Shown here piece by piece: positions 1 to 29,790 of a stretch of 29,790 nt of DNA. The stretch is from the IMG/VR virus record IMGVR_UViG_3300020201_000080, positions 1 to 29,790 of that record. The stretch is one strand, 5' to 3'. Position numbers and translations under genes: made by a program. Below the pieces are notes generated by a model. It did not search any database, had not been told where the DNA came from, and worked only from the letters and a program-made list of their open reading frames with translations. The stretch is from a virus. Taxonomy: Duplodnaviria; Caudoviricetes. Position 1 is the stretch's first letter. The number at the start of each line of letters is the position of its first letter.

Positions 1-107
1 ATTATATTTATTTTGCAATACTACTTTTAAGTATAAAATCTGTTTTTTTATCTGGTAATGGTTTGGTATACATTCAATTTTTCAAGGAGACGAAAACAGA
101 AACACGA

Positions 108-136
108 TTGACAAATCTCGAAAATATCCGAAAATT
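108..136 (+). promoter_or_regulatory. sigma70-like promoter, probably giving a leaderless mRNA
   Basis: TTGACA (108-113), 17-nt spacer, AAAATT (131-136). ATG at 142 has no SD. CGAAAA repeats at 91, 119 and 129. Confidence 0.55.
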
Positions 137-141
137 ATTGT

Positions 142-333
142 ATGGCTACAGCGACAAAAAGGAAACCTGAAAAGATTTTTACCAAGGCAGAAGTGGCAGA
201 CAGACAGAAAGACCTGATCCAACAACGCCTGGGAATCTTACCTATTGAGGTAACAGCCCATGGATATTATTATGATGGAAAGGAAATGATGGGAAAGTTA
301 AAAGAATTAAAAGCCAAAGGATGGAAGCCTTGA
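142..333 (+). CDS. small basic protein, possible antitoxin
   Basis: 63-aa ORF directly after a promoter; its stop overlaps a TTG start of a toxin-like frame. Confidence 0.55.
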   Translation: MATATKRKPEKIFTKAEVADRQKDLIQQRLGILPIEVTAHGYYYDGKEMMGKLKELKAKGWKP

Positions 334-555
334 TTCTAAGACTTCACCTTTTGGTCGAAAATTGCCTATATCTTTATTGGGACGATTTTGACGAATTGCA
401 TAATTTCATTGGGATTTAAAACAAAAGTTGAATTTGAAAAAGAACATGGCTCATCAGGCTTTATTTCCCACAAAATAGGAAAAAACATATATAAGATCGA
501 ATTTACTACTTCGGGAATGTCGGTTTATATCATTTTCATCCACAAAACCAATTAA
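330..555 (+). pseudogene. frameshifted RelE/ParE-like small gene (candidate toxin)
   Basis: TTG at 330 (TTGA overlap, SD AAGGA 317-321) reads MILRLHLLVENCLYLYWDDFDELHNFIGI* (TAA 417-419). The +1 frame continues FKTKVEFEKEHGSSGFISHKIGKNIYKIEFTTSGMSVYIIFIHKTN* (TAA 553-555). Confidence 0.35.
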
Positions 556-782
556 AAACCCTTCGAACCCCCTAAATTTAAACCTTTTTTTAAGAAGACG
601 ACATAATCTGAAGTGTTACCGATGTGCCTTTATATATAATTGGGTGCTTACAAATTCTTATTACGGTCTTATGCGACATAAGATTGAAAAAGGGAAGCTA
701 GACCTCAATAAAAAAGCCATTTAGTCAAGTTATTATCTAACAAACGCTAAATTTAAGATTGTTTCAGGCTCGAAAATTGAGT

Positions 783-1196
783 ATGGAACTAACAAAAAAA
801 GATACAACTGTTCTGCGGATAGCAGCTCCATTAGTCACCTCCAATGTAGGTGCTAGTGGGCGTATCCCAATGGCAACCAAAGACACACTTCCTCAGCTTT
901 ACATCACCTATCAGATGGCAAGGCAGATTTCCAACCGATTGCAAGAGATAGGGAATGAGTTATCAATTCGAATGCGCGAATTAGATCATTATTCTTCTTC
1001 TGCTAAGCACATTCTGGAAATGACGAAAGAGCACGAAGAACAAGCGGTTAACGCACTAAAGGAGAGCCACGAACGTCTCCTAGGTGGAACTATGCACACA
1101 ATGTTGAGTTCTATGATATCGGCATTTCGTGCTAGTTTGAACGACCTCGATGCAAGGCTTGGGAATAGGGCAAAAAAGGCAAACTCACATGACTAA
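783..1196 (+). CDS. hypothetical helical protein (start could be 759, 783 or 870)
   Basis: Open frame whose stop overlaps the antirepressor start; predicted helical/coiled-coil. Confidence 0.6.
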   Translation: MELTKKDTTVLRIAAPLVTSNVGASGRIPMATKDTLPQLYITYQMARQISNRLQEIGNELSIRMRELDHYSSSAKHILEMTKEHEEQAVNALKESHERLLGGTMHTMLSSMISAFRASLNDLDARLGNRAKKANSHD

Positions 1197-2019
1197 CCTA
1201 TTTCTTGAATATCAAGGTAACGAAATCCACTACACAGCCGAGGGGTATATAAATGTAACCCACATGGCTAAGATCTTCGGGAAAAGACCGGCAGATTTTT
1301 TTGCATTCAAGCAAGCTGAGGAATATGTTGAGGCACTTGCAGATGCAACCGGAATACATCCGAATGAGTTAAAGTATACAGTCCAGGGTGGTAATCAAAA
1401 GGAAATTCACCGTTACCAGAATTCTCCCAACGGTGGGGATCTCTTTTCTACACCTATAGAAGAAGATGAATCTCAATCTGTAATCGCTCAAGGAACCTTC
1501 TGCCATCCAAAACTAGCAATCCGTTTTGCACAATGGTTGAATCCAAAATTTGCTGTTTGGGTAGATGGGAAGATTCTAGAAATTCTCGGTTATACGAATA
1601 CTAAAGAATCTACTGAGTTGTTAATCTCTAGGGCTTTGATAGCTGCTAATGATTTTATCAATCATCAGAAAGACCAGATTCGTTTTCTAGAAGCTCGTGC
1701 AAAATCTTTCGAAGACTTAACAGAGACTTCAGGACTCTTTTCTTTTTCGGATGCTGCAAGAATTTTGAACTTCAAAGATTTTGGAGAGAAGAAGCTATTC
1801 GATTTTTGTCGGAAGAAAGGACTCCTTACTTCAAATAACAAGCCTTATGGTAAGTTTTTAGAAAAGGGATTTTTTGAAGTTAAAATCGTGGCAATTAAAA
1901 AAGGTTACGCTCGTTCAGAGAGCTATCCTAAAACTCATATTACTTCCAAAGGCATAGCATTCATTCGGGAACTTTTACTTTCGACTGGTGAATATTATCC
2001 TAACAAGGGAGCTGCATAA
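1189..2019 (+). CDS. phage antirepressor, KilA-N plus KilAC (ANT) domains
   Basis: KilA-N motifs YINVTHMAKIFGKRP, QGTFCHPKLAIRFAQWLNPKFAVWVD. KilAC motifs FSDAARIL, GEKKLFDFCR, KTHITSKG. ATG 1189 preferred over 1150. Confidence 0.9.
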   Translation: MTNLFLEYQGNEIHYTAEGYINVTHMAKIFGKRPADFFAFKQAEEYVEALADATGIHPNELKYTVQGGNQKEIHRYQNSPNGGDLFSTPIEEDESQSVIAQGTFCHPKLAIRFAQWLNPKFAVWVDGKILEILGYTNTKESTELLISRALIAANDFINHQKDQIRFLEARAKSFEDLTETSGLFSFSDAARILNFKDFGEKKLFDFCRKKGLLTSNNKPYGKFLEKGFFEVKIVAIKKGYARSESYPKTHITSKGIAFIRELLLSTGEYYPNKGAA

Positions 2020-2021
2020 TC

Positions 2022-2222
2022 ATGAGCACCTTTCCAGATATTTTAAATGAATTACTGCGAGAGGAAGATATGAACGGACCTAAGCGAAATATTGAGAAGA
2101 ACGTACAGGATGTGAAAACGGCAATGGATATTCAAAAGAATATGGCGAAACTAACAGAGTTTCAACGGATGAATCGATCTTTGAACGATTTATCTAACCC
2201 CTTAGGAAGGGTTTTTAAATAA
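2022..2222 (+). CDS. hypothetical protein
   Basis: 66-aa ORF, SD AAGGGAG within the upstream gene end. Confidence 0.65.
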   Translation: MSTFPDILNELLREEDMNGPKRNIEKNVQDVKTAMDIQKNMAKLTEFQRMNRSLNDLSNPLGRVFK

Positions 2223-2233
2223 ATAGAATTCCT

Positions 2234-2428
2234 ATGATAAAAATTGGAATGGAAAAGAAAAAAGAAAAGGGGTCTGTGTCAAAGACTATATTTAGAGTTA
2301 GGCGGTTGGTGAATGGAGACATTCGTTTATCGCAAGATTTTCAGTTAATCGGTGACATGGACTCCAAAATTTGGGAAGAACACTATAAGCCTAAGCTGGT
2401 AGGTTTTAGAGTCGAGTATTTGAATTAG
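2234..2428 (+). CDS. hypothetical protein
   Basis: 64-aa ORF in operon order. Confidence 0.55.
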   Translation: MIKIGMEKKKEKGSVSKTIFRVRRLVNGDIRLSQDFQLIGDMDSKIWEEHYKPKLVGFRVEYLN

Positions 2429-2516
2429 GGAAATGGCCAGTTGGAAGGTTTACTCCGCGGTCTCGTACACCACGGAGAGAGGTAGATATCTCTAAAGAGA
2501 ATCTACTGAATGCCTA
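2426..2516 (+). ncRNA. structured intergenic element with tRNA-like features (not a canonical tRNA)
   Basis: D-arm-like TGGCCAGTTGGAAGGT. Hairpin CTCCG-C-GGT-[CTCGTAC]-ACC-A-CGGAG (2453-2477). Hairpin GTAGAT-A-TCTC-[TAAA]-GAGA-ATCTAC (2482-2506). Confidence 0.4.
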
Positions 2517-2758
2517 GAAAAAAGCAAGGAAAAAAGGTAGATATTTTGCCACAGATAAACAAATACAAATTCCCCGATATCGATGAGGAAATTTTCAGTG
2601 TTAGAGCTGTTTACGAAATCCTCACAAGCAAAGAAGCAAAGCATTCGCATGAGAGTGCAATCCATGTTCTCCGAAGCTATGGATATGATACCTCCGTACT
2701 CGAAGCGGAAAAATCAGCAGAATTAGAACTAGAAGGAGTTCCAGAATATGTCAACTAA
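2510..2758 (+). CDS. hypothetical protein
   Basis: 82-aa ORF overlapping the next start; ends with SD-bearing GAAGGAG. Confidence 0.65.
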   Translation: MPRKKQGKKVDILPQINKYKFPDIDEEIFSVRAVYEILTSKEAKHSHESAIHVLRSYGYDTSVLEAEKSAELELEGVPEYVN

Positions 2759-3638
2759 CGCTAATGAACTAATGATGCCAAATGGTGAGATCAATCCGTC
2801 GGCATTTGTAAATGATCCAATGAAGAAACTCGAAAAACTGAGAATTCTTTTCCCTCCAGAAAAGTACAATGTGGTAATGTTCTCGCAGTTTTTAATGAAT
2901 GCTCTCCCAGAAGGAATCACGCTAAAGCCGCAATTTGTAAGTGTTACAGATGAAGATTTGTGGGATGAAAAGAACGCAAGCGAGGTTCCACTCAAAAAAG
3001 ACCATGTAATGTTAAAATCTGAAAAGGTTATTAATATTGGTCAAGCGGTGGGAATTCGATTAGAAAAAGTTTTGGAAAAGGAAATCGAACTAAGAGGGGT
3101 GCCTCACTTACGAATTGAATATGTAGCCTCTTTGCGATTGCCGGATGGAACGATGGTGCAATCAACACCAACGGGAAAAAATCTGCCGATTCTGACGAAA
3201 TCTGGTTCTGTACAAGCTCACATTCACGAAAGCGTAGATCGCAAAGCAAAACGAAATGCGATTAAAGAAATGCTTTCTATTCCTACGCAAATGAAGCGCA
3301 CGGAAGCTCAAAAGATGTGGGTTTGTGTCCGCGCTGTCATCGGTGATGGATCAATTGAATCACAAGCACAAATCAAAACGATCCAGGCTTCCGCTACAGC
3401 GGCAACTAACGCTCTTTATAGTGACGAAGTTGTTGTGAAGAATGAACCTAAGCCAATCACACCTGATGAGTTCAAAGAGATGATTAAGAACTGCAAGACT
3501 TTCGAGGAGTGGGAAACTCTTCGTGATACTTTAGCCAAGGATATGTTCCCAGACGAAATTACGTTCGAAGGCCTCAAAGCACTTCTCGGAAAGAAATTTC
3601 GTGAATCATTTCCAAATGCTGGTGGAGGCAAGCTATGA
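2748..3638 (+). CDS. putative single-strand annealing/recombination protein
   Basis: 296 aa, immediately upstream of sbcD/sbcC homologues. Helix ESVDRKAKRNAIKEML resembles the conserved helix of Rad52/Sak-type annealases; linker then small C-terminal helical domain. Function is inferred. Confidence 0.45.
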   Translation: MSTNANELMMPNGEINPSAFVNDPMKKLEKLRILFPPEKYNVVMFSQFLMNALPEGITLKPQFVSVTDEDLWDEKNASEVPLKKDHVMLKSEKVINIGQAVGIRLEKVLEKEIELRGVPHLRIEYVASLRLPDGTMVQSTPTGKNLPILTKSGSVQAHIHESVDRKAKRNAIKEMLSIPTQMKRTEAQKMWVCVRAVIGDGSIESQAQIKTIQASATAATNALYSDEVVVKNEPKPITPDEFKEMIKNCKTFEEWETLRDTLAKDMFPDEITFEGLKALLGKKFRESFPNAGGGKL

Positions 3639-4795
3639 TCAAGATAGGCAATATTGCTGACATCCATCTTCAAGGTGGATTCGAATCAAAAGAGGCAGTC
3701 GCGCTCTTGAAAGCTGGAGAGATCTTCCGAGAGAGAAATGTTGATCTAGTGATAGTTGGCGGAGATGTTTTCGAAGATGTCTCAACAGAGGAACAGAGAT
3801 TAGTTTTCAAGAAGTTCTTAGAAGATTTTTTTGCATATACGCCAATTCTAATTATTCGAGGAAACCATGACAAGCCTAGAGAGCTCACCTTATATCATCA
3901 GAATAAAGTTCTTGGGAATGTTTTTGTTTCTGAAAAGCCAGAGATTTTTGATTTCTATATTGGATCCCAAGAAGAGCACGTTAAATTCCTTACCCTCCCT
4001 CACTTTTCAGCTGGTGCTCTCGCTCTCCAATCTGGAAGCGTTGACCAGTTAGGTGAGAAGGGGACCAACGCATTCATGGATCTTTTGGATTCTTACTATC
4101 AAGAAATCCAAAAATCAGACTGCCCTTGTTTCGTTGCATTCCATGGAACGATCTCCGGAGCCAAACTGGATAATGAGAAGATTCCAAGACAAAATGGGAT
4201 ACATCTTCCTCTTCCTCTACTCGAATCTTTTGGATGTCCAGTCGTAGGCGGTCACTACCACAAGTTGCAAAATGTTGGTGGGAAGGTCTGGTATCCTGGA
4301 TCGATCACGCGACAAACTTGGGGCGAACATAAAGACGATAAGGGAATTCTGATTTGGTCATGTAACGAAGGGAAGTGGGACGCGGAACCAGAATTCATTT
4401 CCTTGAATCCTGAGCCGATGATATCAATTTCGGCAACGTGGGACGGATCCAAATTCATTGGCGAAACTGGAGAAGAGATCAATCTTGAGTCGATTTCAGA
4501 TTCCAAAGCAAAACTTAGATTCCGATTCAATGTGGATAAAGAACTTACTCACACGGTTCCAAAAAACCTGAAAGAGATTCTATCATCAATCGATCCTTCA
4601 GCAAAAATCGAAAAAACCACTAACACGAAAATGGCGGTTCGCAATTCCGAGATTGCAACGACAAACGATATCGAAGAATCTTTGCGGATCTATTTTCAAG
4701 GCAAAGGCATGAGCGATTCAGATATCGACGCCCACCTTGCAGAGCGTAGGTTGATTGTTGAATCGGCGGAAATTAAGGAAGAGGTGGCAGCATGA
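3635..4795 (+). CDS. sbcD: SbcD/Mre11-like metallophosphoesterase nuclease
   Basis: Motifs ADIH, GGDVFE, RGNHD, FHG, GGHYH, YPGS. Confidence 0.9.
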   Translation: MIKIGNIADIHLQGGFESKEAVALLKAGEIFRERNVDLVIVGGDVFEDVSTEEQRLVFKKFLEDFFAYTPILIIRGNHDKPRELTLYHQNKVLGNVFVSEKPEIFDFYIGSQEEHVKFLTLPHFSAGALALQSGSVDQLGEKGTNAFMDLLDSYYQEIQKSDCPCFVAFHGTISGAKLDNEKIPRQNGIHLPLPLLESFGCPVVGGHYHKLQNVGGKVWYPGSITRQTWGEHKDDKGILIWSCNEGKWDAEPEFISLNPEPMISISATWDGSKFIGETGEEINLESISDSKAKLRFRFNVDKELTHTVPKNLKEILSSIDPSAKIEKTTNTKMAVRNSEIATTNDIEESLRIYFQGKGMSDSDIDAHLAERRLIVESAEIKEEVAA

Positions 4796-5286
4796 AAGGC
4801 GAGAAAGTAACATTACAATCTATTCAAGATGCAAAGAGCAATTTGTATGGAATTCGATCGGACGGAAATCTCAAAAGGGAAACATCTGGAGATCGAGACA
4901 AAGAAGTTAGAAGATTGGCGGAGTTATATCTTTCCATCTTTGATTGTGAACCAGAGCATTTGCTTCCTCCCAATGATTTTCCATCTGAGATCGATGCATC
5001 AAATCATGAGCATGGTTTTGGGATCACTCCAGAGGAAGTAGCCGAGCTCATGAAGTTCATCAACTTTCAGAATGAAACGAAAGCGAAAATTATTGATCAA
5101 AAACGAAGGAGAGATGCCGCAATTTTTACCAAGCTTTCAGAAGTTCCGTATCGTGATTGGTTAGCTGGTATGATCTATGCTGGTTACAATAATTTCACAG
5201 TGAAAATGTCGGTCGAATACGCAGACAAAATGATCAAAGAACTTTACCCAATAGAAGGAGAAATCGATGAAGATTCTGGAAATTAG
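4792..5286 (+). CDS. hypothetical phage protein
   Basis: 164 aa, overlaps both neighbours. C-terminal RDWLAGM...EYADKMI resembles a common small phage motif (RDxFA...AYxxADAM). Confidence 0.7.
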   Translation: MKGEKVTLQSIQDAKSNLYGIRSDGNLKRETSGDRDKEVRRLAELYLSIFDCEPEHLLPPNDFPSEIDASNHEHGFGITPEEVAELMKFINFQNETKAKIIDQKRRRDAAIFTKLSEVPYRDWLAGMIYAGYNNFTVKMSVEYADKMIKELYPIEGEIDEDSGN

Positions 5287-7579
5287 AAACACGGGATCGA
5301 TTGCGTTCCCAAAAGGTATTACTTGGATTCCTGGTGATGATGAGAAGGTCGCAATCATTGGCGACAATGGTTCAGGAAAAACGACTCTTCTTGATACGAT
5401 CTCAATGGCCTTCTATGGCGTGACACCAAACAGACGTTCGGAATCTGGTAGAGAGGAAGGCGCAATTTACGGATGTTTTCAGGAGAAGGCATCTTCAATA
5501 GAGGTGAAAGCCGAGATCGACGGAAAACTTATTCATGTTAAACGTCTGATCGATCCTATTGCGAAAACTCAAAAGCCATATCTCTATGTGGATGGTAAAG
5601 CTGTTACGGAAGGAAAAATGAAGGAATTCAACGAGAAATTCCTAGAATATACTGATCTTCCAGAGGATCTTTTCCTTTCTGCATTGTACCATTCCCAAAG
5701 GGGAAAAGGCCATCTCGTATCTCTCGACCAAGCCGGAGCTCGTGAACTGCTCGGAAATCTTTTAGGATTCCAAGAGTATGATTCGGAATTCGATCTTGTA
5801 GATTCTGAGCGCAAGTTAGTTGATCAGTCTCTTGCAGCTGATGAAGTCCTTACGAAAAATCTACGAGCTACTATTGCAGAAGAAGATGAAACGAAAGAAA
5901 ATCTGACTAAGGAAAAAGAAGAATCAGTTCGCATTGATAAGGATCTAAGCGATGTTGAGAAGAAAATCACAACCATCCAGCAAGAACTAGCTGATTTGAA
6001 ATCCGAATCGGTTGGAGTTCGTGATCTTCTCGAAAAGCAAACATTGGTTAAAGCCGATATCGGATTACTCGAAAAAGAGATAACTGATTTATCTGAGAGA
6101 CTCAAAAACAACCTGGCTTTGAAAGAGAAAGAGCCAGAAATCAAAAAGGCAGTTTCGGATAAAAAGCAAGTAGAAGAGAAGATCGCAGAGCTCGAAAAAT
6201 CATTATCGAATCAGCTCACAGATTTGGAATCCAAAACTAAAGAAATCGAAGAATCTAATAAAACGATCAATTTAGAAATCTCTCGATTAGAAGATGATAA
6301 GACCAAGGCACGTAAAGAATTCGATACTATCTCTTTGTCCCTTTCTGATTTAAGAAGCAAGCTTTCTAGACTTACTTCCGAACTAACTGAAGCTGAAAAG
6401 AAATCTTCTCTTCTCTCAAGAGTTCCTTGCAATGGGGTGGAGGTTTCGGGTAAGAAGCTAACAGAATCATGCGAATTGCTTGCTGATGCGGTGGCGGCTC
6501 AATCAAGAATCGTCGAGATTAAAAAGGACTTCGATCAAGTTACTATAGACTCTAATGTTCTCGTTCTTAAGTCAGATCAAATCAACCTGCAGTTAAAGAC
6601 TATTGACGATTCAAAGTTAAAGGAATCGGAAAAGTTAAAGAACTTTGATTCCCTCGCAGAATTTAAAACCGAGATCGAAAAAATCAGAAAGGAAATCCAA
6701 TCTGAAAAATTGAAACTCACTCAGTATGCAGATATCGAAAAGCAAATTGCGAATCTTGCTTTGGTCGACGAACGAGTAAAAGACTACCAGGGAAAGATCG
6801 ATATTGCTAATTCCAAAAAAGCAGAATTGACAATGAATTTAGAGAGCCTCGTAAAGTTGATTTCTGACAAACAATCCGAAGTCGATGTTCTCGAAGGAGT
6901 GGAAGAAGATCTTCGAATCAAGACTGAATGGAAGAAAATAGCTTCTTCTAAGCGAGACGAATTGATTTCTAAAATTTCCAAACTCGAAGCAAAACTAACT
7001 CAAATCGAGGAAGCGAAATCGAGATTAGAATCCCTTGGAACTCAAGCAAAACTAGATCGACTAACTAGGCTTAAGAACTTGGCTGAGGCTCTATCTCCAA
7101 AAGGAGTCCGTGCTTTGAAACTTGATGCAGCTGGTCCCGAGATTTCCCAAACAATCAACGATATCCTTTCCGAGTGTTACGGCACTAGATTCCAAGTTGC
7201 GATTCGTACAACGAAGGAAACTGGAAAGGGCGTAACGAAAGAAGACTTCTCGATCGTAGTTCTCGATGAAGAAACTGGAGAGGAAACTTTCGTTGATAAC
7301 AAGTCAGGCGGTCAGGAAGCAATCATCAAAGAAGGGATCTCACTAGGAGTCGCTGTATTTAAAAAACAAAAGACCGGTGCGGATATCAGAACTTTGATAC
7401 GAGACGAAGCGGACGGAGGACTCACGTCCAAGAATGCTCATCTTTATCAGAAGATGCTTGATAAAGCAATGATCATGGGCGGATTCGCTCAAGTGATTTT
7501 TGTATCTCATAAACCTGAGATTCAAGAACTCGCGACAACTGTATTTCGCGTGGGTGATGGTAAGGTTGTACAATTATGA
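5267..7579 (+). CDS. sbcC: SbcC/Rad50-like SMC ATPase
   Basis: Walker A GDNGSGKT, Q-loop HSQ, long coiled coil with central Cys pair, signature KSGGQ, Walker B IRDE, H-loop VSH. Confidence 0.92.
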   Translation: MKILEIRNTGSIAFPKGITWIPGDDEKVAIIGDNGSGKTTLLDTISMAFYGVTPNRRSESGREEGAIYGCFQEKASSIEVKAEIDGKLIHVKRLIDPIAKTQKPYLYVDGKAVTEGKMKEFNEKFLEYTDLPEDLFLSALYHSQRGKGHLVSLDQAGARELLGNLLGFQEYDSEFDLVDSERKLVDQSLAADEVLTKNLRATIAEEDETKENLTKEKEESVRIDKDLSDVEKKITTIQQELADLKSESVGVRDLLEKQTLVKADIGLLEKEITDLSERLKNNLALKEKEPEIKKAVSDKKQVEEKIAELEKSLSNQLTDLESKTKEIEESNKTINLEISRLEDDKTKARKEFDTISLSLSDLRSKLSRLTSELTEAEKKSSLLSRVPCNGVEVSGKKLTESCELLADAVAAQSRIVEIKKDFDQVTIDSNVLVLKSDQINLQLKTIDDSKLKESEKLKNFDSLAEFKTEIEKIRKEIQSEKLKLTQYADIEKQIANLALVDERVKDYQGKIDIANSKKAELTMNLESLVKLISDKQSEVDVLEGVEEDLRIKTEWKKIASSKRDELISKISKLEAKLTQIEEAKSRLESLGTQAKLDRLTRLKNLAEALSPKGVRALKLDAAGPEISQTINDILSECYGTRFQVAIRTTKETGKGVTKEDFSIVVLDEETGEETFVDNKSGGQEAIIKEGISLGVAVFKKQKTGADIRTLIRDEADGGLTSKNAHLYQKMLDKAMIMGGFAQVIFVSHKPEIQELATTVFRVGDGKVVQL

Positions 7580-7767
7580 AAAAGAGAATTAAAAGATTGT
7601 TAAATCATATCCGCGATTTACGAGCCGAAATGTCAGAAATGAGAAAAATACATAAAATGAAAATGCAACTCCTTAATGAAGTTCAGTTTGTCTTAGTGGA
7701 TCTTTGGAGAGAGAACGATTCCTTAAAAAAGGAATTGAATCAAATCCAAATGAAGGAGGCTGCATAA
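7576..7767 (+). CDS. hypothetical coiled-coil protein
   Basis: 63 aa, ATGA overlap with sbcC stop. Confidence 0.65.
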   Translation: MKKRIKRLLNHIRDLRAEMSEMRKIHKMKMQLLNEVQFVLVDLWRENDSLKKELNQIQMKEAA

Positions 7768-7768
7768 G

Positions 7769-7894
7769 ATGTTTTCAGTAATTCACGTAATCATTCTGTG
7801 CGTTCTGGTTTCGTTTTTGTTCGGTTTGTTAGTTGGTAAATGGATGGCTTCGAAAAAGAAGCCAGTCCATTTTATCTCAAATCTACCGAGATAG
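7769..7894 (+). CDS. 41-aa single-pass membrane microprotein (absent from ORF track)
   Basis: SD AAGGAGG at 7753, ATG 7769: MFSVIHVIILCVLVSFLFGLLVGKWMASKKKPVHFISNLPR*. Hydrophobic N-terminus followed by a basic stretch. Confidence 0.7.
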   Translation: MFSVIHVIILCVLVSFLFGLLVGKWMASKKKPVHFISNLPR

Positions 7895-7931
7895 CTATTG
7901 TTATTTTTTAAAGAGACATAAGGAAGAAAAA

Positions 7932-8408
7932 TTGAAACCAGAAGATTATAGATGTGATCCATTAACCGCACAAATGAATTTGCCTCCTTCAGAGGCAATC
8001 GTTTGGACAACGCTATGGACATTTCAAGGTAACAATGAATATGCGTTTCCTTCTTTGGCTGCAATCTCTGAACGAATGGGAGGAATGCTGAAGCCGAAGC
8101 GCATATCTCAAATAATACAAAAGCTTAAAAAGAAAGGTTGGTTAGACGCTAAGAAGGTTGGATATCGAGGAACGAATCATTATCGTGTTTTTGTTCCTGA
8201 AGATTTATTGTTCAAACCAAATTTTGGAAAGAGAGAAAAGAACAAGGTTTACCAAGAGAAAATTAAAAAGCAACAGAAACCAAAGTTAGATTTCGATCTA
8301 CCAAAAATTCAAATCATAACACCAGAAAGGAGAATACCAACTGATGAAGAAGTTTGGGCACTAAGTAAAGAGGTTTTTGAGTTCTATGATGAGATGGAAG
8401 CTGCATGA
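7932..8408 (+). CDS. helix-turn-helix protein, replication-initiator-type N-terminal wHTH
   Basis: AFPSLAAISERMG...RISQIIQKLKKKGWL...TNHYRV pattern. TTG 7932 after AAGGA chosen as start (track start 7833). Confidence 0.7.
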   Translation: MKPEDYRCDPLTAQMNLPPSEAIVWTTLWTFQGNNEYAFPSLAAISERMGGMLKPKRISQIIQKLKKKGWLDAKKVGYRGTNHYRVFVPEDLLFKPNFGKREKNKVYQEKIKKQQKPKLDFDLPKIQIITPERRIPTDEEVWALSKEVFEFYDEMEAA

Positions 8409-8701
8409 AGTTACCAACAAAATGCAAATTGAAAACTTGGCCTTGCGATGTTGCAAAATGCGATTGTGAGCGTATTGCAATAAGTCGAGAGCCAGAGAAA
8501 TGGATCTCCCTCATGGCTATCGCTGAACACAAAAAAACGGGAGAAGATGCCCAGGTTGTAATTGAACGATTAGTTTCAAACCAATGGAAAAATCTTAGAG
8601 GAGACCGTCCTCTTGATATCAATAAATTCCATAAACGATTACAAACAGAGAATTTAAAAAAGATTATTTCGGAAGAAAAGGAAAAGGTAACAGGAACATG
8701 A
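8405..8701 (+). CDS. hypothetical protein
   Basis: 98 aa, ATGA overlaps on both sides, four Cys near the N-terminus. Confidence 0.65.
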   Translation: MKLPTKCKLKTWPCDVAKCDCERIAISREPEKWISLMAIAEHKKTGEDAQVVIERLVSNQWKNLRGDRPLDINKFHKRLQTENLKKIISEEKEKVTGT

Positions 8702-9432
8702 TGGAAGCACAAGTAATTGAACAAACACAAGACCAACTTGATAGAGAAGTGGCTTGTAAAACTTACACAGTAATGTCCGCAGATATTAAGAGCTCATTAA
8801 AATTAAAAGCTCAGGTCTTGCAGAACTTTGAAATCTCAGTTGATACAGGAGTAAAAACTCAAACTGGTATTTGGAGTATTGTAAACGAAATCAAAGAGAT
8901 TGTGAATGAATTCCATGAATGGGATCTTCCTACTTCAAAAGAACTCGATAGGCTATTGAACGATCATATTTCAATTCTCGCAATGCGATTTCAGAATCAA
9001 GAGTTGCTTGAGATGGAAAATAAATTGAAAGATAAATTTCGTAGGCTCCCATCTATCGAAACAATCAGGATCAATTCGATTAAGTGCAAGGATATGAAGA
9101 TCGCAGGATTTGCGAGACCAATCTTTGAGATGAAATACCAATCAAATGATAACAGGACTCTTCTTCCTGTAGAATACACATTGATTATCACGAGAGGCGA
9201 TCTCACTCAAATTCTAAGTTCAGAAGAACCTACTGCCTTTCTTCAGTTACGTCATCTTTGCGAGGAATTTTTCTCTGAAGCAGATCTTCATCTCATGAAT
9301 TTCAATAAGGAAGTAGAGAAGCAGAAAAACAAAATTATGGAGAAATCCAAGGAAGAGAATTCGCAACTCAAACTTTCCATCGTTCCAAATCCTGGAGACA
9401 AAACCGACGGAGATATCGAAGATGAAGACTAA
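8698..9432 (+). CDS. hypothetical protein
   Basis: 244-aa ORF with coupled start and acidic tail. Confidence 0.75.
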   Translation: MMEAQVIEQTQDQLDREVACKTYTVMSADIKSSLKLKAQVLQNFEISVDTGVKTQTGIWSIVNEIKEIVNEFHEWDLPTSKELDRLLNDHISILAMRFQNQELLEMENKLKDKFRRLPSIETIRINSIKCKDMKIAGFARPIFEMKYQSNDNRTLLPVEYTLIITRGDLTQILSSEEPTAFLQLRHLCEEFFSEADLHLMNFNKEVEKQKNKIMEKSKEENSQLKLSIVPNPGDKTDGDIEDED

Positions 9433-9904
9433 AAACAGATTTCATATAAGAACCGCTAGGCGCAAAAACCCTAAAGGTAAATCTCCTATGGCTCTTCTTC
9501 TTACAGCTCCTTCTGAAGCGAAAGAACAAACAATGCTCATTGAAATGATATCGATCAAATATCCAAATTTGATTTTCAGAGTCGGTATGGAAGCAGGCAA
9601 ACGAAACCCTCGTTTTGCGAAAGAACAAGGCGTTTCATCTGGATGGCCAGATTTGTATTTTCCGTACGAGAGCAGAGGATATAAGGCTCTTTGGATTGAG
9701 TTAAAGAAGCGAGATGCAAAGCTTTTTAAGAAAGATAAAGTTACTCCTAAGGACCAGAGAATTGCAAACCAAATAAGGATTATGAATTTTTTGGAGAACC
9801 GTGGTCATGTCGCCAAATTCTGCTTTGGTGCTAAAGAAGCTTTGAATACCATCGATTGGTATCTAAATGAAGAAGAGAAACAATTTGCTGGAGAAATAAA
9901 ATGA
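9422..9904 (+). CDS. VRR-NUC (PD-(D/E)xK) nuclease / resolvase-like
   Basis: GVSSGWPDL...LWIELK...Q...LENRG motif set. Confidence 0.85.
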   Translation: MKTKNRFHIRTARRKNPKGKSPMALLLTAPSEAKEQTMLIEMISIKYPNLIFRVGMEAGKRNPRFAKEQGVSSGWPDLYFPYESRGYKALWIELKKRDAKLFKKDKVTPKDQRIANQIRIMNFLENRGHVAKFCFGAKEALNTIDWYLNEEEKQFAGEIK

Positions 9905-10293
9905 TTTCAGATACCGTAATAATAAGTTTAAGAGGAATCGAGTGTTGCAATTGTCATGCAGTTTTCGGGATGACAGCTGATGCAAAACAAAGATACGAAC
10001 GTGATCATAGATCTTTTAAATGCCCTTATTGTTTTACTTCTCAATCGTATCGAGGGAAGTCTGATTTAGAGTTAGCCCAAGAAGCGTTAGAACGTGAACG
10101 AAAGAAAAACGAAGATAAAAATATCCAACTTCGCCATCTTGAAAATTCGCTAATCGCGGAGAAAGGACAAAAAACAAAGCTCAAGAAAAAACTTGAGCGA
10201 GTTCAAAATGGGTTATGCCCAGATTGCAATAAGTCATTTAAGCATCTTGCAAAGCATATGAAATCGAAACATGGTTGTCGTGAGGATCTATGA
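9901..10293 (+). CDS. zinc-ribbon / coiled-coil / C2H2 zinc-finger protein
   Basis: CCNC...CPYC, coiled coil, CPDCNKSFKHLAKHMKSKH. Confidence 0.7.
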   Translation: MISDTVIISLRGIECCNCHAVFGMTADAKQRYERDHRSFKCPYCFTSQSYRGKSDLELAQEALERERKKNEDKNIQLRHLENSLIAEKGQKTKLKKKLERVQNGLCPDCNKSFKHLAKHMKSKHGCREDL

Positions 10294-10958
10294 TCATGAA
10301 TGTCATCGACCGCCAAATCTTGATTACACCTAGATCGATTGTCCGTAATTACAATGAGTGGGCGGTTCTCAAGGGATATGAGCCTTCGCTTTCGATGTAT
10401 TCAAATGGGAAAACGTTCTTCGGTGAGTGGAACTATGGCCAGAACTTCAAAAACATTTCTGGGTATAAAGGAGCATACGCACAACAGGATATATCTCGTC
10501 TGCAAGCTTGTATTCCAGATATGGGAGTCCTTTTGCATTTGTTCTCCGGATCGATGCCAGTTGGTCCATATTATCGCTTGGATAATAATTTCGCAGTGAT
10601 TTCGGATGCAAGAACAGGCATTGATTTCGTCGCCGATGCCACGGAAGCACATCTTTATTTTGAGCACGAATACTTTGATGTCGTGATGGCAGATCCTCCT
10701 TGGAGTAAATACCACAGCGAAGAAATCTATAATTGTAGTTTGGTGGACAAGACTAAGGTCTTGAAATCAGTTCATCAAATCCTAAAACCAGGCGGTCTTT
10801 TGATTTGGAAGGATTATGCAAAACCAGTTTGGAGTGGAGCAGAGTATGACTATCTCGGAAGAATCTGCATTGATCCTTCCAGCGGTCACGATGATCGAAG
10901 TTTTAAATTTTATCAAAAGAAGAAGGAGATCACGAATGAAATCTTACCTCTGTCATAA
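10290..10958 (+). CDS. small amino (N6A/N4C) DNA methyltransferase-like protein
   Basis: Motif I-like HLFSGS, DVVMADPPW (motif IV), LKPGGLL. Confidence 0.75.
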   Translation: MIMNVIDRQILITPRSIVRNYNEWAVLKGYEPSLSMYSNGKTFFGEWNYGQNFKNISGYKGAYAQQDISRLQACIPDMGVLLHLFSGSMPVGPYYRLDNNFAVISDARTGIDFVADATEAHLYFEHEYFDVVMADPPWSKYHSEEIYNCSLVDKTKVLKSVHQILKPGGLLIWKDYAKPVWSGAEYDYLGRICIDPSSGHDDRSFKFYQKKKEITNEILPLS

Positions 10959-11103
10959 GTGCGGATCTGATGCGAAATACCAACATGACAACTCCGATCT
11001 TTGTGAGTCTTGTTATACGGTCGAGCTTGGCAAGGAGTTCGATAGACTTCACATCCAGATATATCGGGAAAAATGCGATCGGGAATTGGGGGTGATAAAT
11101 TAA
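10936..11103 (+). CDS. small Cys-rich (CxxC x2) protein
   Basis: SD AAGGAG then ATG 10936: MKSYLCHKC...CESC. Confidence 0.65.
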   Translation: MKSYLCHKCGSDAKYQHDNSDLCESCYTVELGKEFDRLHIQIYREKCDRELGVIN

Positions 11104-11449
11104 TGGAAACGATAGTGCAGCCTCGCCCTACCAAAGCAAGAAAAGTTCATCGTTGCGATTTCTGTGAGTTAAAAATCGAGCAAGGTGAAACCTACGAACG
11201 TTCTGTTCACAAAATGGACGGCTCAGTGTATGAATGGAAATCTCATCTCGATTGCTCATGGATTGCAAGTGAACTAAATATGTTCGACCACTGCGATGAA
11301 GGCTTAACTGGAGAAGCATTCCAAGAAGAGATTATGATAGAATTTGAAAAGTTAGAGTTTGAGAATCCGACGGAGAGACTTTTTTCCAAATTTCTTTCGC
11401 AAGTTATAGAGTATCACAAAGAGAAATGCGATCGGGAATTGGGAGTGAT
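11071..11449 (+). repeat. 26-bp direct repeat at two consecutive gene ends (11071-11096 and 11424-11449)
   Basis: AAATGCGATCGGGAATTGGG(G/A)GTGAT, one mismatch. Both proteins end EKCDRELGVI(N/V). Confidence 0.9.
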
Positions 11450-11456
11450 TGTATGA
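11103..11456 (+). CDS. phage zinc-binding protein
   Basis: KARKVHRCDFC...I..GE.Y...HLDC motif; TAATG overlap at 11103. Confidence 0.75.
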   Translation: METIVQPRPTKARKVHRCDFCELKIEQGETYERSVHKMDGSVYEWKSHLDCSWIASELNMFDHCDEGLTGEAFQEEIMIEFEKLEFENPTERLFSKFLSQVIEYHKEKCDRELGVIV

Positions 11457-11839
11457 ATGAAAATCAAATTATTTTTAAAACGAGGTGGAAAGACCACGAG
11501 TCTTTTTTCGGAAATCCTGTTATTGAATATGTTGGAAATAAAAAATCAGGTAAATGGATGCTTACTCTTCAGTGTCTTTCACCAAAAATAAGAATAGGCC
11601 AATGTGATCTTTGTCGTGTGATAGATGGTACAGATTTATTCGAAGACGATTGGATTAGAGATATTAGAACAGGAGTTGAATTTCAAATTATTTTCAACGA
11701 GGAGTTCCTAGGTTGGTGGTGTGTTTCTAAAGATAAAACTATCGAATGCCCATTGAATTCTATCATTAAATTTCACGAAAAAATAATTCAGAAGGAAGAA
11801 AAGGATGATACTCGGATTCAAGTCACAATTCAAACATAA
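11453..11839 (+). CDS. hypothetical protein, possibly degenerate YopX-like
   Basis: ATGA start at 11453. FKTRW... and DGTDLFEDDWI resemble YopX motifs. Confidence 0.6.
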   Translation: MNENQIIFKTRWKDHESFFGNPVIEYVGNKKSGKWMLTLQCLSPKIRIGQCDLCRVIDGTDLFEDDWIRDIRTGVEFQIIFNEEFLGWWCVSKDKTIECPLNSIIKFHEKIIQKEEKDDTRIQVTIQT

Positions 11840-12182
11840 GATTCTTTCAGGTGAAAAACTCCATACGATCCGAGCAGATGAGTTGAACCGATGGAAAGCT
11901 GGGAAGATCATTCAATTTGCGACAGGTCTCAGGACAGCTAACTATGAACAGTTCGCGCTTGGAAGATGTACCAGAGTTTCCGAGATCATTATCAATCCAG
12001 AGAACGAACGAGTTTATATTGGGCATGGATCTGGAATCGTCTATCGAGGACAAGGCGTTCAAGCTTTCGCAAAGAACGACGGTTTCGATTCTCTGGAAGA
12101 CTTTTGGAAGTGGTTTAACAAACCGTTTGAAGGCAAATTGATTTTTTGGCAATTATTTGCGAATGGGAGAGACGAGGGATGA
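11805..12182 (+). CDS. ASCH domain protein
   Basis: ILSGEKLHTIR (GxKxxTxR) and FAKNDGFDSLEDFWKWF. Confidence 0.85.
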   Translation: MILGFKSQFKHKILSGEKLHTIRADELNRWKAGKIIQFATGLRTANYEQFALGRCTRVSEIIINPENERVYIGHGSGIVYRGQGVQAFAKNDGFDSLEDFWKWFNKPFEGKLIFWQLFANGRDEG

Positions 12183-12628
12183 AAAATACTTTAGAACCAA
12201 ATCAACTCAGTTTATTCCCTGAACCTGAGCATGTTTCAAATTGGTGCATTCTTTGGAATTTATACGGTTTCCCAGAACCAGCGATAGGTGATATCATTGC
12301 CATTGGTTGCTGCATAGCGGAATTATTAGAACCTGAAGATCCTGAATTTACGCATACTTATCTTTATTGGCAACTTTGTATAATTACAGAGATCAGAAAT
12401 GACGGAAAGGTTATTTGTGAGTTTAAGTATAATTTCTCACCAGATAATCCTTGGATTTATGAAAAAATGCTAGGAAAAAAAATCATTTTAGATAGGGAAG
12501 ATGTCTGCATTCCTTTTCCACAAGTTGAGTTTCTTTTAGGTCTTCATGAAAAAGGTGAAATTTCAATTCGAAAGGAATACCGACAAGCAATGCTTGGATG
12601 GGAAAACGAAGGAGAGGAAGAAGAATGA
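12179..12628 (+). CDS. hypothetical protein
   Basis: ATGA overlap at 12179 preferred over track start 12146. Confidence 0.7.
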   Translation: MKNTLEPNQLSLFPEPEHVSNWCILWNLYGFPEPAIGDIIAIGCCIAELLEPEDPEFTHTYLYWQLCIITEIRNDGKVICEFKYNFSPDNPWIYEKMLGKKIILDREDVCIPFPQVEFLLGLHEKGEISIRKEYRQAMLGWENEGEEEE

Positions 12629-12792
12629 AGGTAAAAACATTAATAAGGGAACTGCAAAATTTAGACCCAAGCCAGGATGTAAAATTTTCGACTAAATGTG
12701 GCTCAACCTCAGGTAAGGTAACAGGCGTTTACATGCTCGATAAGGTTACTTTAGAATGTGAAGCCACACATTTTGATGGGGAAAGAATATGA
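12625..12792 (+). CDS. small hypothetical phage protein
   Basis: MKVKTLIRELQNLDPSQDV, a common phage microprotein N-terminus; ATGA overlap. Confidence 0.7.
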   Translation: MKVKTLIRELQNLDPSQDVKFSTKCGSTSGKVTGVYMLDKVTLECEATHFDGERI

Positions 12793-14087
12793 ATAACTCA
12801 TCAATCGAATGGACAGACAAAACCTGGAATCCTGTTTCAGGCTGCTCAAAGGTTTCCGCTGGATGTAAGAACTGCTATGCGGATGCAATGTTTACGAGAT
12901 TCAAATCGAAATGGGGTGAGTTCAACGATGTGAAGTGCCACGAGGACAAACTCGATGAACCGTTTAAGTTGAAGAAGCCGTCAAAGATTTTCGTGAATTC
13001 AATGAGCGATTTGTTCCATGAGAAGGTGCCATTCGAGTTTATCGATAAAGTTATGGCTGTCATTGCACTCAATCCGAAACACACTTTCCAAGTTCTTACC
13101 AAAAGACCAGAAAGAATGAAAGAGTATTTCGATTCATGGAATCAAATTGGCGGTGATTTCAATTTAACTGAGGCGATGGATGAAATAGAGGAAGAACTCT
13201 TACGTCACGAAATTTCTGGCGAACTCAAAAAGCAATTTCGTCCCGAACGTGGAAATGAAATCGATGACTCATTAATATACGATTCACGTCCACCTGTCAT
13301 TCTGAAAAACCTATGGCTCGGTGTCTCTGTCGAAGATCAAAAGACCGCCGATGAGAGAATCCCAGTTTTGTTACATATTCCAAGCTACATTCGGTTTCTA
13401 TCCTGTGAACCGTTATTAGGTCGAATTAAGTTCGATGATCTTTTAAAAAATTGGAATGCTTATGATCCAAAAATGTTCAAAATCGATTGGGTAATTGTAG
13501 GAGGGGAATCTGGAATAGGGGCAAGAGAGATGCATCCAGACTGGGTTCGCTCTATCTTGAGTGAATGTGCCGATATGAGTATACCATTCTTTTTCAAGCA
13601 GTGGGGGGAGTGGATCTCGACAGATCAAGGTTCAGAACTTGATGAAATTCCCGTAAAGCCAGAACATTTAATTCCTATAAATATAGGAGGAAGACTGTCG
13701 ACGCATTCTTTGATAAAAGTCGGCAAGAAAAAAGCTGGCTCATTGTTAGACGGCAAAGAATGGAAAGAGTTTCCAAGGGTTGGGGGAATGAGTATGGAAA
13801 ATAATAAACCAACAGAACTTGAAGAAAAAATCATACAAGCTGCACATATCGCTTGTATGGAATCTGGAATGGAAAAATCTCCAACCCCTAATCGGCTAAT
13901 TGATAAACTTCGCAAAATCATGCCACCTACTTGCACAACTAACGAAAGGCAATTTTTGGATGAGATAAGAGAAAAGTGCAAATGGTTCCCATACAGTGAT
14001 GGAATGATTGGAATGAAACCAAATGGCAACGCGACCAACATTTTTCAGGTAAATTTTGAGACAAACTTAAGGGAGCTAGTAGAATGA
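12789..14087 (+). CDS. DUF5131 (phage Gp37/Gp68) family protein with a C-terminal extension
   Basis: IEWTDKTWNPVSGCSKVSAGCKNCYA, FVNSMSDLFHE, LTKRPER, WLGVSVE, SCEPLLG, WVIVGGESG, FFKQWG, LLDGKEWKEFP. Confidence 0.92.
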   Translation: MNNSSIEWTDKTWNPVSGCSKVSAGCKNCYADAMFTRFKSKWGEFNDVKCHEDKLDEPFKLKKPSKIFVNSMSDLFHEKVPFEFIDKVMAVIALNPKHTFQVLTKRPERMKEYFDSWNQIGGDFNLTEAMDEIEEELLRHEISGELKKQFRPERGNEIDDSLIYDSRPPVILKNLWLGVSVEDQKTADERIPVLLHIPSYIRFLSCEPLLGRIKFDDLLKNWNAYDPKMFKIDWVIVGGESGIGAREMHPDWVRSILSECADMSIPFFFKQWGEWISTDQGSELDEIPVKPEHLIPINIGGRLSTHSLIKVGKKKAGSLLDGKEWKEFPRVGGMSMENNKPTELEEKIIQAAHIACMESGMEKSPTPNRLIDKLRKIMPPTCTTNERQFLDEIREKCKWFPYSDGMIGMKPNGNATNIFQVNFETNLRELVE

Positions 14088-14494
14088 GTGAAATTAAATA
14101 CGATAACGAAAAAAACGTTTGTGCTTGCGATAAATTTTCATTTCTTTTGGACGACTACGAATCCGAACGTCTTGCACATGAAGCGACAAAGCGAGAACTG
14201 GAACAACAAAAGCACGATACCTACCTAGTAACTAAAGAATATGAACGAGTATCAAAGGAACTGGAAGAGTTAAAACTAATTAACAAAATCGCGGTTCAAG
14301 GGTTAAACGATGCTTTAAAAGAAAAACAAAAACAATTTGAAGACTTAACTAGGCTGATCCAATTTGTGATTCCAAAGACCCAGGTTAGTCTATTCTCTGA
14401 AAGTGTAAAATCACCTAGGGCGCATAAAGCAATTATTGGTTGTATTAATAAAATGACAGCAATTATCGAATCATCAAGAGGTAATCATGAGTAA
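14084..14494 (+). CDS. hypothetical coiled-coil protein
   Basis: 136 aa, coupled start. Confidence 0.7.
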   Translation: MSEIKYDNEKNVCACDKFSFLLDDYESERLAHEATKRELEQQKHDTYLVTKEYERVSKELEELKLINKIAVQGLNDALKEKQKQFEDLTRLIQFVIPKTQVSLFSESVKSPRAHKAIIGCINKMTAIIESSRGNHE

Positions 14495-14609
14495 GATACG
14501 AAGATTCACAACAAACCCGATTCAAGGACACCCTCCATGCATTTTTGAAACAGAAGATGGCGAACTATGCTTATATTCGGATTTGGAAGCGACAAAGCGA
14601 GAACTGGAA
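14180..14609 (+). repeat. 24-bp exact direct repeat shared by two adjacent genes (14180-14203 and 14586-14609)
   Basis: GAAGCGACAAAGCGAGAACTGGAA, encoding EATKRELE in both. Confidence 0.9.
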
Positions 14610-14798
14610 GAGTTGCAAGTTGCGTTGCAAAATATAGCTCACCCTATTAATTATTTGCAAAATTTAGCTGATAAAGAAGGGCATAAATTAAGTGGCGAAA
14701 AAGCCATCAAGTTGAGCCAAGACCCAAATTGGCTTACAGGATTGGCTAAAAACGCAATCGAAGCCTCCCGTCAAAGAGCAAAGGAGAAACAAGGATGA
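14487..14798 (+). CDS. hypothetical protein
   Basis: 103 aa, SD GAGG. Confidence 0.7.
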   Translation: MSKIRRFTTNPIQGHPPCIFETEDGELCLYSDLEATKRELEELQVALQNIAHPINYLQNLADKEGHKLSGEKAIKLSQDPNWLTGLAKNAIEASRQRAKEKQG

Positions 14799-15034
14799 GC
14801 TCACAAATTTGTATCCACTGTCAATGCCTAATGCATCCTTTCGAAAGTGAAAAAGGAAACGGTAACGAGTGCATGGGTTGTATTGATCCACGAGATGAAA
14901 TTGAGGATGATGATCCTTATTTTTTTTGTGATGATTGCCAATATGATTTTTGCTCTGATTTTGGTTGTGAAATAAAAAATGGGATTTTGCAACCAGATGT
15001 AGAAGGGTGGGGGATGCCGTTAAGTGAAAGATGA
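14795..15034 (+). CDS. small acidic Cys-rich protein
   Basis: 79 aa with three CxxC pairs plus further Cys; SD AAGGAG. Confidence 0.7.
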   Translation: MSSQICIHCQCLMHPFESEKGNGNECMGCIDPRDEIEDDDPYFFCDDCQYDFCSDFGCEIKNGILQPDVEGWGMPLSER

Positions 15035-15052
15035 AAAAAAAGGAACCAAACA

Positions 15053-15400
15053 ATGATAAGATTTTTTAATATATTCTTTTATTTCCAAATCCTCATCTTG
15101 TTTTCAAAAAGGCTTCGGGAACTTTACCGATATTCTCCTATAGAAGTTCGTGGAATGACCTTCCCAGGATTAATGCTTTTTCGTCCTTCATTTGCATTCT
15201 CAAAGTACCATAAAAATACAATCGTATGCTTAGAGAATAATGAGAATCAAATGAATATCAGAGCAGATTTCTTTATTCAAGGTCTGGTAGAAAATCCAGA
15301 AATTTGGAAAAAAATTGAAGAGGCAAGAACTAGATTTATAACTGAAAGAAACTGCGAAGTCAAATACGGTGATGCGTGGTTTAGGATTAAAGAGTTCTAG
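15053..15400 (+). CDS. hypothetical protein
   Basis: 115 aa, SD AAGGA, hydrophobic N-terminus. Confidence 0.6.
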   Translation: MIRFFNIFFYFQILILFSKRLRELYRYSPIEVRGMTFPGLMLFRPSFAFSKYHKNTIVCLENNENQMNIRADFFIQGLVENPEIWKKIEEARTRFITERNCEVKYGDAWFRIKEF

Positions 15401-15793
15401 ATGATACCAATTTGTAGAGTTTGGGATATCAAAAATGAAAAGATGATCTATCTTTCGGAATTTGAGAGATGGGGAATTATCGATCATACCAAAGATTCTA
15501 CTCAAATCGCAACCGGACCAAATTGTATTTTTGTCTCTGATAATCCCGAATGCTTTGTTTGGATGCAGTTCTTGGGAACTCAAGATGCAAATGGGAATGA
15601 TATTTTTGAGTTAGATATTCTAAAAGATGAATGGCATGATAATAATTACGCAATACCTTCCATAGAAGAAGGTCAGATTAATTTCAATTTAGGAATATTC
15701 GAATGTGGCGTTTCCCAAGCAAATGATTCTATTAAGCTTGGAAATAAATTTGAAAATAAAGATATCTTCGAAAGAGTAGCAGAATTTTTATGA
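15401..15793 (+). CDS. YopX family protein
   Basis: CRVWD..NEKM, MQFLGTQDANGNDIFELDIL, LGNKFENKD. Confidence 0.85.
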   Translation: MIPICRVWDIKNEKMIYLSEFERWGIIDHTKDSTQIATGPNCIFVSDNPECFVWMQFLGTQDANGNDIFELDILKDEWHDNNYAIPSIEEGQINFNLGIFECGVSQANDSIKLGNKFENKDIFERVAEFL

Positions 15794-16026
15794 ACGATTT
15801 AGAAAAAAAGGAAATTATGCTGAAATGGGTAGCCGATTGTGCTGAACTTCAGGCATTAAAAGAAATAGAAATCGCAAAAGTAAAAATCAATTTGGCAACT
15901 TCCTTACTAAAAAATCCTCTAGGAACATTATTAGCTTTATCAACAACAGATTTTTACCAAAACCAAATAGACGCGATTCGATCACAGGCACCTCCACCAT
16001 GTCCGTTATGGTTTAAGGAAGGTTAA
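15790..16026 (+). CDS. hypothetical protein
   Basis: 78 aa, ATGA overlap. Confidence 0.65.
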   Translation: MNDLEKKEIMLKWVADCAELQALKEIEIAKVKINLATSLLKNPLGTLLALSTTDFYQNQIDAIRSQAPPPCPLWFKEG

Positions 16027-16114
16027 TTCCCCAGTATATCAAAAAAATAGTTTACTTCTAAGTTCATTCTTTAGTGTGAAATATAACTAATTAATGTTAT
16101 ACGAGGTAGATTAG

Positions 16115-16531
16115 ATGAAAGCAATTAAAGAGATTATTGAAACAAACGGTGGGATGGGATATTTAAAAAACCATCCGTCGATTAAAATTCAGAACAGTGT
16201 ATATATGGATTTGATCATAGAATACATTGGTGATGATGAGAGAGGAAATCCTCTTATTTCTGTAGCACATTATTATGTGCAGAATGGCGATCTAATGTCA
16301 GATCCAGAAATAGTATTTTCCGTAGACATCGATTGGAACTTTACTCCTATTTCTATAACTCAATCGGCTTTCGGAAGATACCATGAAGTGTATTTTGTCC
16401 GAGATGGAAAGTATTACAAGAATCTAGTTTTATACAAGGAACTGGTCGGATTCTCAAAAATATGGAATAAGAATATTGTTGAGCAAGGATTTGTCAAAGT
16501 CTTCAAAAAGCTAAAGGCGATTGCGTGTTAG
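16115..16531 (+). CDS. DUF6908-like protein
   Basis: YMDLIIE, ISVAHYYVQNGDLMSDPE, WNKNIVEQGF; SD GAGG. Family name from recall. Confidence 0.7.
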   Translation: MKAIKEIIETNGGMGYLKNHPSIKIQNSVYMDLIIEYIGDDERGNPLISVAHYYVQNGDLMSDPEIVFSVDIDWNFTPISITQSAFGRYHEVYFVRDGKYYKNLVLYKELVGFSKIWNKNIVEQGFVKVFKKLKAIAC

Positions 16532-16758
16532 CGAATGATTTACAATCACCAGATAATCTTTCTGGTGATTCCTTGGAAGATATTCACTATCAATTGAAAT
16601 TAATAAAGCTAATGTTGCTTAGTGGAGAGATTGACTATGAACGTGCAAAAGAAAAGGCAAAGCCTTACATCGAAATTCTTAATGCAAAAGCGAACATTAT
16701 TGCTCGTAAGTACGGAAAACAATTTTATCCAATTAGCTTTTTAGGATTCATGAGATGA
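16525..16758 (+). CDS. hypothetical protein
   Basis: 77 aa, GTG start overlapping the upstream stop. Confidence 0.65.
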   Translation: MLANDLQSPDNLSGDSLEDIHYQLKLIKLMLLSGEIDYERAKEKAKPYIEILNAKANIIARKYGKQFYPISFLGFMR

Positions 16759-17135
16759 AGATTTATACAAGCTACTTCGGATTTGTTAAGAAACTCCCAG
16801 AGACAATTATTCCGATATCAATTTCGAGATATGCGAGATTTTGGAAAGGAAGAGAGTATAAGAATTTGGCTCCCGATCCAGCAATTATGAATTATTCTGA
16901 AGAAAGATACTCAGAAAGATTTAACGCATATCTAGAATCACTAAATATCGAGAGAGTGATAGAAGAATTGCTTATACTTTCTTCAGGGAAAGATTGTGCT
17001 CTTTTGTGCTACGAAAAACCAGAGGACTTCTGTCATAGAAAATTAGTCGCTAGGTGGATTCAAAATAAAAAAGGGATTGAAGTTTCAGAATTCGTTGATC
17101 AATCTGATTCGGAGAATCCCGGGTTATTTAGCTGA
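16755..17135 (+). CDS. DUF488 family protein
   Basis: IYTSYF, LAP, and LLCYEKPEDFCHR signature. Confidence 0.85.
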   Translation: MKIYTSYFGFVKKLPETIIPISISRYARFWKGREYKNLAPDPAIMNYSEERYSERFNAYLESLNIERVIEELLILSSGKDCALLCYEKPEDFCHRKLVARWIQNKKGIEVSEFVDQSDSENPGLFS

Positions 17136-18430
17136 GTTTTATTGGATCTGTACCACCTGAAGCAAGAGCAATCTTAATAGATTTGTTACAATTTGTCCCC
17201 AAATCAGAACATCTTTACGTTGGATGTTCTGGGAATTTCACTATAGATAGAATCTTATCCAATCAAGGTTATTCTATTCATTCCAACGATGTTTCTTTAT
17301 ATTCTAAAACGATTTCGGAAATCGTTCTTGGGAAAAAATCTGAATTCATTTGTATCGATCCAATTTACAAATCAGTTTTTTCAAAATGGAAGGACTCGAA
17401 ATTCAAATCCATAATTCAGATTATGTTCGTGCTAAAAACTTCTGCATTCAGGCCATGCAAAAATGATTATCAAAAATCGATGTGGGAATCTTACCTACAA
17501 AAGTCGGATGAGTTTTATGAGAAGAGCCTCAATAAATTTGAAAAGAATGAAGTTTTTGATTTTAAGATCGATTCATTTCATTACGGAGATTTTCGAGATC
17601 ACATAAGTGAAGCACGCGGAACCTCTTTAATTTTTGCACCTACATACAAAGGTGGATATGAAAAAATTTATCAGACGATCGAAGAAGTCTTTGAATATGA
17701 AAGGGCTGTTTATTCAATTTTCGATAGTAAAGCCGCTGGAAGTATTTATTTAGACATTTTGGAAAAAGGGAAATCCATTATTTATTCTGACATAGATTTT
17801 AAGGAATTGAGTACTTATAAAAGAGGAGTGGTTCAATTTCCAAAGAAGAGGAATATATTCCTTTATTCAAATGTGAGTGATAAAAAGTATTTTTTTACAA
17901 CTCCAGAATCCAAAAAAGATCTAAATGCAAAGATAATTCCTTCTGATTTTTCTTTCTCGAATTCCACAAAGATATCCATAGCGAAAGTACAATCTGAATT
18001 AATTTTCCACTACAAGCACTTGTTCATGTCTTCAAGAGTGAATTACTCGGAAAACGAAGACTTCGGAATCGCATTTTTAGCGGACGGAATGATTTTTGGG
18101 TTTGCTGGGTTTAATAAATTTATGAGTTCGGAAGAAAACTTATTTTTATCTAGCGACTTTGTTTTTCCATCCGGAGAGAAAAGACTATCAAAACTCCTTA
18201 TCATGCTTCTTCTTTCGAAGGAGATTAGGAAGCTATTAATTCGGCACTACATCCATGCTTATCAAGGTCTTAAGACTTCTGTTTATACTGAGCATCCAAT
18301 TTCTATGAAATACCGCGGCATTTTTGAATTACTTGATCGGAAAAAGGGGAAACTTGTCTACCAGCAAGAATTCAAAAATGAATATATTAACGAGGTATTT
18401 ATTAGGTGGTTCAAAACAAAGAGGAAATAA
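17132..18430 (+). CDS. putative DNA-modification protein: methyltransferase-like N-terminal half plus GNAT/Mom-like C-terminal half (probable CTG start)
   Basis: Gly-rich YVGCSGNF, GDF, and APTY (DPPY-like position). C-terminal IFGFAGF, FLSSDF, RLSKLL, SMKYRG. Frame is open from CTG 17132 (track start 17183). Domain calls are inferred. Confidence 0.6.
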   Translation: MSFIGSVPPEARAILIDLLQFVPKSEHLYVGCSGNFTIDRILSNQGYSIHSNDVSLYSKTISEIVLGKKSEFICIDPIYKSVFSKWKDSKFKSIIQIMFVLKTSAFRPCKNDYQKSMWESYLQKSDEFYEKSLNKFEKNEVFDFKIDSFHYGDFRDHISEARGTSLIFAPTYKGGYEKIYQTIEEVFEYERAVYSIFDSKAAGSIYLDILEKGKSIIYSDIDFKELSTYKRGVVQFPKKRNIFLYSNVSDKKYFFTTPESKKDLNAKIIPSDFSFSNSTKISIAKVQSELIFHYKHLFMSSRVNYSENEDFGIAFLADGMIFGFAGFNKFMSSEENLFLSSDFVFPSGEKRLSKLLIMLLLSKEIRKLLIRHYIHAYQGLKTSVYTEHPISMKYRGIFELLDRKKGKLVYQQEFKNEYINEVFIRWFKTKRK

Positions 18431-19143
18431 GGAAGAAGCTCGAAGAAATAAACGAGATCATTTCTCCCTATAAACTGGCTTGGGTAAATCCCCAAGAGGA
18501 TTGCGAACTTCTACGCAATAACGCAAGATACATGACTCCAGACCAAATGGAGAAGCTAGTTCGGAATATTAAAACGGATGGTTTCCTTTCCCAGCTTCCT
18601 TTTGCAGTGAAATCGGGTGAAAAATTCAGAATAATTTCTGGAAATCACAGAGTAACCGCAGCGATCAAGGCCAGTCTTTTGGGAATCCTTATCCTCTATG
18701 TAGATGAGATAGACGCACAAAAGGAAATCGCGATCCAGTTATCTCACAATTCTATCGTTGGCCAGGATGATATCGGAATTCTAAAACAACTCTATAGCCA
18801 GATCCAAGAGATTGATCTTAAAGCCTATTCAGGTATAGATGAGAAATTACTCCTCAATTATCAAATACCTGAATTAGTTCCTATATCTGAATCAGACATC
18901 CAGCTAAATGAAGTAAGACTTTTTTACTCAGATTTAGATTTAACCAGGTTTGATCAGATACTAGAACGATTAGAAAAATCAATCATCGATGAGAAAAGAG
19001 ACAGGATCATTTTTGGTGATTTTACCAACTTTGTTGAAACTTTAACAAAAGTTAAGAAAAAGATAAATGTAAAAAATCATTCAGTTGCTTTTATTCGAAT
19101 GCTGGAAATTTGCGAAGACTATTTAAACGAAAAGGAAGCTTAA
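18406..19143 (+). CDS. ParB/Srx N-terminal domain protein
   Basis: NARYM...LVRNIKTDGF...IISGNHRV..A, SHNSIVG. Confidence 0.85.
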   Translation: MVQNKEEIRKKLEEINEIISPYKLAWVNPQEDCELLRNNARYMTPDQMEKLVRNIKTDGFLSQLPFAVKSGEKFRIISGNHRVTAAIKASLLGILILYVDEIDAQKEIAIQLSHNSIVGQDDIGILKQLYSQIQEIDLKAYSGIDEKLLLNYQIPELVPISESDIQLNEVRLFYSDLDLTRFDQILERLEKSIIDEKRDRIIFGDFTNFVETLTKVKKKINVKNHSVAFIRMLEICEDYLNEKEA

Positions 19144-19586
19144 TGCGAAACCATGGACGCCCATCCAAACTAACAGAAGATACGAAAAAGAAACTTTTTG
19201 CAGCTATTTCCAATGGCCATAGTTATGAAACTGCATGTGCCCTTAGCGGAATTTCCGAGAGAACATTTTACTTCTGGAAAAAAAAAGCAGAGAATCAAAA
19301 TGAGAGAGGTGAATTTTTTCAGTTTATTCAGGAACTAAAAAGCACCGAGGCGATCGCTAAAGTAAAACTACTAAACGATATTCAAAAAGACCCTTCCTGG
19401 CAGTCCAAAGCCTGGATACTTGAAAGACGTTGGTCCAGGGAATGGGGTAAGAAGCAATTAGTGGATCTCCTGAATGAAAAGCTAAAAGATATTGATTTCA
19501 ATCGTCTCACCGATATTCAGCTGAACAGGATTCAGAGCGGTGAAGATGTGTTAGATGTTCTTTTGGAGGACTTAAAAGCTAGGTAG
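19143..19586 (+). CDS. HTH protein, small-terminase-like
   Basis: GRPSKLT...ISNG...TACALSGISERTFYFW...WQSKAWILERRW..EWG; TAATG overlap at 19143. Confidence 0.7.
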   Translation: MRNHGRPSKLTEDTKKKLFAAISNGHSYETACALSGISERTFYFWKKKAENQNERGEFFQFIQELKSTEAIAKVKLLNDIQKDPSWQSKAWILERRWSREWGKKQLVDLLNEKLKDIDFNRLTDIQLNRIQSGEDVLDVLLEDLKAR

Positions 19587-19592
19587 GTATTT

Positions 19593-20195
19593 ATGAAAAA
19601 AAGCTCTAAAACAAAAATTAATGATAAGCAAAAACTCTTTATTCAGAGCTTTATTACGGATTTTAACGCTTCGCGTGCTTATCGCGAAGTTTATGGAGTA
19701 AAGAACGAAAGAACGGCAGTGGCAGCTAGTTCCAGATTGTTGACAAATGTTGACATTGTTCAATATAAGAACGAACTCCTTAAGCAAATCTTGGATTCGA
19801 AAATTGAGGATTTGAGGTATAGAATTCAAAACGAATTAGTGGTAAGATCTTTTATCAGAGTAAATGATGTAATGAATAAGGAAGGGGAATTTGATCTTGA
19901 GAAAATAAAGAATCTCCCATTAGGAATGGTTAAGAAAATCACGATCATCAAGGAATTCACAAAGGACGGTAGCCCGATAATGAATCACCATCTTGAATTA
20001 GGTGATAATCATAAGCCTCTCGAACTTTTAGGAAAAACCGTTGGATCTTTTGACAAAATAAATCAATCGGATGTGTTACAATTCTTAAAGGATATTGATC
20101 TGACAAAACTTTCAGAAGACCAGTTACTGCGTATCAGTAATGGTGAGAATCCGCTAGAGGTACTCTTTGGCCATTACCGCCGTATTACCGCTTGA
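19593..20195 (+). CDS. terS: terminase small subunit
   Basis: KQKLFIQSFITDFNASRAY..YG...ASSRLLTNVDI, KPLELLGK; directly upstream of TerL. Confidence 0.88.
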   Translation: MKKSSKTKINDKQKLFIQSFITDFNASRAYREVYGVKNERTAVAASSRLLTNVDIVQYKNELLKQILDSKIEDLRYRIQNELVVRSFIRVNDVMNKEGEFDLEKIKNLPLGMVKKITIIKEFTKDGSPIMNHHLELGDNHKPLELLGKTVGSFDKINQSDVLQFLKDIDLTKLSEDQLLRISNGENPLEVLFGHYRRITA

Positions 20196-21603
20196 GCTAA
20201 GAGTTAAGATCGCTCGTGAAATCAAATCACGAGAGGACGATTCTGAGAAGCAAGAGATTCTATCTTTCAAGGAGTTTATTCGTAAGTTTATACCGCATTT
20301 TAAATTTTACTGGCACACTGAAGTAATCATTCAGCGCCTTCAGGATGTTGCAGATGGAAAGATCAATCGTTTGATGATCTTTCTGCCTCCGAGACATTCC
20401 AAATCGGAACTTGTTTCAAGAATTTTCCCAGCATACATCCAGTATGCTTATAAAAATCGTCATGTTGGCCTCTGTTCGTATTCTGCGGACTTAGCAACTG
20501 GTTTTGGATGGGATGCCCGAGAGAACTATAAAAGAACCGGTGGAAGGCTTTTAAAAGAAGCTTCGAAGAAATGGAAAGCCTGGCATGGCGGTGAGATGTG
20601 GTCGGCTGGGGTCGGCGGTCCCATTACTGGAAAGGGTTTTCACATTGGAGAAATTGATGATCCGATCAAGAATGCTCAGGATGCTCAATCAGAGACCATA
20701 AGAACAAAGCATATTCAATGGTATCAATCCACTTTTTATTCCAGAGCAGAACCAGGTGAAGCTATCATACTTTGTATGACGAGGTGGCATGAAGGGGACC
20801 TTGCCGGTTGGCTTCTTGATCAAGAAAAAATCGGTGATGAGGAATCTGAGCGATGGCACATCATTCATTATGAAGCCATAAAGACATCCAAAGCATATAA
20901 ATATCCAGATAGCTGCACCGTTGAACCAGACCCACGTAAAACAGGCGATGCCCTATGTCCTGAAAGATATCCAGTAAGTAGGCTTAAACGTATCGAAAAG
21001 CGAATCGGTTCATACTATTGGAATGCACTTTATCAAGGATGGCCAACTTCCTTCGGTGGAAATATTGTTCGAAAAGAATGGATAAGAGAATACACTCATC
21101 TTCCTGAAGGAAATCGATTATACATTCAATCTTGGGACCTTACTTTTGATGATACTGTAAATTCAGATTATGTTGTTGGAACAGTTTGGTGCAAGATCGG
21201 TGCGAATAAGTATTTAATCGATATGTATAGAAAACAGGCCGACATCATCGAAACGATGAGGGCAATAAGAACTTTCAAGAGCATTTATCCAGAAACATCT
21301 GCAATTCTTATAGAAAACGCTGCAAATGGAAAGGCAACTAACAAACTTTTAAAAAATGAAATTGCAGGGATTATTTTACGAGATCCAGCTGGGAGCAAGC
21401 CGGATAGATTACGCGCTGCAGCTCCTCAATTTGAAGCTGGCAATGTATTCTTTCCCAAAAACTCAGCGTTCGTAGATCTTGTCGTACACGAGTTACTTGG
21501 CTTCCCAACCGCCAAACATGATGACATTGTTGATACGATTTCAATGGGCCTTCTGTATCTTGAAAATCCAGATGTCTTTAAACCGAATTTTGTTTATGTA
21601 TAA
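20167..21603 (+). CDS. terL: terminase large subunit
   Basis: PPRHSKS (Walker A), GGPITGKG..IDDPIK (Walker B), MTRWHEGDL, nuclease motifs SWDL, IEN..NG, HDDIVD. Confidence 0.95.
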   Translation: MAITAVLPLELRVKIAREIKSREDDSEKQEILSFKEFIRKFIPHFKFYWHTEVIIQRLQDVADGKINRLMIFLPPRHSKSELVSRIFPAYIQYAYKNRHVGLCSYSADLATGFGWDARENYKRTGGRLLKEASKKWKAWHGGEMWSAGVGGPITGKGFHIGEIDDPIKNAQDAQSETIRTKHIQWYQSTFYSRAEPGEAIILCMTRWHEGDLAGWLLDQEKIGDEESERWHIIHYEAIKTSKAYKYPDSCTVEPDPRKTGDALCPERYPVSRLKRIEKRIGSYYWNALYQGWPTSFGGNIVRKEWIREYTHLPEGNRLYIQSWDLTFDDTVNSDYVVGTVWCKIGANKYLIDMYRKQADIIETMRAIRTFKSIYPETSAILIENAANGKATNKLLKNEIAGIILRDPAGSKPDRLRAAAPQFEAGNVFFPKNSAFVDLVVHELLGFPTAKHDDIVDTISMGLLYLENPDVFKPNFVYV

Positions 21604-21611
21604 TTTTTTTC

Positions 21612-21640
21612 TTGACTCGGATCTTTTATGTCTCTAAGTT
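21612..21640 (+). promoter_or_regulatory. sigma70-like promoter for the head/tail operon
   Basis: TTGACT-17 nt-TAAGTT in the terL-portal gap. Confidence 0.55.
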
Positions 21641-21650
21641 TTTCTTGCTA

Positions 21651-21705
21651 GCTAGTTCGCAAAGGCGATTTAGCTCTGCTTCGCGGGTTCGGCGATAAGG
21701 GCACC
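21651..21705 (+). promoter_or_regulatory. structured 5' leader of portal (two TCGC-loop-GCGA hairpins)
   Basis: TTCGC-AAAG-GCGAT (core 21657-21668, extended by GCTA/TAGC) and TTCGC-GGGTTCG-GCGAT (core 21681-21695). Confidence 0.5.
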
Positions 21706-21726
21706 AACATCAATGTAGGTGATAGA

Positions 21727-23202
21727 TTGGCTGGCAACGAACTCGAAATCATAGCAAAACGAAGACATCCAAAACTTGCCAAGAAGCATGCAATTTATGA
21801 GCTGATTCTTGATTCGTATAAGGGTGGTCAGGATTATATTAATAAGAGTTACCTTCCCCAATATCCGAGAGAACGCGAATCAGATTACAAAGCAAGAAAG
21901 GCCAGGTCAGTTTATTTTAACGATGTCCAACCGATAGCTGACACTATGGCCGGAATGCTTTACGAGACACCTGTTCAAAGAGATAAACTCGAAGGAAAGT
22001 ATGCTGAGTTTACGTCGAACATTTCCAAAGGGAAAGGTGTAGATTCGTTCATGCGAACTCTTGCGATCCATAGCCTTTTACGCACCGTTTTTGTTTTGGT
22101 GGATTCGCCTTCTTTTGATTCAAGTCAAGTAGTGACTGAAAAAGATAGGATTGATAAGAAGCTTTCACCTTACGCAGTAATTTATTTTCCAGAACAAATC
22201 CGTGATTTTAGTTTAGACGATAAAGGCGAGTTGCGCTGGATCTTGCTTGACGATTCATACTTAGACAATGAGAACCCTTTATCGGAAGCAGCGAAGAAAA
22301 CTCAGTATACTCTATGGACTTCCTCAGAGTTCAAAAAATTTATCATTTCCGATGATGGCAAAGTCTCCGTTCAGGAAGAAGGAACGCATAAAGTAGGAGC
22401 CGTTCCAGGATTCCTCTGTTCTTGGCGAGATCTCGAAGATGATGGCATCGCAGATACTCCATTTGAAGATATTTCCATTCTTGGAAAGAAAATATACGAA
22501 ACAATTTCTTATATGGATGAGACAATTGCTTCAGGAACATTCCAGATATTATTTTATCCAGGTGAACCTCCGAAAGAAGCCTCATCTAAAGGTATCGGAA
22601 ATCTTTCCATAGTTCCGTTTGATCCAGCTAGCTCCAAAGGCCCTTACTTTGATGGACCAGGATTAAGAGAGCTGTTTCCATTCATTCAAGGATTGGAAGT
22701 TTATCTAAAGAAAGCACTTTCCATAATGGGTCTTGATAAAGACCAAGAGAAATCAAATTCTCAATCTGGTACCGCTAAAAAGTTAGAGTATCGCAAAGCA
22801 TATGCAATTTTAAATCAGGGTGCCTCGGTTTTAGAAGAAGCTGAAAAGAAAATATTCAGTCTCTTTGCCAAATGGCAGGGTGATCAAACACCTCCCGAAT
22901 ATAAGGTCTCTTACAATAGAGACTTTGATCCAGAATCACTGGATATACAAGTTAAACGCCTAATATCTGTTTATGATACGATTATCATTCCTTCAATCAG
23001 GAAGCGAATTACTTTGGAATTGCTACCCAAACTATTCCCAAATCTTGATGCGAAGGAAATGAAGGCTCTTGAATCTCAAGTGCTTTCTGAAATAGATGTG
23101 GGGCAACAGGTCTCTGACTTGTTAAGTCGCATGGCCACGCGAGACGAGCCAACAAACAACAATACGCCGGCGGGCGACACAACGCAAACAAGCGCAACCT
23201 AG
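21727..23202 (+). CDS. portal protein
   Basis: 491 aa after TerL; YLPQYPRE...Y..R..RSVYFN, SGTAKKLE, VSYNRDF; SD AGGTGA with TTG start. Confidence 0.88.
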   Translation: MAGNELEIIAKRRHPKLAKKHAIYELILDSYKGGQDYINKSYLPQYPRERESDYKARKARSVYFNDVQPIADTMAGMLYETPVQRDKLEGKYAEFTSNISKGKGVDSFMRTLAIHSLLRTVFVLVDSPSFDSSQVVTEKDRIDKKLSPYAVIYFPEQIRDFSLDDKGELRWILLDDSYLDNENPLSEAAKKTQYTLWTSSEFKKFIISDDGKVSVQEEGTHKVGAVPGFLCSWRDLEDDGIADTPFEDISILGKKIYETISYMDETIASGTFQILFYPGEPPKEASSKGIGNLSIVPFDPASSKGPYFDGPGLRELFPFIQGLEVYLKKALSIMGLDKDQEKSNSQSGTAKKLEYRKAYAILNQGASVLEEAEKKIFSLFAKWQGDQTPPEYKVSYNRDFDPESLDIQVKRLISVYDTIIIPSIRKRITLELLPKLFPNLDAKEMKALESQVLSEIDVGQQVSDLLSRMATRDEPTNNNTPAGDTTQTSAT

Positions 23203-23214
23203 CGATACAGGGAG
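23127..23214 (+). promoter_or_regulatory. three tandem CGC-loop-GCGA mini-hairpins/pseudoknots upstream of the scaffold gene
   Basis: Units at 23127-23151, 23165-23185 and 23193-23211; the last pairs into the SD. Confidence 0.5.
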
Positions 23215-23220
23215 AATGAT

Positions 23221-23997
23221 ATGCCAGAAGTGATTTTAGGTACAGGGAAAGAAGGAGAAGAACTCGTTGAATTGAAAGATCCAAAGAGTGATACGGTTTA
23301 TAAAATTCCGAAGGAATTAAATGCCGTTATCGGTGCTCAAATTGCAGGAGTCCGAGTAGGAATTGAAAAAACTGCAAAGGAAGAGTATAGTAAAAAACTA
23401 GCAGATCTTACTGCAAAGTTGACTGAGAAAGAAATCACTCTTCAAGAATTTCAAACCGAGTTAACTACTCTCCAAAATTCCACTTTACCAGAAGCGGCGA
23501 GAAAGGAGAAGGAAGCCGAAAAGAAAATTAAAGATTTTGAAAAGAAAGTAACAGAATCGGAGACTAAAGCTCAGACAAGTTACAATCTATTCAGATCAAC
23601 CAAGATCGATAATGATCTAATGGGTGCTTTTTCCGATCCTACTCTGGAAGTCTATTCCCCTTCGCAAGCTTTAGCATTACTTAAAGCATACGGAAGTGTT
23701 GATTTAGTTGAGGCTGATGGCACTTTCAAAACAATCGTTAAACTCAAAGTCGGCGAAGAATTATTAGAATTAACTCCAAAGGAAGCTGCGGAAAAATTCA
23801 TTAACCTTCCCGAGAATGTAAACCTTAAGAAAAATTCCCTTAGCTCAGGAGCTGGAAGTGGTAGCGGAACTAAAGTTGGGAATGCTACTGTTTTTTCAAA
23901 TAAAGACTGGGCGGTAAAAATTTCTTCTGCGAAGCCTGATGAACGTAAGCAATTACTCATGAAGGCATCTCGCGGTGAAATCGTTGTTAAAGATTAA
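23221..23997 (+). CDS. capsid scaffolding protein
   Basis: Lys/Glu-rich coiled coil, SSGAGSGSG linker, between portal and capsid. Confidence 0.8.
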   Translation: MPEVILGTGKEGEELVELKDPKSDTVYKIPKELNAVIGAQIAGVRVGIEKTAKEEYSKKLADLTAKLTEKEITLQEFQTELTTLQNSTLPEAARKEKEAEKKIKDFEKKVTESETKAQTSYNLFRSTKIDNDLMGAFSDPTLEVYSPSQALALLKAYGSVDLVEADGTFKTIVKLKVGEELLELTPKEAAEKFINLPENVNLKKNSLSSGAGSGSGTKVGNATVFSNKDWAVKISSAKPDERKQLLMKASRGEIVVKD

Positions 23998-24020
23998 ATC
24001 ATTATAAGGAGGATTTGATC

Positions 24021-25157
24021 ATGTCCAATACACTTACAGACCTAATGAACACTTTGATTTTACCTGCGGCACTTCCGGTGCTTAGGGAAAACTCAAAGAT
24101 GGCTGCATTGGTTAATCGCGATTTAGATATCGCTGCCAAGGAAAAAAACGCAACAATCCGAGTTGCCCTTCCGCAAAACATGGGAACTGCGGATGACATG
24201 AACACTTCGACTGGTTCAACGTCAACGGATCTAGAAGATCCTAAAGTTGATGTTGTTTTAGATAAGTGGAAGTATAAGCAATTCCAAATGAATGACAAAG
24301 AGATGAGAGAATCTCTTGCTTCTGGAATTCTTCCTTCCGCAGCTGAAGCGGCAATCAAATCGATTGCAAATCAAATTGATGCAGACTTGCTGGCATTGTA
24401 TAAGGATGTTCCTTTTCATGCAGGTACAGCTGGAACCACACTTTCTTCAGCAGATACGATCATCGCTGCAAGAAAACTTTTGCAGGCAAACAATGTTCCT
24501 TTGGGCGATCGAAGACTGGTCATTGATGTAGAAGCGGAAGCAGCTCTTCTATCCCTTTTCAAAGACTATGACAAAATCGGCGATACGCTCGCGCTGAATG
24601 AAGCTTCACTTGGTCGTAGATTTGGATTGGATATCTATGCAGATCAACTTGTCCCATCTCATACTAAAGGCACAGTTGCGTTAGCTGCTGCTGCAATTAA
24701 TGGAGCCGTCGCTGCTGGTGCTCAGTCTGCAATCTTGGCTTCGACTGGTGCGTCAGCAACGATCAAGAAAGGGGACATTTTTACTGTCGCAGATGTAACA
24801 GGCCAATATGTTGTGACTGCGGATGTGACAGCTTCTGGTGGTGGTGCAGCTACAATCGCGTTCTATCCGCCTGCTCCAGTTGGTGGCTTCCCTGATACGA
24901 AAGTCTTAACTTTCAAAGCGTCTCACCGCTCGAACCTCATTTTCCATAAAGATGCATTCTGTTTGGCGATGAGAACTTTGCAAGATGAGGCATCAGAATC
25001 TTCTACTGTATCATCCGCAGTGGATCCTGTTTCTGGAATTCCGCTTCGATTAGAGACATGGAGAGATCCGAAACTTTCTACTAGGTTTTGGAGATTCGAT
25101 GTTCTTTATGGAGTTAAAACTTTACGTCCAGAATTAGCTGGAAGGCTTTTAGGTTAA
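24021..25157 (+). CDS. major capsid protein, P22 coat (gp5)-like
   Basis: AALPVLREN...LVNRD, SIANQIDADL, Ala-rich insertion with IKKGDIFTVA, NLIFHKDAFCLA, RFDVLYGVKTLRPE; SD AAGGAGG 8 nt before ATG 24021. Confidence 0.9.
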   Translation: MSNTLTDLMNTLILPAALPVLRENSKMAALVNRDLDIAAKEKNATIRVALPQNMGTADDMNTSTGSTSTDLEDPKVDVVLDKWKYKQFQMNDKEMRESLASGILPSAAEAAIKSIANQIDADLLALYKDVPFHAGTAGTTLSSADTIIAARKLLQANNVPLGDRRLVIDVEAEAALLSLFKDYDKIGDTLALNEASLGRRFGLDIYADQLVPSHTKGTVALAAAAINGAVAAGAQSAILASTGASATIKKGDIFTVADVTGQYVVTADVTASGGGAATIAFYPPAPVGGFPDTKVLTFKASHRSNLIFHKDAFCLAMRTLQDEASESSTVSSAVDPVSGIPLRLETWRDPKLSTRFWRFDVLYGVKTLRPELAGRLLG

Positions 25158-25161
25158 TTCC

Positions 25162-25455
25162 GTGTTTGAAGGAATGATTAAACTCATTAAGACAGAGAAT
25201 GGCAAGCAAAGCGATTGCTATTGCCCGCCTGAAAGAGTTGAATACCACTTAACAGAGTTGAGTGGTTATTCACTTCCTGAAGGATCTGTTCTTCCTGAAC
25301 AAACCAAGCCAGAGGACAAGAAGGCAAAGAAAGGGAAAGATTCAAAAGGAGCTGACAAGGCTCCTGAAGACTCAATCCCTTCTGGATCCGAGGAATCAGA
25401 AACACTTCCTGAAGGATCTGTTCTTCCTGAACAAACAACAGGAAAGGAAGAATAG
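25162..25455 (+). CDS. small protein with low-complexity repeat tail
   Basis: 97 aa directly after capsid; LPEGSVLPEQT occurs twice. Confidence 0.7.
   Translation: MFEGMIKLIKTENGKQSDCYCPPERVEYHLTELSGYSLPEGSVLPEQTKPEDKKAKKGKDSKGADKAPEDSIPSGSEESETLPEGSVLPEQTTGKEE
25271..25436 (+). repeat. 34-bp exact direct repeat (25271-25304 and 25403-25436)
   Basis: CACTTCCTGAAGGATCTGTTCTTCCTGAACAAAC twice, in frame. Confidence 0.95.
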
Positions 25456-25458
25456 ACC

Positions 25459-26118
25459 TTGATCGGATATGTAGAACTCAGTGAAGCCGATGCATTTCTT
25501 GAGTACCAAGTCGGTGCTGAAGAATGGAACGACCTAAACCGCTATTCGAAGAAGACAGGTACAATTTCTTCGGATGGCGTAACGGACGTTTTACTCGGTG
25601 TCGGAACAACCTTCATTGAAGATCTACAGGCAAATGAAGGAATCCTTATTGATGGAGAGGCATTACGTGTCCTTTCCATTGATTCGGATACTCAAGCAAA
25701 ACTTGAAGTGAAAAAGGAAATCCCATCAGGAACAGAGTTGGTCGTTCTTACTGAATCAGAAACTAACTCTTTAATTGATCTGGTTCGAAGAAAAAAAGTC
25801 GGACTAATGTCTGCTTTTAGAGAGATCAAAAATAATCCCAAATTTGAAATTCCAGATTCGCCATCTGAAGATGAACTTGAGGCACTCAAGAATGCTCAGT
25901 GTGTAAGAGCTTTGGAAATCTTTACAGATCCAACTAATCAGACTTCACTTAACCATGCGAGCAATGTGAGTAGCTATAAAGCTGGTGATTTTGCAGTAAC
26001 ATATAAAAAGAATGAGAGATTCAATTTTTCAGATTCCGTTTTATTTTATTTAGAACAATTTCGTAAAGGTTTTGAAATCGTTCAGACTTTTAGGTCTGGA
26101 CCAAAGTGGGCAGAGTAA
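25459..26118 (+). CDS. head-tail adaptor/connector protein with inserted beta-rich domain
   Basis: YVELSEADAFL...W, LKNAQCVRAL, VSSYKAGDFAVTY; position after capsid. Confidence 0.7.
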   Translation: MIGYVELSEADAFLEYQVGAEEWNDLNRYSKKTGTISSDGVTDVLLGVGTTFIEDLQANEGILIDGEALRVLSIDSDTQAKLEVKKEIPSGTELVVLTESETNSLIDLVRRKKVGLMSAFREIKNNPKFEIPDSPSEDELEALKNAQCVRALEIFTDPTNQTSLNHASNVSSYKAGDFAVTYKKNERFNFSDSVLFYLEQFRKGFEIVQTFRSGPKWAE

Positions 26119-27129
26119 ATGGCGACAGCGATTCAAGTCTCTGAATTACTCAGAAAAGTTCCTGCAGCACAAAGAATGGAACTCGCACGGCTTCTTCGTA
26201 GAACAGTAGATTTATATGATTTTTCAGATAAAAATTTACTCAGAATAAGAGCCCTTCTTGAAGATATAAAAAATATTCAAGAAACAATACTATTCTCAAT
26301 CGTTATAAATGCTTATGTAGAGTCCTTCGATAAGGTAACTAAACCAGGAAAAGCGATTACTCTCCTAAAGACTCCTTCTATCGATTTGGCTGCTGCTAAG
26401 CAATTAGCATTCGATACATTAAGAGATCTGAATCATGGTTTCAAACAAGGCGAAACTTATATTAGATCTATTTTCAAAACTGCAAAACAGGACATCCTTT
26501 CGGAGACAAAAATATCCGAGATAGTTTTGAATGATATTATGTCTGAAGGGACATTTAAAAAAGCAAGCAAGTCTCTCGGTTATGAGATGCAGCTCCTTGG
26601 ATCAACTAACAATACTACGATTAGACAACTTTCAGAAAAAGAACTTCGGTCTAGATTTAATTCTTACAAAAAGAAACTAGCTCAATCAAAAGAACTTCCA
26701 GCAGGTTTGCGAAAGTATGCGCTTGGCAAAGCGGAAGAGAAACTCAGAGATGGAAAGTTTGTTACGATCATTGATAAGAATGGAAAACCAAGAACTTATA
26801 GTTTAGATTATTACACCGATATGGTGGCTCAATCAAGATTCGCTGATGCCCAAGTCGAAGGGACCATTGCAGCAGGAGAAAAATTAGGCGCACATTTATT
26901 CTTAGTAACGTTTCATAATACTGAGACACCTAAGTGTCAACAATACGAAGACAAATATCTTTCTTCAGATGAAAAACTTATCGGAAAATATTTTGAAGGT
27001 AGGGAGATCCTACGATTAACCGAAGACTCAAAGCCGATCTATCACGTTAATTGCAAGCATAGGTTACTGGTAGTTCCTATCACAAGTGATGAATATAATT
27101 CTATAGTAGGTGAAAGAAATGCTGCATAG
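26119..27129 (+). CDS. minor capsid / head morphogenesis protein
   Basis: IDKNGKPRTYSLDYYTDMV, H....C..YE.K, HVNCKHRL. Confidence 0.75.
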   Translation: MATAIQVSELLRKVPAAQRMELARLLRRTVDLYDFSDKNLLRIRALLEDIKNIQETILFSIVINAYVESFDKVTKPGKAITLLKTPSIDLAAAKQLAFDTLRDLNHGFKQGETYIRSIFKTAKQDILSETKISEIVLNDIMSEGTFKKASKSLGYEMQLLGSTNNTTIRQLSEKELRSRFNSYKKKLAQSKELPAGLRKYALGKAEEKLRDGKFVTIIDKNGKPRTYSLDYYTDMVAQSRFADAQVEGTIAAGEKLGAHLFLVTFHNTETPKCQQYEDKYLSSDEKLIGKYFEGREILRLTEDSKPIYHVNCKHRLLVVPITSDEYNSIVGERNAA

Positions 27130-27397
27130 AATTAGAGAAATACTTAACGAAGATGGATCCATTCAGTCTTCCGATAGATCAAAAATTTCATATAACAGAA
27201 TGCAGACTTCTTCCAAGGTTAAGCAAAATGGACAAGGGAACCAAGTCTTTGCAAAGTATAAGTTTTTCTTTAGAGCAAAAGTTGACTTAAAAGAAACAGA
27301 TAAAATTGAATTTTTGGGAAAAAAATATTCAATCATGGAGTTTTATCCAGTGATGAATGATCGAAACCAAGTTGATCATATCGAGGTTTGGGTATGA
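27119..27397 (+). CDS. putative head closure protein
   Basis: About 92 aa, beta-rich, DKIEFLGKKYSI...HIEVWV; ATG 27119 after AGGTG. Confidence 0.65.
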   Translation: MLHRIREILNEDGSIQSSDRSKISYNRMQTSSKVKQNGQGNQVFAKYKFFFRAKVDLKETDKIEFLGKKYSIMEFYPVMNDRNQVDHIEVWV

Positions 27398-27918
27398 GCC
27401 TAGAGTTTAAAATAAACGATCAATTTTTTAAATCTTCTCTGTTGAAATTTGCTACTGCGGAAGAAAAGGTCATTCGTGAATCACTAGAAAAAGTCGGATA
27501 TCGTATTGTAAAAGATGCGGTTACTCTTGCTCCTAAAGCTCCTATTTTAGACGGCTTTCTGACTGGCGCCTTTACGGTAGCTGTTACAGACAGAGACACT
27601 ATTTATCCAGCCATTAATGGCAAAGCATACCCAAAAGCTGGTGATACTGGAGAGAATTCGAAGGTCACTCTTAAAGCTGAAGAGATCGGAGAAGTCGATC
27701 TCACTGGCATGAAGAAGTTTGAATTGAGAGTCGGAAACTCAATGATTTATGCTGCCAGATGGCACGAAAATCCTTTTACTCCAGGTCCATGGTCAGAGCG
27801 AAGAGGCAACGTTGGTTATAAGTTCATATCTATAAAGTTATACGGATACGGTGATCAATATTTGAAATTGCTCGCTGGTTTTATAAAAGATGCCATGAAT
27901 GGGAGGTTGTTTACATGA
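27394..27918 (+). CDS. HK97 gp10-like tail completion protein
   Basis: APILDGFL, VGNSMIYAARWHE, GYKFI. Confidence 0.72.
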   Translation: MSLEFKINDQFFKSSLLKFATAEEKVIRESLEKVGYRIVKDAVTLAPKAPILDGFLTGAFTVAVTDRDTIYPAINGKAYPKAGDTGENSKVTLKAEEIGEVDLTGMKKFELRVGNSMIYAARWHENPFTPGPWSERRGNVGYKFISIKLYGYGDQYLKLLAGFIKDAMNGRLFT

Positions 27919-28337
27919 TCTTCCTCCATGAGTATTTTTATTCTCATTTGAAAACTACATTTCAGGAAAACGAAGATATGAATTTCATCATGTATCCCGT
28001 GAAAGGGAACGTAGAAAAATTCATTATGATCATGCCCATTCAAGGTAAGAGATCAAAGTATTACACTGATTCGGCTATCAATTTATCGATTGTGATTCAA
28101 GATACAAATGATCGCAAAGGTTTAGAAAATGCGATGTTGATTTATGATCTGTATCGTGATCAAACAAACAAAACAATTCCCTTAGATCCAGGATACAAAG
28201 CCGAGATCACAGAGGGTCGTTCTATTATTGCTAACTTCATTCAGGCGGTGGATCATCCCGTTACGCTTGGTGACCAAGGCAATGGTAGATATCAATATAG
28301 TTTGAATTTTTTAATTCAATTAAAGGAGACGACATGA
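27915..28337 (+). CDS. putative tail terminator / minor structural protein
   Basis: 140 aa before tail tube; PVTLGDQGNGRYQYSLNF. Confidence 0.68.
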   Translation: MIFLHEYFYSHLKTTFQENEDMNFIMYPVKGNVEKFIMIMPIQGKRSKYYTDSAINLSIVIQDTNDRKGLENAMLIYDLYRDQTNKTIPLDPGYKAEITEGRSIIANFIQAVDHPVTLGDQGNGRYQYSLNFLIQLKETT

Positions 28338-29191
28338 AAATCGTTAAAAGTAAAAACGGGTACACAGTTTACGGACGAGAAGGTGGTTTAATTCGTCCAG
28401 CTGTTGTTATCGCAAGGCCAGAACAACAAGCTGTTTTGACTGGAACAGTTACAGTTGGAACTGCTGGAACACCCGACGTAAAATCAAAAAACCTCATTGG
28501 TTCAGGAACAAATTTCCAAACAGCTCTTGCGGTAGGCGATTATATCGAATTTGATTTAGCGACACCAGTTGTAGCAATGATCAAAACGATTACGACCGAT
28601 ACAGCAGCAGTGCTAGGTGACCCAAAGAATCCAGGAGAAGACTTACTTCTATACATTCCACTTGGAACTAGCTATAGGAAATTTACCTCTCTATGGGTAG
28701 GAAAAACTGCACCAGCTGGAATCGAAATCACAGCAGAAGAATCAACTGCTGAAACTAAATCATCTGATGGCGGAGAAAAAGCAGAGAACGCTTATTCATC
28801 TGCCGTGAAGCCAATGATTAAGTTTGAGTTAATGGAAGCATCAATCGAAACATTGAGCGTTCTTTTGCCAGGGATTGTAAATTTTACTCGAGATGTTAAC
28901 GGTAAAATTGTCGCTTCCTCTTTTGGCCCAAGAAACGGATACGATTTCAAAAAAAATGCCATTCGAATTGCAGTTATTGAATACGATGGCGATTCAGTTT
29001 CCACCTCTGGAGAAGATAGAACTGACTTTTTTAAAGTAGGTTTTAAAGGAGCTTTTAACCTTAAGAAAAATTCTACAGATCAAACTGGAATTGCATTAGA
29101 AGGTTACCTATTTGAAGACGATACCAAAATGAAAAATGGTAAAGCACAATTCTGGGCAACTAACGAATCAGAAATGGTTTGGGACGAATAA
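28334..29191 (+). CDS. tail tube (major tail) protein
   Basis: VGKT..GIEI, IKFELMEASIETL; beta-rich; follows the terminator gene. Confidence 0.75.
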   Translation: MKIVKSKNGYTVYGREGGLIRPAVVIARPEQQAVLTGTVTVGTAGTPDVKSKNLIGSGTNFQTALAVGDYIEFDLATPVVAMIKTITTDTAAVLGDPKNPGEDLLLYIPLGTSYRKFTSLWVGKTAPAGIEITAEESTAETKSSDGGEKAENAYSSAVKPMIKFELMEASIETLSVLLPGIVNFTRDVNGKIVASSFGPRNGYDFKKNAIRIAVIEYDGDSVSTSGEDRTDFFKVGFKGAFNLKKNSTDQTGIALEGYLFEDDTKMKNGKAQFWATNESEMVWDE

Positions 29192-29199
29192 GGAGAAAA

Positions 29200-29400
29200 A
29201 TGATGTCTGAAGAAAACAAAAATGTTCCTCAAGAGCAAGTGGTGAAAAAGAAAGTTTCAATTCCTAGTTGGGCAATTCGCAAAATCAGCGAAAAGGAGTA
29301 TAAAGTTTTTGTGTTGCGTGGGAATCAGAAATGTTTCCTCGCAACAGCTGATACCCAATCAAAAGCTGAGACTCTTTATTGGAGTGACAGCAATAAATGA
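29200..29400 (+). CDS. small hypothetical protein
   Basis: SD AAGGAG then ATGATG at 29200/29203. Confidence 0.6.
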   Translation: MMSEENKNVPQEQVVKKKVSIPSWAIRKISEKEYKVFVLRGNQKCFLATADTQSKAETLYWSDSNK

Positions 29401-29790
29401 TTTTTCTTGCGAATGCATACGAAGTAGAAATTTGGGAGGGTGGGAAAAAATCCCACTCTCTTAAAATCAATGATGCAACCTCAACCTTTCGTGCCATAAA
29501 ATTGGATGAGTTGGAAGATGAAGTTATTTCCATCGTTGAAAAGATTGCAAAAATTCAACCTCAAGTTTCTGAGATTATTAAGAATAATAGTCAGACATTG
29601 ATTCAGGATCTTCCTAAAGAAGATCAAGATATGTTAGTCGAATTAGAAAGACTTCAGAAAGAGATGAAGAAACTCAATGCAGAATTTATCAGAATTCTGG
29701 TACACGAATGGGATAAGAAAATAGAACTTATCGATTCTGTCGGAAGTAATTCACTAAGATATTTCATTGCAGCGATACGAAGAGCCGCAT
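29397..29790 (+). CDS. probable tail assembly chaperone (3' truncated by window end)
   Basis: ATG 29397 (ATGA overlap, SD GGAG): MIFLANAYEVEIWEGGKKSHSLKIND...AAIRRAA, open to the window end; typical position after tail tube. Confidence 0.6.
   Translation, partial: MIFLANAYEVEIWEGGKKSHSLKINDATSTFRAIKLDELEDEVISIVEKIAKIQPQVSEIIKNNSQTLIQDLPKEDQDMLVELERLQKEMKKLNAEFIRILVHEWDKKIELIDSVGSNSLRYFIAAIRRAA

Follow-up and report, generated by a model that had tools for sequence, protein, structure and literature searches.

Upstream of the terminase genes in a 29,790-nucleotide stretch of tailed-phage DNA of prophage origin (IMG/VR record IMGVR_UViG_3300020201_000080; hereafter, the window), we observed a cassette whose core is a conserved phage module of three genes, namely, those for a DUF488-N3a protein, a fusion of a Dam-like domain with a GNAT domain, and a ParB protein. 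We consider it moderately probable that this core hypermodifies the phage DNA by a Mom-like transfer of a glycyl group from Gly-tRNA to DNA, with the product probably elaborated further. The modified base is probably adenine, and the modification would likely protect the phage DNA from host restriction. The glycyl-transfer reading rests on the predicted folds, the conserved residues, the linkage of the three genes and the presence of a tRNA-Gly-like RNA in many relatives.

Organization of the locus

The six overlapping plus-strand ORFs that follow an 88-nt gap are real, according to the ORF calls on the window (Table 1). The initial annotation described them as six translationally overlapping genes that follow an AT-rich gap and run into terS/terL, and the coordinates, the successive overlaps (7, 4, 4, 25 and 1 nt) and the GC content of the gap (26% vs ~33% locally) confirm this arrangement; the second TerS gene starts after a 6-nt gap and overlaps TerL. 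A consensus scan found no sigma-70-like site on the plus strand of the gap, and the promoter scan yielded 6 sites vs 16 expected. The motifs named in that annotation, CxE...CHR, a Gly-rich SAM-loop-like motif, APTY and SGNHR, are all present in the encoded proteins (as CYE...CHR, GCSGNF, APTY and SGNHR), and the gene that it called HTH-TerS indeed matches a terminase small subunit family. An NCBIfam search gave no match for the first four genes; all core-set proteins except ParB match named Pfam families over the cut-offs.

Table 1. Features of the cassette and its surroundings in the window
Feature	Position	Strand	Matches and remarks
88-nt intergenic gap	16027..16114	.	GC 26%; no tRNA-like element
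DUF6908 protein (138 aa)	16115..16531	+	PF21849 E=1.4e-31; accessory, mostly Leptospira-type phages
77-aa ORF	16525..16758	+	phrog_10302 E=1.8e-7; accessory
DUF488-N3a protein (126 aa)	16755..17135	+	PF22751 E=1.4e-11, 45.2 bits; core; C85-x-E87...C93-H-R
Dam-like/GNAT fusion (432 aa)	17132..18430	+	PF22555 + PF22559; core; CTG start
Fusion N-terminal Dam-like domain, aa 1-256	17132..17899	+	DAM-like-phage1 PF22555 E=1.5e-38
Fusion C-terminal GNAT domain, aa 272-432	17945..18430	+	GNAT-phage-like PF22559 E=4.1e-29
ParB-CTPase-fold protein (245 aa)	18406..19143	+	Foldseek ParB/Noc; core; SGNHR intact
HTH terminase-small-subunit-like gene (147 aa from ATG)	19143..19586	+	phrog_4102 E=2.9e-38; HTH_28
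Second TerS	19593..20195	+	PF03592 / PF03237 / TIGR01630 set with TerL; context, outside core
TerL	20167..21603	+	PF03592 / PF03237 / TIGR01630 set with second TerS; context, outside core

The core and its relationship to the terminase

The survey of relatives included 160 loci, dereplicated to 54 clusters, with denominators that vary per gene. Near the fusion gene, ParB was found in 49 of 50 clusters and DUF488 in 34 of 46, and outside the Leptospira-type phages the conserved association is confined to three of the six genes. The expected linkage in other genomes thus holds for DUF488, the fusion and ParB and fails for the DUF6908 gene (9/136 loci, 3/46 clusters) and the 77-aa ORF (8/146 loci, 2/48 clusters), which had been assigned to the pathway and which we reject as local extras; DUF5131, present in 4/40 clusters, was likewise not accepted as linked. 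A search at E<=0.001 yielded 1,101 proteins, which makes this a large family, and the three genes occur together with the RNA in two cultured phages that grow on laboratory hosts, Mycobacterium phage Argie and Gordonia phage Jollymon.

The link between the cassette and the terminase is positional, and a mechanistic one is not supported. In 37 of 44 clusters a TerL gene is located no more than 4.5 kb downstream and, according to PMC4738411, DNA modification in the course of packaging is the predicted role of the enzymes of ParB-terminase loci, so that a module marking DNA or pac sites for the terminase and acting during packaging deserves mention; we regard this as very improbable because the cassette is partnered by TerL of the gpA, TerL_ATPase, Terminase_3, Terminase_6 and phrog_2 types, because the TerL of the window has no BLAST match to those of loci L002 and L083 despite cassette genes that are 53-70% identical, because in Argie and Jollymon the core lies 8-10 kb away from the terminase, and because most phages with L007-type TerL lack the cassette. 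The suggested delivery of the modification at packaging is therefore not borne out. The cassette does fit the ParB-Tls loci, as described in the same paper, in that an orphan ParB stands beside a predicted DNA-modifying enzyme near the terminase; the catalytic partner in those loci, however, is other than the fusion described here.

The Dam-like half of the fusion

The N-terminal half of the fusion scores 133.1 bits against PF22555 (Pfam cut-off 27). In the AlphaFold2 model (pLDDT 89), this half is predicted to adopt a Rossmann fold with an alpha-class target-recognition insert, so that the methyltransferase fold proposed in the initial annotation is recovered, as the Dam type, by structure prediction and VIA comparison. 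Dam-family chains score Z 12.8-10.3 in VIA, and for E. coli Dam (2g1p) the values are Z 12.5 and rmsd 5.1 over 195 aligned residues. The resemblance to the Dam/D12 methyltransferases (E. coli Dam, T4 Dam, DpnM) extends over residues 1-250 of the fusion in fold and in the order of domains (Z 10.3-12.5) and includes the SAM-site motifs; by contrast, their DPPY is replaced by xPTY/xPFY, without D, N or S. The top structural match is Mcbe1 (Z 12.8), which we take to be an N4-cytosine methyltransferase, and because of this match the target base may be C. At the sequence level, PF02086 had no match at E<=0.1 among the window proteins or in the whole genome, alignment A1 had 0 matches at E<=10 among the sequences of solved structures, and the comparison of the profile with the single T4 Dam sequence was not significant.

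Six residues, F3, G5, G34, D53, D153 and P170, are invariant in all 51 aligned relatives. Of 119 distinct proteins, one was unparsed and the other 118 have a motif IV of the form F/Y-x-P-T/F-Y/F/W, where x is P, A, L, Q, M or T; the window copy has APTY, and the D, N or S of the catalytic (D/N/S)PP(Y/F/W) is present in none of the 118, as judged from a profile alignment with DPPY that is collinear but weak (E=0.02). These observations bear on an ordinary chemistry, that is, SAM-dependent methylation by a divergent Dam, acylation from acyl-CoA by the GNAT domain, or both, with tRNA-Gly as incidental cargo. We consider this explanation unlikely: the invariance of G34, D53 and D153 in the SAM site and the NCBI label 'putative antirestriction adenine methyltransferase', carried by homologue P0067 and by Atlas clusters, are in its favor, whereas the complete loss of the motif-IV D/N/S is against it. 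Because this acid is missing, the methyltransferase name misfits the family.

The GNAT half and comparison with Mu Mom

The C-terminal half scores 102 bits against PF22559 (Pfam cut-off 27), and its predicted fold is that of a GNAT. Foldseek retrieved GNATs, with Mom (8bv8) at rank 5, and in VIA Mom was the first GNAT row (Z 10.6, rmsd 3.2, 134 aligned), with other GNATs within 1. The GNAT/Mom-like character suggested for this half is thus upheld, Mom being among the best matches; GNATs that use acetyl-CoA reach scores on a par with that of Mom, a point in favor of ordinary acylation. G323, D342, K354, L355, T382, S391 and K393 are invariant in 51/51 aligned relatives. The window proteins had no match to the Mom family PF25680, and the comparisons of the GNAT profile with the Mom family (hhalign E=0.015, probability 3%) and with the single Mu Mom sequence (E=0.68) were not significant.

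According to PMC13219725, Mu Mom takes glycine from Gly-tRNA-Gly and attaches it to N6 of adenine in double-stranded DNA; it is a stand-alone single enzyme that employs a host tRNA and in which an HTH-like insert and R111, S124, D149 and R151 are essential. The cassette would share with Mom (PF25680, PDB 8BV8) the GNAT fold and, as proposed here, the Gly-tRNA-Gly donor and the post-replicative antirestriction role. Unlike Mom, its GNAT shares a polypeptide with a Dam-like domain, is without the insert, differs in its invariant residues and is accompanied by ParB and DUF488, and relatives of the cassette often have an RNA of their own. In place of the insert (~residues 175-209 of Mom), a turn of two residues links strands 398-404 and 407-413, a placement that we infer from topology; none of the four essential Mom residues is matched by the family residues in the weak profile alignment (E=0.015).

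A tRNA-Gly-like RNA beside the fusion gene

In 20 of the 46 clusters with 2.5 kb of upstream sequence, a covariance model, R2, detected a tRNA-Gly-like RNA beside the fusion, the other 26 being without it. This count is partly circular because the RNAs on which the models R1 and R2 were trained come from the same loci; of the 160 loci, 94 were searched with R2 and the remainder with ARAGORN only. Free of such models, ARAGORN near the fusion found Gly in 6 of 54 clusters at default settings, plus a Gly-type tRNA with a 6-nt loop in 1, Cys in 1 and Phe in 1; with -ps90 the count for Gly was 13, no other amino acid exceeding 3, and with -ps85 the output was mostly noise. On a quick tree, the presence of the RNA is scattered, forcing at least 13 changes. 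Within one TerL family, among loci with 5 kb of upstream sequence, the RNA occurs in 4 of 7 loci with a GNAT-phage-like cassette vs 0 of 25 cassette-free ones (Fisher p=0.001, which overstates the difference because the control loci include near-identical kin), and in a second cassette-free TerL set it was found in 0/38. The sister system amidoligase-DAM2-GNAT, which was held out, has the RNA in 76 of 77 loci, all close relatives. A home-made tRNA descriptor, with 113 background matches, was too noisy and was excluded from the counts; it flagged L123 and L128/129/131/150, the latter ~4 kb upstream and uncounted. No phage with the RNA was listed among sequencing runs.

The RNAs keep the identity bases for glycyl-tRNA synthetase and often lose translation features: G1-C72 and C2-G71 are present in 32/32 and G3-C70 in 31/32, the stems covary, and among the seven-base loops 14 of 24 are without U33 and 8 of 24 have ACC. 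The non-proteinogenic tRNA-Gly used by the staphylococcal FemXAB offers a parallel, in that a glycine tRNA is reserved for a GNAT-fold transferase instead of serving translation, as would be the case here; however, in FemXAB a chromosomal tRNA supplies glycine to peptidoglycan, as opposed to the proposed DNA acceptor and the phage RNA of the cassette, and some phage copies are far more reduced.

No tRNA-like element was found in the 88-nt gap or the rest of the window (ARAGORN, 0; Rfam, no tRNA; R1/R2, no significant match), and no tRNA-Gly-like RNA in the genome's prophage contig or the Leptospira-type loci searched; three Rfam matches on the window were at chance level. As the window copy and 26 of the 46 clusters lack the RNA, we infer the use of glycine by the window copy from its relatives. 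The missing donor RNA, the CTG start of the fusion gene (ATG at the same position in 6 Leptospira-type relatives and L019) and H388, where most homologues have K, might be taken to indicate a decaying relic, an option to which we give hardly any credence, given that all reading frames are intact and coupled and every family-invariant residue is retained. The absence of the RNA from the window and more than half of the clusters is also compatible with ordinary methylation or acylation, against which stand the glycine-specific enrichment beside the fusion, with zero in the cassette-free controls, and the RNAs that lack translation features yet keep the synthetase identity bases.

The target might, alternatively, be RNA: the GNAT would acetylate Gly-tRNA-Gly in a TacT-like manner, or a tRNA would be modified, with the phage RNA as a decoy or resistant substitute, in host shut-off or anti-defense. 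PMC13219725 states that GNAT toxins act on charged tRNA and TacT on Gly-tRNA-Gly, the conserved acceptor-stem bases could be readable by such an enzyme, and further down the structural matches of the Dam-like half there are RNA methyltransferases (Z 10.4-9.5). Nevertheless, we find an RNA target quite improbable, as the top matches are DNA methyltransferases whose alignment spans the entire domain, including the target-recognition insert (183-196 residues vs 142-154 for others), ParB-terminase loci carry DNA-modifying enzymes (PMC4738411), and many RNAs seem unsuited to translation, so that they could not rescue it.

ParB and DUF488

The top Foldseek matches of the third core protein are ParB/Noc CTPase domains (E 9e-6); its match to ParB_N PF02195 (E=0.0018, 18.7 bits) is below the cut-off of 26.3. 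SGNHR (the GxxR nucleotide motif), N39, N115 and D121 are invariant in 46/46, in agreement with the original assignment as a ParB/Srx protein, the predicted fold being that of the ParB CTPases. This protein is likely to be an activator of the fusion. A ParB activates a phage DNA-modifying dioxygenase in one case, the ParB-dependent T-dioxygenases (PMC13229309); the catalytic partner there differs from that in the cassette. The predicted fusion-ParB complex lends weak support to the partnership, with a score of 0.53 vs 0.00 for the best control. The mark for such support was attained for 116/157 solved pairs and 2/215 mismatched ones, but at <=0.60 only for 18/157 and both mismatches; for the fusion with ParB, the runs agree in at least 71% of contacts and the partner pLDDT is at least 68. 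The DUF488-N3a match exceeds its cut-off of 27, and C85, C93, H94 and R95 are invariant in 37/37 aligned relatives.

Proposed pathway

Under the glycyl-transfer reading, the cassette genes would be expressed late, ahead of the packaging operon, and the DNA would be modified after replication. Host glycyl-tRNA synthetase would charge either a phage RNA reserved for this use or, in the case of the window, the host tRNA-Gly, as in Mu. The Dam-like domain would bind double-stranded DNA and flip the base, replacing the DNA-binding insert of Mom, and the GNAT would pass the glycyl group to the exocyclic amine. The SAM site, devoid of the DPPY aspartate, might then methylate the new glycyl amine or serve for binding only, which is the weakest step; ParB may activate or load the fusion enzyme and, speculatively, DUF488 could take a phosphate off an intermediate or the donor RNA. 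Both the motif IV without D/N/S and the link to tRNA-Gly support the earlier suggestion that the chemistry may exceed simple methylation.

The fusion and DUF488 are full members, over the cut-offs, of PF22555, PF22559 and PF22751, families that reportedly originate from Burroughs and Aravind (2023); these names, like the NCBI label, are computational. The description of the pathway as uncharacterised therefore holds for experiments and not for the families, which are listed in Pfam and already bear a 'putative antirestriction' name. The literature searched, to which that source paper did not belong, contained no paper on the activity of the cassette or its link to tRNA-Gly and no report of a modified nucleoside or restriction protection for the family; the main text of PMC8670742 has no mention of the search subjects, and the whole text of the Soos announcement (PMC11008160) has nothing about DNA modification.

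Tentatively, phages in at least 9 bacterial phyla may possess a multi-enzyme pathway to an undescribed base, fed by their own family of pared-down tRNA-Gly RNAs, which the host synthetase would charge and which would be withdrawn from translation. In the same reading, which as a whole we regard as possible but less likely than not, the glycyl adduct would be methylated by a repurposed Dam domain or, in the sister system, extended by the amidoligase. The link to tRNA-Gly names a donor for a large family that has only a guessed name, and glycyl transfer predicts a +57 Da adduct, or +71 Da if methylated. If this is true, Mom-type chemistry would be no oddity of Mu and the Dam fold would have been re-used; phages would retain tRNAs that do not serve translation as dedicated cofactors of DNA modification, and a class of odd phage tRNA annotations would be explained.

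Gene content of the window

The window, which sits in contig C16 of its own genome, reads as a prophage, and its closest proteins come from Leptospira. The initial annotation is borne out for the six overlapping cassette genes, for the 88-nt gap and for the sequence motifs, and the 432-aa gene that fuses a Dam-like and a GNAT half requires a CTG start at 17132, where its relatives have ATG. The genome holds one copy of the cassette, and the GNAT-phage-like family is present in 5 of 151 genomes in a sample of the same class. Elsewhere in the window, the metallophosphoesterase and the AAA_23 ATPase together resemble an SbcD/SbcC (Mre11/Rad50) pair; the DUF5131 gene lies near the cassette in only 4 of 40 clusters of related loci.

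Features of the window and of loci fetched for comparison (L-numbers)
Locus	Position	Strand	Feature
Window	1150-2019		KilA-N/ANT antirepressor
Window	3635-4795		Metallophosphoesterase
Window	5267-7579		Long AAA_23 ATPase
Window	10290-10958		Small methyltransferase-like ORF, upstream of cassette
Window	12789-14087		DUF5131 protein, weak radical-SAM matches, upstream of cassette
Window	16115-16531	+	DUF6908
Window	16525-16758	+	77-aa ORF
Window	16755-17135	+	DUF488-N3a
Window	17132-18430	+	Fusion
Window	18406-19143	+	ParB-fold protein
Window	19143-19586	+	TerS-like
Window	19593-20195		TerS-like, in tandem with the preceding gene; the two share a C-terminal region of 28 aa (54% identity, E=3e-6)
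L083	4497-5433		Tandem pair of DUF6908 paralogues
L248	11498-11574		tRNA-like gene downstream of TerL, CTAA anticodon loop
L253	881-953		tRNA
L276	881-953		tRNA

DUF6908, DUF488-N3a, DAM-like-phage1 and GNAT-phage-like all score over the Pfam cut-offs, and ParB_N scores below its own. Given these families and the label 'putative antirestriction adenine methyltransferase' on one homologue, the module has already been noticed computationally; its families reportedly come from Burroughs and Aravind 2023. The system is a known prediction, and the literature searched yielded no experimental data on it. PMC4738411 describes ParB-terminase loci for which modification of phage DNA during packaging is predicted.

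A three-gene core near unrelated terminases

The 160 loci compared, made up of 2 loci plus the top 80 from each of two larger sets (106 viral, 146 genomic), fell into 54 clusters at 70% identity, and only loci with enough flank were counted. ParB lies near the fusion in 49 of 50 clusters, DUF488 in 34 of 46, and TerL no more than 4.5 kb away in 37 of 44 (18 TerL seeds, those of L019 and L121 being unconfirmed as TerL by Pfam or PHROGs). The terminase partners belong to unrelated families. The fusion also occurs in 15 cultured-phage records, and in the two examined, Argie and Jollymon, the three core genes stand together 8-10 kb from the terminase. Taken together, these observations indicate that the unit consists of DUF488, the fusion and ParB. 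The proposed linkage of the six-gene cassette in other genomes accordingly holds for these three genes and is not supported for DUF6908 (3/46 clusters) and the 77-aa ORF (2/48). The position of the core ahead of terS/terL is most likely a sign of late expression. Some loci depart from the common layout: L076 and L155 carry the fusion as two separate reading frames, and ParB precedes it in the rearranged Desulfosarcina and Desulfovibrio loci (L113, L145, L151).

The core genes of the window are 53-70% identical to those of L002 and L083, and the portal is 41-42% identical; BLAST found no match between the window TerL and the TerLs of these two loci. The unrelated TerL and the two tandem TerS-like genes suggest that a terminase module was swapped in behind an older HTH-TerS.

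The fusion and ParB proteins

Modelled with AlphaFold2 (pLDDT 89, pTM 0.60), the fusion shows both folds anticipated in the initial annotation, with residues 1-250 matching Dam-type DNA methyltransferases and residues 275-416 matching GNATs. Mom is the first GNAT match (Z 10.6, rmsd 3.2, 134 aligned), tied with acetyl-CoA GNATs; membership of the Mom family by sequence was rejected on sequence comparison. The SAM-site residues are invariant across 51 diverse homologues. A weak profile alignment places APTY on the catalytic DPPY (motif IV), where D, N or S never occurs among the homologues examined, so the fusion is probably not a conventional N6 methyltransferase, in line with the earlier suggestion of chemistry other than simple methylation. 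ParB has the CTPase fold with an intact nucleotide motif. Complex prediction for ParB and the fusion gave a score of 0.53 vs 0.00 for the best control, graded by the tool as weak support; activation of a DNA-modifying enzyme by a phage ParB has been demonstrated experimentally (PMC13229309).

A tRNA-Gly-like RNA beside the fusion gene

In Argie, a tRNA-Gly is annotated immediately ahead of the fusion gene; the donor used by Mom is Gly-tRNA-Gly (PMC13219725). ARAGORN detected tRNAs at 83 of 160 loci; most were Gly, or Gly-type with a six-base anticodon loop, and lay just upstream of the fusion gene. Counted by cluster, Gly-type RNAs lie near the fusion gene in 7 of 54, vs one each for Cys and Phe, and at a relaxed threshold Gly reaches 13 clusters vs at most 3 for any other amino acid. 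Covariance models built from RNAs of these same loci add more reduced copies, one of them ahead of Jollymon gp29, and the RNA is found in 20 of the 46 clusters having 2.5 kb upstream, a partly circular count for which the second model was applied to 94 of the 160 loci. Its presence is scattered over the protein tree and hence not confined to one lineage. Very reduced Gly-type RNAs with an encoded CCA end, detected by a descriptor scan alone, lie near the displaced DUF488 gene in L128, L129, L131 and L150, some 4 kb ahead of the fusion. The tRNA-like gene of L248 is possibly suppressor-like or degenerate.

Among 51 viral loci retrieved by one TerL, 5 kb of upstream sequence was available for 32; of these, the RNA was present in 4 of 7 with a GNAT-phage-like cassette vs 0 of 25 without one, kin included. 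A second set of 38 cassette-free loci retrieved by the window TerL, 20 of them with 5 kb upstream, contained no tRNA-Gly-like RNA, the only match being a tRNA-Met. In the sister system (amidoligase + DAM-like-phage2 + GNAT fusion), held out but closely related, the RNA occurs in 76 of 77 loci, commonly as two tandem copies. This system is found in gut Bacteroidota-type phages (L253, L255, L275, L276, L291, L300-L377), whose loci also carry ParB and DUF488.

The opening pairs of the acceptor stem are fixed (G1-C72 and C2-G71 in 32/32, G3-C70 in 31/32), and the remaining stem pairs covary (score 0.69 vs 0.19 shuffled, in an alignment fitted to the structure). U73 and anticodon CC, identity bases for glycyl-tRNA synthetase, are retained, both being selected for by the covariance models. 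A seven-base loop is parsed in 24 of 35 distinct copies, some of them near kin, with anticodons ACC, CCC and TCC in 8 each; U33 is missing from 14 of these 24 loops, and the TTC T-loop from 10 of the 35 copies. In several copies the D arm is shortened or the loop comprises four to six bases; three parses as five-base loops are in fact seven-base loops in which positions 32 and 38 pair. Within the sister set, copies that are otherwise identical alternate between CCC and ACC. This pattern is the one expected of selection for charging and not for decoding. The near-identical tRNAs of L276 and L253 are called one as Gly(TCC) and the other as Arg(TCT), and the Gly acceptor stem is kept despite this difference.

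Proposed mechanism and implications

Mom-like transfer of glycyl from tRNA-Gly to DNA, followed by further elaboration, is probably the mechanism, and the most likely one in our assessment; possibly, the GNAT is directed at RNA instead. The RNA is absent from 26 of 46 clusters and from the Leptospira-type loci searched. Every E. coli isoacceptor supports Mom (PMC13219725), so the absence of the RNA fits an optional supply. A search of the whole window found no such RNA, so that glycine use by the window copy is something that we infer; any role of the SAM site or of DUF488 in this mechanism would be a guess. To the known prediction, the present analysis contributes the control sets, the sister system, a non-translational RNA anatomy, and cultured phages suited to a direct test.
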